Shown piece after piece: positions 1 through 64,000 of a DNA stretch of 64,000 bases; within the stretch, counting starts at the first letter, position 1; every line of letters starts with the position of its first letter. The position numbers and the translations under genes are program-made. This stretch comes from Vampirovibrionaceae bacterium NZW_1234. Lineage in GTDB: Bacteria; Cyanobacteriota; Vampirovibrionia; Vampirovibrionales; JAGQHJ01. The notes beneath the pieces were generated by a model, which did not search any database, was not told the DNA's origin, and saw only the letters and a program-made list of their open reading frames with translations. The stretch spans positions 1-64,000 of the forward strand of contig JBGUGD010000004.1 of the NCBI GenBank assembly GCA_041697335.1, in the 5' to 3' direction.

Positions 1-2
1 AG

Positions 3-389
3 GGTGTCCAGGGTGCGCAAGGTGATTACGGTGCTCAAGGGGATTACGGTGCTCAGGGTGTTCAAGGTGCCCAAGGTGATTACGGTGCTCAAGGTGCTAC
101 TGGAGCTACCGGAGCAGAGGGTGTCCAGGGTGCTCAAGGGGATTACGGTGCCCAGGGTGCTCAGGGTGATATCGGTATAAGCGGTATGAACGGTATGGAC
201 GGCGCTCAAGGTGCTCAAGGTGCTCAGGGTGATGTCGGTATGAGCGGTATGGACGGCGCTCAGGGTGCTCAAGGTGATGTTGGTGCCCAGGGTGATATGG
301 GGCCTCAAGGGCCACAAGGGGATATGGGACCTCAAGGCTACACGTATTATTACTACTCTCCGTATGGTATGACAGGCATCTACGCTTAA
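3..389 (+). CDS. Collagen-like protein, 3' part (5' end lies outside the window)
   Basis: Frame from nt 3 reads 38 uninterrupted Gly-X-Y triplets (GVQ GAQ GDY ... GPQ GYT), then YYYYSPYGMTGIYA-stop. The ORF track shows only 186..389. Confidence 0.92.
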   Translation, partial: GVQGAQGDYGAQGDYGAQGVQGAQGDYGAQGATGATGAEGVQGAQGDYGAQGAQGDIGISGMNGMDGAQGAQGAQGDVGMSGMDGAQGAQGDVGAQGDMGPQGPQGDMGPQGYTYYYYSPYGMTGIYA

Positions 390-639
390 GGCTCAGAAAA
401 GATAACACAGAGGCGAGTGCTCTAAATTTTGAATAGCAAATGTCAGAGTTCTTGAGGAATGAACACAGCTTGCCGGCCTTGACTACTGCAAGCAATGGAT
501 TTCGTGGGTTTACTTCAAGAGAAAAGTAAATAAGTCGAAAATGGGAGGAGAGATAATCCACTCTCCTAAAACGGAGCTTTTCAACCTTAATTTATGCTTC
601 CGTTCTAAGCGTTTATGAGATGTAGGTTCAACATACATC

Positions 640-1239
640 ATGCTTACCCATCACCAGCCTGACATTATTGTTGTCGACAATTTTTATGTTGATCCGGATT
701 TTGTGCGTCATCTGGCCTTAAGCCAAGAGTTTATAGAGAGTGACTATCACAAAGGTAAGCGCACTATCGCAAAATTTTGCTTTCCTGGTGTCAAAGAACG
801 TTTGGAGTATCTGCTTCAAAAGCGGATTACAGTATGGGATGAGCATCGGTTCAACGGGGTTTTTCAATACTGTATTGCCTCCGATCCAATTGTGATTCAC
901 TCCGATTTACAGACGTATGCCGCGGTCGTCTATTTAACCCCCAATGCACCGCCTGAATGTGGAACCACGTTTTATCGAAGCAAAAAGACAGGCTTAATGG
1001 CCTCACCCACAGAAGCCGATGCCAAGAGAGCCAATATGAGCTTGCATGATCTGAATCGGATGCAATATTCCGGCAATCTCTTTGATTTTACAAAATGGGA
1101 AGTTATTGATGTCATTGGAAATGTGTATAATCGACTGGTCATTTGGAATGCCAAGCTAATCCATAGTGCCTCTATGTACTTTGGGAATGACGTAGCAGAT
1201 AGTCGATTATTCCACATGTTCTTTTTTGATGCCGAATAA
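640..1239 (+). CDS. Fe(II)/2-oxoglutarate dioxygenase-like protein (DUF6445-like)
   Basis: IIVVDNFY..P N-terminus, HxD (IHSD), YLTP..P..GT.FY, YNRLVIW, distal His (LIHSA), C-terminal Arg (SRLFHMFFF). Confidence 0.75.
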   Translation: MLTHHQPDIIVVDNFYVDPDFVRHLALSQEFIESDYHKGKRTIAKFCFPGVKERLEYLLQKRITVWDEHRFNGVFQYCIASDPIVIHSDLQTYAAVVYLTPNAPPECGTTFYRSKKTGLMASPTEADAKRANMSLHDLNRMQYSGNLFDFTKWEVIDVIGNVYNRLVIWNAKLIHSASMYFGNDVADSRLFHMFFFDAE

Positions 1240-1367
1240 ATGGATTTAATTAAACCTATAGGGGATATTGAGGAGTTAGGCTTAAGTATTTTAAAAACAG
1301 TCCGAAAGAACCAATACCATCTTAATTTTGGCTGAATCTATCCATACTGCTACCTTAACGGAACTCT

Positions 1368-2150
1368 GTGCGACTGATGCAATACAATTACGCTGTTAAT
1401 TTAGATTATCTGAATTCGTCACTGACCCGAATGATTCTGGCTGTTCGAGATTTCAGCCGGGTTTTGGAAGTGGGGTGCGCGACAGGCTATGTTGGAGAAG
1501 CATTGGCACAAAAAGGCTGTACAGTTTTTGGTATTGAGTATGATCCTCATATGGCAGAACAGGCCCGACAGCGAAATTGCTATAAATCCGTAGTGACATT
1601 GGACTTAAACCAACCGGAACAACTTGATGCGTTTCGAATTGAACCGGTGGATCACATTCTGTGGGGGGATGTCATTGAACACCTGCTTCATCCTCAAATG
1701 TCCGTTCGTGGTGTGCTCCCCATCTTGCAGGAAGACGGGACAATGATTTTTTCTATTCCGAATGTAAGTCATGGGTCTCTAAAGTTGAATTTGCTTTTAA
1801 ATAACTTTCGCTATACCCCTCAAGGCTTACTGGACAATACCCACATCCGGTTTTTTACCATTAAGTCTGTTATTTCATTTATGACAGATTTGGGATTAGA
1901 AATTATCAGTTTAGATAGGATTTTCCACCCAATAAATCTCAGAGAGCAACCGGTGGAAGTCAGTACGTTTCCCGCAGAAGTGTTTGACTTTGTTAGACGA
2001 GATCTGGAGTCCTATTCTTATCAATATGTTGTGACTGCCCGTCGTTCAAAACTCAGTGAAGAGAATTTAGTTTTACAGAACAATACATTTACGTACCCTA
2101 CTAAGCAAGACTATTTGAATTGCCAGCAATATTGTCAGGCTTTTTTATAG
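1368..2150 (+). CDS. Class I SAM-dependent methyltransferase, glycan-associated type
   Basis: VLEVGCATG motif I; DVIEHL, SIPN and GLLDNTHIRFFT motifs typical of polysaccharide-cluster methyltransferases. Confidence 0.85.
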   Translation: MRLMQYNYAVNLDYLNSSLTRMILAVRDFSRVLEVGCATGYVGEALAQKGCTVFGIEYDPHMAEQARQRNCYKSVVTLDLNQPEQLDAFRIEPVDHILWGDVIEHLLHPQMSVRGVLPILQEDGTMIFSIPNVSHGSLKLNLLLNNFRYTPQGLLDNTHIRFFTIKSVISFMTDLGLEIISLDRIFHPINLREQPVEVSTFPAEVFDFVRRDLESYSYQYVVTARRSKLSEENLVLQNNTFTYPTKQDYLNCQQYCQAFL

Positions 2151-2271
2151 TTTTTCTCAAGCTGGAGAAGATTTTAGCGTTAAGGCTATCAAGGAACGAT
2201 AAACACAATAGCCTTGGTCAGTTTCACATCGTTTAGTTAATGGATTTTATTGACAAGTCTCGAAAAGAGAT

Positions 2272-2306
2272 GCGGTTGAGTCCCAAGAGGACTCGGTTGC
2301 TTTTTT
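2272..2306 (+). terminator. Putative intrinsic terminator or attenuator hairpin
   Basis: GCGGTTGAGTCC-caaga-GGACTCGGTTGC (12 bp including G-U pairs) followed by TTTTTT. Confidence 0.55.
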
Positions 2307-2433
2307 GAGTTAAACATCGGACAGCTTTGATAAATATTAAATACGAAATCTGGGGGAGAGGAAGCAAGCGACTCAGTGGTAGTATTAGCTATGAGATCTG
2401 CACTCTGACAGAGTAAGCGCGGAAAACACAACA

Positions 2434-3531
2434 ATGCCAACCGCCAATCTAAAAGTCCTATTTATCGGAAAAGAGTGGGACGTTCCTTATGATACGTTCT
2501 TTTGCAAGAGAATGAACAATCTCTTTGCAACTATTGCAACGTTTAAGCCCGATGTTATTGTTACAAGTACTTTTATTCCCGCCTCGCTAAATGTGGCTAA
2601 TTTTGATATTCGCAAGAAATGGATTCACCTGGACCCCAATATTAAGCCGGATGAATTGATTAGAGCCATTGAGAGTTGCTATTGCGGCTATTTATGGGAA
2701 CATCCCAAGCAGCATTTGCAACCCCTTATCAGCGTTTATACCGGTACCTACAATACGGGTGATTTTTTGCGAGAGACATACCAATCCCTTCGAGAACAGA
2801 CCTATACCAACTGGGAATGGGTTGTTGTGGATGACGAAAGTACCGATGGCACGTGGGAACGCTTGCTGCAAATTGCTACCGAGGATATTCGGGTAAGGCC
2901 GGTACGAATCAGTCATAATGGTAAGATTGGTGCCATAAAAGATATGGCGACACGCTTGGCATACGGGACTTATCTGGTAGAGCTGGATCATGATGATATG
3001 CTGACAGATACGGCGTTGATGGATATTAAAACCGCGTTTGAGACGAGTCCTGATGTTGGCATGGTGTATTCCAATTTTGCTGAGTTTTTTATGGATGGTA
3101 GGCCTCATCGCTATGGCGGGGAGTTTTGGGAAAATCGCTATCGGAAAACCGAATACCACGGTAAAGTGTATGATGAATGTATTACGCCCAATATTTATGA
3201 TCGCTTTGGACCTGACTATACGGAACAATTCGGGTGGTTTTTAACGGTTGGCCCTAATCATGTTCGGTGCTTCCGGGCAAGTGAACTCAAGCGGTTGGGA
3301 GGGTATAATGCAAACTTTCCCGTGGCGGATGATTGGGAGTTAATGGCAAGATTCTTTCTTTATTCGAAAGTTTATCATATCGACAAGCTCCTATATTTAT
3401 ATCGGTTCTTGGATAATGCCGGTAATACGACTTTTGTTCGCAATAAGTCCATTCAGGATCACCTTGCCATTGCGAGAAATTATTATCGGCAGGCCTTTGT
3501 TGAGTTTAACGATAAACCTCGGCCAATATGA
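2434..3531 (+). CDS. Glycosyltransferase family 2 with extra N-terminal domain
   Basis: ISVYTGTYN, WEWVVVDDESTD, ELDHDD, LGGYN, DDWEL. Confidence 0.9.
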   Translation: MPTANLKVLFIGKEWDVPYDTFFCKRMNNLFATIATFKPDVIVTSTFIPASLNVANFDIRKKWIHLDPNIKPDELIRAIESCYCGYLWEHPKQHLQPLISVYTGTYNTGDFLRETYQSLREQTYTNWEWVVVDDESTDGTWERLLQIATEDIRVRPVRISHNGKIGAIKDMATRLAYGTYLVELDHDDMLTDTALMDIKTAFETSPDVGMVYSNFAEFFMDGRPHRYGGEFWENRYRKTEYHGKVYDECITPNIYDRFGPDYTEQFGWFLTVGPNHVRCFRASELKRLGGYNANFPVADDWELMARFFLYSKVYHIDKLLYLYRFLDNAGNTTFVRNKSIQDHLAIARNYYRQAFVEFNDKPRPI

Positions 3532-3532
3532 A

Positions 3533-4594
3533 ATGATCCGAATTAAAATTTTAACGCTGCTTTCTCTTGCCTTCGAGTTACCTGGGGAATACTTTGAAGT
3601 CAGGCACCTCCAGGATAATCAGACAATTTTACCTGTGCTGGCTCAGTATCAACCTGATTTAGTCCTCTGCCAGCAGAGGGACGACATACCCACGAAGCTA
3701 CAGGAGGAGTTGGATGAAAAGCTTTTAGTTTTAACAGAGCCACAGAATGCCCAATCCTGTTTACGGCAGATTGAAGAAAAAATTACAGAAATAGTCTGGC
3801 CTTCAGAACAGGAAAAACCGAAAATGGTCAGTATTATTACTGCTTCTTATTGTTCGGGGGAAATTTTATATGCGGTCTATTCATCTCTAGCGCAACAGAC
3901 ATCATCTCGTTGGGAATGGGTTATTGTGGATGACGATAGTGATGACAAGACCTGGGAGGTATTGCATCAAATTGCCAGTTGGGATAGTCGTGTCAAGATT
4001 TATGCCGTAAATCAGCATCGTGGAAACATTGGTGCGCTAAAGCGGGATGCCTGTCGACTTGCCTGTGGGGAATACCTGATTGAGCTAGACCATGATGACT
4101 TTTTAGCGCCGACAGCGGTTGAAAGAGTCAGGCAGGTCTTTGACGCAGATCCGGATTTAGGGATGATCTATTCGAATTATGCCTATATCGATGACTCTTT
4201 GAGGCCGATTTGCGAGTTGAGACCTGTTTATAAGTACCGCAAAACAACTTTAAATGGACAGGAGTATCTCGAGGTAATGAAGCCGGATATTTCGGCTCTC
4301 CAAACCTCAGAGTGGGTGACCAGTTATTTGAATGTTCCTTTTCATATGAAGGCTTTCCGTGCCAGTGAGCTCCATCGTTTGGGTGGTTATAATGCTCACC
4401 TGAAGGTGTCAGATGATTGGGAAATCGTCTATCGGTTTTACTTATATTCCAGGATTCGGCATATTAATGAATTATTATATTTGTATTGTGTCCGGAGGGC
4501 GAAAGAACAGCGTAGTAATACAACGTCGTCTGTACTAGAGCTTAGTTTTTGGCTAAGAGACCTTGCAATCAAGCATTATCGGCTTTTAGAATAA
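3533..4594 (+). CDS. Glycosyltransferase family 2, paralog of the upstream GT2
   Basis: WEWVIVDDDSDD, ELDHDD, FRASELHRLGGYNA, DDWEI. Start moved to ATG 3533, just after the upstream stop. Confidence 0.88.
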   Translation: MIRIKILTLLSLAFELPGEYFEVRHLQDNQTILPVLAQYQPDLVLCQQRDDIPTKLQEELDEKLLVLTEPQNAQSCLRQIEEKITEIVWPSEQEKPKMVSIITASYCSGEILYAVYSSLAQQTSSRWEWVIVDDDSDDKTWEVLHQIASWDSRVKIYAVNQHRGNIGALKRDACRLACGEYLIELDHDDFLAPTAVERVRQVFDADPDLGMIYSNYAYIDDSLRPICELRPVYKYRKTTLNGQEYLEVMKPDISALQTSEWVTSYLNVPFHMKAFRASELHRLGGYNAHLKVSDDWEIVYRFYLYSRIRHINELLYLYCVRRAKEQRSNTTSSVLELSFWLRDLAIKHYRLLE

Positions 4595-5182
4595 CCTGTT
4601 GCAGCGCTTCTTGATTCCGGGCTTTCTGTCTCAAAAGGGATGGGGAAGTCATATTAGTGTGCTAGTGGGTACCGGTTTTTATAATGTATAAAATTTAAAA
4701 AATAACCATTGAAAAACCTTGTAACAAATTGGCACTAAAATTCTTTAGATTTTTTTTATGCTTATGTAAGGGGTGATGAAGTAACGCAAAACGAAGGGGT
4801 GTTATTTCAAGCTCTGAGAGGGAAATTAGTAAAGCGTAAATGGGGATACGGCTCATGAAGACATTCTAACAAGGCTTTTGACAATTCAATAGTTGGCGCT
4901 CTTGCTTTCGCCTCGGTTATGTCAGGGTTGTGGCATGCACAATTTTAAGTGCAGCAACTGCAATACCCGTGATGAGGATGCGTTACGTTCTGCTGGCTGA
5001 ACCCAATGGGGTCGCCTGGAGGAGTAGCTCTCGTTGCAGTGATGACAATCTGAACAAGCATAATCAGACTTTTAAAATTGAATTTTGATGTGGTGAAGGT
5101 ATCCGAGAATTAAGCAGGGGGAGCTTAAGCAAGATACGGAAGGTCTAGGGGGGAGAGCCGGTTTATCTTGTTCATCTTGACT

Positions 5183-5220
5183 GTCTGCTTTCAGAGGGGG
5201 GAAGCAGACTTTTTATTTTT
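5183..5220 (+). terminator. Intrinsic terminator (U-tract on + strand; may also serve convergent queG)
   Basis: GTCTGCTTT...GAAGCAGAC stem followed by TTTTTATTTTT. Confidence 0.7.
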
Positions 5221-5259
5221 GTCATAAGTGAAAATATCAAAGGCAATCCAGGAGAGGCT

Positions 5260-6222
5260 TTAGATGGGGTTGTCGTTATTCAGGCGCTGTTTTTTTAATG
5301 CGGCCAAGTTCCGCTGAAGGCCTGATAATTTGGTTCGTTTCAAAGGGCTCTTTCGATACCGGACGCGAAAGGCCTCAGGTGTCAGTGTTAAAATATCGTT
5401 TGGTTTTGGGCGTAAGTTCCATGGCCGGGGTAAAAAGGCAACTTCGCTTGTGGGTTGTTGAAACTTGAGGTTCCAGGGACAGACTTCTTGGCAGATATCA
5501 CAGCCAAACAGCCAGCCATTCAGGTGCTCAGCAATTGTCTCGGGTATCTCATCACCTTTGTATTCAATCGTCCAGTAGGAAATGCATTTTCGCGCATCTA
5601 CGACTTTATCACTGACAATAGCTTCTGTTGGGCAGGCTTCTATACAGCGCCGGCAAGTACCACAAAAGTCGCCTATGGGTTCTGGCTCAGGTTGATTGGG
5701 GAAGGTCACGTTCAATAAGAGCTCCCCTAAAAATACCCAGGAGCCTTTGTCTCGAGTAATTAAATTGCTGTGTTTACCCTGCCACCCAATGCCTGCTTTT
5801 ACGGCAAGCGCTTTCTCAAGAATGGGTGCACTATCAACCAAGGGGCGGCCTTCTATTTCGGGGTTAATTGATTTAAGCCAGCCAAGTAGCTCTTTTAACC
5901 TCTCTTTCAGAATGTTGTGATAATCGTCTCCTAAAGCATAGCGTGCAATTTTGAGGTCGCTTGGTTCTTGAGGTAATTTGCCAGGGTAATAATTCATGGT
6001 GACACACAAGATGGTCTGGGTTTCTGGCATGAGCGACTCAGGCGCACGCCGTTTGTCCAGATGAGTGACCATCCATTGCATGTCTGCGTGATAATCTTGG
6101 TTCAACCACGCTTCTAGCCGTAATCCTTCTTCTTGAATGTCTGGAACTCTTAGTGAGCGAACATGATCAAACCCGAGTGAAAGGGTTTTTTCAACAACGT
6201 CGGCATAATCCGGTAATGTCAT
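5260..6222 (-). CDS. queG: tRNA epoxyqueuosine(34) reductase
   Basis: IARYALGDDYH, VDSAPILEK, GWQGKH, CGTCRRCIEACPT, GCDICQEVCPWN. Confidence 0.95.
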   Translation of the reverse strand: MTLPDYADVVEKTLSLGFDHVRSLRVPDIQEEGLRLEAWLNQDYHADMQWMVTHLDKRRAPESLMPETQTILCVTMNYYPGKLPQEPSDLKIARYALGDDYHNILKERLKELLGWLKSINPEIEGRPLVDSAPILEKALAVKAGIGWQGKHSNLITRDKGSWVFLGELLLNVTFPNQPEPEPIGDFCGTCRRCIEACPTEAIVSDKVVDARKCISYWTIEYKGDEIPETIAEHLNGWLFGCDICQEVCPWNLKFQQPTSEVAFLPRPWNLRPKPNDILTLTPEAFRVRYRKSPLKRTKLSGLQRNLAALKKQRLNNDNPI

Positions 6223-6336
6223 GGGAGATGATCCTAAGCCTCAAGAGAGCGGTTCCATACTTGGGATGATAGCTGACAATCCCGGATTTATTATATACTG
6301 AGACCTATGGCCAGTGGGATTTAGAAAGGTTGATGG

Positions 6337-7275
6337 ATGGATATTTTAGGCATCGGAGAATGTATGATCGAGTTGGATGCCGACTCGGGGTTAGCTGAAA
6401 CATCCTCATTCCAATGTCAAGTTGGTGGTGATGTATTTAATACCCTTGTGGCGGTTTCGCGCCTGGGAGGGAAAGCCGCATTTGTCTCTGGTGTTGCAAT
6501 GGATGGTTTTGGTCAACGGCTAATTCGAGCGTTTCAGTCCTATGGTATTGACAGTCGGGGAGTGCAACGCTTTTCACAGGGCTATAATGGTGTTTATTTT
6601 ACGGCTCTGGATGCTCAGCGTCAGCATGAGTTTGTCTATTATCGTCATGGCTCAGCGGCTTCTCGTTTGCATCCTTCCCATCTATCCGAACAGTGGGTTC
6701 AGGAAGCTTCTGTTGTTTATGCCACAGGTGTGTCACAAGCAATATCGCCTACAGCACGTGCCTGTGTGCTGAAGGCGTTTCAATTGGGCAGAGCTCAAGG
6801 CAAATTAACAGTCTATGATCCCAATTATCGCAGTCGACTTTGGGTTCATCGCGATCATGCAATTGAGGCTATGGTAGAAATTTTACCCTATGTCGATATT
6901 TTGCTGCCCTCGTTCGAAGACTTGCAAGGCTTGCTGGATATAACGGATTTGCCTCATATGCTGGAATACTTTCAATTGCGGGACGTTCCTATGGTTGCTT
7001 TAAAGCAGGGTACAGAGGGAGTCACTCTTGCTTTCCGCCGTCAACAACATCATATTAGTGCTATACCTGCGCCAGTGCTGGTTGATACGATTGGGGCAGG
7101 AGATGCATTCAACGGTGGGTTTTTGTGGGGTATGCTTCAAAAACGCAGTTTAGTTCAATGTGCTGAACTGGGCGTTCAGGTGGCATCCCTAAGTTTAGGT
7201 GGCAGAGGACCCATTGCAGGATTACCTGGACCGCAAGAGCTTGCAGGTAAGGCTTTGTCCCACTATGTAAGCTAA
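6337..7275 (+). CDS. PfkB-family sugar kinase (KdgK-like)
   Basis: GECMIEL, GGDVFN, YDPNYR, VDTIGAGDAFNGGF. Confidence 0.88.
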   Translation: MDILGIGECMIELDADSGLAETSSFQCQVGGDVFNTLVAVSRLGGKAAFVSGVAMDGFGQRLIRAFQSYGIDSRGVQRFSQGYNGVYFTALDAQRQHEFVYYRHGSAASRLHPSHLSEQWVQEASVVYATGVSQAISPTARACVLKAFQLGRAQGKLTVYDPNYRSRLWVHRDHAIEAMVEILPYVDILLPSFEDLQGLLDITDLPHMLEYFQLRDVPMVALKQGTEGVTLAFRRQQHHISAIPAPVLVDTIGAGDAFNGGFLWGMLQKRSLVQCAELGVQVASLSLGGRGPIAGLPGPQELAGKALSHYVS

Positions 7276-7282
7276 TTAGAAA

Positions 7283-7627
7283 TTACTTTCGTTTGGCCTT
7301 GGGTTTGGTCTCATTATCCTCTTCAGATTTATTGGATGAGAATAATCCAGTGACCTTTCGGATGCCACCGCTAATAAGGCTGAAGGCCCCATAGCCTACA
7401 ATACCAACTGCAGTCGCGAGGAGTGCTACAATTCCACCTCCACAGAGAAGCAGACCGCTTAAAATTCCAATGTTGGCTTTTTTGGCAGGCGTTGCGGCAG
7501 GTGTACCTGACGAGCCTGAAAACTTGGTACTATCCGATGTTGATGTTAATCGAACAGTTGTTGCATCTTTTTTCGTAAAAGCGTGTGAGGCATGTGATAA
7601 TGCCGATACTCCCCCTGTGGAAAGCAT
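7283..7627 (-). CDS. Small hypothetical membrane protein (paralog A)
   Basis: AGGAGG RBS; Ser/Thr-rich N-terminus, DSTKFSG...AATPAKKAN, then a hydrophobic segment. Confidence 0.75.
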   Translation of the reverse strand: MLSTGGVSALSHASHAFTKKDATTVRLTSTSDSTKFSGSSGTPAATPAKKANIGILSGLLLCGGGIVALLATAVGIVGYGAFSLISGGIRKVTGLFSSNKSEEDNETKPKAKRK

Positions 7628-7746
7628 GTGACAATTCCTCCTTTTTAAAATTTTCTAGATTTGTGCGTCTATGGTGTTTAGTCTTTTACTACGGGTGGTG
7701 TGATATGTGCAGACATTTTGGGTGGGACGTGATTCTAAAAGTATGA

Positions 7747-7995
7747 CTAGCCGAAGAACTTACCAACAAAGGGTAGGTAGCTCAGCAAGCCGCTGATAAT
7801 ACCCCAGCCCCAGCTTAGAGGTGCTGTAATAATCCCGAGGAGATCAAAATTTGCTTTTCGGGCTGGTGTAGCAGCGGTGGCTATTCCGGAAAAGCGAGTG
7901 CTATCTGTGGGGATTGCTTGAGCATTTTTTTGAATACCTGATCTGGCTGGGATGGCAGCAAAAGATGGTCCCCCATAATTCATAGATACTGGCAT
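7747..7995 (-). CDS. Small hypothetical membrane protein (paralog B)
   Basis: AGGAGG RBS before ATG at 7995 (MPVSMNY...); DSTRFSG...AATPARKAN, then an amphipathic hydrophobic C-terminus. Confidence 0.75.
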   Translation of the reverse strand: MPVSMNYGGPSFAAIPARSGIQKNAQAIPTDSTRFSGIATAATPARKANFDLLGIITAPLSWGWGIISGLLSYLPFVGKFFG

Positions 7996-8201
7996 TTGTT
8001 TCCTCCTGTGTCTGAAAAAGGTTGTGGGTTTTGAGTATACCCTTATAAGAGTTGTCAAGAAAACTTTGTGATAAATCATGTAGTTTTGTTAAGTGCGCGC
8101 CCTAAGCAACGCAATTGAGCCAAATCCCGTTGACTCATGCTGGAAGGGAGCAGATTTAAATTGAATGACAGACAGGCGGGTAAGGAGGAAGATATCTGAA
8201 A

Positions 8202-8450
8202 TTAAAATGTGGAATAGTTTCGGCCATGGTGCTTCTGGATATCTGATTCTCGGAGACCTGGGCCATGAACTTCACGAGAAGGGGGTTCGTCACTTTCCTC
8301 TTCCGACGAACGTTTTTGTTTCAGCTGGGCTTCAAAAGGCCTAGCGTAACCCTGATTAACAGTATCCTCATTATAATTTTTACCAATTAAAATAATCAGC
8401 ACAATTAACGAGAGCGTTAATATACCAATCAAGATCCAAATTGCTTTCAT
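8202..8450 (-). CDS. Small protein with N-terminal TM helix
   Basis: MKAIWILIGILTLSLIVLIILIG followed by a charged tail; start moved to ATG 8450. Confidence 0.6.
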   Translation of the reverse strand: MKAIWILIGILTLSLIVLIILIGKNYNEDTVNQGYARPFEAQLKQKRSSEEESDEPPSREVHGPGLRESDIQKHHGRNYSTF

Positions 8451-8556
8451 CAGGAACCAGCTTACTTTGAAAAGATGATTAACACTGCACGGACAACATT
8501 TCACGTAGAATTATTTTATCATGCTATATTGCAAGTTGAATTTTGTTGGGCTTCTG

Positions 8557-9543
8557 TTAAATAGATACCAAGTTGTGTTGGCGATACCATTGTAGAGTTC
8601 GGTGTAACCCTGCCCCAAAGCCATAGTAAGGCCGGTAGTGGAGATGGCTATATAGCTTCTCGGGCGTACACACAAAGTAGGGTTTAAAAAGAATTTCCCC
8701 AAGTAGTGGAGAGAGCCCTTCATTAATCATGGCTTTCTCTAGCCATGGCAAAAGGAATTTGGGTATCGGGTAAGGGTGATAGGGTTTTTTGAAAAAATGG
8801 TAAATTACTTTGAAAACGTCCTGAACACCTACCGGCTCTGGGTTTGAGACAAAATAGGCTTCATTTTGGCAACGTCGTTCTGTTGATGCTTCCCAAATAA
8901 TATCGGCAAGATCGGAGGCATGAATTTCACTGATGCTTCCTGTAAAAGGCATTTTAGTGTAGGGGTTTTCTGCGTGGGTGTCCAAGATTGCACGACCAAG
9001 ATAGGAACTTGGAGGTAAATAATGGCCGTGAACAAAAGCAGGACGTAAAATGGTATAAGGAATACCGCTGCCTTCTATTAAACGTTCTGCCTGCTGTTTT
9101 GATTTACCATAAGGGCTTTTTGGGTAGGGGTTATCTGTTTCTTTTAGAGGAACATATTGTTTCAGTTTTTGAGGTCGATCAATGGCAGTCAATGAGCTTA
9201 AAAACATGAAGCGAGCTAGTGAGCCTCTCTGTGAAAAAATCTTTAAAAGGGTTGCTGTTCCTTGGTCATTCAGTTCAGAAGCTTGCTTGTTTTGTTCAAA
9301 TCCTCTTTGTCCTGCAAGGTGGTAAACATGGGTGATATTGTCCGGTAAGTTAGACAAATTGTCAGGTTTCATGATATCGCCAGTTACGAAATTCAACGGG
9401 TAGCTGACATGCCTGAATGTCTCTTTGGCTTTTTCAGCATCGCGAACGAGGCAATAAATCTTTTCAATCTGGGGTTTCGTGACCAGTGTATCAATAAGAT
9501 TTCGACCAATAAATCCAGTAGCACCTGTGATCAAAAGCTGCAT
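8557..9543 (-). CDS. NAD-dependent epimerase/dehydratase (extended SDR)
   Basis: ITGATGFIG, YHLAG, FLSS, YGKSK. Confidence 0.88.
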   Translation of the reverse strand: MQLLITGATGFIGRNLIDTLVTKPQIEKIYCLVRDAEKAKETFRHVSYPLNFVTGDIMKPDNLSNLPDNITHVYHLAGQRGFEQNKQASELNDQGTATLLKIFSQRGSLARFMFLSSLTAIDRPQKLKQYVPLKETDNPYPKSPYGKSKQQAERLIEGSGIPYTILRPAFVHGHYLPPSSYLGRAILDTHAENPYTKMPFTGSISEIHASDLADIIWEASTERRCQNEAYFVSNPEPVGVQDVFKVIYHFFKKPYHPYPIPKFLLPWLEKAMINEGLSPLLGEILFKPYFVCTPEKLYSHLHYRPYYGFGAGLHRTLQWYRQHNLVSI

Positions 9544-9600
9544 TCAAGATTACTCGGGTGAGCGGTGGTTACACCTCTGGATCGTAACGCAGCTCAACTA

Positions 9601-9789
9601 CTAGGAGAAGAGGCGATTGACTATAAAATTGCTCCAGGGTTTATTGTGGCCTTCAAGAGTGGCCACAAAAAGAATTAAAGCAGGGTCTAAAGACAAGCGA
9701 GCATAAGGCTTTGAGTTAGCCTTAATCAAGCGAGGACCTTTCACAACCAAATACACTTGACTGGATGTCCAATCGGCATATTGTACCAT
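9601..9789 (-). CDS. Small hypothetical protein (62 aa)
   Basis: GAAGGAG RBS directly before ATG GTA CAA; fills the intergenic gap. Confidence 0.4.
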   Translation of the reverse strand: MVQYADWTSSQVYLVVKGPRLIKANSKPYARLSLDPALILFVATLEGHNKPWSNFIVNRLFS

Positions 9790-9981
9790 TGCTCCTTCTA
9801 TTTGAACTATTCGAGAATTGAGAATGAAAATACGAAGGACAATGAGAAAAGACTTGGTCATCGTGATACGCACAAGGCCAGCTCATCAGGGGATGCTTCC
9901 TTCCAAATTGAAATCTCTTTATAATAAGAATCACGATTGTTGATATTGAATGATCCCAAGGGCAACAAAGGAGCAAACGTG

Positions 9982-10692
9982 ATGATGATTCGATCTGTTT
10001 TGTTGGCATCGTTGGCGGCTGTTGTTGTGTTGAGCTCGACACCGGGTGTGTTGGCTCAAACCATGCTTCAGGTCTCTCCAAACCCAGCAAATACGGCAAA
10101 TCAGTCCCTGACACAAGAGGATATCTCACTTCGAGGTCATTTGAGTTCTATTCCAAAAGGAACCATGATGATGATTAAGCTCGATCATCCTGTAAATACG
10201 GCCTCAAATAAAGTAGGTGACCCGATTTCAGCCATTATCGAAGCCGATGTGTATCTTGATAATCAAATCGCTATACCGGCAGGCTCGCGAATTGATGGAG
10301 CGGTTACAAGTGTGATTCCTGCTTCTCGTATGGGTAAATCGGGTTCGCTGGAATTGCAATTTTATACGATTCGCACCACTTTTGGTTCTACTGTGCCCAT
10401 TCGCGCACATATTGTAACCGACGATTCGACAGGTGTCATCCGTGGCGATAGTCCCCAAGCTCAAGTATTGAAAGGTGTGGGTACTGCTGCTGGTGGCACT
10501 GCTGTAGGGACCCTAATGGGAACTGCTGCCGGAAGCTTGTTGGGTAGCGCTGGTTCAGGGGCTGTCTTCGGTCTGGCCGCTGGTAGCCTTGTTGGAATTG
10601 GATACGCAATGACTCGCGAGGGCAAGCACGTCAGCCTCCCTAGTGGTGCTCGGATGAGCATTATTCTGGATCAACCCATCGCAATTAATTAA
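9982..10692 (+). CDS. Secreted TrbI/VirB10-like beta-barrel protein
   Basis: AAGGAG RBS, Sec signal (...PGVLA-Q), IPKGT..GD.I.A...D......IPAGS.I.G.V pattern, Gly-rich hydrophobic hairpin, LPSGARM.I.L. Confidence 0.65.
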   Translation: MMIRSVLLASLAAVVVLSSTPGVLAQTMLQVSPNPANTANQSLTQEDISLRGHLSSIPKGTMMMIKLDHPVNTASNKVGDPISAIIEADVYLDNQIAIPAGSRIDGAVTSVIPASRMGKSGSLELQFYTIRTTFGSTVPIRAHIVTDDSTGVIRGDSPQAQVLKGVGTAAGGTAVGTLMGTAAGSLLGSAGSGAVFGLAAGSLVGIGYAMTREGKHVSLPSGARMSIILDQPIAIN

Positions 10693-10772
10693 GGCATCAA
10701 ATTATTTTTTGAACACAGTAGTCGGCTTCCAGAAAACAGGAAGCCGACTGTGCATACTAGATTGTAATCGAA

Positions 10773-11936
10773 TTAAACATCGTGTCGTGCCAGTTCTGGT
10801 GGAATGGATGGTCCCCAAAGTTTTTTCATGAGATAGGCAGTTGCAACACCGCCCGCTGCAGCCCCGGCTAAGCCGGCTGCAATACCCAGAACAGGTAATG
10901 CCGTAAAGCCTGCCGCAAAGGTGAAGCAAATGGCCCCAACTTCGTAAGCGATAAGCGTGGTTGCTAAAGTCTTACCGCCTGCGACCACGGCCCTTAGGAT
11001 ATTTTGTCCTAAACCTTCTCCATTTCGTTGGGATAATTTAAAGGCTTTGACTGCTGTTAAGCCAACATTTAAAGCATTTACTAAAATGTTTGCGCTGCCA
11101 AGAACAGCGCCAAAGAGCCCTCTTCCGGTTGCCAAGTATTCGGAAATACCACGTAGCCAGTTACCGCCAACCAAATTTTTAATATAGCCGCCAACGCTCA
11201 TATTTTTTACAGCGTGTAGACCGACATCTTTAAAGTTCATGGTCATGGCGGTGCGCCATTGTTGCCCAAAATTTGACCAGCCGCCTTTAAATAAGCCAAG
11301 CAGTCCCATCTGCTTTGTCTTGTCGGTGATCATCCCCAAGGTCTTAGGATCAATCATGCCGGCGGTGGCAAAGGAACGGCCTACCTGGCCTGTATTTTGG
11401 ACACCAACACCAAAGATTGTGCTCCAGCTACAGGCTCGGAAGCTATTATTGATAGCTTGCCAACGTTCTTGACGCAAAAAGTTAAAGAACCGTGGATTAC
11501 CTGAGGCCGTTATTGTACCTGGCTGGACTGCTCGAGTATGTTGCTCAAGCCAACTGTTCAACCGTTGATGCGACATTGTGGAAAAATCTGCTCTAGGGGC
11601 TTCCCCAGCCAAGCGTGCCATTTGGTTTCCTGCTGTTAACCAAGCATCAGCTCCACGTGTTAAGCCTTCTTTGATCAGAGCTTGTGTATATAAGCGCCTA
11701 GTCGTATCAGTGGCCTTAGATGCTACACCAGTGAGACCTGGGTCAACAACAGATGGGCCGGAGCTACCACCTCCGACGTTAAACATGAAAGAAGCAATAC
11801 TGAGACAACTACGGACGTGATCGTCCCACCCTTTGCCATAAGTTGAAAAATTATAATTGTTATAGTACGACAGGTTGTCAACATCATACCTGCTCGGACC
11901 ATAATGATTACTGGATGTCGGTATACTGATCGACAT
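10773..11936 (-). CDS. Hypothetical protein with C-terminal glycine-zipper hydrophobic helices
   Basis: 387 aa ORF with purine-rich RBS; LGIAAGLAGAAAGGVA glycine zipper. Confidence 0.7.
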   Translation of the reverse strand: MSISIPTSSNHYGPSRYDVDNLSYYNNYNFSTYGKGWDDHVRSCLSIASFMFNVGGGSSGPSVVDPGLTGVASKATDTTRRLYTQALIKEGLTRGADAWLTAGNQMARLAGEAPRADFSTMSHQRLNSWLEQHTRAVQPGTITASGNPRFFNFLRQERWQAINNSFRACSWSTIFGVGVQNTGQVGRSFATAGMIDPKTLGMITDKTKQMGLLGLFKGGWSNFGQQWRTAMTMNFKDVGLHAVKNMSVGGYIKNLVGGNWLRGISEYLATGRGLFGAVLGSANILVNALNVGLTAVKAFKLSQRNGEGLGQNILRAVVAGGKTLATTLIAYEVGAICFTFAAGFTALPVLGIAAGLAGAAAGGVATAYLMKKLWGPSIPPELARHDV

Positions 11937-12148
11937 CTGTTCCCTCTTCTGAATCCTTACCTATGTCTCTTCGACCGAGGGTCCTCCTATGGACACTCGT
12001 AGAACACAAGGTTCCATGTGGATAAAAACATTTTTTCTCGGTTTTGTGCTAGGATTTTTTTCGCCAAGAATTTGGTTGGAGGTTTTGTAGAGTGTTGCCA
12101 TTGGCCTGTTTGGGATTACGGGCCTTACAAAGTTTTGTAGGGTTGATT

Positions 12149-12322
12149 ATGCTTTTGGCTCTTGGATTAAGCCTGGTTGGCTGTTCTGAACCTCAGAAGC
12201 AACCAGCCGATCTCAGAGAATCTGCTTCTGAGTCTGCTAAAGCTCCTTTTGGTGTTTTTGATATTCAAGCGGGCCATGGTCACGGGCATTGGCGTGACAG
12301 TACCCGAGGGATGGCACGCTAG
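12149..12322 (+). CDS. Putative small lipoprotein
   Basis: LLALGLSLVGC lipobox-like motif; stop 3 nt before the NUDIX start; start uncertain (GTG 12092 possible). Confidence 0.45.
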   Translation: MLLALGLSLVGCSEPQKQPADLRESASESAKAPFGVFDIQAGHGHGHWRDSTRGMAR

Positions 12323-12325
12323 TTT

Positions 12326-12766
12326 ATGGCAGATCTGTTTAAAGTCCGTGTGGGTGTTGTGGTATTCGATGAAATGAATCGGATTTTATTGGCTCGGCAA
12401 AACAAGCGGCCTTTTTGGGTGCTGCCCGGTGGCACATTGGAGGAGCCTGAGACCATAGGTGAGTGCGCAGTTCGAGAGATCAAAGAGGAGGCGAATCTGG
12501 ATGTGGTATTGGGCCCATTGTTGTTTGTAGCCGATTTTTTTGCTCCTGATGGTCGCCACATTATCGATCTGGTTTTTCGGAGCCAGCTTTTGGGAGGGTT
12601 ACTCGAGCGAGAAACCTCGGAGAATTTGGATGAGATTGCATTTTTCTCATTGCAAGAAGCGCAAGCGCTCTTGGTAAAGCCAGAACTTGTATTTTCAAAG
12701 ATTTACACCGCTTGGGAAGCCAACCAATGGCCCCAAGCTGAGTATTTGGGAGTATATACTCCCTAA
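12326..12766 (+). CDS. NUDIX hydrolase
   Basis: LPGGTLEEPETIGECAVREIKEEANL Nudix box. Confidence 0.92.
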   Translation: MADLFKVRVGVVVFDEMNRILLARQNKRPFWVLPGGTLEEPETIGECAVREIKEEANLDVVLGPLLFVADFFAPDGRHIIDLVFRSQLLGGLLERETSENLDEIAFFSLQEAQALLVKPELVFSKIYTAWEANQWPQAEYLGVYTP

Positions 12767-12865
12767 CGTCTGCTTCACGAGAAACTTTGGGCCTAGGCTG
12801 GATATTTCATCTGGATTCAGAGTAAAATGACCATTAACTGTCAGCCTCTTGAGAAGCAATAAGCG

Positions 12866-14248
12866 ATGCCAGCACCTGTAAATCTATCTCCTGATACAAC
12901 GGTGTCTCTTCAGTCCGTTGAGGATACGGATGGTTATAGGTCATTGTTTCAGAATAAGACCTTTGTGGCCTTATGGGTTGGTCAAATATTCTCTCAATTA
13001 GCGGATCGAATTATTTTTGTTGTTTTTATCACGCTCATTGTAACTTACTTTGGGGCTCAAAGTAGCCTTAAAAGCTATCTTTACGTTGCATTTACCATTC
13101 CTGCGATCCTGCTTACAGCTGCTGCAGGGGTGTTTGTCGATCGTTGGCATCGGCGGCGCACGTTGGTCATGACGAATGTCTTGCGGGCAATGATTGTTGC
13201 CGCCATTCCTATCGCCATACAAGCCCACTCCTTGTTGGCGTTGTATGCTTGTGCTTTTGGTATTTCTGCGGTAACTCAATTTTTTGTCCCTGCTGAGTCT
13301 GCCACTATCCCTATGGTTACTAGAAGTTCTCAGCTCTTGGTGGCAAATTCTCTTTTTACAACAACGATGATGGGATCTGTGATTTTTGGTTTCGCTTTAG
13401 GAGACCCATTTATTCACTTTTTTGGTTTGAATTCTGTTCATTGGTCTATTGTTGGACTGTTTCTACTTTCCGCAATTGCGCTCAGTTTTGTGAAAGCGGG
13501 TTACCCGTTAGGCAAAAAAGATGGGCAACTGGAGTCGCCCAAAGAAACACTAAACCAATCATTTCGAGCTTTTTGCCAGGAAATGAAAGAGGGGATGACC
13601 TATCTGGTTTCAAATAAGACGATTTTGTACAAAATCTTAAAGTTGGCCTTATTGTTTTCTTATGTCGTGGCGATGTGTATCCTGTTTATTAGCTTTGCAG
13701 AGAGTTATTTGTATGTGGACCCAAAGATAGCGGCTCAAAAATTTGCCTGGATTATTACGTTTAGCGGTATAGGCATGGTGATGGGTGCCCTATCCGTTGG
13801 TCGGTTTTTCCGCCAAAGGGCAAAAGGCAAGCTGGTCTATGCGGGATTTATTATGGTAGGACTGGGACTATTGGCCTTAATTCCAACGATGTTTCTATCT
13901 CGAGCCTCTATTTTGCCCAGTATATTTCCTTATTTAGATTGGCGCATTTTGTACGCCCACTCTATAGCACTGGGGCTCGGTTTTGGAGCTGCCTTAGTGG
14001 CGGTTCCCTTACAGTCCATACTGCATGAAATGATTCCAGAAGATAAGCGCGGCAAGATTATGGGGGCTCAGTTTACACTACTTAGTGCGTGCTCAACATT
14101 ACCAGTGCTATTGGCAGGTTTAGGATCCGATTGGTTAGGCGTAGCACCTATGTTGGCGATTTTAGGGATTCCCCTCTTGATTTTAGGCGTCAAAGGCCTG
14201 TACGATCGTTTGAAAAATGGTAATGGCGGTCATGCTCCAACTTGGTAA
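12866..14248 (+). CDS. MFS transporter (cyanobacterial-type)
   Basis: FVALWVGQIFSQLAD, AGVFVDRW, QFFVPAE, RGKIMG; multiple TM helices. Confidence 0.88.
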   Translation: MPAPVNLSPDTTVSLQSVEDTDGYRSLFQNKTFVALWVGQIFSQLADRIIFVVFITLIVTYFGAQSSLKSYLYVAFTIPAILLTAAAGVFVDRWHRRRTLVMTNVLRAMIVAAIPIAIQAHSLLALYACAFGISAVTQFFVPAESATIPMVTRSSQLLVANSLFTTTMMGSVIFGFALGDPFIHFFGLNSVHWSIVGLFLLSAIALSFVKAGYPLGKKDGQLESPKETLNQSFRAFCQEMKEGMTYLVSNKTILYKILKLALLFSYVVAMCILFISFAESYLYVDPKIAAQKFAWIITFSGIGMVMGALSVGRFFRQRAKGKLVYAGFIMVGLGLLALIPTMFLSRASILPSIFPYLDWRILYAHSIALGLGFGAALVAVPLQSILHEMIPEDKRGKIMGAQFTLLSACSTLPVLLAGLGSDWLGVAPMLAILGIPLLILGVKGLYDRLKNGNGGHAPTW

Positions 14249-14264
14249 AAAGCGCTTGTTCCCC

Positions 14265-15422
14265 ATGAGGGAGCCTAAAATTTACCTCTCGATCAGCAGT
14301 GAGGGCTTTGGGCATTCGAGTCGTGCCTTGGCTATTGCCAGTGAATTTGCAGGGAGTGATATTTTGATTGGGTCTTACGGCTATGCGCTCGAGCGTATTC
14401 GAAAAGCTGGCTGTAATACGGTTCATGTCCCGCAAGAATACCGGTTGATGGGAGAGCATGGTGGTTTTGATGTTGGTAAGACCATCATTAAGAACCAATC
14501 TTCCCTACTGTCCTTGAATCAGATGGTGGCTCAAGAGCGTGAGATTATGCGGGCTCATGAGGTTACGTTGGTTGTCGCGGATGGTCGTATTGCTCCGGTC
14601 ATTGCCGCTTCTCGCTTGGGAATTCCTTGCCTTGTTGTTACGAATCAAAGTGATTTCTATCCCTTTTTCCAGCGAGACACAGCGTTAGTAAAACTCTTTG
14701 GTAAGTCTTTTGAGTGGTGGATGCGCACTTGGCTTTCCCATGCGGACGAAATCCTTATTCCGGACTTTTATCCTCCCGATACCATCTGTCTGCTCAACTT
14801 GTCTCCGTCCTTTCATGTCAAAAAGCGTACACGATTCCTGGGGCCTCTGGTGCCATGGCATCGCGATCTCGTGATTCCAATGGCACGACCTGAAGGGTAT
14901 AGTGCTTATGTGGTTGTATCATTGGGGGGACATGCTTATCGTCAGCCCTTGTTAGATGCTGTTCTTGCGATCGCCCCTCAGTTTCCGCATGTTTATTTTG
15001 ATCTTTTAACGTCCTTGCCTGCCATTCACCCTTTACCTGAAAATGTTTATCGACGTGGTCATGTCCAAGATTGTGCGCCTATGTTTAAGGCTGCAGACTG
15101 TGTAATTACACAGGCTGGCCACAGTACGGCTATGGAGCTGATGAGTCTTGGCACACCATCGATTGTGATCCCTGATCGCAATCAAAGCGAGCAGGAGAAC
15201 AACGCTCTTCGGATGGATGCATTAGGTGTAGCGCTTCGTCTAGACTACGATCGGATTGGGTCGAGTCCTGCGGTCTTAGCAAAAGCCTTGGATTCTATCC
15301 TAACCAGTGGTCGGTATAAGCGTAATGTTGAGCAAATGGCCCATAAAAGTGCCAATTTGAATGGCCGAGTTTATGCGGCAAAAGTGTTAACCGAATATTC
15401 GCATCGTTTGTTAGCCTATTGA
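14265..15422 (+). CDS. GT-B glycosyltransferase (GT28/MJ1255-like)
   Basis: EGFGHSSR N-terminal motif, ITQAGHST..E, EQENNA; start moved to ATG 14265. Confidence 0.8.
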   Translation: MREPKIYLSISSEGFGHSSRALAIASEFAGSDILIGSYGYALERIRKAGCNTVHVPQEYRLMGEHGGFDVGKTIIKNQSSLLSLNQMVAQEREIMRAHEVTLVVADGRIAPVIAASRLGIPCLVVTNQSDFYPFFQRDTALVKLFGKSFEWWMRTWLSHADEILIPDFYPPDTICLLNLSPSFHVKKRTRFLGPLVPWHRDLVIPMARPEGYSAYVVVSLGGHAYRQPLLDAVLAIAPQFPHVYFDLLTSLPAIHPLPENVYRRGHVQDCAPMFKAADCVITQAGHSTAMELMSLGTPSIVIPDRNQSEQENNALRMDALGVALRLDYDRIGSSPAVLAKALDSILTSGRYKRNVEQMAHKSANLNGRVYAAKVLTEYSHRLLAY

Positions 15423-15479
15423 TGCGGCTTTGCAAAGAAGAAGGTAGCTGGAACCCCCAGTAGTTGAAGAGAGCATAAT

Positions 15480-16871
15480 ATGCACATTGCTTATGAAAAA
15501 GTCCTAATGTGGCTCTTGTTGCTCTTTACGGTAGCGGCTGTTTTGATGCTGGAAAAGTTAATGCCTCATCAATCTGCTGCCATTGTCGTCATTTCTAGCA
15601 TTGGAATTTATGGTCTTTTAATTTCCGCTGCCAACTTTCACCATCGGCGTAAAGTTGCCAAAGGCAGTATCTTGCCTCCTGTTCCTGCGGATTACGAACC
15701 TCAGGTTAGTGTGGTGATTCCGGCACACAATGAGGCTGCTGTCATTGGTGATACAGTCCGCTCGATGTTGGCAATGACCTATCCCCATTTTGATCTGTGG
15801 GTTTTTGATGATCGCAGTATCGATGGCACGGCTCAGGTCTTAGAGGCTTTGGCTCAGGAGTATATGGGTCGCTTTCATTATGTTGTACGCCCAGCCGATG
15901 CGACTCCTGGTAAATCAGCGGTTCTGAATGATGCACTCATGCGGGTGCCAGGAGAAGTATTGGTGGTCTTTGACGCCGATGCTCGGGTGCAGCCGGATTT
16001 TCTCACCAGAGCGCTTCCCTACTTGGCCGATCATGGGGTGGGTGCCGTGCAGGCTCGTAAGGTAATTATGAATCCGGAAGTCAACACGTTGACTCGTTGC
16101 CAATACTACGAGTACATCCTGGACGCACATTATCAGGTAGGCCGGGACATTATTCGAGGCGCCGTGGAACTTCGAGGTAATGGTCAACTTATCAAGCGGA
16201 CGGCTTTGCACTCAGTGGGTGGCTGGACCGAAGACACAATTACAGATGATCTTGATTTATCTACGAAACTTCACATTGCTGGATGGGATGTACGGTATCT
16301 GCGTGATGTTACAGTAGAAGAAGAAGCCATTCTCCGCTTCAAGCCCTTGCTTCGTCAGCGACGGCGCTGGGCTGAAGGCAGCCTGAAACGCTATTTGGAG
16401 CATGGCTTTGATATGATTACGTCGCCCCACGTCTCCCGCCGTGCTATGTTGGATATGTTGGCCTATTTCCTTGAATTTGCCTTTCCGTTGTGGCTGGCTA
16501 TCGACTTAATTGTGCAGGTTGTCAACATGTTTTTTGGAGAATGGCCAAGTCACTTGATTAGTTCTTTTATTATGATCCCGGTTCTGGTCAGTTTCTTTAT
16601 TTCAGGTTTGTTTGAGGCAATCCGGATTTACCAGCGCGTGGGTGTAGTGAAATCTTTACTCTTAGCCATTGAAACAGGTATATTTTTAGCTGCCATCTGG
16701 CTGCCCGTCGTGATGTGGATTACGGGGAAGATTCTGTTTACACGAGATGAGGGTCCTTTGAACTGGGGAAAAACAGAACATCTGGGAACTCAGGCGATGG
16801 TTCAAGAATCTCGCATGGAACGCGTGAAAGCTTTTATTCAGCAATGGTCTAGCGGGACACAAACGCTTTAA
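15480..16871 (+). CDS. mgdA: GT2, MgdA-like monoglucosyldiacylglycerol synthase
   Basis: GKSAVLN, VFDADA, VGAVQ.RK, ELRGNGQ, TITDDLDL, QRRRWAEG; N- and C-terminal TM helices as in cyanobacterial MgdA. Confidence 0.65.
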   Translation: MHIAYEKVLMWLLLLFTVAAVLMLEKLMPHQSAAIVVISSIGIYGLLISAANFHHRRKVAKGSILPPVPADYEPQVSVVIPAHNEAAVIGDTVRSMLAMTYPHFDLWVFDDRSIDGTAQVLEALAQEYMGRFHYVVRPADATPGKSAVLNDALMRVPGEVLVVFDADARVQPDFLTRALPYLADHGVGAVQARKVIMNPEVNTLTRCQYYEYILDAHYQVGRDIIRGAVELRGNGQLIKRTALHSVGGWTEDTITDDLDLSTKLHIAGWDVRYLRDVTVEEEAILRFKPLLRQRRRWAEGSLKRYLEHGFDMITSPHVSRRAMLDMLAYFLEFAFPLWLAIDLIVQVVNMFFGEWPSHLISSFIMIPVLVSFFISGLFEAIRIYQRVGVVKSLLLAIETGIFLAAIWLPVVMWITGKILFTRDEGPLNWGKTEHLGTQAMVQESRMERVKAFIQQWSSGTQTL

Positions 16872-18415
16872 GGTTTTTCTGGGGGGACCCCAGGGGCAGG
16901 AATGACAAGAGTAATGAGGTGAAAAGCACTATTTCCGTACACATCGACGGTTTGTATGCAGCTGGTATATTCCCCAGGCTCGGAAAAAGAAAATTTAATA
17001 TCGCTTTGCAACTTAAGGTTACGAAGTTTCCGAGTTCGGAAACTATCCCAGTCAGCAAGAAATGGGGTATCTGGCGTATAATTGAACTGTATAGCCCAAT
17101 AATCCAAGTAATCCAGGCCAGAGACATCAGGAGCTTTTGCTGCTTTGGAGTCTTGGGAGGTTGTTTGGGAGGGGATGAAGTCGTTTAGTAAGATGTCGAC
17201 TTCGTGTGGACTGTGATAAACAACTTGCCATGCCAGAGATGCTTCGCAAAAAATAAGGGCTTGAGACTTCCAAATTGAAAAGCGGGCTGGTTTTTCGGCA
17301 CGAGGGGATTTTATCAAACGCTTGCGGCAGGTATGAATGGCTAAGTCTCCTTCGTCGCACCCCAACCAGTGTCGGTCATGCTTTTGGGCTACAGCCAGGG
17401 TGGTTCCTGAACCACAGAAAAAATCGGCAACCCAGTCTCCCGGTTGTGTGGTAGCCAAGAGAATTCGTTCCAGTAAGGCTTCTGGTTTTTGTGTTGCATA
17501 GTGGACGCGTTCGTCTGAGCCGGATTGAAGGCTATTAATGTCAGTCCAGTAGTCCTCGGGGACTTTGCCCTCATCAAGATAATATTTGTAATACCGGGCT
17601 TTGCCTTGAGTATTTTTTGAGCCATAGACCAACCGATATTGGCGCCCATCCGGGTCAGTTTCAAGCCGTCCTCCAAAGCTTGTGGTACCAGATTTCATGG
17701 CGACTCGAACAGCATCCGGGTTAAACTGATACCGATTTTGTGTCTTGGCATACCAGAATATCGTATTGTGTTTTCGGCCAAACATCCGTTTGGATTTTGC
17801 TCCCTGAGAAAAACACCAAATAATTTCATTAACAAAGTTGTTTTTACCAAAGATTTCATCGAGTAGTAGGCGGATAAGGCCACTAACTCGCCAGTCAACA
17901 TGGACAAAAATACTTCCAGACTCACATAAAAGGTCTCGCATCAGGGTAAGACGCTGATCCATCATGTGTAAATAATGATAGGTACCTTCTCCCCATCGAT
18001 CACGATAAGCTAAAAGCTCGATTCCGTTTTGAGAACGGCTGGTTCGATCCGACTTTTGTTCTCCTAATGGGACATAAAGTTTAAAGTCACACCCAACATC
18101 AAAGGGAGGATCGATATAAATGAGCTGTAATCGGTTATGAAACTCTAAGTTCAGGGATGCCAGAACCCCTAGGTTGTCACCGTGATAGAGACGGTTACTG
18201 TTAGCAGAGGGCGTATTGCCGTGGGATTCTTGAGGAATATAGGTTTGGCTCAACGAATCCAAATCAGGTTGATACCGGTTTCCATAGCAATCATATTTGC
18301 CTGGCCATAAAAGTTCAGTGCCGCCAAGACTGAGTGGATGAGGGTTATCTGGTCCCCAAAGAGGTTCGGGGTAGAAAGTGGGGTTGATTGCTGTAGAATC
18401 CGTTACGATATCCAC
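16868..18415 (-). CDS. N6-adenine/N4-cytosine DNA methyltransferase (Mod-like, beta class)
   Basis: IYIDPPF, then YATQKPEALL and DFFCGSGTT. Confidence 0.9.
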   Translation of the reverse strand: MDIVTDSTAINPTFYPEPLWGPDNPHPLSLGGTELLWPGKYDCYGNRYQPDLDSLSQTYIPQESHGNTPSANSNRLYHGDNLGVLASLNLEFHNRLQLIYIDPPFDVGCDFKLYVPLGEQKSDRTSRSQNGIELLAYRDRWGEGTYHYLHMMDQRLTLMRDLLCESGSIFVHVDWRVSGLIRLLLDEIFGKNNFVNEIIWCFSQGAKSKRMFGRKHNTIFWYAKTQNRYQFNPDAVRVAMKSGTTSFGGRLETDPDGRQYRLVYGSKNTQGKARYYKYYLDEGKVPEDYWTDINSLQSGSDERVHYATQKPEALLERILLATTQPGDWVADFFCGSGTTLAVAQKHDRHWLGCDEGDLAIHTCRKRLIKSPRAEKPARFSIWKSQALIFCEASLAWQVVYHSPHEVDILLNDFIPSQTTSQDSKAAKAPDVSGLDYLDYWAIQFNYTPDTPFLADWDSFRTRKLRNLKLQSDIKFSFSEPGEYTSCIQTVDVYGNSAFHLITLVIPAPGVPPEKP

Positions 18416-18518
18416 CAGGGGTATATCCTTTCACGAGGCTAAGAAAGCATTTTTCACAGTTTACTCCCGCTCTTATTTTACCAATCTCGACCGAGAATGA
18501 AAGGATCTGAGCACAGTT

Positions 18519-19994
18519 TTAACGCAGGTTAACAGGTCGGAAGGGTGCTCCTAGAGCTTGCAAGGCTTGAGAAAATAGCCCCATCAATGGGAGGTTTAAA
18601 GTATGATAAATACGCTCGGGATGGCCGAGTTCTGGAAATGCCTGGGCGTGCGTAACCCCGTATAGCCCCATCGCAATGCGGTATGTTTTATTCGGGTCAA
18701 TACGTTCCCACTGCTGACTTTTTGAGTTAAAGACTCGACTGGTGCCAATTCCCGTTATTGAATTCGTGTATATCGCTAGGCCAGAGCTGTAGAACAAGCG
18801 TTTGTTGTTGTTTTTTTGAGCATATCGGCTCATGCGCTGGGCTAATAAAAGCAGTTCGTTGCCACGAAGTGTCAGACAGACCATGGGGTCTGGATAAGGC
18901 ATCATGGTTTTAACGTCCCAATCCGTTAAGACCCCTGGGCTTAACGGTTTTCTGATCTCATGAGGTCGGATAAGGGCGATATCGGTATTGCTTTTTACGC
19001 GTAAGGTTTCACACAGCCATCGGGTCAACTGGGATTTGCTCATCGGAGCGGAAACCAGGCCAAGTCTTCGTGCCGGGGGAATGTATTGCTGAATTAGAGA
19101 GTTTGCGATGGGATCTGGGAGAAAGAGTCGGCTGGGCATTAAATGGTTTTGTAACGGTCGAATGCGCCCAGCAGAATCGAACAGCAAATCCACCGCCCCT
19201 ACAAATTGACAATTTGCCCCAGATTGGACAATCAAGACCGGTTCACCGGAGGGAGAAGACAGTAAATTTTGACCCGGTACGATACCTTCAATTGCATCGT
19301 GCGAATCGCCTCCTACAATCACATCAATACCCGAAACCGATTGAGCCAGTTTTCTATCCCAGGCATAACCCAGATGCGAGACCAGAATAACCCGGTTAAT
19401 CCCCATATGCTTTAAATGGGTCACTTCATTTTGAAGCTTTTGGCACGTTTCTGAAAAGTCGAGAATGCTAAAGTCCCGGGTATTGTATTTATCTTTGGCC
19501 TTGCGAGTGGATGTTACGCCTAAAAGTCCATAGTGTCCTTGAGGGGTCCGTATTACTTGAGCATTCGTGTTGATCTTACCTCGGGTTAAGATGGGAGCCC
19601 ATGAAGAAAGCCTCTTGAGCACAATGTTGGAGACCAGAACGGGAAATTGTGCCCACTGATACAATTTGGCAAAGAGCGTTTCCGAAGGCAAATAACACTC
19701 ATGATTGCCCAGGGTTGTTCCATGAAGTCCCAAGCGGTTCATCAGCCGAATACTCAGTTCCCATTCCTGTGGTTCAATACTTGTAGAATTATCACCTCCA
19801 TTGAGGCGAAGAACATCACTTCCTGAAGCCTGAGCTAGGTTGGACAAAGCCTGAAAGCCTGTGATGCTTCGAGAAAAGTCGTCCCAATGTTCATGGGTGT
19901 CGTTGTTATAGATAATCCGGAGCCGTGTAACTGGCCCGGGTGGTCTCCACGAGGTGAAGCCAGGCGATGATGGTAGAGGGAACCACATCGACAT
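18519..19994 (-). CDS. Metallophosphoesterase / 5'-nucleotidase family protein
   Basis: NDTHE, GGD, LGNHE, SHLG, GGDSH metal-binding motifs plus a C-terminal domain. Confidence 0.85.
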   Translation of the reverse strand: MSMWFPLPSSPGFTSWRPPGPVTRLRIIYNNDTHEHWDDFSRSITGFQALSNLAQASGSDVLRLNGGDNSTSIEPQEWELSIRLMNRLGLHGTTLGNHECYLPSETLFAKLYQWAQFPVLVSNIVLKRLSSWAPILTRGKINTNAQVIRTPQGHYGLLGVTSTRKAKDKYNTRDFSILDFSETCQKLQNEVTHLKHMGINRVILVSHLGYAWDRKLAQSVSGIDVIVGGDSHDAIEGIVPGQNLLSSPSGEPVLIVQSGANCQFVGAVDLLFDSAGRIRPLQNHLMPSRLFLPDPIANSLIQQYIPPARRLGLVSAPMSKSQLTRWLCETLRVKSNTDIALIRPHEIRKPLSPGVLTDWDVKTMMPYPDPMVCLTLRGNELLLLAQRMSRYAQKNNNKRLFYSSGLAIYTNSITGIGTSRVFNSKSQQWERIDPNKTYRIAMGLYGVTHAQAFPELGHPERIYHTLNLPLMGLFSQALQALGAPFRPVNLR

Positions 19995-20120
19995 GGTATT
20001 TGTGTCCCCATCAAATTGTGCGTTCAGATGCGGACAAATAAAAAACGGTCCCGATTCATTTTTGCCTTATCTCTTAACGAGGTTAGAGGGGGGCTTATGA
20101 ATCGATATGCAACAGGAAGC

Positions 20121-20399
20121 TTAATCCTTCAGTACAAATCGAACGGGGATCCCTTTAATATCTTGTGCATTAAGTTGAGTTAAAATTGGGCTATTGCGGT
20201 TCAGCTCAAAGCGAAACTCTTTCATTCCGGTGCTCGGGTTAACATCCAGGGTAATGCGATTGGCGACTCCCATTTGATGGACAAAGATTTCGGAAAGCTT
20301 GGTACATATCTGCTGATGGTCTCTAAGGGCTTCATCCTCATTAAGCACAGGTTTGGTTTGCGGTACCTGTGGACGAAGGGGATCTGCAGACTGAGCCAT
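20121..20399 (-). CDS. Hypothetical protein (92 aa)
   Basis: Strong AGGAGG RBS; plausible globular composition. Confidence 0.65.
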   Translation of the reverse strand: MAQSADPLRPQVPQTKPVLNEDEALRDHQQICTKLSEIFVHQMGVANRITLDVNPSTGMKEFRFELNRNSPILTQLNAQDIKGIPVRFVLKD

Positions 20400-20459
20400 A
20401 TCTTTCCTCCTGTCGTTTCGTTGTGAAAGTAGCCAAATTCTGATGATGCCGTAGTTGGG

Positions 20460-20684
20460 ATGATGAAAGGGCCACTTAGAGAAAGAAATCGATTGCGGTC
20501 ACAATCGATTCAAAAAGTGAAACATATAATCGAATCATCTCAAAGTGATTCTTCTATTGACAGAATACTGCTTCTGCTCGCCTCAGAACTCGTCTGGCTG
20601 GAGGACATTGGGGAAGGAGCCGTCCATCAGGGAGTTGAAATGCGACAAAACAAGGTGCAGGAAAAGACAGGCCTGAGCTGCTAA
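20460..20684 (+). CDS. Hypothetical protein (74 aa)
   Basis: ORF fills the gap; weak RBS. Confidence 0.35.
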   Translation: MMKGPLRERNRLRSQSIQKVKHIIESSQSDSSIDRILLLLASELVWLEDIGEGAVHQGVEMRQNKVQEKTGLSC

Positions 20685-20732
20685 GCCCATTGGTGACTTT
20701 AACTCTGGTGTGGGACGGGCCTTGGGTGAGGA

Positions 20733-20762
20733 TTGTCATGGGTTTGGGAAGGATGCTATAAT
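20733..20762 (+). promoter_or_regulatory. Sigma70-type promoter of rimP-nusA
   Basis: TTGTCA-N18-TATAAT with extended TGn. Confidence 0.6.
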
Positions 20763-20786
20763 CCCATTGCTTCTCAAAAACACGTA

Positions 20787-20816
20787 GAAGTGGGTACGTC
20801 TTCGACCCACTTTTTT
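20787..20816 (+). promoter_or_regulatory. rimP leader terminator-like hairpin (attenuator)
   Basis: AAGTGGGT-acgtcttcg-ACCCACTT-TTTT between the promoter and rimP. Confidence 0.65.
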
Positions 20817-20842
20817 AGTTAAAAAGGGAGGGTTCCCACCCC

Positions 20843-21418
20843 ATGAAAGAGAAAAAGCGGTACCAGCCAAAACCTTTGTCGCCGCAACAAATTCAATCCA
20901 TCCAGGAGAAGGTGTATGAAGTGGCCGAAATTATTGTTTCTGCCAATTATTTTGTTGTGGATGTGGCTATGGAATTGGAAAATGGCCGCTGGTACTTGCG
21001 TATCTATTTGGATCACCCTAACCCCACAGTACGTGTGACACTTGAAGACTGTAAAGATATTAGCGAGGCCTTGGGCCCGATGATTGATGAAAGTGTTCCT
21101 GAATTGGAAAACTTTTCTTACAGCTTGGAAGTAAGCTCACCTGGGCTATTTCGCTCTCTGTCTAAGCCCCGGGAGTTTCAGTTTTACAAAGGACGGCGCA
21201 TTGAAATCAAGCCCAAAGGCCAAGAGCCTTTTATTGCCTATCTTCACCGATATGATCCCGAGACGCAGATGGTGATTTATCGCCTCAGTGAATCAGAAGA
21301 CGAGCAGACCCATGAGCTGGCCTGGACCCCGAAAACGGTTCAGATAGCTTTGGCACCTGACTTAACAGCGAATGTTGAAACCCAAACGGTCCCCAGGAGG
21401 ATTACACGTTATGATTAA
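20843..21418 (+). CDS. rimP: Ribosome maturation factor RimP
   Basis: LRIYLD, TLEDC..IS, YSLEVSSPG; upstream of nusA. Confidence 0.93.
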   Translation: MKEKKRYQPKPLSPQQIQSIQEKVYEVAEIIVSANYFVVDVAMELENGRWYLRIYLDHPNPTVRVTLEDCKDISEALGPMIDESVPELENFSYSLEVSSPGLFRSLSKPREFQFYKGRRIEIKPKGQEPFIAYLHRYDPETQMVIYRLSESEDEQTHELAWTPKTVQIALAPDLTANVETQTVPRRITRYD

Positions 21419-22691
21419 ACTTGGTTCCCAGTTACAAGAAGCGGCTGAGCAATTAGAACGGGAGAAAGGGATTCCCCGGCTGGTCTTTATGGAGTCCATC
21501 AAGGAAGCAATGATGGCCGCCTATAAACGCTATGCCCACTTACAAGAAATTGAAGATCCGGATGAGTATGAAGTGCGTCTGCTGGAAAAGACCGGTGAGA
21601 TTGGGATTTTCAAGCGTAAACGTGTGGTTGAAGCCGTAGGCGATGACGAAAATGAAATTTCCTTGCCGGAAGCATTAGGCGTAGATGCTTCTGTGGCTTT
21701 GGGTGACGAAATTTATGTGGAAATTACCCCCAACGATTTTGGACGGATTGCAGCCCAGTCGGCCAAGCAAGTGATGACTCAGCGGATTCGGGAAGCCGAG
21801 AAAAAGCTGGTCTACAACGAGTTTGAAGAGCGAAAAGACACCGTCGTCCCGGCTATTGTTCAGCGGATTGAAGGACGTAACGTGGTTGTCAGTATTGGGC
21901 GTTTGGAAGCCATTATGCCTCCCCGGGAGCAGATTCCGGGAGAATATTACCGGGTAGGCAATAAAGTCCGAGTGTATGTGTCCGACTTGCGTGATAACGG
22001 CCGAGTACCCCAGATTATTGTGTCAACGGCGCACCCGCAAATGGTACGGGAAGTCTTTGAGTTGGAAGTTCCTGAAATCGAAGATGGTCTGGTTGAGCTG
22101 AAAAATATTGCTCGTGAGGCCGGTTTCCGGACCAAAGTCGCCGTTCATTCCAGCGATCCCGATGTGGATCCGCAGGGGGCTTGTATTGGGGCTCGTGGTA
22201 GCCGTATTCAGGCGATTGTCAACGAATTGAAGAATGAGAAAATCGATATCATTCGTTGGTCAGAAGATCCGGTTCAGTACATTACCAATGCACTGGCGCC
22301 GGCTAAGATTATCAGCGTCGAAATGGTGGATCCTGAGAATCGGGTTGCACAGGTTATTGTGCCTGATGATCAACTCAGCCTTGCTATTGGTCGTGAAGGT
22401 CAGAACGTGCGTTTGGCCGCTAAGCTTACAGGTTGGAAGCTGGATATTAAGAGCATTAGTCAATTCCAACCAACCATGGCGGCTCACCCAGAAGATGTAT
22501 TTGCGGGTGAAGCACCTCGCCATCAGCAACCTGTAGCGGAGGAGGACGCTTTTGAGGTGTCCGAAGATGAAGAAGGCTTGGATGATTTTGATGTCGACGA
22601 GCTTGATTTAGATGAAGACGACACCGAACTGGATGATTTGGAAGAAGATTTGGAGGAAGAAGAGGACCTCGAAGAGCATCCTGCTTCTTAA
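21411..22691 (+). CDS. nusA: Transcription termination factor NusA
   Basis: FGRIAAQSAKQ, AREAGFRTKVAV, SLAIGREGQNVRLAAKLTGWKLDI; acidic tail; start at ATG 21411. Confidence 0.97.
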   Translation: MIKLGSQLQEAAEQLEREKGIPRLVFMESIKEAMMAAYKRYAHLQEIEDPDEYEVRLLEKTGEIGIFKRKRVVEAVGDDENEISLPEALGVDASVALGDEIYVEITPNDFGRIAAQSAKQVMTQRIREAEKKLVYNEFEERKDTVVPAIVQRIEGRNVVVSIGRLEAIMPPREQIPGEYYRVGNKVRVYVSDLRDNGRVPQIIVSTAHPQMVREVFELEVPEIEDGLVELKNIAREAGFRTKVAVHSSDPDVDPQGACIGARGSRIQAIVNELKNEKIDIIRWSEDPVQYITNALAPAKIISVEMVDPENRVAQVIVPDDQLSLAIGREGQNVRLAAKLTGWKLDIKSISQFQPTMAAHPEDVFAGEAPRHQQPVAEEDAFEVSEDEEGLDDFDVDELDLDEDDTELDDLEEDLEEEEDLEEHPAS

Positions 22692-22714
22692 CCTAAATCT
22701 GGTTTCTTAAAATT

Positions 22715-22750
22715 CAAAGGTCGCTTTTCAATTTTGGAAGGCGACCTTTG
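22715..22750 (+). terminator. Hairpin terminator after nusA
   Basis: CAAAGGTCGC(TTTT)...(GGAAG)GCGACCTTTG inverted repeat. Confidence 0.7.
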
Positions 22751-22860
22751 TAACGATCATGCCACCAAGAGGTAGGTTGTGTGATGTTTTTATGATATGT
22801 AAAAAATTATAAGCAATCATCATTGATGCTCAGTGAGCCTACTTCGGGTGGAGTGTTGGG

Positions 22861-23796
22861 ATGTCTTTCTGTATTGCAGAAGCGAGGTATAAGAGACGGG
22901 ACATCAAGCAGGTTCCCTCTTTTGGGCAGGCGAAGCGACAGATGCGGCCTGACCCATTTGAAGCTTATCGCCATGTATTGTCTCAAATTCAGGAGAAAGG
23001 TCAGGGTCTTCAACTGCCGCAGAAGCGGAATATCCCTGTGTTTATTGTGCCTGTTCTGGCTACTATGACCACTCGGCTACCAGCTGCTGCTGTTCTGGAG
23101 CTGCATCGGGCTAAGAAGCTAGGGATTCCAGAAGAAACGTCTGACATATTGTATTTTCTCATTATCAAGTCGATGCTTGACTCAGGGCGTTTTACATTAA
23201 GCCGCTTCAAGCGCTTTCGGAAATCTGCAGAACCGTTGTTGAAGCATCCGACAGCTGAGGGGTACCGGGCCATGGTGAGACTGGCTTACCGAAATATTGA
23301 ACGTGATGATCTGAAAACAGCTCAGACTTTTCTACCTGCGTTGACTCAGGTTCAACCTCCTCGCCTGCTGAGGTACTTTTTGGCGATGTTTCTGGTGGAT
23401 GATGCTGTGAAGTCTCGATTTTACCCTGCGATTGCCAATTTAACCCAATCCGACATTATTGCAGAGAAATGTGTGGGTGAAGCACAAGAATTAGCAGAAC
23501 ATGCTCCTGGGCAATACGGTCATATTCCTGCCTTACTTGCATCCTGGAGACCTGAACCACGCTCTTACCAAGCGATCCTCCAAGAGCTTCTAAGATTAGG
23601 CCAACAGGAAATTGGTACAGGGACCTTTACACTCACTAATCTGTTACAGCATCAGTGGTTTAAAAGCAGTGGGCGAACCGCCTATCTGTATCTGAATGCT
23701 GGAATATCTTATGATGAGGCTAAGCAGCGGGCCAAGGCTTGGGAAAAACTTCTTGAAGCGGATCGATTTTTTGTTGCGACCACTGTAAGAAATTGA
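22861..23796 (+). CDS. Hypothetical protein inserted between nusA and ylxR
   Basis: 311 aa open frame; no family recognised. Confidence 0.65.
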   Translation: MSFCIAEARYKRRDIKQVPSFGQAKRQMRPDPFEAYRHVLSQIQEKGQGLQLPQKRNIPVFIVPVLATMTTRLPAAAVLELHRAKKLGIPEETSDILYFLIIKSMLDSGRFTLSRFKRFRKSAEPLLKHPTAEGYRAMVRLAYRNIERDDLKTAQTFLPALTQVQPPRLLRYFLAMFLVDDAVKSRFYPAIANLTQSDIIAEKCVGEAQELAEHAPGQYGHIPALLASWRPEPRSYQAILQELLRLGQQEIGTGTFTLTNLLQHQWFKSSGRTAYLYLNAGISYDEAKQRAKAWEKLLEADRFFVATTVRN

Positions 23797-23818
23797 TAAA
23801 GATGGTGCTCATGGGACA

Positions 23819-23847
23819 TTGGCACTGGCTTCTGGAGCAAGTATGAT
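23819..23847 (+). promoter_or_regulatory. Sigma70-type promoter of ylxR-infB-rbfA
   Basis: TTGGCA-N17-TATGAT. Confidence 0.5.
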
Positions 23848-23906
23848 GCTTCCTAATACGGCATGTACGATTACTGATCTAAAGTAAGGAGTGTCCCTTA
23901 AATCTA

Positions 23907-24203
23907 ATGCTTGCAGTTGACCCGTCTTTTCAACCTCGGCCAATTCTACGCCAATGTGTGGCGTGTCGTAAGCCGCAAGAGCGGTCTCATTTGATACGGG
24001 TGGTCCTGGACCGCATTGGAAAACAAATGCGCATTGGCTTTCCTGGTGAAAGGTTTCCGGTTGCTTCGGGTCGTTCTGCTTACGTGTGTCGTGATGAACG
24101 CTGTCTAAAGATTGCACTGAAGGGCAAGAAGCTACAGAAAGCGTTGAAATCCTCCATCCCGGATGATATATTAGAATGTCTAAATGACTTGATGAAAGGA
24201 TAA
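23907..24203 (+). CDS. ylxR: YlxR/RnpM family RNA-binding protein
   Basis: RQCVACR, LIRVV, GRSAYVC; upstream of infB. Confidence 0.9.
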   Translation: MLAVDPSFQPRPILRQCVACRKPQERSHLIRVVLDRIGKQMRIGFPGERFPVASGRSAYVCRDERCLKIALKGKKLQKALKSSIPDDILECLNDLMKG

Positions 24204-24211
24204 AACAAAGC

Positions 24212-26644
24212 GTGGCGGCACCCAAGGTTAGAATCTATGAGCTTTCCAAAGAACTGGGGATGACCAACCAGGAACTGATGGATTTGCTTGAAAAGAAATT
24301 CAATATTACGGTCAAAAGCCATGCCAGCTCTATTGAAGCCGAGGTTGCAGATAAAGTACGCGCCTTAAAGTCAGGCTCTCAAGCTGAAAGTTCGTCTGTG
24401 TCTCAGGCCTCAGAGCCAGCTTCCAAAGTGGAAGCGCCGAAAATAGAACCCAAGGTGGAGAGACCGTCTGTTGATCCGAAAAAAACAGAGCCTCCCGCTT
24501 CCGAGCCTGTGGTTCATCGTATGGAGCCCCGTGCCAATCGAGAACCTCAGCGGCATCAAGCTCCCGTCAGGCCTCAGCAACCTGCTGCTCAAACTCAGGC
24601 CCCTCAGGTCGACAAGCGTCCTCAGTCTTCTCCTTCAGTAGGGAACGTTGGTGGCCGTCCCTCTGGTCAGCCTATGGTTGCGTCTTCTCCTCAAAAAACG
24701 CAGGCTCAAGTGGCTATTCAAGATGCTCCGTCTCGGCCTCAATCTGAAGCTCAGCGTCAACAGCAAGGGAAGCCGACTCAGCCTTCTCAACAGCAGCGAA
24801 AAGAACAGCCTCGGCCCCAACAGCAAGCTCACCCTGCAGCGGTGGCTTCTTCTAAAGTCAAGCAAGAGCCTGTGGTTGAAGAGCCACAAGTTATTAAAAT
24901 TGAAGCTCCCTTGTCTATCGCAGAACTGGCCCAAAAACTGAAGAAACGGGAAACGGAACTCATTCGCCACTTGTTTATGAAAGGGGTCATGGTAACGGTT
25001 AACCAAACCATGCAAGTGGAAGATGCCATGAACTTGGCGAAAGAATTGGGGTTTGAGGTTGAAGGACCTTCAGATAAGCCGGAAGTTGATTTTGCGGCCC
25101 CGGAACTCAAAGTTCGCCAAGCCAAGGGCAAGCATTTACGCCATCGGGCTCCAGTTGTTTCCATTATGGGCCACGTTGACCATGGGAAAACCTCACTATT
25201 GGATGCCATTCGTGCCAGCCGTCACCGGATTGTCGACACCGAAGCGGGTGGGATTACCCAGAGCATTGGTGCTTACACGGTTATGCAAGGCGAGCAAAAA
25301 ATTGTCTTTATTGACACCCCAGGTCACGAAGCGTTTACGGCTATGCGGATGCGAGGGGCTCAAGCCACGGATATTGCGATTCTGGTTGTTGCCGCTGATG
25401 ATGGTGTGATGCCACAAACGATTGAGGCCATTAACCACGCCAAAGCTGCCAACATTCCGATTATTGTTGCGGTCAATAAAATAGACAAGGCTGATGCTGA
25501 TCCGGATCGGGTCATGGTGCAATTGTCCGAACATGGCCTGATGGCTGAGAAATGGGGGGGGGACACCATTATGGTGGAGGTCAGTGCCCTTCAAAAGCTT
25601 GGCCTGGATGACCTTCTTGAAATGATTACCCTCGTGGCCGAATTACAAGAGTTGAAAGCCGACTCGACAGTACCCGCAGAAGGTGTTGTGATTGAAGCCA
25701 AGCTGGATAAAGGCAAGGGGCCTGTGGCAACTGTTCTGGTTCAAAACGGAACCTTACATGTCGGGGAAAACATTGTGATGGGCCGCATAGGCGGACGTAT
25801 TCGTGCTCTTATTAGCGACACAGGGGAACGGCTGAAATCGGCCGGTCCGAGCACGCCGGTTGAAATTCTAGGCTTGAACGAAGTTCCTTTGGCGGGTGAG
25901 GCCTTTGAAGTCGTGCGCAATGACAAGGAATTCAAACGACTTCTGCAAGAGCGCCAGAACCAGGATCGTGAACAGCGCCTGAACAAGATGATAGCTGCCC
26001 CTGGCTTGATGAGCGACAAAGAAACGGAACGCAAGGATTTTTATGTCATTGTGAAAGCCGAAACACAGGGGTCGGTGGAAGCTATTTCGGCTTCTCTGTT
26101 ACAGTTGGCGACGGAAGAAGTGTCGGTCCATGTCTTGCATGGAGGCACTGGTGATGTGTCTGAAGCAGATGTCCTACTGGCCTCTGCCAGCAATGCCTTG
26201 ATTATTGCCTTTAATATTAAAGCAGAGACCAATGCCTTGCGAGTTGCCCAAGATCGGGGCATTCAAATTCGTGAGTATGACATCATTTACAATGTCCTTG
26301 AGGACATGGAAAAAATGATGTTGGGCCTCTTGTCGCCTGAAACCGAAGAGCAGGAGACCGGATGTGCGGAAGTACGTCAACTCTTCTCGTTTGGTAAGAC
26401 TATTATTGCCGGATGTTATGTAACAGAGGGTAAAATTGTTCGTAACGGGGTTTCTCGGGTCTTCCGTAACGGCAAAGAAATTTTCAAAGGCACCTTGAGC
26501 AATCTCAAGCGTTTTAAAGAAGATGCCCGAGAAGTGGCCTCTGGCTATGAATGCGGGATTTCCTTTGACAAGTTTAATGATTTACAGCCTGGTGATATTA
26601 TTCGGCTCTATACCATTAAAGAAACCGAGCGAACCTCGTTATAA
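24212..26644 (+). CDS. infB: Translation initiation factor IF-2
   Basis: [35 protein letters not shown]. Confidence 0.98.
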
Positions 26645-26688
26645 ACTACTGCTTTTGAAATCAACATCAACCAGATGAGGGTGTGACC

Positions 26689-27057
26689 ATGGCCAATCGT
26701 TTTGAATTCTCCAGATCCGATCGGGTTCGTAAGGCCTTGATGCGTGAAGTCAGTGACATCATTCGCCGAGAAGTCAAAGACCCCCGCTTGGCAAATGAAG
26801 TCATTTCCATTACAGATGTCGAGGTCTCCGGGGATTTACGCCATGCCAAGTTGTTTGTCAGCATTTTTGGGAGCGAAGACGTCCAATCTGAGATTATGGA
26901 GATTTTGAAGGAATGGACTCCTCAGGTGCGTTCCGAAGTTGGCAAGCGTATCCGTCTTCATCATACTCCTGAAATTCAGTTTTACCTGGATAATTCTTTG
27001 GAACGGGGAAGTCGGGTAACGCAATTGTTGGACCAAATCAGCCGCGGCGAAGTCTAA
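26689..27057 (+). CDS. rbfA: Ribosome-binding factor A
   Basis: KDPRL, SITDVEVSGDLRHAK, LHHTPEIQF..D.S. Confidence 0.95.
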   Translation: MANRFEFSRSDRVRKALMREVSDIIRREVKDPRLANEVISITDVEVSGDLRHAKLFVSIFGSEDVQSEIMEILKEWTPQVRSEVGKRIRLHHTPEIQFYLDNSLERGSRVTQLLDQISRGEV

Positions 27058-27197
27058 TCAAACCACTTGCTCCTCGAACCTACCCCTAGTGTGGGCGCCT
27101 TTACTACGCCATGCTATACTGAGGCTGAGTCCTGTTAAACGCGTCACGGATGGCGCATCCTCAACCCTCAGCGACGAAAAACAGGAAGGAGGCAGTT

Positions 27198-27962
27198 TTG
27201 GTTTTCCTGAACAAGATGCAATCTCCCTTAAAACGATGGATTTCCTCCGCCCTTTTTGGAGTGTTCCTTTTACTGTTGCCACTGGGCTCTCTGGTGGCAC
27301 ATTCAGCCGATTCCCTGACCTCCCCCACTGTTTACCCGCCCTCCGAATTGAGCTTGACCTCACAGGAGGTTCCTGCCGGAACCACATTAAAGATTCGCTT
27401 TCTAACGGCTTTGGACAGTAAAACCAGCAATATGGGTGACGGGTTTGTGGCCATGGCTATTGAAGATGTCTTTGCAGGTAGGCAGTTGGTCTTACCCAAG
27501 GGGACGCCTGTGAGAGGACGGGTGGCTCAGGTCCAGCGGCCGGGATTTTTCAGTAAAGGGGGGCTGATGCGCCTGACCTTTGACCATGTGATGTTGCCCA
27601 ATGGCGAGCTTCAGTCGATGCGCTTGGATCTGGATGCGGCTTCTGCCAAGGTGGATCGCACTCGGAACGCCTTGTATACCGATCCGGGCATCGGGGCAAA
27701 GTTAGAATCCAGTGTCGATAAAGGTGTTAACCAGTACAAGTCTCTGGTAGACAAAGCCGGCCAAAACAATACACAAAACAGCAAAGGCTATAATATGCTT
27801 ATGACGGTGCCAGTGGCTCTTGCCGGGGTTGCTTCCGGTACTGCGGTTACAACAGCCAGTGCGGCCAAGGCCATTTTGGGACGAGGTGAGTCTGTCACCA
27901 TAGTCCCTGGTGATGAGTTGGTTATTGACATTGCCCAAGCTGTGAGCTTGCAGGGCCAATAA
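27198..27962 (+). CDS. Secreted TrbI/VirB10-like protein (second copy)
   Basis: GGAGG RBS before TTG 27198; signal peptide; VPAGT.L.I...GD.F.A...LPKGT.V.G.V pattern. Confidence 0.6.
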   Translation: MVFLNKMQSPLKRWISSALFGVFLLLLPLGSLVAHSADSLTSPTVYPPSELSLTSQEVPAGTTLKIRFLTALDSKTSNMGDGFVAMAIEDVFAGRQLVLPKGTPVRGRVAQVQRPGFFSKGGLMRLTFDHVMLPNGELQSMRLDLDAASAKVDRTRNALYTDPGIGAKLESSVDKGVNQYKSLVDKAGQNNTQNSKGYNMLMTVPVALAGVASGTAVTTASAAKAILGRGESVTIVPGDELVIDIAQAVSLQGQ

Positions 27963-27982
27963 AACCAAAAATCGGTATCTGG

Positions 27983-28516
27983 CTACAAGAGTGTCAACGC
28001 ACGATCTTGGGGATTGAGTAGTGTCCCATTCACCGCTAATTGCAGCTGGCGGGGACGTTCCAGCCCTAAGAGAAAAGACTTGATTTTTAAGCCGCCGGTA
28101 TAGCCACCCAACGTGCCATCGTGCTGAATCACCCGATGACAAGGAATGATAATGGGAATGGGGTTACGTCCATTGGCTTGACCGATGGCTCGAGACGCGT
28201 TCGGCATATTTAGTTGCTGGGCTACCCACTTATAAGAACGTGTTTCGCCAAAAGGAATGCGGCACAAGGCTTCCCAGACGGCTTGCTGAAATCGGCTACC
28301 GTGGGGCGCAAGGGGGATGGTTGAAAAGTCCACCCGCTGGCCTGCTAAGTAAAGCTTAAGACGTAGTTCAATGTCCTCTAAAAATGGATCCGAACTCAAG
28401 GGCTGTTTATCTGGTATGTGCGATGCAAACTCCAATCGGGTGAGTCCTGTTCCTTCGGAGCCGCTGAGAACCACGACACCCAAAACCGAGTGTTCAAAAT
28501 AACGAATACCCGTCAT
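27983..28516 (-). CDS. ogt: Methylated-DNA--protein-cysteine methyltransferase
   Basis: IPFGETRSY, RAIGQANGRNP, IPCHRV. Confidence 0.93.
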   Translation of the reverse strand: MTGIRYFEHSVLGVVVLSGSEGTGLTRLEFASHIPDKQPLSSDPFLEDIELRLKLYLAGQRVDFSTIPLAPHGSRFQQAVWEALCRIPFGETRSYKWVAQQLNMPNASRAIGQANGRNPIPIIIPCHRVIQHDGTLGGYTGGLKIKSFLLGLERPRQLQLAVNGTLLNPQDRALTLL

Positions 28517-28720
28517 ACACCATCCCCACTGTTGTTTATCCCATGTGTCATCAAATCCTGATCAGTCCCAAGGCGTAGGACTCATCGTCTGAAATCAAGT
28601 TTGTTTATTATACAAATTTTCGGCTGAAACCACAAATTACAATTTTATGAAGAAGCGCATGGGTTGCTGGAAAAGCCGGTTTTGACATGAAATGGCTCAA
28701 AGAGCGTAACGTCAAAAATT

Positions 28721-30010
28721 CTAATCTGACGAGTCAGAGGCTTGCTCTTCGGCCAGGCTCTTGGCAGACATTTCAGGTTCTTCTTCTCGTTTGGCCAGGA
28801 ATTTTTGATACAGATGAACCAAAATCTGCCGAGCAATAACGGATTTCTGGGCTTTGGGCAGATCGATACGCTCTTTGTCTCGAAATAAGATGGACACCTC
28901 GTTCTCATCACTGGCAAAACCAATATCCTGACGAGAAATATCATTGGCCACAATCATATCCAGGTGTTTTCGTTCTAGTTTTTCACGGGCATGCTGAATA
29001 ACATGATCGCTTTCAGCAGCAAACCCCACGACAAATTGATCTTTTTGCTTGGTTGGGCCAATTTCTCCCAGAATATCAGGGGTTTTTACCAAGTCCAGAG
29101 ATAGCGTGTCCTGTTTTTTGAGCTTTCTGGGGGGGGCGGAACGGGCATTGGGGGGCATCTGAAAATCGGCAACGGCCGCCGCCATAATAATACCATCAGC
29201 CTCTTTAAAGTTTCGCTTGGCGAATTTACCCATCTCTTCAGCATTTTCGACGTGAATGATGCGATAGGGGCGGTCAAGATTTTCCATGGTGTGCAAGAGC
29301 AACACGTCAGCTCCCATGGAAAACAGCTCGTCAGCCAGAGCAACGCCCATTTTTCCCGAACTGTTGTTGGTAATGTAACGCACAGCATCAATAGGTTCTC
29401 GTGTGCCTCCTGCGGTTACCACCACCCGTTTGTCTTTAAACAAACGGCGTTGCGGGTGCATGGCTTTGTATAAATATAAGAGAGCCGTATCCAGAGAAGC
29501 CAGCTTACCGTCGCCGTATTCTCCGCAAGCCAAATCCCCGGTTTCCGGAGGAACCAAAGTCACATGATCCAGAGACTTCAAGATGCGCAGGTTTTTTTGA
29601 ACCAACGGGTTCTCCCACATCCGGGTGTTCATGGCAGGGACAATGACCACAGGTTTTCCTGTAAAGGTAATGGCGGTGGTGGTGACCATATTGTCCGACA
29701 TTCCGTGGGCCAGCTTGGCCAAGGTATTTGCTGTCGTGGGCAAAATAATCATGGCATCCATATCCTGAGCCAGGGCAATGTGAGCAGGAATCCCATCGGG
29801 GGTGTTTTCCATGGCATTCACATAAACATACCCCTTCGTCAGGGTTTCAAGGGTTAAAGTCCCCAGAAACGATTGTGCCCCGGGAGTCATCATGGCGACC
29901 ACTTCAGAGGCACCTTCTTTTTGAAGCATTCGAATCAGTTCACAGGCCTTGTAGGCCGCAATGCCGCCGGTAACAGCTACTAAAATTCGTTTATTCTCGA
30001 ATCGACGCAT
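28721..30010 (-). CDS. coaBC: Phosphopantothenoylcysteine decarboxylase/ligase
   Basis: TGGIAAYK, PAMN..MW, TAGGTREPID.VRYITN.SSGKMG, VGFAAE. Confidence 0.96.
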   Translation of the reverse strand: MRRFENKRILVAVTGGIAAYKACELIRMLQKEGASEVVAMMTPGAQSFLGTLTLETLTKGYVYVNAMENTPDGIPAHIALAQDMDAMIILPTTANTLAKLAHGMSDNMVTTTAITFTGKPVVIVPAMNTRMWENPLVQKNLRILKSLDHVTLVPPETGDLACGEYGDGKLASLDTALLYLYKAMHPQRRLFKDKRVVVTAGGTREPIDAVRYITNNSSGKMGVALADELFSMGADVLLLHTMENLDRPYRIIHVENAEEMGKFAKRNFKEADGIIMAAAVADFQMPPNARSAPPRKLKKQDTLSLDLVKTPDILGEIGPTKQKDQFVVGFAAESDHVIQHAREKLERKHLDMIVANDISRQDIGFASDENEVSILFRDKERIDLPKAQKSVIARQILVHLYQKFLAKREEEPEMSAKSLAEEQASDSSD

Positions 30011-30087
30011 AACTCATTTTTTCATATCTGAGGGAAATTTCAATAGCTCCCTGGGACAACCGACCTACAGCAGTGAAAAGAAGGGGG

Positions 30088-31179
30088 TTATTTGCTGGCA
30101 TTGGTCAAGTCAATTCGCCGATCCGTATGGCGGGTGCTCCAGCGAGTCAATACCACCAGCAAGGTGCTGAAGATAATAACACTGGTGAGGGTCAGGAGAT
30201 ATTCATTGAGGTGTCCAATGTAGACGCTGGCAATAATGCCACCAATGATGCAGATGGTGTACATCGCCACGACAGTCCGGACCTGCGAAAATCCAGCCTT
30301 GAGCAGTTTGTGATGAAGGTGTTCGGAGTCTGCCACAAACGGGCTTTGAAACTTCCATAAGCGCCGCAGTGTGGAGTAGGTAATGTCGAGGATGGGAACC
30401 GTCAGAATAATGACCGGAACCAGCATGGTCATGGTCAGGGTTTTCAACACCCCTGTGACGGCAATACAGGCCAGAACAAAGCCGCAAAACAGGGCACCAC
30501 TGTCTCCCATAAAAATACGGGCCGGGTAGAAGTTCAGGTTCAGAAAGCCCAGGGTTGCCCCCGATAAGCAGATAGCCAGCAATGCCGGGACCGGCTCATT
30601 CATGTTCAAGGCAACCACCGATAAGGTTAACGCCGAAATCATGGAAACCCCGCCTGCCAAGCCATCAACCCCGTCAATGAAGTTCATGGCGTTACTGATA
30701 CCAATCATCCACAGCAACGTCAGGGGCAGGCTCAGTCCCTGGAGGAGCAAAATTTTGCTAAAGGGGAGATCCAGGGCCACAATCTGAATGCCCAGATGGA
30801 AGGCTGTCGTAGCGGCCAGAAACTGACCAAAAAGCTTGAGATAGGGAGACAGATTATACAGGTCATCGAGTAAGCCCACAAAGAACATTATCGAGCCACC
30901 GATAAGGATCCCTTCCATTCCGTTGCCTTCAAACTGACCGGAGTAAAAAAAGCTCAAAATTATCATGGTCAGGACAAAGCCACCCCAAATTGCAACCCCG
31001 CCCACCCGGGGAATTGGGAACTTATGAATTTTGCGATCATTGGGGATGTCATAGCGCCCGGCATCAATGGCCCATTTGCGGATCAAGGGGGTGATCAGGC
31101 CGGAAAAAGCCAAGGCCATTAAAAAGCCCACGATCAGTACCCAAATGGATGAAACCTCGGCGAGATTAATGTCCAACAT
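30088..31179 (-). CDS. MraY/WecA/TagO-family undecaprenyl-phosphate GlcNAc-1-P transferase
   Basis: RKIH..PIPRVGG, GLLDD, NAMNFIDGVDGL, IFMGDSG, HLHH. Confidence 0.92.
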   Translation of the reverse strand: MLDINLAEVSSIWVLIVGFLMALAFSGLITPLIRKWAIDAGRYDIPNDRKIHKFPIPRVGGVAIWGGFVLTMIILSFFYSGQFEGNGMEGILIGGSIMFFVGLLDDLYNLSPYLKLFGQFLAATTAFHLGIQIVALDLPFSKILLLQGLSLPLTLLWMIGISNAMNFIDGVDGLAGGVSMISALTLSVVALNMNEPVPALLAICLSGATLGFLNLNFYPARIFMGDSGALFCGFVLACIAVTGVLKTLTMTMLVPVIILTVPILDITYSTLRRLWKFQSPFVADSEHLHHKLLKAGFSQVRTVVAMYTICIIGGIIASVYIGHLNEYLLTLTSVIIFSTLLVVLTRWSTRHTDRRIDLTNASK

Positions 31180-31244
31180 GCCGGTGTCCTGTCTTCAGTA
31201 ATGACTTCATACAATCCATTATACGCGTCGTTTAAGCCAGAGGC

Positions 31245-32507
31245 TTAAGAGACTTTCATCGGGGTCAGTTCCGGGTACAGCGGAAAGGCATCGGTCAGGG
31301 CCTTGATACGACTTTTTAAGGTCGCCGCGTTGGAAGGATCTTTCAAGGCTGCAGCAATAATGCGCCCAATTTCCTGCAGTGCGGCTTCATCCATACCGCG
31401 ACTGGTAACGGCTGGCGTGCCAAGACGCAGCCCGCTGGTGACAAAGGGGCTTTGCGGGTCATCCGGAATGGTGTTTTTGTTTGCCGTAATGTGAATGTCG
31501 TCTAAAACCAGCGAGGCCTCTTTGCCGGTAATACCCAGGTTTCTCAAATCGACCATCATGAGGTGGTTATCCGTGCCGCCGCTGACCAATTCAAGGCCCT
31601 CGTCTTGCAAGGCGTCTGCAAGAGCTTTGGCATTCAGAACGACATTTCTGGCATACTGACGAAAGTCATCGGACAGGGCTTCTTTAAAGGCCACAGCCTT
31701 TGCGGCAATCACATGCATCAGAGGGCCCCCTTGAAGACCTGGAAAGACGGCCTTGTCCACGGCTTTGGCGAAGGCTTCCTGGCACATAATGACACCCCCG
31801 CGCGGTCCTCTGAGGGTCTTGTGGGTTGTGGTGGTTACAATATGGGCATAGGGCACCGGGGAAGGGTGCTGGCCGGCAACTACCAGCCCTGCAATATGAG
31901 CGATATCGGCCATCAACACCGCGCCCACTTCGTCGGCAATGTCACGAAAAGCTTTGAAATCCAGAGTGCGGGCATAAGCACTGGTGCCGCAGATGATGAG
32001 CTTGGGCTTATGAGCCAGTGCCAGTTCCCGGACCTGGTTCATTTCCAGGAGGCCGGTTTGAGGGTTGAGTTTATAAGGGACGACATTGTAGTACAAGCCC
32101 GAGAAATTCACTGGGGAACCGTGGGTCAAGTGACCGCCATGAGAGAGGTCCTGGCCCATAATGGTATCTCCGGGTTTCAGTCCAGCTGCCATAAAAGCGG
32201 CCATATTAGCTTGCGCACCACTGTGGGGCTGAACGTTGGCGTGGTCACAGCCAAACAGCTGTTTAAGCCGATCGATTGCCAACTGTTCCACTTGATCGAC
32301 ATACTCGCATCCGCCGTAATACCGCTTGCCCGGGAGGCCTTCTGCATATTTATTCGTCAGGACCGAGCCCATGGCTGCCAGGACAGCACTGCTGGTAAAA
32401 TTTTCACTGGCAATTAATTCAATGGTCTCTTGCTGACGGCGCAACTCTTGTTGCATTAGGCCGTAAATTTCAGGGTCTACAGCGTTGAGAATGTCGGCTC
32501 CTAGCAT
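31245..32507 (-). CDS. glyA: Serine hydroxymethyltransferase
   Basis: [33 protein letters not shown]. Confidence 0.98.
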
Positions 32508-32962
32508 TGTACTTGGTCTCCTTGGGGGGCAGTATCCATTTTGTCCACGCGGCGTTGATGGCGGCCGCCTTCAAACGGGGTATTCATAAACACATCCAGC
32601 AGTTCTTGAGCATACTCCGGGGCAACGACCCGTCCGCCAAAACAAATCACGTTGGCATCGTTATGGCGTCGGCTCATCGAGGCGGTATACAGATCATGGC
32701 AGACCACAGCCCGGATTTTATCAAAACGATTGGCCGTGATAGCCATGCCTACCCCGCTGCCGCAACACAAAATACCTTGTAAATACTCCCCGTCCTGAAC
32801 CGCACGAGCAACAAAACCGGCAATATCCGGATAGTCCACGCTGTCGGAGGTAAAGCACCCAAAATCTTTGTAGGGAATTTCCCGCTTCTCCAGGTAGTTT
32901 TTCAAGGCTTCTTTCAGCTCAAAACCGGCGTGATCTGAGCCGATTGCAAAGGTTCCGTCCAT
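32501..32962 (-). CDS. rpiB: Ribose-5-phosphate isomerase B
   Basis: GSDHAG, DYPD, CGSGVG, HNDAN, FEGGRH.RR. Confidence 0.96.
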
Positions 32963-33227
32963 AGCCTAATCCTTTTGTATCCTTCATCAATGTGCTCCAG
33001 TCTAACACAAAAGAAGCTCCCACAATAAGCTTCCGGCTATTGGCCGCTCAGGGGAGGTTTCGTACAGAAGAGGGCGGATGGGAATGGACTTGAGAATGTC
33101 AATGGAAAAGCCAAGCAATGGTATTCTAAAGAGACTTAGATTGACGCCAGTGCGTTGGCCTTTTGGCGTGTTTGGCGTAAAGTGACTATAGATGTATCGC
33201 CAGAGTTGAAGACGAAGGAAGGCTCAG

Positions 33228-33722
33228 ATGGAGAAAGTGGCGTTTAAGCCCAACACAGGCAAGCAGCGTATTGATGGTGTGGAAACAAAGGTTTTAAAAC
33301 CCATTGTGGATGAACGGGGCTTCTTGATGGAGACCATCCGTATCGATGATCCTCTGTTCAAAGGCTTTGGCCAGGCCTATGTTACCGCCGTCAATGAGGG
33401 TGTGGTTAAGGCCTGGCACTATCATGACGATCAAATTGACAACTTCATCTGTCTGGTCGGCCACATCAAGTTAGTTCTCTATGATTGCCGGGAAGAGTCT
33501 CCGACGTATGGGGTCGTCAACGAGTTCTTTATTGGCGAGCGCAACCCCATGCTGGTGCAGATTCCCAAACGGGTGTTGCATGGGTTTAAAGGGATCAGTG
33601 CTCCGCACGCCCTGGTGTTGAACCTGCCGGATAAACCCTATAACTATGAAAAGCCTGATGAATTCCGAGTGGATCCGCATACCAACGATGTGCCCTACGA
33701 TTGGGCCCGGAAAGACGGGTAA
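33228..33722 (+). CDS. rmlC: dTDP-4-dehydrorhamnose 3,5-epimerase family
   Basis: DERGFLME, KAWHYH..Q.D, HGFK cupin; next to rmlB. Confidence 0.85.
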   Translation: MEKVAFKPNTGKQRIDGVETKVLKPIVDERGFLMETIRIDDPLFKGFGQAYVTAVNEGVVKAWHYHDDQIDNFICLVGHIKLVLYDCREESPTYGVVNEFFIGERNPMLVQIPKRVLHGFKGISAPHALVLNLPDKPYNYEKPDEFRVDPHTNDVPYDWARKDG

Positions 33723-33725
33723 CCC

Positions 33726-34763
33726 ATGAGGATTCTGGTAACGGGTGGCGCCGGTTTTATTGGGTCTTGGATCATACGCCAACTCCTGACGAGGCATCCA
33801 GAGGTCACCGCAGTGATTAATCTGGACTTGCTGACGTATGCCGGTAATCTGGAAAACCTGACCGATGTCGATCAAGATTCGCGCTATCGCTTCGTCCACG
33901 GGGATATCCGTGACGCTGACTTGGCCAATACCCTGATGGCCGAAGTGGATGTCTGTATCCATGCGGCGGCAGAAACCCATGTGGACAGAAGCATCAGCAA
34001 TCCCTTGGCCTTTTTGGAAACCAATACACTGGGGACTCAGGTATTGCTTGAGGCGGCCCGACAGCATCGATTGAGTAAGTTTGTTCTGGTCTCTACCGAT
34101 GAAGTATACGGAAGCCTGCCCCTGGAGACAGAGGAGAAATTTACGGAACTGACCTCGCTGAAGCCCAACAGTCCCTATGCTGCAAGCAAGGCTGCGGCAG
34201 ATCTCATGGCGATGAGCTACTTTAAAACCTTTGGTCTTCCGGTCTGCATTACCCGGTGTGGCAACAACTATGGCCCCAATCAGTACCCCGAGAAACTGAT
34301 TCCTTTTTTCATTCTCAAAGGCCTGCGCGGTGAGTCTTTACCGGTTTATGGCGATGGCTTAAATGTTCGGGATTGGATCTACGTGGCCGATCATGCCGAG
34401 GCTGTCATCCAGGTTTTGAATCAAGGCACACCGGGACAGGTCTACAATATTGGGGCAACCGAGCAACGCAATAATCTCCAGATGACCCGCTTGATTCTGG
34501 ATGCCTTGGGGCTGTCCGACTCCAAGATGCAATTTGTGGAAGATCGTCCCGGGCATGATCGCCGTTATGCCTTGGATACGACCAAAATTCGTCAGGAACT
34601 CGGCTGGACACCTCAGCATTCCTTTGAAGATGCCATTGCTCTGACTTTGAAATGGTACCAGGAGAATACCCAATGGATTGAAAACGTCCTGGCACGGCAG
34701 CAACGTGAAAAAACGGCACCGGGGGCCGCATGGTTATCCAGCAAAAACACCAACGCATCTTAG
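33726..34763 (+). CDS. rmlB: dTDP-glucose 4,6-dehydratase
   Basis: TGGAGFIG, AAETHVDRSI, STDEVYG, YAASK, DRPGHDRRY. Confidence 0.96.
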   Translation: MRILVTGGAGFIGSWIIRQLLTRHPEVTAVINLDLLTYAGNLENLTDVDQDSRYRFVHGDIRDADLANTLMAEVDVCIHAAAETHVDRSISNPLAFLETNTLGTQVLLEAARQHRLSKFVLVSTDEVYGSLPLETEEKFTELTSLKPNSPYAASKAAADLMAMSYFKTFGLPVCITRCGNNYGPNQYPEKLIPFFILKGLRGESLPVYGDGLNVRDWIYVADHAEAVIQVLNQGTPGQVYNIGATEQRNNLQMTRLILDALGLSDSKMQFVEDRPGHDRRYALDTTKIRQELGWTPQHSFEDAIALTLKWYQENTQWIENVLARQQREKTAPGAAWLSSKNTNAS

Positions 34764-35608
34764 TTACTGGGGCTGCAGGCAGTTTAGGGCAGGATTTGGT
34801 TCGCTATTGGTCAGATCCAGCTTATAACGTCGAGGTGATTGGCACCACGTCCGATGATTTCAATCTGACCTGGGATGCAGTTACCCTGCTCCAGACCCTC
34901 GATGCCATTTCTCCTGATATGATTGTCAATGCGGCGGCCTTTACTCAGGTGGATGCTGCGGAATCACAATACGATAAAGCACTTCAGGTGAATGCTCATG
35001 CCCCGGGTGTTCTTGCCGATTGGGTGAGAGCCCATGGGGCCTATCTCGTGCACATCAGTACGGATTATGTATTTGATGGGACCAAAGGAGCCCCCTATTT
35101 ACCCACGGATGCCCCCAACCCCATTAACCGTTACGGCGAATCCAAGCGTCTTGGAGAGCAACATGTTCTGGCCACGGCGCCTGACAATGCCGCAGTGATC
35201 CGGACGAGCTGGCTCTATGGCTCCGGCTCTCGTAATTTTGTACCCTTCATCTTGCAATCGGCTCAGGTCTCTTCCCCCATACGCGTGGCCCGGGATCAGT
35301 GGGGCACCCCAACCTGGACGCAGGATTTATGTGACATGATTGAGCAAGCCAGAGTGGAGCGTTTGAAAGGTATTTTTCATGGCTGTTCTCTTGGCCAGAC
35401 AACCCGCTATGAACAAGCCGTTTTTCTCTGTGACTGTATGGCTGCTTCCACAGGGTTTATGACACCGGTGGAGACTGATGTGTTTGGATTCCCTGCAAAG
35501 CGTCCCCATAACACGGCCATGGTTTCGAGCTTTGACTGTGCTCGGGACTGGAAGGAGGCAACAGAGGCGTTTATGCGACAGCAAGGATTGCTATTGCGCC
35601 ATGGCTAA
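34730..35608 (+). CDS. rmlD: dTDP-4-dehydrorhamnose reductase
   Basis: NAAAFTQVDAAE, HISTDYVFDG, YGESK, DQWGTPT. Confidence 0.93.
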   Translation: MVIQQKHQRILVTGAAGSLGQDLVRYWSDPAYNVEVIGTTSDDFNLTWDAVTLLQTLDAISPDMIVNAAAFTQVDAAESQYDKALQVNAHAPGVLADWVRAHGAYLVHISTDYVFDGTKGAPYLPTDAPNPINRYGESKRLGEQHVLATAPDNAAVIRTSWLYGSGSRNFVPFILQSAQVSSPIRVARDQWGTPTWTQDLCDMIEQARVERLKGIFHGCSLGQTTRYEQAVFLCDCMAASTGFMTPVETDVFGFPAKRPHNTAMVSSFDCARDWKEATEAFMRQQGLLLRHG

Positions 35609-36644
35609 TCGGGTGATGGTATCGGGCTATTATGGCTTTGAGAACTTCGGCGATGACCTGATTCTTGAGGTCATTGTCCAGCAGCTTCAGGAATGCGGCT
35701 TTGTGCCGGTGGTATTGTCCGGCAATCCCGCCCTGACGCTAAAGCAATACCCTGGCGTGGAGGCCTTGCCCAGGGCCGAGGTCGGTGCTATTTGGAAAGC
35801 CCTGGGGGATATGCGAGCCTTTATCAGTGGTGGAGGCGGTCTTTTTCAAGATGTGACCGGCCCGGCAAGCCCTATCTATTATGGAGGGCTCATCGAAATG
35901 GCCCATTGGCGCCGATGTCCGGTCGCCTTTTTCGGTCAGGGAATCGGGCCTTTGAGTTCCCGTCTGGGGCGCTTCTTAACTTCCAGAGCCTTGTCCCACG
36001 CAGGCCTCATCGTGGTCCGGGATGTCAAAAGTCAAGCCCTGGCCTATCAACTGATGGGTACGTTACGCAGTCGCAACGTGGGGCTGATGGGCGATCCGGT
36101 ATGGATGTGGCAACCACCGGCCGACTCTTCTTACGACGAGTCTCGACCTTTGGGTATTTCCCTGCGTCCCTGGGGGCAATTACGGGATGAGGATATCCAG
36201 CATTTGGCCAATGTCCTGGCCCAGATCCCTCAGGTAAAGGCGGCTGGCTTGAACTTAATTGACTGTCAAGCCGGGGTTGATATCCTTCCCTTGGCCAAGT
36301 TGGAAAAAGCTCTAAAAGCCTACCAGATTCGCTGTTTTTGGTTTGCTGAAACACAGGCTCAGGTGGGGATTGCGCAATCCAGTGGTCTGTTGGCCATGCG
36401 TTTTCACGCGGTTTTGACCGCGGCACGGATGGGCATCCCCACAGTAACCCTCTCCTATGACCCCAAGGTACAGCTTTTGGCGGCTCAACTGAAGCTCACC
36501 GATTATCCCGTTCATACCTTGATGGCCCTTCAAGCAGAGGACATTCAGGACGCGCTTAAACCGGCGGATCCGGCAACCGTTCAAACCCTGACACAAGACG
36601 CCCAAAAAGGGTTCTCCCTTCTGAAGAATTGGCTCATTCGCTAA
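35601..36644 (+). CDS. csaB: Polysaccharide pyruvyl transferase
   Basis: SGYYGFENFGDD, SGGGGLFQDVT, QGIGP, VRD..S, MRFH, SYDPKV; start at ATG 35601. Confidence 0.88.
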   Translation: MANRVMVSGYYGFENFGDDLILEVIVQQLQECGFVPVVLSGNPALTLKQYPGVEALPRAEVGAIWKALGDMRAFISGGGGLFQDVTGPASPIYYGGLIEMAHWRRCPVAFFGQGIGPLSSRLGRFLTSRALSHAGLIVVRDVKSQALAYQLMGTLRSRNVGLMGDPVWMWQPPADSSYDESRPLGISLRPWGQLRDEDIQHLANVLAQIPQVKAAGLNLIDCQAGVDILPLAKLEKALKAYQIRCFWFAETQAQVGIAQSSGLLAMRFHAVLTAARMGIPTVTLSYDPKVQLLAAQLKLTDYPVHTLMALQAEDIQDALKPADPATVQTLTQDAQKGFSLLKNWLIR

Positions 36645-36683
36645 TCCGTTCGCTATTTTAGGTATCCGGATATCGGCCGTTGT

Positions 36684-36735
36684 GAGTCAAGGCGAGTCAA
36701 AATGAGTCAAAAAAGACCCATGCCTATTGACTCAT
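36684..36735. repeat. Three GAGTCAA direct repeats at 10-bp period plus one inverted copy
   Basis: GAGTCAA at 36684, 36694 and 36704; TTGACTCAT at 36727. Confidence 0.75.
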
Positions 36736-36748
36736 ATGTTTTGCTCAC

Positions 36749-38014
36749 CTAGAGGCCGTGGGTCAGCGGGGCGTTCTTTTGTTTGAACTCGGCATAGGAC
36801 ATTTGCCCATCCAGGGTTTTGCCGCCATGCTTGCGTAGACGATTATAGACATATTCACCGGCGTCACTGCAGGGGATTTTATTGCCGTCATGCCGGTATT
36901 CAATCAGTTGCCCACTGACCAGGTTCCGTAGTGCCTTGTCATGGTTCGGGTGAATGAACATGGGGATAGAGAATCGGCTTTTTTCCAGCTGTTGATCATT
37001 GCCCACCACTTTGTGTGAGGTTGAGCGCAAGGCATTGGGATGCCCTTCGGTAATGAGAGAAAGCATATCGCCGACATTCACAATGAGATCACCTACCTTG
37101 AAATCTCCCGGCTGCCATTTTGTTTCGTCCTTGGCTTCAACGTCCATCCATTGTCCGTCTTTTTTTAGGATTTGAAGTCCACCCAACGTGGCGGCCGGTA
37201 ACAAGGTGATGTAATTCATGTCATTATGGGCACCTGCGCGGATGACCTTGCCATTTTCATCCTTGTTGAGCCGGTCTTCTGCGGGAATGGGCGGGTAGTG
37301 GATGGAGCGCATCATATGGGAGCCGATTTTTTTGCCGCTGTCGTCCACCAGGGTGGATTTCAGATACCCGTTGTCATTCAGGAACAAGCCAATGGCATCC
37401 ATCAGTTGAAGGCCCACATCTTCCATCGATTGGTAGAGCTTATCGCTGGCGGCTTGGTAGTCAGGCACTTCTACAGGATAATCGTTCCGAGAACGCCCGG
37501 CTTGCCAAGCCTCTTTGGGATCCGGCGTGGTTTTTTTGCCATCCACAGTGCTGCCTTTGAGTTCACTTTTCATCGGGTAATACCCGCGTTGGCTGCCAAT
37601 TTCCGGGTGGTAATATTTTTTCTTGGTTGCTTCATCCAGGCCCACAACCTGGCCCAGAAGCTTGTAATTTTCTTCGAACAAGCTTTTGGGGATGCCATGA
37701 CCGGTGACGGCCACAAATCCATATTCTTTGAAGCTGTCTCCCAGAGCTTTGGCGAAGGCGGCCTTTGCTGTGGCGTCTCCATTGACGAACTGTGACAGGT
37801 CGACGACGGGAATTTTTTCAGCGGTTTTTGGAGCGCTTGAAAAGCGCACGTGCTGAACGGCGACCAGCCGATCACTAAAATGATGGCGGGACAGGGAATG
37901 CAGTGAACCAGGTGATCCCCCTGGATTCTTCGGAGTCGAGATGGGCTTTAGCGGACGCCGTTTGGGTGCCATGGCGTGTTGCAATGCTTGGGTTGAGGTA
38001 AAAGAAACGTTCAT
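36749..38014 (-). CDS. Isopenicillin N synthase-family Fe(II)/2OG oxygenase with N-terminal extension
   Basis: IPVVDLS, YGF...GHGI, R.IHYPP, AHND, HKV, RFSIP; GGGGAG RBS before ATG 38014. Confidence 0.88.
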   Translation of the reverse strand: MNVSFTSTQALQHAMAPKRRPLKPISTPKNPGGSPGSLHSLSRHHFSDRLVAVQHVRFSSAPKTAEKIPVVDLSQFVNGDATAKAAFAKALGDSFKEYGFVAVTGHGIPKSLFEENYKLLGQVVGLDEATKKKYYHPEIGSQRGYYPMKSELKGSTVDGKKTTPDPKEAWQAGRSRNDYPVEVPDYQAASDKLYQSMEDVGLQLMDAIGLFLNDNGYLKSTLVDDSGKKIGSHMMRSIHYPPIPAEDRLNKDENGKVIRAGAHNDMNYITLLPAATLGGLQILKKDGQWMDVEAKDETKWQPGDFKVGDLIVNVGDMLSLITEGHPNALRSTSHKVVGNDQQLEKSRFSIPMFIHPNHDKALRNLVSGQLIEYRHDGNKIPCSDAGEYVYNRLRKHGGKTLDGQMSYAEFKQKNAPLTHGL

Positions 38015-38275
38015 GTAGTGCTCCCCCTGAAGATTGATAGCAGTGGATCGCATGAGCGAATCCTAGGGCCTTATGTATCGTAAACAGAGGTTATGTTCAA
38101 GTTGTTTTTTAAAACTAGGTGCAAAAAGTCTCAATAGGGCAAGTTTGTGGCAGGGGAATGTCCGATGGGGTTTAATCAATATTTACAAAATAACACTAAA
38201 ATCCTTAAGAATTTTTTAATATATATAGATTCTTTTCGGTAGGAACTATAATAAATGTTGGGAGGACACTAGCCA

Positions 38276-38461
38276 ATGAAAGACCAGGCTTCTCACAAAA
38301 AATCGGCTAAAAAAAGCAAGTTTATCAACGACAAGCATTTTAAAGGCTACCAAAAACCTAAAATGGTTGAAGCAGCGCAAGATTTGCTCTGCAAGGAAGA
38401 AATTTCCGAAGAAGCTTTCTTGGGCGCTCAAGCGATTTTGCTCTTGAACGACATGATTTAG
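38276..38461 (+). CDS. Small hypothetical protein (61 aa)
   Basis: GGAGG RBS; basic N-half and acidic C-half. Confidence 0.55.
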   Translation: MKDQASHKKSAKKSKFINDKHFKGYQKPKMVEAAQDLLCKEEISEEAFLGAQAILLLNDMI

Positions 38462-38740
38462 ATTTGTCAGCGACGGCTCTTACCGTCGCCGTTGTCCTAT
38501 GTTCGGTTTTTTTATTTTTTTCTCGCTTTAAGTCTCTCTTTTCTTCTCATTTAAAAATTCAAATCGATGACTCCCTGATTTGGGGTTTTAGCCCTGCGCT
38601 AAAAAACCATGGGGAGGACACGTTGCTTCTTGGCGCCCTTGCGATAAAAGGTCTGTGAGAGCCTAAGGACAACAGAGATGTTCATGGTCTGTTCTCAGGT
38701 CTTCTGAGAGCTGGTTCGAATGTGTGTGATATGTGTGCCC

Positions 38741-38773
38741 GGGCGACCTCACCAGAGGTCGCCCTCAATTTTT
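38741..38773 (+). terminator. Intrinsic terminator
   Basis: GGGCGACCTC-acca-GAGGTCGCCC followed by TCAATTTTT. Confidence 0.75.
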
Positions 38774-38892
38774 GTGGTGGGGCAGCAGTGTCATCAGCAG
38801 GTTTCATAATAACTTCGGGGGAGGACAAATAAGGGGCTTTTGGGCATAATAGTCATGCATTACCCCTGTGCACCTGTGAAGGAGTTCATTCC

Positions 38893-39591
38893 ATGAAAGT
38901 TGAGCAGAGCAAAGGCCAAGGCATTTGGATTCTTGCAGTTGCTTTGGGGCTTGCGGTTTTCTGTGTCTTTGCTTACCAGCACCTCACTTTAAACCATCAT
39001 GTTCGAAGGGATCTTAACTCCATGTTGGGTCCGCAAGCTCAGGCAGCGCCATTTCCTTATAAACCGTTCCCACATCCGCCTGCTCCCCAACATCGTTCAG
39101 AGCCTTTTCAATCCGAATCCTCCGGTTCTGTTTTCGATGATCTCCTGACCTTAAGCGATTCGCCGTTATTTGACCTGGGGCACATGGCTCAGGCGATGCC
39201 AACGGTGCAGATTGTAGAAACGCCAAAAACCTATGATGTGATTGTTCCGTTAGCCGATCCAAACGATGAAAAGTCTGTGACCATTGAGGTCAAACCCCAC
39301 CATATACAGGTGGCCGGGCAGCTGACCCTGGTGTCTCCCAATGGCAAGCAGGTGTTGGGACAATCGAGTTTTATGAAATCCATGACCCTATCCGAGGAAG
39401 TGCTGCCTGCCAGCATGCGTCGGGAAATAAAGAACCGCCAGTTGCATGTGACGCTTCTGAAAAAACATCCCGGTCGTCGGGCCCCCTCGCCTGTGCCTGA
39501 AAAGCTACAAACGCCCCCGTCAGGTACCGCGCCAACCCTTCCTCAGCAGCTGGAAGAAGAACTTCAGAACCAGCCGAAGAGTTTTATTTAG
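38893..39591 (+). CDS. Hsp20/alpha-crystallin-domain protein with N-terminal TM helix
   Basis: IVETPKTYDV, VTIEV....I.V.G, F.KS.TL, L.VTL.K pattern; AAGGAG RBS. Confidence 0.65.
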   Translation: MKVEQSKGQGIWILAVALGLAVFCVFAYQHLTLNHHVRRDLNSMLGPQAQAAPFPYKPFPHPPAPQHRSEPFQSESSGSVFDDLLTLSDSPLFDLGHMAQAMPTVQIVETPKTYDVIVPLADPNDEKSVTIEVKPHHIQVAGQLTLVSPNGKQVLGQSSFMKSMTLSEEVLPASMRREIKNRQLHVTLLKKHPGRRAPSPVPEKLQTPPSGTAPTLPQQLEEELQNQPKSFI

Positions 39592-40002
39592 CTTAAACGT
39601 CTTCCATTATGGGTTTTTAAGGTTTAGTTTTCCTTAAAGCTGGGAATAATAAGCAAAAAAACGATTTTTAGAAGCTTGTGTCCCAAACCCAATGTTTTTT
39701 AGCCCTGGTGACAAGCCCAAAAATCCATAAATATCGACAAAACGCGTCGATACGCGTTGAAACCCAATTTTTATGGAGGTGAAAATCTGTAAATCCTTGT
39801 AGGGAAGGTGTTTTGCCTGGATAGGATGGGGCAGAACGACGCGAATCAGACGTCAAACTGTCACAAAAGGGTCGAACGTTGTCGCTTTTTTGTCGAATCA
39901 CAGTCGATTGGAACGGACCTGGAAGAAAGCCTGCCCGGAAAGTCCTGGGGCAACGCTACAAAATGATACAATAGGTGAAAGAGAACTTCTCGGGTTGGCG
40001 TT

Positions 40003-41253
40003 GTGACATCACAAACGGAATTGGATAAATTTGTCAAACTGGGTATCGGCCTCTTGGCCTGGGCAACCCTCATCTGGATGCTGTCTCGGGTGGCCTTGTT
40101 TTTTAACGAATTGGCCGTTTTTATTGGGTTTGTGGTCTTGGCCACCTATCTCCTGCTCGGGCCCGTCAATGGCCTTGAGCGTTGGCTTCGGCAGGTCCTT
40201 CGGAAGCTATGTCACAACAAAGGACCCTTCTATGCCGGATTTGCCCCGTGGCTGAGAACGGGCTCGATCTTGTTCGTCTACTTGGTTTTCTTATCCGGGC
40301 TTTTGTGGACCAGCTTGCGATTTGTGCCGTTGACCATTGGTCAGCTTGAGCAGTTTACCAATCAGTTGCCCTTATATGCCCATCAAGCGGAAGAATGGGC
40401 GATGAGTCAGCGATTGGCCCGACCATTTTTCCGGCGAGAGATGAGTGCGTTAAAGTTATCCGGGCATATTCCCCAAGCTCAGCAGGCGATCCTGGAGGCC
40501 GAGTCTCGGGCCAACCAGGGGAAACAGGGCCCCTTGAGCCCGATGGAGAAGCAGGTTATCCGAGAAAATCTTTTTGATATGGCGGGGAATTTCAACACGT
40601 TCTTGGTGGATTCCATCCGCCAAGCGGTTGCCAATGTTGTTAATGTCATTGGATCGACCTTAACCGGGTTTATTTATGCGCTGACCGGGCTGGTGTTGGT
40701 CTTCTACTTTCTCTTGGACGGCCGGGTTTTAAAGTCCGGCTTTATCCAAATGCTTCCGACAGAGAGCCAGGAAACAGCCGACTTCCTGTTGGAGCGCTTC
40801 CATGGCTTGATGTTTGGCTTCATTAAGGGCCAAGTGCTTTTAGCCGCGGCAACGGGCGTATTTATGGTACTTGTCTACTGGTGGTTTGAGGTTCCTTATG
40901 CCATTTTCCTGGGCACATTTTTTGGTCTGGCAGGGATTATCCCTCTGATTGGTCCAGTCTTGGGCTTTATTCCGGGCGCCGTTGTTCTATTATCGATGAG
41001 CCCATGGAAGTTCTTTTTTGTGATGCTTCTGGTCTATGCGTTTCACGTCATTAAGGATAACGTGGTTGCACCAAGAGTGATGGGGCGAGTGATGGGATTA
41101 CACCCTGTCATGGTGATTGTTTCATTACTGGCCTGTGCAAAAATGGCCGGACTGGTTGGAGTTTTGTACGCCATCCCTTTAGCCAGTATGGCCAACGTAC
41201 TGGTGACGTTTCTTCGCCATAGAAGCAGTCTGAAAACCGAAGTCTTGTCGTGA
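40003..41253 (+). CDS. AI-2E family transporter
   Basis: FYFLLDG, FIKGQV, IPLIGP, DN...PRVMG...GLHP, GLVG...AIP. Confidence 0.9.
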   Translation: MTSQTELDKFVKLGIGLLAWATLIWMLSRVALFFNELAVFIGFVVLATYLLLGPVNGLERWLRQVLRKLCHNKGPFYAGFAPWLRTGSILFVYLVFLSGLLWTSLRFVPLTIGQLEQFTNQLPLYAHQAEEWAMSQRLARPFFRREMSALKLSGHIPQAQQAILEAESRANQGKQGPLSPMEKQVIRENLFDMAGNFNTFLVDSIRQAVANVVNVIGSTLTGFIYALTGLVLVFYFLLDGRVLKSGFIQMLPTESQETADFLLERFHGLMFGFIKGQVLLAAATGVFMVLVYWWFEVPYAIFLGTFFGLAGIIPLIGPVLGFIPGAVVLLSMSPWKFFFVMLLVYAFHVIKDNVVAPRVMGRVMGLHPVMVIVSLLACAKMAGLVGVLYAIPLASMANVLVTFLRHRSSLKTEVLS

Positions 41254-41324
41254 TTTTCGCCGGACTGTGAAAAAAACTTTCCTCTCGGAGGCAATTTGTC
41301 CAAAGGATATGTTTTTATTCATTT

Positions 41325-41345
41325 AAGAGATACTTAGTATCTCTT
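41325..41345. promoter_or_regulatory. Perfect inverted repeat (operator or terminator)
   Basis: AAGAGATAC-tta-GTATCTCTT, 37 nt upstream of the RTX-like gene. Confidence 0.45.
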
Positions 41346-41382
41346 TATGAACGTTTAGGGATCGTATTACGGAGACGCGATT

Positions 41383-42327
41383 GTGACGAGACCTTATTTT
41401 AACGCGGCGATTAGCTCGCAAAATAACGTGTATGCTCGCCAGCTGTTGCTTGGGCAAAATTTATATGGACGTGTTCTGGCAGGGACCCAGAATGCCAATG
41501 TCAATATTTCCGGCATGGGTACCGCTTTTTTTAGCGCGAGAGCCAATGTCGGGGGGACATTTAATTTTAATGACACCCGAACATTTTTTACGGCGCTACA
41601 AAATTTCACAGGCACCATTACTGCGGGGGTTCAAAATAACCGATGGAGTTTTGGCAACCAGTTTCAGGGGAATTTAACCTTTGGTGATGGCAGAAATACA
41701 GTCATCATGAAAGATAATGCTGCTGGGACAGTGAATGGTGGCCATGGTACCAATACCTGGGATATTGGTAAGAATTTTAAAGGGATATTTAATGTCGGTG
41801 ATGGCAATAATACAGCGAAGTTCAAGACGGGCTTCGAAGGCACGCTGACCTTTGGCAATGGTCGCAATAAGTTTACCTTTGGTGATGATATCAAAGGCGG
41901 GAGCTTGACGGCTGGCGATGGGGGTAACACCATCACCCTAGGACGCAATGCCAAGGACTTCACGGTTCAAACCGGTGATGGGCGAGACCTGCTCCATCTG
42001 TATGACAACTTCTCGGGACTGACCATCAATACTGATAACGGGGATGATGAGATCATGATTGAGAACAATACAGATGTGAATAATATGCGTAAGGCATTCG
42101 GGACAAATACGCATATTAATGCCGGTGCTGGGCATGATACGGTCTATCTGCGCTGGATGAATGCCGATGATACCAACTATGTCTTTACAAAAGATGCCAC
42201 GGGCAAAGTAACACTCAAAGACGTCGCCGCCGATAAAACGTTGACCTTTGAAGGTGTTGAGGCCTTCCAGCTGAATTTAAAGACGCTGACACTGGACGAG
42301 ATCCCCTTGGAAGACCAAGGTAGTTAG
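41383..42327 (+). CDS. RTX-like/beta-roll repeat protein
   Basis: Repeats TFGDGRNT, NVGDGNNT, TFGNGRNK, TAGDGGNT, QTGDGRD, NAGAGHD; C-terminal TLTFEGVE. Confidence 0.65.
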   Translation: MTRPYFNAAISSQNNVYARQLLLGQNLYGRVLAGTQNANVNISGMGTAFFSARANVGGTFNFNDTRTFFTALQNFTGTITAGVQNNRWSFGNQFQGNLTFGDGRNTVIMKDNAAGTVNGGHGTNTWDIGKNFKGIFNVGDGNNTAKFKTGFEGTLTFGNGRNKFTFGDDIKGGSLTAGDGGNTITLGRNAKDFTVQTGDGRDLLHLYDNFSGLTINTDNGDDEIMIENNTDVNNMRKAFGTNTHINAGAGHDTVYLRWMNADDTNYVFTKDATGKVTLKDVAADKTLTFEGVEAFQLNLKTLTLDEIPLEDQGS

Positions 42328-42394
42328 ACGCTCTTTTGACTTTTATAGCCATTTTTAGGGTGCTTCCTGTTGGTTTTGTATTGGGCTGGGTATA

Positions 42395-43537
42395 ATGGAG
42401 CCGATGCAGGACTCACCCGAAACGTTGATGCGACGATGCCTCGAATTAGCCCGTATGGGGCGAGGCCGAACCCACCCGAATCCGATGGTGGGTTGTGTGG
42501 TGTTGGATAAGCATGGCCAAGTGGTTGGTGAAGGGTATCATCAACAGTATGGCGGCCCACATGCTGAAGTATTTGCGTTACAGCAGGCCGGGAGCAGCGC
42601 CCAAGGAGGCACGCTTTATGTCAGCTTGGAGCCATGCAGCCATGCCGGTAAAACGCCTCCCTGTGCCGATGCGGTCATCGCTGCTGGGGTTCATCGGGTC
42701 GTCTGCGGCATGGTGGATCCCAACCCCAAAGTGGCCGGTTCGGGGATTGAAAGGCTTCGAACTCAAGGTATTGATGTCGAGGTAGGGCTCTTGGAAGAAG
42801 AGTGCAAAGCCTTAAATGAGGCATTCAGCCATCGGATTTTAACCGGCGAGCCTTTTATGGTTCTCAAGCATGCGATGACCCTGGATGGTCGGGTCGCAAC
42901 TCGCACTGGTCAGAGCCAGTGGATAACCGGTCTGGAGTCCAGAGCCTGGGTCCATGATCTTCGTGCAGAATCTTGTGCCGTTCTTACTACGGCCGAGAGT
43001 GTCATTAAGGACCAAAGCCGCTTGACTGTGCGTGAGGTCCCTTTGCTTGGGGCGCCGCCGGTTCGTATGGTTTTGGATCGGCGTGGGCGCTTACATCCGG
43101 CAAGAGACAGGCTGTTGCAATGCATCTCAGATGAAGGCGAGGTCTGGGTTTTTACGGCCAAGGCACAGCTGAATTCTCAGTATGCTAGACAACTCGAAAA
43201 AGCCGGTGCAAAGGTAATTGCCGTGTCTGAAACAGGGTTGGGTTTGTCATTGAGAGAGGTCATTGCAGCATGTGGACACGCCCGTTTCACCCAGGTCTTG
43301 GTTGAAGCCGGAGGACATTTGGCGGGTGCTTTGATGCAGCATCGTGAACTGCAAAAGCTATGGCTTGTGTATGGGCCAAAACTATTAATGGACCCGGCCG
43401 CACTTGCGGGCTTCGTAGGGGCTCCCGTGATGACGCTTGCTGAGGGAATATCCTTTTCGATTCGCTCCACCCGGCTGCTCGGGGATAGCGTATTGGTGGA
43501 AGCGTATCCCGAATACGAGTTTTCTAAAGAATTGTAA
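42395..43537 (+). CDS. ribD: Riboflavin biosynthesis deaminase/reductase
   Basis: PNPMVG, HAEV, LEPCSH.GKTPPC, TLDG, SQWITG, VEAGG. Confidence 0.96.
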   Translation: MEPMQDSPETLMRRCLELARMGRGRTHPNPMVGCVVLDKHGQVVGEGYHQQYGGPHAEVFALQQAGSSAQGGTLYVSLEPCSHAGKTPPCADAVIAAGVHRVVCGMVDPNPKVAGSGIERLRTQGIDVEVGLLEEECKALNEAFSHRILTGEPFMVLKHAMTLDGRVATRTGQSQWITGLESRAWVHDLRAESCAVLTTAESVIKDQSRLTVREVPLLGAPPVRMVLDRRGRLHPARDRLLQCISDEGEVWVFTAKAQLNSQYARQLEKAGAKVIAVSETGLGLSLREVIAACGHARFTQVLVEAGGHLAGALMQHRELQKLWLVYGPKLLMDPAALAGFVGAPVMTLAEGISFSIRSTRLLGDSVLVEAYPEYEFSKEL

Positions 43538-43667
43538 CGAATTTCTGAAATGCCTCGCAACGAACGGGCTTGATTTGTTTATATCTATCATTAATGCCCC
43601 CAGGAATCGAAGGTGGTCCCTCTAACAAACTTAGCCACCGGAACGGATACCAGGAGACCTCCCACAG

Positions 43668-44726
43668 ATGAGCGTGAATGCCATACGTGGCACCTCAAGT
43701 CAAATTTTTCGCTTACTGACCAACACCAATCAGCGGATTATCCAACGCGCCCCGTATTTAAAACAAGGGGGCGAAATCCTATTCAAACTGCCGGTGCTGG
43801 AACTCGCGCTCTTTTTGCCGCTGTTATATTCCTATTTGTATAAGCAAGGTCAGGATAAAAATAAGCTGGTTCCGGGTGCTACCGGTGATTGGACTCCTCT
43901 GCAGGCGATGATGGAAGCCGGGGTGACCTATGGGATGGTCCAGCACACCAAGAATCTTTTTCCTGCCGTGGGTTTGGGTTGGGCTGTCTATGAGGTCGGG
44001 GCTGCTAAAACCCCCCTCGAAAAGCAACAGGCATTATTGAAAGCAGCAGTGCTCTTTTCAATGGGCTTTGCCGGTATTCGAGCCGGTCAGGTTCTTTCGG
44101 ATGTGTATCGCCAATTCGATGCCAATAACATCCAGAAACTTCTGAAAACTCCGGCCTTAGCCAAGCTGATGAACCTTCAGGTCCGCCCCAATATTCCAAA
44201 CCCGACCATGAGGGAAGAAATAAGCCTGTTGCTTAAGGAACTCAGTGACAAAACTACCCGGTTTAGCACTTTCTTTAAGGGTAAAAACCCCAAGGCGGCT
44301 GAGGAAGGGCTTCGTGTGGTAACTCGAGAGTTGGCCGAGGCTCAGGCCAAGTTCTTAAACCAAATTGCAAAGTATAAACCTGCCCAGCTCAAGACTCTTG
44401 GGACCCCCTTTTCTACAGCGATGACACGACTGACCCAAAGTGTGGGCCGGTCCCAAACCGCGAACGCCATTCGTCTATTTAACCCGATGTTTGGGTATTT
44501 GCTGGGGATCTCCCTTCTGGGTGTGCCGCTTCTAAAGTTGGCCGCAGACACTATTTTGCCTAAAGGCAAGCCTATTCGTACCCGAGATTGGTATGAGGTT
44601 GGCCCTATGTGGTTTCATCGGGTGTTTGGACAAGGCCAACACGTTGAACCCATTGAAGAACGCTTTCCGATTTTAAAAGCCAATGGTCCTGCCTTACTCA
44701 AGGAAGCTTCCGCTGGGCAGCATTAA
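43668..44726 (+). CDS. Hypothetical membrane protein
   Basis: 352 aa ORF, AGGAG RBS, several hydrophobic helices flanking a helical soluble region. Confidence 0.7.
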   Translation: MSVNAIRGTSSQIFRLLTNTNQRIIQRAPYLKQGGEILFKLPVLELALFLPLLYSYLYKQGQDKNKLVPGATGDWTPLQAMMEAGVTYGMVQHTKNLFPAVGLGWAVYEVGAAKTPLEKQQALLKAAVLFSMGFAGIRAGQVLSDVYRQFDANNIQKLLKTPALAKLMNLQVRPNIPNPTMREEISLLLKELSDKTTRFSTFFKGKNPKAAEEGLRVVTRELAEAQAKFLNQIAKYKPAQLKTLGTPFSTAMTRLTQSVGRSQTANAIRLFNPMFGYLLGISLLGVPLLKLAADTILPKGKPIRTRDWYEVGPMWFHRVFGQGQHVEPIEERFPILKANGPALLKEASAGQH

Positions 44727-44748
44727 GAATAGCCTTCCCTGAGTTTCG

Positions 44749-46311
44749 TTAAAGACTGGATGTGGCCAGCGGAGAGGGCTGATGCATCAGCAAGGATTGA
44801 GCGGTCATTTCTGCAGGTTGTGCAATCCCCATAATGTCTAAAATGGTGGGTGACACGTTGGCCAAGGAATACTGGCGACTGGTATCCAATTGAAAGGTAT
44901 GGGTAGTGGAGGCCACCACAAAGGGCACCAAATTAGTGGTGTGGGCGGTATGGGGGTTTCCCTCGCCGTCACACATGGTTTCGATATTGCCGTGATCGGC
45001 CGTCAAAATAAGCACCCAGCCATTCTCCAGTGCACTAGTGACCACTTTCTGGAGACCCTCGTCAACGGCTTTAACAGCATCCACAGCAGCACCCATAACA
45101 CCGGTGTGTCCTACCATGTCGGGGTTGGCAAAATTGGTGGCAATAAATTGGTATTGCCCACTTTCAATGGCATGAACAACTTCATCGGCCACACCGGGTA
45201 AACTCATTTCCGGTTGTAAATCGTAGGTGGGTACCTTCGGAGATGCAATCAATTTCCGATCTTCGCCCGGGTAAGGTTCTTCAAAACCACCGTTGAAGAA
45301 ATAGGTGACATGCGCATATTTTTCGGTCTCGGCGGTACGGAACTGTCGAACTCCCTGCTCACTTAAAACCTGGGCAAGAATATGGGTTAACGGTTGCTTA
45401 GGATAGGCAATGGGGGCTGTCAGGGTTTCGTCATACATGGTCATGCAGACAAAGGCTAAATCCTGCACTATTTTCTTTCGGGCAAAACCGCTAAAGTCCG
45501 GGTCGATAAAGGCCCGGGTGAGTTGACGAGCCCGATCGGGCCGGAAATTGAAAAAGATAATGGCGTCCCCGTCGGCCATTCCTTCATAGGTCAAATCACA
45601 GACACAGGGAGTTACAAACTCATCGGTTTCATCCTGACGATAGGCCGAAAGAACGGCATCACGACTCAGGAAGTGACGAGCCCCCGTGGCCATGGTAAGG
45701 TTGTCATAAGCTTTTTCGACGCGCTCCCAGCGATTATCCCGGTCCATGGCATAGTAACGGCCGTTGACCGTAGCAATCTGGGCATAGTCCAGGTCAAGTA
45801 GTTTTTCTTCCACAGGTGCCAAGTAGGCCTCGGCACTCTTCGGAGGAACATCCCGGCCGTCTAGGAAGGCATGAATCCGAAGTTTTTCAACCCCATTGGC
45901 TTTCGCCATATCGATCAAGGCTAAAATATGCTCCAGGCTACTGTGAACGCCGCCGTCACTAACGAGCCCCATTAAGTGGAGTGTACTGTTACGTTCTTTT
46001 GCATGGGTCATGGCGTCCAACAGTACAGTGTTCTGAAAGAAATCGCCATCCCGAATGGCTTTGTTAATACGAGTCAAATCCTGATACACAACCCGACCGG
46101 CTCCCATATTGAGGTGTCCCACTTCCGAGTTTCCCATTTGCCCCTCAGGTAAACCAACGGCTTCTCCTGAGGCATCTAAAGCAATGTGAGGGTGCTTGGC
46201 CAGAAGGGTGTCATAAAAGCTGGGCTGAGCCGCGGCAATGGCATTCCCGCTGGTTTCGGTGCGAATGCCCCAGCCATCCAAAATTACTAGAATCACAGGT
46301 TGATGTTTCAT
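44749..46311 (-). CDS. gpmI: 2,3-bisphosphoglycerate-independent phosphoglycerate mutase
   Basis: ILDGWG, MGNSEVGH, SDGGVHS, AETEKYAHVT, NPDMVGH, TADHGN; start moved to ATG 46311. Confidence 0.97.
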   Translation of the reverse strand: MKHQPVILVILDGWGIRTETSGNAIAAAQPSFYDTLLAKHPHIALDASGEAVGLPEGQMGNSEVGHLNMGAGRVVYQDLTRINKAIRDGDFFQNTVLLDAMTHAKERNSTLHLMGLVSDGGVHSSLEHILALIDMAKANGVEKLRIHAFLDGRDVPPKSAEAYLAPVEEKLLDLDYAQIATVNGRYYAMDRDNRWERVEKAYDNLTMATGARHFLSRDAVLSAYRQDETDEFVTPCVCDLTYEGMADGDAIIFFNFRPDRARQLTRAFIDPDFSGFARKKIVQDLAFVCMTMYDETLTAPIAYPKQPLTHILAQVLSEQGVRQFRTAETEKYAHVTYFFNGGFEEPYPGEDRKLIASPKVPTYDLQPEMSLPGVADEVVHAIESGQYQFIATNFANPDMVGHTGVMGAAVDAVKAVDEGLQKVVTSALENGWVLILTADHGNIETMCDGEGNPHTAHTTNLVPFVVASTTHTFQLDTSRQYSLANVSPTILDIMGIAQPAEMTAQSLLMHQPSPLATSSL

Positions 46312-46369
46312 ATAATAAAGGGTATCAGGTTCAAACCCTCGCGTAAAGTTAGCCAAGGATACCATTGCA

Positions 46370-47302
46370 TTGACACCCATTGCCTATTTTAAAGGACAGT
46401 ACGTTCCCGAAGATCAAGCCAATATCAACATTAAAACCCATGCGTTCCTCTATGGAACCTCTGTTTTTGAAGGAATTCGGGGGTATTGGAATGAAGAAAG
46501 CCAGTCCATTTACTTGTTTCGCGCCCAGGAACATTTTGAGCGGATGCTGCAAAGTGCCAAGATTGTCCTGTTGGATCCGCCCCTGGATTTGGAGGGCCTG
46601 ATGGATACCTGCCGGGAGCTGGTGATTCGAAATGGGTTTCGAAGCGATGTCTACCTGCAGCCCCGTTTCTACAAGTCGGGCCATATTGTGCCGCCTCGCC
46701 TGGATGATGTGAGCACGGATTATTGTTGCTTTGTTCTGCCTTTTGGCGCCTATCTCGATTTGGACAAGGGCTTGAATGTCTGTGTGTCCAGCTGGCGTCG
46801 TGTGTCGGATAACGCCATTCCACCCCGAGGTAAGGTCGGTGGAGCTTATGTGAATACTGGGCTCGTGATGGCTGAAGCTCATATGAATGGGTTTGATGAT
46901 GGCATTTTGTTGACCGATGAAGGCAACGTGTCTGAAGGCAGCGGGATGAATCTGTTTCTATACAAAGATGGCAAACTCATCACTTCACGCCGGACCGATT
47001 GCATCTTGGAAGGCATTACACGGGCATCAATTATTGAGATTGCCCGAAACGAACTGGGTGTTGAAACCGAGGAACGCCCTGTCAACCGTACCGAACTGTA
47101 TTTGGCGGATGAAGCCTTCTTTACCGGAACAGCAGCCCAAGTAGCCCCTATTGCCAGCATTGATCACCGTAAACTCGGAAACGGCAAGCCCGGCGAATTT
47201 GCCATGACCCTTCAAAAGCTCTATATCGACATTGCCAAAGGGAAGCATCCCAAGTACCACTCGTGGTTAACCGAAGTGAAGCTGCCTGCGCATGCCCGTT
47301 GA
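46370..47302 (+). CDS. ilvE: Branched-chain amino acid aminotransferase
   Basis: YGTSVFEGIR, KVGGAYVN, EGSGMN.F, LEGITR, ADEAFFTGTAA. Confidence 0.93.
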   Translation: MTPIAYFKGQYVPEDQANINIKTHAFLYGTSVFEGIRGYWNEESQSIYLFRAQEHFERMLQSAKIVLLDPPLDLEGLMDTCRELVIRNGFRSDVYLQPRFYKSGHIVPPRLDDVSTDYCCFVLPFGAYLDLDKGLNVCVSSWRRVSDNAIPPRGKVGGAYVNTGLVMAEAHMNGFDDGILLTDEGNVSEGSGMNLFLYKDGKLITSRRTDCILEGITRASIIEIARNELGVETEERPVNRTELYLADEAFFTGTAAQVAPIASIDHRKLGNGKPGEFAMTLQKLYIDIAKGKHPKYHSWLTEVKLPAHAR

Positions 47303-48050
47303 TGATATGTTAGATGGCATTGGCCAGGTCAGCTTAAACCTGGCCAATGCCATACGCTACTTGGGAGAGGGGCGTATCAAGCTGGCACATGTGCTTCAGC
47401 AGATGGCGGCAATTGGTTTTGACTCGATTCCAGTGGCTATGATTATTAGCCTGATTTCGGGGTGCGTTTTATCGCTGCATGCTGCCGAAAAATTTGCCAT
47501 GACTGGGGCCAACGCCTATGTGGGTTCGTTGGTTGCGCTGGCAACCGTTCGGGAGATGGGGCCCATTTTTACGGCCATGGCCATTGGGGCAAGGGCGGGA
47601 ACCGCGATCTCGGCAGAAATTGCCAATATGGCCGTGACCAATCAGTTGGACGCCATGCGCATCATGAAGATCAGCCCCATTCGCTACCTGATGGTGCCTC
47701 GCTTATTGGCCTGTATCCTGAGCTTGCCCTTGATTACCATTTTGGCCGAAGCGGTTGGCATCTGGGGGGGGATGATCACGGCCCGCTATGTCGCCTCCAT
47801 TCATTACCCGATGTACTTGGATGCGGTCTGGCTGACCTTGAAGTGGTATGACATCGAAGTTAGCCTCATTAAATCGGTGGTGTTCGGGATTATTTTGGCA
47901 GGAATTACGGTTACTACCGGGTTAAATACACGAGGGGGGGCTAGAAGTGTCGGTTTAGCCACAACCCAAGCCACGGTTTGGACCGCCATCTCCATCATTG
48001 TGGCTGATTTCTTTTTGACCTGGATGTTTTTTGGAACATCCTTTGAATAA
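47292..48050 (+). CDS. mlaE: MlaE/TGD1 lipid-transport permease
   Basis: REMGP..TA...GARAG....AEI..M.VT.QLDA, PRLLA, GGA..VG.ATT. Confidence 0.9.
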   Translation: MPVDDMLDGIGQVSLNLANAIRYLGEGRIKLAHVLQQMAAIGFDSIPVAMIISLISGCVLSLHAAEKFAMTGANAYVGSLVALATVREMGPIFTAMAIGARAGTAISAEIANMAVTNQLDAMRIMKISPIRYLMVPRLLACILSLPLITILAEAVGIWGGMITARYVASIHYPMYLDAVWLTLKWYDIEVSLIKSVVFGIILAGITVTTGLNTRGGARSVGLATTQATVWTAISIIVADFFLTWMFFGTSFE

Positions 48051-48138
48051 GGCAGTATCGAAACCAAATTCAAGAATCAATTGCGCTGAGGGTTGGGGTT
48101 TGATTCAATCTCAATGAGTGTTAAATAAGAGCGTATAG

Positions 48139-48666
48139 GTGATGGTGTCTCCAGTTTCTCCCTATTGGTCATCGTCTTTACCCTGGCCAGGTATTGGTAC
48201 TGTGCCCGCCTTGGGTGGATGGCGGATTGCTCAAGCGGCCAAAATGTTCTGGAATCACTCCAGTGAGGATGGGCCCGATAGTGGCAATCTGGCTTGTGCC
48301 TATATGGTGAATAAGGTGTTGAAGTCTGCCTTGGGAAAAACCTATGGCCGGGATCCTGATACGGTAAACTCGGTTCGGGATGACTTGTTGGCCCAGGGGG
48401 GACGCCGAATTGTATATCCGGAATTGCCTCAGCCCGGAGACCTGGCGTTATCCTTTAATGACAAGGCCTTAAGGGGCATCGGCGGGGGAACAGCGCATAT
48501 CGGGATTTTTATTGATCCCTGGACAATTTTGGCCAATAGCAGTAAGAACCGACGTTTTAATCAAAGGGTTTCGCCGCAACAGTTTGCCAAGTTATACACC
48601 TATTTTGAAGTCATTCGGCCGCCTGAAGCGCTGCAATTAAACCCTCAGTCTGGATGGTGGGTATAG
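48139..48666 (+). CDS. NlpC/P60-like (papain-fold) amidase
   Basis: Catalytic Cys in LACAYMVN, PQPGDL, His in AHIGIF, then NSS. Confidence 0.65.
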   Translation: MMVSPVSPYWSSSLPWPGIGTVPALGGWRIAQAAKMFWNHSSEDGPDSGNLACAYMVNKVLKSALGKTYGRDPDTVNSVRDDLLAQGGRRIVYPELPQPGDLALSFNDKALRGIGGGTAHIGIFIDPWTILANSSKNRRFNQRVSPQQFAKLYTYFEVIRPPEALQLNPQSGWWV

Positions 48667-48773
48667 TGTGAGTTGGGACTTTAACCAAAAAGAAACCCAA
48701 TCAAGGGTTTTGTTTTTGGTGGAAATTGTTTAGGATAGGCACATCTGGCTCACAGGAAGAGGAGGCTTCTGTC

Positions 48774-49715
48774 ATGTTAATGACTCTGACATTAAATCCG
48801 GCCATTGATTATTTAATTACGGTTCCCGAGATTTCCTTGGAGGATACCTTACGGGCGAAGACCGTTTTGTTTCAGCCGGGTGGTAAGGGGGTCAATGTGA
48901 GTCGTGTTCTGCATCGCCTGGGAGTCGAAAATATTGCATCCGGCTTTTGCGGGGGAGATACGGGTCAATGGCTAAGGTCGTTTCTCGATGATGAGGGCGT
49001 TTCTCATGATTTTGTGGCCGTTGAATCCCAAACTCGGGTCAATACCATTATTACAGAACAGCATGAACGCGGGCAGCTCCGTATTAGTGCCCCTGGCGGA
49101 CGTATTCGCAACGATGAGTGGCATTTGTTATGTGAGCGGCTTCGGAACCTGCCCGGGGATATTCGTTGGGTGACGCTGGGAGGGAATGTCCCTCCTCCGT
49201 TAGAAGCGTCTGCTCTTCGAGAACTACTTGAACTGTTAAACACTCGGGGCGTTTCGACTGTCGTTGACGCCGATGGGGCAGTCTTACAAGAGGCATTGGC
49301 GGCATCGCCGTTTTTAATCAAACCCAACCGCTACGAACTGGAACGTCTCACGGGACGGTCTATGGCAACACTTGATGATGTGGTAGGAGCCTCCCGCAGT
49401 TTGATTCAAGCGGGTAAAACCCAGGCCGTTGTTACCTCCCTCGCCGAAGCTGGGGCTGTGTTGGTCACGGATGATGAAGTGCTTACAGCGAAAGCTCCCG
49501 AGGTGGATGTCATGAGTAAAGTGGGTGCAGGGGACTCTATGGTTGCTGGGGTATTAAAGGCACTTTGCGAAGAGGCGCCCTGGGAAGAGGTTCTTCGGAT
49601 GGGGGTTGCTGCAGGTACGGCAACCGTAATGAATCCAGCCAACTATTTGCTTCAAGCCTATCAGTATGAAGATCTTCTGGCTCAGGTAGAGGTAACCCCG
49701 TGGATTCCGGCTTAG
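48774..49715 (+). CDS. 1-phosphofructokinase-family hexose kinase
   Basis: [41 protein letters not shown] before ATG 48774. Confidence 0.9.
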
Positions 49716-50971
49716 CTGGGGCTAAACCCAGGAATCATAACAGGGGCTTTAATCACAGTGCCTTTGGCCACCACGGTAACACCGCTGGGTGAGATGTAAA
49801 AACCGCGAGCCCTGTCTTCCTGAGGGTCATAGCCGATCCGGGTGTTGGCTGGAATATCGACACCCTTATCGATGATGGCTTTTCGAATCTGAGCATGGCG
49901 CCCAACATTTACCCCATGCATCAAAATCGAATCCTCGATTTTGGCAAAGCTGTTGACTCGTACATAAGGCGATAAGATACAGCGATCCAGATGTCCCCCA
50001 CTGTTAATACAGCCATCGGATACCAGAGAGTCGGTAGCAAAGCCACGGCGATCGTCATCAGCAAAGACGAATTTGGCTGGAGGGGCCTGATAGGAATAGG
50101 TCCGAATCGGCCATTGGGGGTTATAGAGGTTAAAGATGGGGGATACGGTCACAAGATCCATGCTGGATTCCCAGTAGGCGTCAATGGTCCCCACATCACG
50201 CCAGTATCCTCGCTCAGGCTCTTGCATCCCTGGATGGGAGTTTTGGGCAAAGTCATACACATAGACATTCCGACGCAGATACATAGAGGCAATGATATCC
50301 TTGCCAAAATCATGGGCCGAGCTTTCTTGATCGGCATCATCCACCAATTCCCGGATCATAATGTCGCGATTAAACACATAATTACCCATGGAGGCGAGTG
50401 TCCATCCAGGACGACCTGGAATTTCTTTGGGATCTTTGGGTTTTTCCTGCCAGCCAATAACCCGGTAATTACTGTCGATTTCGATAATGCCAAATTCCCG
50501 TCCCTGCTCTACGGGCACAGGCAGAGCTGCAATGGTTAGGTCGGCTTGTTTTTCCTGGTGATAATCCAGCATCTGCTGAACGTCCATTTTGTAGATGTGA
50601 TCGCCTCCAAAAACGGCGACAAAATCGGGGTTGTCGTCATAAATCAAATTCAGATTCTGATAGATGGCATCAGCCGTACCTTGGTACCAAGCGCCTCCGG
50701 TGCGCATCTGGGCAGGTACCAAGTCAATGTAATGGTTGTAAAGAGGAGGCATGGGCCAGCCTCGGGTGATATGGCGATTGAGGGAATCCGACTTGAATTG
50801 GGTCAGAATTTTAATTTTATAAATGGCGGAGTTGATGAAATTGTTTAAAGCAAAGTCGATAATGCGATATTTCCCCCCAAACGGGACAGCCGGTTTGGCC
50901 CGATCCATGGTGAGCGGATAAAGGCGACGTCCTTCTCCACCGGCGAGTATCATGCCAAGGACATTTTTCAT
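49712..50971 (-). CDS. glgC: Glucose-1-phosphate adenylyltransferase
   Basis: [54 protein letters not shown]. Confidence 0.97.
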
Positions 50972-51116
50972 GTGCCCAGGATTCTCCTATTTTGGTTGGC
51001 CTTGATGTGAGATTCCGCTGTTTATTGTGTCAGAATCTCGAGCGTTTGACTAGTCTCCGCTGATGGATAATATAAGCGATTTCAGCGGGTTTGGGCGATC
51101 TCGGCTTAGGGATACC

Positions 51117-52097
51117 CTAGAGCCAGCTGGCTGCATCCAGCGCATGGTAGGTCACTATCAAATCGGCTCCGGCACGTTTGATACCGGTCAGGAGCTCCAG
51201 AACCACTTGCCGCTCGTCAATCCAACCGTGTTGGGCTGCGGCTTTAACCATGCTGTATTCCCCAGAGACGTTATAAGCCACCACTGGCAAGTCGGTTCTC
51301 TCGCGAACTTGGCTTAAAATGTCCAAGTAGCCGATGGCAGGTTTGACCATAAGCATATCAGCTCCTTCCAACATGTCTTCCTCGACCTCGCGGAAGGCTT
51401 CACGCCTGTTACGCCAATCCATCTGGTAACTCCGTCGATCACCAAAGGCCGGTGCAGACGCCGCAGCATCGCGAAACGGGGAATAAAACGCACTGGCGTA
51501 CTTGACGGCATAAGATAAAATGGCCGTGTCGGAAAAGCCGGCATCATCCAAAGCCCAGCGGATGGTTTGGACTCGCCCGTCCATCATGTCCGAGGGGCAC
51601 ACCACATCGGCCCCAGCTTCGGCCTGTGAAACGGCTGCTTTCGCCAAAGTCTCCAATGTCGGATCATTGACCACCTGATTGTCTAAAATGACTCCGCAAT
51701 GACCATGGCTGGTGTATTCACATAAGCAGGTGTCGGTCATAATGACAATATCGTTGCCGAAGGTTTCTCGCAGCTTTCGGGTGGCCTGTTGCACAACCCC
51801 GTGAGATTCATACGAACTGGTGCCTTGGGGATCTTTTTCTTCAGGCACGCCAAACAGCATCAACGCTTTAATGCCCAACTTCAAAGCCTTGTCCGCTTCA
51901 ATCAAGGCATTTTCTATTGAATTTTGATAAATCCCAGGCATTGAGGGGATAGGTCGCTGTTGATGTCGGCCTTCGACCAAAAACAGCGGATAAATAAAGT
52001 CTTGGGGACGGACGTGGGTTTCGGCGGTAAGTTCTCTTAGGGCAGGAGTGCGTCGAAGCCGACGCAGGCGAACGCTGGGGAAGCTCACAGATGACAT
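51117..52097 (-). CDS. hemB: Porphobilinogen synthase
   Basis: CLCEYTSHGHCG, PSDMMDG, YASAFY.PFR, MVKP, AYNVSGEY. Confidence 0.98.
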   Translation of the reverse strand: MSSVSFPSVRLRRLRRTPALRELTAETHVRPQDFIYPLFLVEGRHQQRPIPSMPGIYQNSIENALIEADKALKLGIKALMLFGVPEEKDPQGTSSYESHGVVQQATRKLRETFGNDIVIMTDTCLCEYTSHGHCGVILDNQVVNDPTLETLAKAAVSQAEAGADVVCPSDMMDGRVQTIRWALDDAGFSDTAILSYAVKYASAFYSPFRDAAASAPAFGDRRSYQMDWRNRREAFREVEEDMLEGADMLMVKPAIGYLDILSQVRERTDLPVVAYNVSGEYSMVKAAAQHGWIDERQVVLELLTGIKRAGADLIVTYHALDAASWL

Positions 52098-52273
52098 CCT
52101 TAACTCATGACGTTAGCTTTATTTTATCTTGGTCGTCATTTGGATTCAAAGCGTTGAATTGGAGTGAGTATTCGATCAGCAGTGGGATTATCATGGTAGC
52201 TGCCTTGAGGCTGGATTTTTTTCCTTGAGATATGGAATGACTGACTTCGAAGATATTGGGAAGGAAGACATAA

Positions 52274-52305
52274 ATAGGCCCTGATTCGCCAGAATCAGGG
52301 CCTAT
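52274..52305 (-). terminator. Terminator hairpin
   Basis: ATAGGCCCTGATTC-gcca-GAATCAGGGCCTAT, a perfect 14-bp stem. Confidence 0.8.
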
Positions 52306-52338
52306 CCAGTATTGGGTAGCTTAACAAGTGCGGGTATG

Positions 52339-52683
52339 TTAGAACCCAAATAAATTTCTAAAGTTTTGCACACCCCGGTTCATCGCATTTCCTTGTGCCC
52401 CTGCAGCGAATGCTCCTACTTGAAGACCTGGCGCCAGAATTTGAAGTGCTGGCGCTAAAGGCCCTGCAGCCTGGTTTAGGTTGTTAACGGCTTGCTGACC
52501 GGCATTGATGTCACTGCGGATATTGTTAACAGCGTTTTGACCTGCCTGGTCAATGGCGGCACCGGCTCGTTGGAATGGTCCTGGTGCGGGTTGAATGGGT
52601 ACCATGGGTTTGGGCTTTACTTTTTTTCCTGCGACAGCAGCTCCCGCTGCCCCACCTATACCGGCAGCAACTCCTCCAAACAT
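52339..52683 (-). CDS. Small Gly/Ala/Gln/Asn-rich hypothetical protein
   Basis: GGAGG RBS and its own terminator; biased composition. Confidence 0.7.
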   Translation of the reverse strand: MFGGVAAGIGGAAGAAVAGKKVKPKPMVPIQPAPGPFQRAGAAIDQAGQNAVNNIRSDINAGQQAVNNLNQAAGPLAPALQILAPGLQVGAFAAGAQGNAMNRGVQNFRNLFGF

Positions 52684-52881
52684 AGAAACCTCCCTCTTTA
52701 CATATTTTCCTCTTCACAACACAATCCCATTTACGTTGACTAAGATGGGATACAAGCATAAACGCTGGTTTTTAATTTTTTTAGACCCCTTTTCAATAGG
52801 TTGATTCTATTATGATAGGTCCCTTTGTTCACTTGAGAGGGTTTCTTTTTTTAAGGGATGTGTTTTGTAATGTAACATGCC

Positions 52882-53844
52882 TCATCGAATCGAAGAAAAT
52901 TGTTGGCCGCGTCGCAACAAAAATGACGCAAGCAAACGGCTCAGGCTTGCCGGTTTACAGCAGAGCCGGGGGAGATTCAGCTGAACCTGATAGTCTGGAT
53001 CACACGTGGCTACGCGAATATGGTGAAAACTCTGAGCCAATACAGTACCTGAGGCTTTTAATGAATCACGGGATTTAGTGTGAGTTAGGCGGCCAGAGGC
53101 GAATTCAAACAATCGGCCTTTAATGCAGCCGCGAATGGGGAACCATGGATAAAGCGCTCGCAAATACCGATCCATGTCACCTGGATCCATGCCCCAATTG
53201 AGTTCTCCGAGATTGTGTGGAAGCCGATCATAGGACCCGCTGCCAGGGGGTTGTTGCGTAAGGATTAGGGTATCTGAGGCCCATTGTTCTAACAATTCTT
53301 TGACCGAGAGTCGCGCTTCTCGGGCTGCTTTATCTCGCAGGCTTCCGCCTGTGTCAATCGTCTCAATGGCATAGGCACGCTGCAGAAGAATAGGGCCCGT
53401 ATCAATGCCTTGATCCATCAGATGATACGTGATGCCGGTTTGTGATTCATTGGCAAGGAGAACCGCTGTATAAGGGTTTGCTCCTCGGTGATAGGGCAGT
53501 AAGGAGGGATGACAATTGATAAATTGAATCTCAGGTATGGCTAAGACATGGGGTTGAATGATTTCTCCCCAGGAGCCGACGAGAACCAGATCAGGCTGAA
53601 GCTGTTCTAATTGTCGGATGAACTCAAAGTGATTAACGCTTGGAGCTTGGATGACCGGAAGATGATGTTTCTGCAGGAACCATCGAAAGGCTTGTTCACT
53701 GGACTCTCGAGCATAATAGCGCTCATCAGGATGCAAGGACCAAGGGAAAACACCGACCAAGGTTGCTAGCTGCGGGTGTTCCAAAATGCCTTGAGTTAAA
53801 GCCAATCCCATGGGACCATAACCCAATACCAAAACCCGGATCAC
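52882..53844 (-). CDS. Formyltransferase (Fmt/ArnA-like)
   Basis: INCHPSLLP.HRGANP, TG.TYH.MD.GIDTGPI, RAL.PW. Confidence 0.85.
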   Translation of the reverse strand: MIRVLVLGYGPMGLALTQGILEHPQLATLVGVFPWSLHPDERYYARESSEQAFRWFLQKHHLPVIQAPSVNHFEFIRQLEQLQPDLVLVGSWGEIIQPHVLAIPEIQFINCHPSLLPYHRGANPYTAVLLANESQTGITYHLMDQGIDTGPILLQRAYAIETIDTGGSLRDKAAREARLSVKELLEQWASDTLILTQQPPGSGSYDRLPHNLGELNWGMDPGDMDRYLRALYPWFPIRGCIKGRLFEFASGRLTHTKSRDSLKASGTVLAQSFHHIRVATCDPDYQVQLNLPRLCCKPASLSRLLASFLLRRGQQFSSIR

Positions 53845-53853
53845 GATGACCTG

Positions 53854-54675
53854 CTATTTTTTCTGCCAGGGAATGGCAAATTCAAGCTTCATTGAAATGA
53901 AATCAGGATTCATATCGGACATTCCTTGTGCAGACTCGCTGATAGGGGTAAGCGTAATACGCGTAATCATGATCAGTTCTCGCATCTTAGAGAGGTCATG
54001 AATAAACTGCGCCAAGGTGACGTAGGAGCCCTTCAGGTTTAAAACGTACTGGAAGGCGTTCATTTGAGCTTTGGTGTCAGAACCACTGGCCCCAGGTGCA
54101 GGGGTGGAGGGAATGACGGTTGGGGGGGCGTCTGCGGGTGTTGGTCCGGCAGGGGCATCTGCAGGTTTCGGAGCGGTGTTTGAACCTGGAATGGAGATGG
54201 GAAGATTGACGGATTCATCCACATTCAGAACAGTGGGCTCAATGGGTTGCAAATTGACGTAGACATTTTCTGTCTTTTCGCTGAGCTCCACCACTTTTTG
54301 AGCCACTTTAATCATGATCAATTCGGGAGAGTCACCCTCTTTGACTTTAACGGATTGGGTCGAAAATTTGCTGAGCTCCTCAGAGATGCGACGTAACTTA
54401 TTCTCTTCAATTGCCAGGCCTTTTTTACTTTCCTGCAACTTTTGGTTTGACGCAACTGTGGAAAAATACGTGCCGAACTTTTCGGGCAAACTGGTAAAAA
54501 TACTGGAGATGGCAAAGATGACAAAGGCAATACCGGCGAGGGCTTTAATATTAAAAAGATAAGGCCGTATCTCAGAAAAACTGAAACTGGTGCTCGACAG
54601 ATCCAACTCGTTTAAATTCAACTGTTGGGGGAGCGCTTTGAGATCCAGGTTTTTCAAGTCAACATTTAAGGCCAT
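53854..54675 (-). CDS. PilO-like type IV pilus/T2SS assembly protein
   Basis: TM helix, coiled coil, then Y.L.LKGSY..L.QFI..L. Confidence 0.65.
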   Translation of the reverse strand: MALNVDLKNLDLKALPQQLNLNELDLSSTSFSFSEIRPYLFNIKALAGIAFVIFAISSIFTSLPEKFGTYFSTVASNQKLQESKKGLAIEENKLRRISEELSKFSTQSVKVKEGDSPELIMIKVAQKVVELSEKTENVYVNLQPIEPTVLNVDESVNLPISIPGSNTAPKPADAPAGPTPADAPPTVIPSTPAPGASGSDTKAQMNAFQYVLNLKGSYVTLAQFIHDLSKMRELIMITRITLTPISESAQGMSDMNPDFISMKLEFAIPWQKK

Positions 54676-54677
54676 GG

Positions 54678-56150
54678 CTACGGGCTCCCAGCAGATCGTT
54701 GGGCACTGGGCGAACTGATAAGGGTGTAATCAAAATAGCGTTGATCATCTTGTTGTTTGGGTGTCACTGTGGGAGTTATGGGGGATGTGGGAAGTTCGTT
54801 GTTCAACTCTTTTACAAAGGCATTGAGCGGATCGGGGGTTAGGGTGGAGCCATTGATGTTGACTTCTATCGACTTGAGATCCGTAGCGGATTTAATGACA
54901 GATTCCTTTAACCAGGCATCGGCAGGGAGGGACTTGTAGATTTTAATAACAAGATTGCTGATTCGGTAGTTCTGATAGACAGCTTGCTTGATATAAAGTT
55001 TGCGCTTGATTTCAGGCACAATCGAGAGATTATTGAGTGCAGTATTAATATCGCCTTGGAGAACGGCTGTTTTCGCATTTTCATTTTGGGTAAAGTAGTC
55101 CAGCAGGCTGCCAATACCCATTTGGATGAGAAAAATAATGGCGCCTAAACCAATTAAACAATAGGCAATCAAGTTCTTCCGGCCTTCGTCCACCAGGTTA
55201 TCCATGGCGTTGGGATCAGCCATTTCCATGGCAGGTACTTCGGCAAAAGCGCGTACCAAGGCTCCTCCCACAGCTTCCAAAGTGCAGGGAAAAGCTGCAT
55301 CTTCGGCGCCACGGGAAGTTAATGTCGCATCGTTCTGATCAAAAAAGTCGGTAATTCCCTGAAACCCTAGCTTTTCAGCCAGTGTGGGGCTATAAATTTT
55401 CAGAGAGTTATTGACGATAACAATGCGGCTTAAGACCTCGAAACCAAAAAACTCTTGGAAATCGGCTTTAACTTCTGAGAGTAAGGCATCTTCTTCTGTA
55501 TTTTGGAGTGAGACTGGAGCTTCCAGGGTTTTCTCGATTAAGGAGCCTTCCACAATAGACATGAAGATGTTGTAGTCACTAATGATTAAAACACCCCATT
55601 TCAGCTGGTTTGCAATCTCTTGCTGAACAACCCCCATCGCAACCAGGCCACGAATGGTGGCGGTGTAATTACAATCGATAGATACCAAGGGAATTTTGAG
55701 ATCAATAAAGGCGTTTCGAATAATGTCCAATGTGAGTTTGGGATAGGCTGTATACAAAATCTGGTTATTTTTGATGGCACAATAACCAATATCGGGGTCC
55801 ACTTTTTTAAAGACATAAAACCGCTCAGCCTCACTCACCAGAATGGTTGTTAAGTCCTCACCAAGCAGATCGTCAGGAATCGAGTACTGGCGTGTAAAAA
55901 AGCTGGGAAATACCAGTGACGTGGGTGTGCGATAGGGAATTTTATTGCGATCGAACAAGCGTTTAATAACGGTTTTAAATTGTTCATCATCTTCCAGAAA
56001 TTCACGAGTAGAAGGATCAAAGAGGAACTCTTCGGAATCCATATGCTCAAAGCTGGATTTTTGAATATCATATTGCAGCAGTTCCAAGTGGCTCATGGAG
56101 GCCAGGATATTGATGCAGATGTTTGCTGTTTTCGGGGCTTTCATTGGCAA
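54678..56150 (-). CDS. PilM-like/PilN-like fusion protein
   Basis: Actin-like PilM pattern (SEAERF..F), a single TM helix, then PilN-like LP.DAWL and I.G......LN.F...L. Confidence 0.55.
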   Translation of the reverse strand: MPMKAPKTANICINILASMSHLELLQYDIQKSSFEHMDSEEFLFDPSTREFLEDDEQFKTVIKRLFDRNKIPYRTPTSLVFPSFFTRQYSIPDDLLGEDLTTILVSEAERFYVFKKVDPDIGYCAIKNNQILYTAYPKLTLDIIRNAFIDLKIPLVSIDCNYTATIRGLVAMGVVQQEIANQLKWGVLIISDYNIFMSIVEGSLIEKTLEAPVSLQNTEEDALLSEVKADFQEFFGFEVLSRIVIVNNSLKIYSPTLAEKLGFQGITDFFDQNDATLTSRGAEDAAFPCTLEAVGGALVRAFAEVPAMEMADPNAMDNLVDEGRKNLIAYCLIGLGAIIFLIQMGIGSLLDYFTQNENAKTAVLQGDINTALNNLSIVPEIKRKLYIKQAVYQNYRISNLVIKIYKSLPADAWLKESVIKSATDLKSIEVNINGSTLTPDPLNAFVKELNNELPTSPITPTVTPKQQDDQRYFDYTLISSPSAQRSAGSP

Positions 56151-56215
56151 AGAAGCTCAACTTGAGGGGTATTAACCAAGAGGATGGCGATGGACTGAAT
56201 CCAGGTATAATGAGG

Positions 56216-56812
56216 TCATCGGGTATTTTCTCCCAGGATACGCTCCACGGCTTCAACGATATCTCGACAGACCAGGTAGGGTTTGACCGTTAATTCCTGG
56301 TAGGTCCCTTGAAGAACCTGCTCGCCATATCCTGTACGAAGCAATATGCCTTTGCAGCCAGCATTTTTTGCAAATTCGACATCGGTTGCTTTGTCTCCCA
56401 AAACATAAGATTGAGCGAGATCAATATCGGGAAAAAGCTTTAATGCTTCCTCAATCATACCCGTATGGGGTTTACGGCAGGTGCAGTCTTTAGAGTATTC
56501 AGCGACACTCCCATGGGGAAGATGGGGACAATAAAAAGATGCATCCAGCCAGGCGTTTGCCTCAGTTTGTAACAATTCAGCCAGTCGGCTATTAAGCTTC
56601 AAAACATGATCCTCGTTGTAATAGCCTCTTGCGGGGCCGGATTGGTTTGTGGTGAGAATCGTATAAATATTGGCATCGTTGAGTTTGCCAATAGCCGTGG
56701 CGGCACCGGAAATTAAACGCAAATCAGCGACATTGGTAATATAACCAATCTCTTCATTAATCGTTCCGTCTCGATCCAGGAAAACTGCAATAGCCATAGG
56801 TTTATTATACAA
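56216..56812 (-). CDS. gmhB: D,D-heptose 1,7-bisphosphate phosphatase (HAD-IIIA)
   Basis: FLDRDGTIN, TNQSG.ARG, CPH, C.CRKP..GM, GDK.TD. Confidence 0.85.
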   Translation of the reverse strand: MYNKPMAIAVFLDRDGTINEEIGYITNVADLRLISGAATAIGKLNDANIYTILTTNQSGPARGYYNEDHVLKLNSRLAELLQTEANAWLDASFYCPHLPHGSVAEYSKDCTCRKPHTGMIEEALKLFPDIDLAQSYVLGDKATDVEFAKNAGCKGILLRTGYGEQVLQGTYQELTVKPYLVCRDIVEAVERILGENTR

Positions 56813-57005
56813 TTTGGTTGCTATAACGGGCTACAAAATCATTAATTTAATGGAGTTGTGCCTCTTTCTTGAGTAAAAATCAGTTGTTTCTGGTATGGAT
56901 ACGCTCTAGGACCTTTGGTATGAGGCTTTAACCTTCATGGCACATTTTGATAGGGCGATGTTTTTATACCTATAGTATCGAGGAAGGGGCCAGGCCAAAG
57001 TTCAT

Positions 57006-58496
57006 ATGGGGATTTCACGACCAAATCACTTTTACCCGGGCGTGCATGCTTACCAGCCATATCAACCGGCTCAGACCGGCTCTCTGATGATGGCATCGCC
57101 TGTCGTGCAGACAAGTCCTGGAGGGCTTGCCCCATGGCAACGGCCACCGATGTTGGTCACCAGTATGGTATCGCCGGAAGGCTATCCTATTTATCAATAC
57201 ACATTAAGTAATGGACATCGCCTCATTGTGGAACAGCGTCCAACCGATGTCGTTAGCTTGAGGACCTTTGTGAATGCGGGTTCCATTTATGAAGCTCCCG
57301 TCTATAAAAGTCTATTATATAGCCCTCGAGGCCTCCCCTCCGGAATTGCTCACCTGGATGAGCATTGCCACTTCCTTCGGTCTCAGAATTTCGGTAAAAA
57401 CCAATGGGCTGAAACGGTAGATCGTTCAGGCGCAAACTTTAATGCCTCTACTGATAGTGAAATGATTCAACACGAGCTGGTCTTCAATCGAGAAGATTTG
57501 CCCAAAATGCTTTCGCTCCACGCTGAATCGGTTTTACGGCCCGTGTATCGAGAGGACGAACTGACCCAGGAAAAAAAGAACGTCATCAATGAAATGGGCC
57601 AACGGATGAACATTCCTGAGGCTAAGGTTCTGAGTAAGCTCTATGAATTGATGTTTGACCGTCCGATTTTCCAAACACTGGGGCGGGTTGAAGATGTGCA
57701 GCAAACCACCGCAGCTCAGCTTGAGCAGTTCCATCAAATGTATTACACGCCCACCAATATGGTCACTGTCGTTTCAGGGCGCGTCGATCCGTCAATGGTG
57801 CTTGGCCACATCAACCGGGAATTTGGAAGTGTTCCACCCCGCATACAGCCTGAACCTCCTCGTGCCATGCAGCAGGCGATAAGGCCCGGTGAAGTTCGTT
57901 ATGCGACGGTCCATGATTCCCAGTTGACTTACAGTGTGGTCAATTTAGCGTTTCCGGCACCCCCTCGAAGTCATCTTAAGGAACGTGTTGCCATGGAGAT
58001 GATAGGCACCCTCTTAGGGAACGGTCCTACATCTATGCTGGAAACCGAAGTGCAGAACCAAAAACGTCTGGTGAATCAGATTGGCGTAGAATATTCGCCC
58101 ATGAAAGCTGCTGGAATCTTTGGTATTTCTCTGGTTACCTCGCCTGGCCAAGAGCAACAAGCCTTGGGAGCCACCTTGGGTGTTGTTTCGCGTCTTTCCC
58201 AGTGGATGGTGATGCCGCAAAAGTTGGAGGAAATCAAACAAAACCTAATTTTCAAGTTTAAGAGTGATCGCAGTCATGTGGAAACATCCACGATGATGTT
58301 GGGTGAAGAAACGCTTCATCAGAGTATGCCTTATTGCCTCCAATATGAGCAGATTGTGAATAGTATTACTCCAGCCGATCTTATTCAGACAGCGCAAAAG
58401 TACTTAAATCCCAGTACCTACGCCGTGGTGTTTGGTATTCCGGGTCAAACTGCCGCAACAGGGCAAGCTGGCACTGGGAAAGGAAAGGCCGCTTGA
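57006..58496 (+). CDS. M16 peptidase, catalytic subunit
   Basis: GIAHLDEH (HxxEH), NAST, EKKNVINE distal Glu, YYTP.NM. Confidence 0.9.
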   Translation: MGISRPNHFYPGVHAYQPYQPAQTGSLMMASPVVQTSPGGLAPWQRPPMLVTSMVSPEGYPIYQYTLSNGHRLIVEQRPTDVVSLRTFVNAGSIYEAPVYKSLLYSPRGLPSGIAHLDEHCHFLRSQNFGKNQWAETVDRSGANFNASTDSEMIQHELVFNREDLPKMLSLHAESVLRPVYREDELTQEKKNVINEMGQRMNIPEAKVLSKLYELMFDRPIFQTLGRVEDVQQTTAAQLEQFHQMYYTPTNMVTVVSGRVDPSMVLGHINREFGSVPPRIQPEPPRAMQQAIRPGEVRYATVHDSQLTYSVVNLAFPAPPRSHLKERVAMEMIGTLLGNGPTSMLETEVQNQKRLVNQIGVEYSPMKAAGIFGISLVTSPGQEQQALGATLGVVSRLSQWMVMPQKLEEIKQNLIFKFKSDRSHVETSTMMLGEETLHQSMPYCLQYEQIVNSITPADLIQTAQKYLNPSTYAVVFGIPGQTAATGQAGTGKGKAA

Positions 58497-59899
58497 TGAC
58501 GAATCTATGGATGCCCAATGCCGTGAGCTTTCCAGGCTATACCATGCCGGTTCTCTCAGGGGGCATGGCATCTCAGCCTCTCATGACATCATCCATGTCT
58601 TCGCCTGAGATTGGGATGCCGCTGTTTAATCGTATGGTCAATGGTGCTACCGGTTATTTTCAGCAGGTTTCGGGAAAACAACGCAGTCAAGTGTCAATCT
58701 ACCTGCCCATGGGGCACACTGTTTCTACTGCTCGGACGCTTTTGTCGGGATTACTGCTTTCGGGCTCTGAAGCGACCAAGGCCTTTGTTACGCAATGCCA
58801 GTCGCGAGGGATTGATATTGGGGCTGGACCTGCCGGAGACAAGTTTCAGTTGACCGTGTCTGGTCCTGCAGGCCAGGAGAACGACTTGGTCAATGTGGCC
58901 ATGCAGCTTCTGACCCGGCCTGTTGTGGACCCACATACCTTTAATGTTTTAAAAGAGGACACCATCAAAAATGTTCAGAATGGGCAGTCAGATCCTCATG
59001 TTCCCTTGGGTGAGGCTGTTTTAAAGAAACTGTATGGCACCAATCATCCCTATGCCAAGGACAGTGCAACCATGATCCGAGAGTTAACCCAGTATAGTTT
59101 GGAAGCGGCCATGTCTGTATACCGCCAGGCTCTGGCTAATGTGGATCAGACATCACTCATCATGGTGTCTCCCCAGCCTGTTGAAACTCAACAAAATGCC
59201 CTCAATCAAGCTATTCAGGGATCAGGGTGGTTTTCGGATCCCTATCGACGGGGTCAAGCCATTCCGCCAACGCCGCCGGTATTTCCGGCAAGAGGCACTC
59301 AAGGACCGATTTTGGTTCCAAATGAAATGATTCCCCGGGCCCATATTCTTCAAGCTTGGCGGGCACCCTCACCAAACGATCCTGATTATCCTGCGTTTCG
59401 TCTTTTGCTGGAAATGCTTCGAGGTTTTTCAGGTGGGTTCTTCAAGGTGCTTAGAACCGAAAAAGGCTTAGTATATGGAACTCAGCAAAATTACAATCAG
59501 GATAAGCAGGGTTCCATGTACAGTGTGATTGCACAGGTTGATTTTGATAAGGTTGGCCCTGCCTTGCAGGGGATGCAACAGGTCATTCAGCAGGTTGTTC
59601 AAACCCCACCTTCAGAGTCAGAGCTGACTATGGCGAAGAAGAAGTACCTGCTGAATATGCGCACCGCCATGCAGACAACAGAAGGTGTCGCTTCCATTAG
59701 TGAGCATTGGCTTCAAAATGATCTCTACCCCCTTCATCCTTCAACGATTCAGCAGGCAATTGAGCGAATTACCGTGGCCGATATCCAGCGGGCTGCCAAC
59801 CGATTTCTAAATCCGGCCAACGGCTTTCAGGTTACCGGAGTCACCGCTCCGAAAGCGGTACTTTCGCAATGGTTCGGGCAACGATCGATACAAGGTTAA
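58496..59899 (+). CDS. M16 peptidase-like, non-catalytic subunit
   Basis: No HxxEH; HPYA, LRTEKGLVY; TGATG stop/start overlap with the upstream gene. Confidence 0.85.
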   Translation: MTNLWMPNAVSFPGYTMPVLSGGMASQPLMTSSMSSPEIGMPLFNRMVNGATGYFQQVSGKQRSQVSIYLPMGHTVSTARTLLSGLLLSGSEATKAFVTQCQSRGIDIGAGPAGDKFQLTVSGPAGQENDLVNVAMQLLTRPVVDPHTFNVLKEDTIKNVQNGQSDPHVPLGEAVLKKLYGTNHPYAKDSATMIRELTQYSLEAAMSVYRQALANVDQTSLIMVSPQPVETQQNALNQAIQGSGWFSDPYRRGQAIPPTPPVFPARGTQGPILVPNEMIPRAHILQAWRAPSPNDPDYPAFRLLLEMLRGFSGGFFKVLRTEKGLVYGTQQNYNQDKQGSMYSVIAQVDFDKVGPALQGMQQVIQQVVQTPPSESELTMAKKKYLLNMRTAMQTTEGVASISEHWLQNDLYPLHPSTIQQAIERITVADIQRAANRFLNPANGFQVTGVTAPKAVLSQWFGQRSIQG

Positions 59900-59964
59900 C
59901 CGTATTAAGGGAACCTTATATAAGGTAAGGCATTCATGGCTAACCGATGGGCAATCTCATCCAA

Positions 59965-60345
59965 TCAGAATCCGTCTCCATATCGGTCTGTCATGAGAGG
60001 ATCTGTGAAGAGCTTCCAAAGAATGAATTCTTTCTCTATATAAAGGAAGAAAGAAACCTGAGGCGAGCGATGTCCTGCGTAGACATCCTGAGGATTCAAA
60101 TCTGAATGGCAATTTAAATGATAATGGGGTGTTTGGAGGAGAAAATCGGGGGTTTTGAAAAATTTTTTGAGCCAAATTGTGGCAGTGAAACCGTCCTCAA
60201 ATTTTAAGTATAAAAAAGTCTGGGTTGGTCTCGCTGTAAGGGTTTTAAGGTCTTGTGACGGGGAGGTGACAATGCTCGGGACCGATAAATTTTCGGGTAT
60301 TTCGAGGATAACTTGAAAAATTAGTACTTGCGTTTTGTAAGACAA
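59965..60345 (-). CDS. Possible hypothetical protein
   Basis: 126 aa ORF filling the gap; the start overlaps the hup promoter, so the true start is uncertain. Confidence 0.35.
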   Translation of the reverse strand: MSYKTQVLIFQVILEIPENLSVPSIVTSPSQDLKTLTARPTQTFLYLKFEDGFTATIWLKKFFKTPDFLLQTPHYHLNCHSDLNPQDVYAGHRSPQVSFFLYIEKEFILWKLFTDPLMTDRYGDGF

Positions 60346-60355
60346 TCTCTATAAT
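60328..60355 (+). promoter_or_regulatory. Sigma70-type promoter of hup
   Basis: TTGCGT-N16-TATAAT. Confidence 0.5.
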
Positions 60356-60389
60356 AGGGATTAAGTTAATTGGAAAGGAGGTGTCACTT

Positions 60390-60668
60390 ATGAATAAAGA
60401 AGAATTAGTACAAGAGGTAGCAAAAAAGACGAAAGCATCCCAAAAGCAGGTTGCTGAAATCTTGACCACCGCTATCGACGTTATTGAGAAAACCGTTGCT
60501 AAAGGTAAAAAAGTTACCTTGGTTGGTTTTGGTACGTTCGAGCCTCGCAAGCGCGCTGCTCGCACCGGCCGTAACCCGCAAACCGGTAAAGAACTCAAAA
60601 TTCCCGCGAAAACTGTTCCGGCATTTTCTGCAGGTAAAAAATTCAAAGAACTCGTTTCCAAAAAGTAA
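60390..60668 (+). CDS. hup: DNA-binding protein HU
   Basis: MNKEEL, VTLVGFGTF, RAARTGRNPQTG, PAF.AGK. Confidence 0.97.
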   Translation: MNKEELVQEVAKKTKASQKQVAEILTTAIDVIEKTVAKGKKVTLVGFGTFEPRKRAARTGRNPQTGKELKIPAKTVPAFSAGKKFKELVSKK

Positions 60669-60752
60669 TTACGAGTTCATCTTTAGTATTCTACGGCCCG
60701 CTTCGGAAACGACAGCGGGTCGTTTATTTTGTCCGTATGGTAATAAATGTAT

Positions 60753-60787
60753 AAGCCGTCATCAGAGGTGACGGCTTGGCTTTTTTC
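60753..60787. terminator. Terminator between convergent hup and the HEAT-repeat gene
   Basis: AAGCCGTCA-tcagagg-TGACGGCTT followed by a T-run. Confidence 0.7.
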
Positions 60788-60801
60788 AGATTGTCCAGGC
60801 A

Positions 60802-61476
60802 TTAATTGCAGAAGCGCACAATTTTTTTAATCGCCGTTTCGGCACGCAGACGAACGTCGGGTTCTGCTTCTTGACGGGCTTTGGCTAGGATTTCAAAAAC
60901 ATCATCGGATCCAAGACCAATTTCCCCTAAGGCCCAGATACAAAGGGCAATCACGGAAACGTTACTTTCACGACGGATTGCATCGACGAGGGCAGGGACA
61001 GAGTGGGATGAACCCAGTTCCCCTAACTGCCACGCGGCAATACAGCGTGCATCGTCTTCACCGTTGGATAACAAATCAATCAGGTAAGGTTCGGCCTTGC
61101 GACCTAGTTCTCCCAAGGCTTCCGAGGCACTCGCGAAAATGGTGTTATCCTTATCTTTGAGGGCCTGAATCAGCAGGGGAGCTGCGGCCTCTTCATGGGT
61201 CATACCCAGAGCGCAGACGACATAATTGCGCACAGTGGCATTTTTATCCCGACAATGCTGCTTTAAGATTTCAAAAGGTTTGTTTCCAGCAATTTTCCCT
61301 AGCGCCAAAGCAACCCCACTCCGGATATCCGGGTTATCGTCCTCATCCTGAAGGATCTCCTCAAAGAGGGGGAAGTACTTACTTTCAAATTGTTCGACAA
61401 TAAGCAATAATGCTTGGAGTCGGGCATCTGATGTTTGCGTTTTCTCTTTTAATATCTCAATTGCATCATTGATCAT
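60802..61476 (-). CDS. HEAT/PBS-lyase repeat protein
   Basis: Repeated R...A.ALG.(I/L) units. Confidence 0.85.
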   Translation of the reverse strand: MINDAIEILKEKTQTSDARLQALLLIVEQFESKYFPLFEEILQDEDDNPDIRSGVALALGKIAGNKPFEILKQHCRDKNATVRNYVVCALGMTHEEAAAPLLIQALKDKDNTIFASASEALGELGRKAEPYLIDLLSNGEDDARCIAAWQLGELGSSHSVPALVDAIRRESNVSVIALCIWALGEIGLGSDDVFEILAKARQEAEPDVRLRAETAIKKIVRFCN

Positions 61477-61558
61477 GAAAGTGCCTCTAAGCTCTGTTCT
61501 GCTGGGTAAAACTGTGAATAGCTCAACCGTTTTTAAGGATTCATGGGAAGGATACGAC

Positions 61559-64000
61559 GTGATAGGCCATATTACTAAGGTATTTCTTGGTTTGTTGAAT
61601 CAACTGTATCGTCAAAACAAGATATGGATATCCCTTATACTGGCCATCGGGATGTGCTTCTCATCGTGGCTGAGTGTATCCAGCAACGCACAAAGCCCGG
61701 GCATCGCGGTTGTGCTCAATGAGTCGTTGAGTAGCCATGATATTCAAGAAAGCCCTCAACTTCTATCTACATTAAAGCAGTTAAATCAGAATATTTCAAC
61801 TATACAATTGAAAGAATTAACCAATTTTAAAGGAAATCTTCTGATTGTTCCTTTGAAAGATGATTCCAGTAAAGCCTTTTTGGATGAGATCCAGCGTTTA
61901 AAGGGCAGCGATATGCATTTGCTGTTGTTGCCTATGCTTTCTCGTCCGAATACACGGGTTGAACATTTTTTGGAAGCCATGGGATTTCAGATTACGCGAA
62001 CCCAGTTTATCTCTTATTCCCTTCCACTCAAAATTGATGGTGTGCCGAGCAAGACATTTTTACCGATTGGAAGCTTTGTTATTCACGCCAGTGCCACCCA
62101 AGAACCCTTAATGTATTGGGGGAATAGTTTCCCAGCTGCAGTTCGAGCCGGGAATTCGTTGCTGGTGAATTGGAATTGGTCCGGGACCTTGTCCTTTGAA
62201 TCTTTTCGGGACGTCATGAGTCGATGGGCACAAGTCGATAGAAGTCTGGTGGCGTTTGATGTTGGATCTGGTTTTTCTCAGGGGTTAAGTTCAGCAGCAT
62301 ATGCAGAAAGTAGTCGAATTATTCCTACGATGGCTGAGCAAAGTACTGTTCCCGCTAGCCAAAGTTCTGCTTCGACCCGTACATTGTGGAGTTCCGATTC
62401 GGAGCCTCCCAAGGTGACACAAATGTATGCTACACCTGCTCAGCAGGCAACTCGTGCTGCGTCATCGCCTCAACCTCAAGGAGGTCGGAATTCTACTCAG
62501 TCGGAAGAAGACAAAGATTCTAATCCTGATGAGCTCTATGACTTCGATGGCGGTAACAAGCGCGATCGACAAGCACTGGCACAATTGAGAAACTCGGAAA
62601 CTCAGACAGCTATTGCCGAATACTATAACGACCGGATGCGTGAGCTTGCGGAGTTGCAAGAAAAAGTCACCATGCTGGCTGGCCAATACATGCATGTGCC
62701 TCAAAAGCATCATCAGATTCAGGCGGCCTTAGATGCTGCGAATCAGGAGAAAAGCCGGTTTGAAACAGCCTGGTTTCAACAAAACTTTGGTGTGGCCTTA
62801 ACTGCCTATGAAAAAAGTCGCGATACCTTGATGGGTGTTCTCTTTGAAAAAATCCCTGATACCGTGATTGAAGGTCGAGCCATTTGGATGGATCGGGGCA
62901 GTATTGTAAATGCGGGCAATGAAGCGGCCCTGCGTCAGCTCATTCGTCGGGTTGCGGCGTCTGGATTTAACGTCATTTACTTTGAAACCATCAATGCGGG
63001 TTATCCCATTTATCCAAGCAGACTGGTCGAGCAAAACCCTCAGGTTAAAGGCTGGGACCCCTTGGCTGTGGCTGTCGATGAAGCACATAAGCAAGGTGTC
63101 GAACTCCATGCTTGGGTGTGGGCCTTTGCTGTGGGAAATACCCGGCATAACAAAATTCTGGGACAACCGGATTCCTTTCCGGGTCCCATCTTGAGCAAGC
63201 CTGAGTTAGCGTCTGAAGCCTTGCGCGGCCGGAATGGTGAAATGATATTGCCTGAGCAGTATGAATATTGGCTGAGCCCCGCTAGTCCTAAAGCCAGAGA
63301 GTTCTTAAGTAGCTTATATGCAGAAATTGTGCACAATTATCCTGTTGATGGCTTACAACTGGACTATATCCGATACCCTTTCCAGAAACCCAATACGCCT
63401 ATGGGATTTGAGCCCTTTGCCGCCAACCGTTTTACCGCAGAAACAGGGTTAAGCTTATCCGATCTCAACGATTATACGCTGAAAGCCTGGGATGCTTGGA
63501 AAGCCTTTCAGGTGACAACCTTTGTGCGGGAACTGTCCTATCGCTTAAAATCGATTAATCCTGAAATCAAGCTGTCGGCCGCTGTCTTTCCTTTAGCCCG
63601 GCATGGGCGGATGCTCATGATTCAGCAGGATTGGGAAACCTGGGTCCGCAATGGTTGGATTGATACATTGAACCCGATGGCCTATAGTCGCAGTGCTCGA
63701 TCGTTAGAGCGTCTGGTATCTTACGTTAACAATGTGGGCGGCGATAAAACCTTGGTCTATCCCGGGTTATCCCTGAAAAAGCTGAATGCCGTGTCCCTGT
63801 TGGATACATTGGAAATTTGCCGCAGAACCGGTGTAATGGGGACGACGCTGTTTGCCTACACCCAGTTTGATAATGACAAACAATTGCTCTTGCAGCGAGG
63901 GCCATACCGGCAGCGTAAGACTGTCCCTCCGCACCGTAATCCGCTTTCGGCTAGCGTTCAGTTGATTTCTGAAGTGGAACAGATGGTGGATAGCATGCTG
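61559..64000 (+). CDS. Secreted GHL10 (YddW/DigH-like) glycoside hydrolase, runs off the window end
   Basis: GGAAGGA RBS and GTG 61559; signal peptide; EGRAIWMD, GFNVIYFET, WDPLA..VDEAHK.G.ELHAW, DGLQLDYIRYP, QQDW..W; absent from the ORF track because it has no stop in the window. Confidence 0.85.
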   Translation, partial: MIGHITKVFLGLLNQLYRQNKIWISLILAIGMCFSSWLSVSSNAQSPGIAVVLNESLSSHDIQESPQLLSTLKQLNQNISTIQLKELTNFKGNLLIVPLKDDSSKAFLDEIQRLKGSDMHLLLLPMLSRPNTRVEHFLEAMGFQITRTQFISYSLPLKIDGVPSKTFLPIGSFVIHASATQEPLMYWGNSFPAAVRAGNSLLVNWNWSGTLSFESFRDVMSRWAQVDRSLVAFDVGSGFSQGLSSAAYAESSRIIPTMAEQSTVPASQSSASTRTLWSSDSEPPKVTQMYATPAQQATRAASSPQPQGGRNSTQSEEDKDSNPDELYDFDGGNKRDRQALAQLRNSETQTAIAEYYNDRMRELAELQEKVTMLAGQYMHVPQKHHQIQAALDAANQEKSRFETAWFQQNFGVALTAYEKSRDTLMGVLFEKIPDTVIEGRAIWMDRGSIVNAGNEAALRQLIRRVAASGFNVIYFETINAGYPIYPSRLVEQNPQVKGWDPLAVAVDEAHKQGVELHAWVWAFAVGNTRHNKILGQPDSFPGPILSKPELASEALRGRNGEMILPEQYEYWLSPASPKAREFLSSLYAEIVHNYPVDGLQLDYIRYPFQKPNTPMGFEPFAANRFTAETGLSLSDLNDYTLKAWDAWKAFQVTTFVRELSYRLKSINPEIKLSAAVFPLARHGRMLMIQQDWETWVRNGWIDTLNPMAYSRSARSLERLVSYVNNVGGDKTLVYPGLSLKKLNAVSLLDTLEICRRTGVMGTTLFAYTQFDNDKQLLLQRGPYRQRKTVPPHRNPLSASVQLISEVEQMVDSML

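Follow-up and report, generated by a model that had tools for sequence, protein, structure and literature searches.

Most of what has been characterised of glycosylated prokaryotic collagens comes from Firmicute spores, where the sugar sits on threonine. In the accessible portions of the reports, the Clostridioides difficile enzyme SgtA is a soluble glycosyltransferase of GT-A fold with a C-terminal TPR domain, encoded beside the gene for the collagen BclA3, whose repeats it primes from a nucleotide sugar by adding O-GlcNAc to Thr in GPT repeats (PMC7157674). In the Bacillus cereus group, the collagen regions of BclA and F-BclA carry short O-glycans and a glycosyltransferase gene lies near F-bclA (PMC12357932, PMC8968730); Thr occupies 48% of the Yaa positions in Gram-positive collagens (PMC8968730). 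Mimivirus L230 and animal LH3/PLOD with COLGALT require Gly-X-Lys (PMC9614988). N-hexosylation of Gln has been described in Mycoplasma as lacking sequence specificity, and the accessible part of that report leaves the enzyme unidentified and proposes extracellular transglycosylation (PMC4657876). AvpGT, once considered as a GT2 precedent for N-glycosylation, was dropped, being an O-glucosyltransferase by the title of its report (PMC11959488).

A further arrangement is encoded at the start of a contig from Vampirovibrionaceae bacterium NZW_1234, where the window (the whole stretch of 64,000 nucleotides analysed) begins. The sequence-only reading had proposed five co-oriented genes here, and all five plus-strand ORFs are present and real: a collagen-like gene, a DUF6445 oxygenase, a methyltransferase and two GT2 glycosyltransferases, GT-A and GT-B. 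The main reading, to which we give a probability of roughly 0.7, is that they form an imported cytoplasmic cassette priming, extending and methylating a glycan on a collagen-like fibre of the G-X-Q type. Before the collagen chain is exported, GT-A would place the first sugar on it, drawing on a nucleotide sugar of the host. GT-B, seen as a copy duplicated in place whose acceptor-side motif has changed, would add a second sugar or serve a second site, and the methyltransferase would O-methylate the glycan, doing the work that in many family members falls to a fused methyltransferase domain. The DUF6445 protein may serve as an optional oxygenase that tailors either the glycan or some side chain that is neither Pro nor Lys.

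The collagen-like gene (3..389, plus strand; PF01391, 70 bits) is seen only in its 3' part: the window begins at the contig start, which leaves the ORF open on its 5' side. A loose end in the reads before position 62 indicates further unassembled 5' collagen sequence. A 16-base probe taken from this loose end has 0 matches in the assembly (genome 94.75% complete), and matching collagen repeats were found neither elsewhere in the assembly nor at contig ends. Contigs aligned to this stretch do not cover it as a single piece. The 128-aa fragment holds 38 G-X-Y triplets by regular-expression count, with Gln at Yaa in 20, Thr in 3, Ser in 2 and Pro in none; it contains no Lys and no GPT triplet, the 5' part being unseen, and ends in a short, Tyr-rich C-terminal tail. 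Other G-X-Y-like runs in the genome (C9, C14, C20, C23, C25) are rich in Ser, Thr, Ala and Asn, and none adjoins a glycosyltransferase of the family described below.

GT-A (2434..3531, plus strand; 365 aa) and its divergent paralogue GT-B (3533..4594, plus strand; 353 aa) match PF00535 with 82.3 and 74.2 bits, against a gathering threshold of 23.3. GT-A lies within 2.1 kb of the collagen gene, and GT-B starts at ATG 3533, directly behind the GT-A stop; a longer ORF from 3416 would overlap GT-A. The two proteins are 37.8% identical over 339 aa and share the motif ELDHDD. Both belong to a GT2 family defined by two motifs, E[LV]DHDD plus PNHxR, in which D185-H186-D187-D188 is invariant. GT-B also retains the equivalents of G166, K169 and D299-D300, while PNHxR has become PFHxK and its branch is long (1.22, quick tree). 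The predicted model of GT-A (pLDDT 84.9) comprises an N-terminal alpha/beta domain of about 95 aa and a GT-A core, and the soluble protein has no transmembrane-like segment. Comparison with K4CP (2z86; Z 23.7, rmsd 3.9, 255 aligned), heparosan synthase (Z 21.8) and SpsA (Z 21.3, rmsd 3.0, 221 aligned) confirms the GT-A fold on this model.

The best structural matches of GT-A are polysaccharide polymerases and teichoic-acid glycosyltransferases, and the peptide glycosyltransferase SunS scores lower (Z 13.2). Such matches favour a rival in which the glycosyltransferases make surface glycans, either free or bound to lipid, or lengthen a glycan carried by some other protein; the collagen would simply have come along as a neighbour when a surface-decoration island was transferred, and would owe its Gln richness to inheritance with the module. 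Many family members are multi-GT2 proteins, and DUF6445 relatives stand directly after RmlB-like genes (names read from sequence) in collagen-free phage sugar islands. Iyer et al., in the accessible part of their report, interpret cyanophage clusters of glycosyltransferases and 2OG enzymes as capsular-polysaccharide modifiers (PMC7824862), and a weaker plasmid match to the family lies in a rhamnan cluster. This rival is nonetheless unlikely, and the neighbourhoods of the family genes speak against it.

The sequence-only reading had set as a test beforehand whether ELDHDD GT2 genes occur together with collagen genes, and the link emerged clearly: a collagen gene lies within 10 kb at 37 of 49 bacterial family loci and at none of the 31 GT2 loci outside the family (Fisher p 1e-12, kin not independent). 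In 28 of the 37 linked loci the collagen is at most 1 kb from the glycosyltransferase (stop-to-stop ORFs), and 28 of the 37 are co-oriented. Of 101 Thiotrichaceae genomes, 19 carry the glycosyltransferase; the G-X-Q pattern is present in 13 of these and in 6 of the 82 without it, and at 15 of 16 fetched loci the collagen stands just upstream. Five genomes with a single family glycosyltransferase all have a Gln-rich collagen adjoining it (5/5), and a Yaa-Gln fraction of 0.3 is reached by 3 of 10 other collagen-like loci in the same genomes. Two out-of-sample cases are the Peribacillus plasmid NZ_CP133765, where the glycosyltransferase lies between exosporium collagens with Yaa-Gln of 0.74 and 0.90, and cyanophage S-CRM01, whose orthologue gp90 lies about 50 kb from two collagens with 0.62 and 0.67. 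Also in favour of the cassette reading, the family module takes the N-terminal place in multi-GT2 proteins of assembly-line type.

The collagen link is seen on all three main branches of the glycosyltransferase tree, which again weighs against a mere surface-glycan role; label counts were not used as statistics because this is a quick tree whose representatives were picked with preference for collagen-bearing rows. Bacterial loci often consist of just a collagen and a glycosyltransferase gene, and on inspection no flippase, polymerase or sugar-synthesis genes were seen nearby, a further point against that rival. Exceptions occur: in 7 of 49 family genomes a G-X-Q collagen was seen neither near the locus nor, by pattern, in the rest of the genome (discounting an unrelated match in G080), and a close stand-alone relative (L210, 62%) has no collagen within 10 kb. 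The link also runs one way. Of 200 viral collagen groups, only 4 have a family glycosyltransferase nearby; the underpowered reciprocal test on whole viral records with an unselected collagen gave one such gene in the 110 records searched. As judged from these genomic comparisons, genes of the GT-A family accompany Gln-rich collagen genes in several bacterial phyla, in phages and on plasmids; because the family keeps this company, it probably sugar-coats the fibre. The literature searched, largely without subscription papers and supplements, holds no description of the family or of its G-X-Q link.

The linked collagens are of the G-X-Q type, with a median Yaa-Gln of 0.53-0.57 against 0.11 in the viral background. 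A Yaa-Gln of at least 0.3 is reached by 32 of 38 viral, 27 of 32 genome and 26 of 30 metagenome linked collagens, as against 33 of 126 background viral ones. Within the triplets Xaa is highly variable and Yaa is constantly Gln, a pattern that tells against the surface-glycan rival. Neither Thr nor Ser+Thr is enriched, and median Yaa-Pro and Yaa-Lys are about 0. Thiotrichaceae collagens have median Yaa-Gln and Yaa-Thr of 0.38 and 0.47, with one at 0.06/0.89, and the triplets of 3 out of 119 linked collagens are devoid of Gln; these figures weigh against Gln as acceptor.

If collagen is the substrate, the Gln enrichment favours the Gln amide as acceptor, and the Thiotrichaceae collagens, being as Thr-rich as they are Gln-rich, favour a Thr/Ser hydroxyl. 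Both acceptors are possible, each with somewhat less than an even chance, and another one (Tyr, a non-collagen domain or a pre-attached sugar) has perhaps one chance in five. A bolder proposal is that E[LV]DHDD / PNHxR GT2s are dedicated glutamine N-glycosyltransferases of GT-A fold that attach sugar to G-X-Q collagens at the amide of Yaa-Gln, while DUF6445 and methyltransferases do the tailoring; it is offered tentatively and is itself rather doubtful.

The 199-aa product of the second gene (640..1239, plus strand) is a member of Pfam DUF6445 (PF20043, 45.8 bits against a cut-off of 24) and of phrog_1644. Its predicted model (pLDDT 95) has the double-stranded beta-helix fold of Fe(II)/2-oxoglutarate oxygenases, and the metal triad H87-x-D89 and H175 and the 2OG-binding R189 are invariant in a 36-sequence alignment. 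The PHROG label 'minor coat protein' is at odds with this fold and metal triad. Pfam assigns the family no function and the literature searched names it nowhere; it gains a predicted fold, active site and context whichever acceptor applies. The best fold matches are the protein hydroxylases OGFOD1 (Z 14.2, rmsd 3.1, 161 aligned), PHD (Z 13.1) and Pseudomonas putida P4H (Z 12.9). The sugar and small-molecule oxygenases AviO1 (11.7) and HygX (11.0) lie within about 3 Z units of the best match, and many other 2OG enzymes score higher than the PLOD-type structures 6ax6 (Z 10.1) and 8zgc (Z 9.8).

Taken literally, the analogy drawn from the letters alone would mean an ordered pathway of animal or mimivirus type, in which prolyl-4 or lysyl hydroxylation comes first and the residue so modified then receives the sugar, as for L230. 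Gene adjacency and the PHD-like fold agree with it, and the unassembled 5' portion of the collagen might be composed differently. The animal-type route nevertheless fails, because the visible collagen lacks Yaa-Pro and Lys and DUF6445 was not found in most family genomes. Moreover, in 8 of the 9 Thiotrichaceae collagens next to DUF6445 the triplets show a Pro fraction of 0.00, and mean Yaa-Lys is 0.002 across 20 other DUF6445-linked collagens. This route can be regarded as largely refuted.

DUF6445 was found in 9 of 48 genomes with the glycosyltransferase family and not in the other 39, cultured isolates among them (the search covered DUF6445 only). In Thiotrichaceae it was found in 9 of 19 glycosyltransferase carriers and not in the other 10. 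Given this sparse distribution it is accessory, and the glycosyltransferase does not need it. Where both occur they adjoin (6 of 7 strong matches; 9 of 9 in Thiotrichaceae, where DUF6445 was found in 0 of 82 genomes without the glycosyltransferase). Among viral DUF6445 loci, co-occurrence with collagen was not borne out, a collagen lying within 8 kb in just one of 16 groups.

A variant in which DUF6445 hydroxylates collagen Gln, Asn or Asp, and the glycosyltransferase then adds sugar to the new hydroxyl, draws on the similarity to protein hydroxylases and on this adjacency. On a Ralstonia megaplasmid, DUF6445 lies downstream of a 151-triplet collagen that is 100% G-X-Q, with no family glycosyltransferase seen, and in cyanophage DSL-LC02 it lies among G-X-Q/T fibres. 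Collagens linked to DUF6445 also average more Yaa-Asn (0.081 against 0.021; uncorrected, kin not independent). Against the variant stand the independence of the glycosyltransferase from DUF6445, the closeness of AviO1 and HygX to the best match, and a radical SAM peptide maturase encoded at the Ralstonia locus, which may have its own substrate. This new form of hydroxylation followed by glycosylation is quite improbable.

The third gene (1368..2150, plus strand; GTG start, ATG 1377 possible) encodes a class I SAM-dependent methyltransferase of 260 aa (PF13489, 64 bits against a gathering threshold of 27; PF08241, 47.4 against 21.2). PF00535 is carried by 5 of the 10 longer relatives found, so the type is fused to GT2 domains elsewhere. 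The suggested pairing of methylation and glycosylation recurs in the glycosyltransferase family, where 25 of 49 proteins have a SAM motif after the GT domain. The methyltransferase of the window shows no homology to the domain fused to family glycosyltransferase L148 (BLASTP, E 0.27) and has no match at E 1e-4 in family loci L130-L180.

Neither the family glycosyltransferase nor DUF6445 was found in 40 relatives of the host, and the nearest neighbour in the quick tree is a viral locus (L295, 70% identity). To judge by these comparisons, the cassette was probably acquired horizontally and is probably of large-phage origin. The AT richness remarked on earlier is real but moderate: GC is 42.3% against a genome mean of 50.5% (SD 3.4), and is as low in 1.4% of 902 4-kb genome windows. 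Between the methyltransferase and GT-A, an intrinsic-terminator-like hairpin with a T tract (2272..2308, plus strand; hairpin 2272-2300, predicted -17.2 kcal/mol) exists as first noticed and may divide transcription of the cassette, but terminator-like sites number 4 in the region, with 4.2 expected from shuffles. An Rfam search of the window gave zero matches, a promoter scan stayed at chance level, and no strong Shine-Dalgarno sites were spotted by eye. A TnpB-like zinc ribbon considered at 4893-4997 was rejected, Pfam giving only weak unrelated matches.

The absence from relatives, the low GC, the long GT-B branch and the lack of strong Shine-Dalgarno sites would also suit a silent relic of a virus-derived island, functionless in its host. 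All four enzyme frames are intact with family-invariant residues kept, however, and the host genome has RmlA-, RmlB- and Ugd-like genes, which makes a relic very improbable.

The locus thus defines, by two motifs, a widespread GT2 family that tracks Gln-rich collagens and has cultured carriers, including cyanophage S-CRM01, Peribacillus R9-11, Methylovulum miyakonense, and Streptomyces and Gryllotalpicola isolates. If the glutamine proposal is true, the family would provide a third collagen-glycosylation route, in bacteria, phages and giant viruses, in addition to the hydroxylysine route of animals and the threonine O-glycans of Firmicutes. With Gln as acceptor, the linkage would be one rarely reported, its enzyme unassigned in the accessible part of PMC4657876, and the enzymes would offer a compact tool for glycosylating recombinant collagens. 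With Thr, this would still be an undescribed collagen-glycosylation family.

Like the SgtA/BclA3 pair, a precedent for the main reading, the locus has a gene for a GT-A-fold glycosyltransferase adjoining a collagen gene. Compared with SgtA as described, GT-A has no TPR domain (Pfam E <= 0.01) and carries an N-terminal alpha/beta domain; the collagen is of the G-X-Q type without GPT, and the locus adds a second glycosyltransferase, a methyltransferase and DUF6445. As with BclA/F-BclA, the family glycosyltransferase adjoins exosporium collagens on the Peribacillus plasmid, but these have 74-90% Yaa-Gln, unlike the Thr/Ser-rich BclA/F-BclA (compared by description). An association of a 2OG oxygenase and a glycosyltransferase with collagen recalls L230 and LH3/PLOD with COLGALT. 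Unlike in those systems, the visible collagen has no Gly-X-Lys, median Yaa-Lys in linked collagens is 0.00, and DUF6445, whose match to the hydroxylase domain of L230 ranks only 36th (Z 10.1), is dispensable in the glycosyltransferase family. Gln hexosylation in Mycoplasma, which differs in having no dedicated nucleotide-sugar GT2, provides a precedent for sugar on a bacterial Gln amide.

The window opens with five co-oriented genes: a collagen-like gene (3-389, + strand), a DUF6445 (PF20043) Fe(II)/2OG oxygenase (640-1239, +), a class I SAM methyltransferase (1368-2150, +) and two GT2 glycosyltransferases, GT-A (2434-3531, +) and its divergent paralogue GT-B (3533-4594, +). ORF positions and Pfam matches above cut-off agree for all five with the types and orientation named in the sequence-only reading; no NCBIfam family reached its cut-off on these ORFs, and no transmembrane-like segments were seen in the enzymes. 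Since the window is the start of its contig, the collagen gene, first in the row, is cut at its 5′ end. Contigs from two read runs, X1 and X9, have loose ends of 185 and 64 letters, respectively, before position 62; read in frame, these hold a short non-repeat stretch and additional G-X-Q triplets (Gln at Yaa), where the collagen region probably begins. Hairpins lie between the collagen and DUF6445 genes (546-567), between the methyltransferase and GT-A (2272-2308, terminator-like) and between GT-B and the convergent queG at 5260-6222 (5183-5209, terminator-like); terminator-like sites around the cassette are no more frequent than in shuffled sequence. The 665-base gap before queG also holds a 35-codon open stretch (4893-4997, +) with CxxC-x5-CxxC spacing, single-copy in the genome and without a convincing match in a Pfam scan.

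Horizontal acquisition of the cassette is well supported. The enzyme genes have a GC content of 42.3% against 50.5% for the genome, a value equally low in 1.4% of 902 genome windows. Among 40 relatives, GT-A retrieved nothing beyond generic GT2s scoring up to 71 bits and DUF6445 had no match; viral contigs hold DUF6445 relatives of up to 59% identity. In a quick tree the nearest row to GT-A is a viral 1008-aa multi-GT2 protein (L295; 70% identity over 243 columns), whose gene lies 2.1 kb away from that of a G-X-Q collagen of 1676 aa. Closer full-length relatives (71-73% identity) exist. The donor may have been a large phage. A genome from the organism's own family (G001, 87% complete) carries short G-S-Q/G-N-Q repeats at two loci (L1000, L1005), and no family GT was found in it.

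The GT family is defined by E[LV]DHDD plus PNHxR. A 28-sequence alignment of GT-A relatives served as query for genome, metagenome and viral loci, the best 80 per scan being kept and divided by enzyme sequence alone. Of the best 80 genome loci, 49 have E[LV]DHDD, each with a P[ND]HxR motif, and 31 lack it. The co-occurrence of ELDHDD GT2s with collagen genes that the sequence-only reading had proposed to test is borne out: a collagen run of at least eight triplets is present in 37 of the 49 family loci and 0 of the 31 others (the median locus was 20.7 kb long in the first set and 14.4 kb in the second). The collagen lies within 1 kb of the GT in 28 of those 37, and is co-oriented in 28. In the metagenome and viral sets, again the best 80 per scan and with many short contigs, collagen accompanies 32/70, 25/42 and 16/41 de-duplicated family groups. 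Carriers among the matches listed come from Actinomycetota, Pseudomonadota, Chloroflexota, Acidobacteriota, Verrucomicrobiota and one archaeal bin, and some of their contigs look phage-like. Twelve family genomes have no local collagen; a G-X-Q pattern occurs elsewhere in six of them (five, discounting that of G080, a gene shared with GT-free relatives) against 1 of 31 non-family genomes, where the match is no G-X-Q collagen.

Within Thiotrichaceae, 19 of 101 genomes carry the family GT, and the G-X-Q pattern is found in 13 of these 19 against 6 of the 82 without, a comparison whose p-values are overstated because the genomes are kin. Three GT loci aside (L135, L136, L170), collagen lies immediately upstream in 15 of 16, and the sixteenth meets a contig end at that position. 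In Acidimicrobiaceae (L147, L149, L157, L164, L174) collagen-like ORFs of up to 742 triplets and 2555 aa lie upstream of the GT, and DUF6445 is convergent on it, as in Thiotrichaceae. The association holds in one direction: of 200 viral collagen groups, 4 have the family GT nearby, with flanks covering the first ~80 loci per scan. All four have Yaa-Gln (the fraction of triplets with Gln at Yaa) of at least 0.68, and they represent 4 of 37 groups at 0.5 or above, against 0 of 143. Among unselected viral records, 1 of 110 has a family GT.

Glutamine is the residue enriched in GT-linked collagens. The window fragment (38 triplets) has 20 Gln, 3 Thr, 2 Ser, 4 Tyr and no Pro at Yaa, and no Lys. Among the matches listed, median Yaa-Gln of linked collagens is 0.57 (38 viral groups), 0.53 (32 genome) and 0.56 (30 metagenome), against 0.11 for 126 collagens chosen by Gly-periodicity alone, a background that is viral, not bacterial; Ser+Thr per triplet does not differ (0.30-0.38 against 0.40). 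Under a different de-duplication, Gln falls below 0.1 in 7/119 linked and 55/130 background collagens, and Ser+Thr in 15/119 and 12/130. Xaa varies in G-X-Q triplets (A, P, S, N, T, V, F and others). In five genomes the sole family GT adjoins a Gln-rich collagen, and 3 of 10 other collagen-like loci there reach 0.3. A Peribacillus plasmid GT is flanked by exosporium collagens at 0.74 and 0.90, even though Thr fills on average 48% of Yaa positions in Gram-positive collagens (PMC8968730). In cyanophage S-CRM01, two collagens at 0.62 and 0.67 lie ~50 kb from the gene of a fused GT-methyltransferase of family-like sequence (EADHDD, PDHVR).

There are exceptions. Fifteen Thiotrichaceae collagens mix GAQ, GAT and GST (median Yaa-Gln 0.38, Yaa-Thr 0.47), one standing at 0.06/0.89. 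Five collagen stretches sampled from a 735-kb phage with the GT are mostly of Ser/Thr or Pro-Xaa type, one having Gln at 0.45. Among 119 linked collagens, Gln is lacking in three and Ser/Thr in one. Gln is thus the enriched residue, and the acceptor on collagen may be Gln or Thr/Ser. The C-terminal ends of linked collagens are short aromatic tails, rich in Trp/Gly/Cys at eight Thiotrichaceae loci (L1019-L1026) and in Tyr in the window (345-389), possibly a trimer-nucleation or assembly motif.

GT2 enzymes use nucleotide-sugar donors and bind metal through DxD, and the window genome has RmlA-, RmlB- and Ugd-like genes. The genes present, their folds and conserved residues, their linkage and the collagen composition are observed; from these a pathway can be proposed in which GT-A would prime the collagen in the cytoplasm, GT-B would extend the glycan, the methyltransferase would cap it, DUF6445 would tailor, and the fibre would be exported after modification. 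A GT-A-fold enzyme encoded beside a collagen gene can prime that collagen, as in SgtA/BclA3 (PMC7157674). The GTs might instead build a free or lipid-linked surface glycan, or one on another protein, with collagen a mere neighbour; this reading is supported by the best structural matches of GT-A, polysaccharide and teichoic-acid GTs, but such matches are expected of any GT2. Invariant H276, R278, D299 and D300 of GT-A are candidate acceptor-recognition residues; an Asp base suits an acceptor with a hydroxyl group, and activation of an amide is speculative. The best-scoring relatives are multi-GT proteins of 800-1700 aa with the GT-A module at the N terminus, a placement that would fit priming. 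At a Cocleimonas locus (L136:11456-13136) a collagen-GT pair is directly followed by FliN_C and FliP-family (type III export) genes; the window genome has two FliP-like genes.

As regards METHYLTRANSFERASE and GT-B, 25 of the 49 bacterial family proteins from the best 80 genome loci have a SAM-binding motif after the GT domain; in a Pfam scan of 30 family proteins, a methyltransferase domain was confirmed in 5. GT-A and GT-B have no such fused domain, and the stand-alone methyltransferase, of a different type and fused to GT2s elsewhere, would replace it functionally. In the quick tree GT-B groups with the GT-A clade on a long branch and retains the family-invariant residues save PNHxR, which becomes PFHxK.

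The DUF6445 model (pLDDT 95) is a 2OG oxygenase with invariant H87-D89-H175-R189. Its best structural matches are OGFOD1 (Z 14.2), PHD (13.1) and P. putida P4H (12.9); halogenases and sugar oxygenases score slightly lower, and Foldseek ranked HygX first. A search of 48 of the 49 family genomes found it in 9, and in Thiotrichaceae it occurs in 9 of 19 GT carriers and 0 of 82 GT-free genomes. Not found in most family genomes, it is not needed by the GT. Where present it is GT-adjacent in 6 of 7 strong matches (the seventh ~18 kb off) and in 9/9 Thiotrichaceae. Pro is 0.00 in 8 of 9 Thiotrichaceae collagens adjacent to it, and 20 other DUF6445-linked collagens have a mean Yaa-Lys of 0.002; judged by composition, collagens beside DUF6445 lack classical hydroxylase substrates. 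The earlier suggestion of animal-type hydroxylation followed by glycosylation is very unlikely in view of this dispensability and of the absence of Yaa-Pro and of any Lys from the window collagen fragment. Yaa-Asn is slightly elevated in DUF6445-linked collagens, which is a lead only.

In viruses, close relatives of DUF6445 are mostly encoded behind RmlB-like genes within sugar islands (genes identified by reading sequences), with collagen near 1 of 16 groups. Two GT-free cases, in cyanophage DSL-LC02 and on a Ralstonia megaplasmid, are compatible with an action of DUF6445 on collagen itself. On the Ralstonia solanacearum PSI07 megaplasmid (NC_014310.1; L1007:4242-9208), where no family GT was seen, a 151-triplet, 100% G-X-Q collagen heads a row that continues with a WbuX-like PP-loop protein, DUF6445, a 117-aa ORF and a cyclophane-forming radical SAM enzyme resembling YhhB/FxsB. 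This locus may be a modification system of its own, Gln-directed or RiPP-like. DUF6445-like proteins of phrog_1644 and three RefSeq cyanophage records (H50, H54, H59) are labelled 'minor coat protein' despite matching the window's oxygenase, likely a mis-annotation; that of S-SSM7 adjoins GT11 and GT25 genes.

The literature search, subscription papers and supplements aside, found no description of the GT family, DUF6445 or G-X-Q link. A Gln-linked hexose is reported in mycoplasmas, with no enzyme identified for it there (PMC4657876). That the present family is a glutamine N-glycosyltransferase is a bolder reading and rather unlikely. Jumbo-phage GT and 2OG clusters are interpreted as capsule modifiers (PMC7824862) and F-BclA has a putative GT encoded alongside (PMC12357932). 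The cassette is real. That its collagen is glycosylated by an adjacent GT2, from a hitherto undescribed family associated with collagens rich in Gln, has, in our estimate, about two chances in three. The cassette is neither the L230/PLOD nor the P4H system (PMC9614988). It lacks both features of the SgtA family, the TPR on the GT and the GPT triplets in the collagen, and would resemble SgtA/BclA3 in its mode of working, with a GT beside the collagen.
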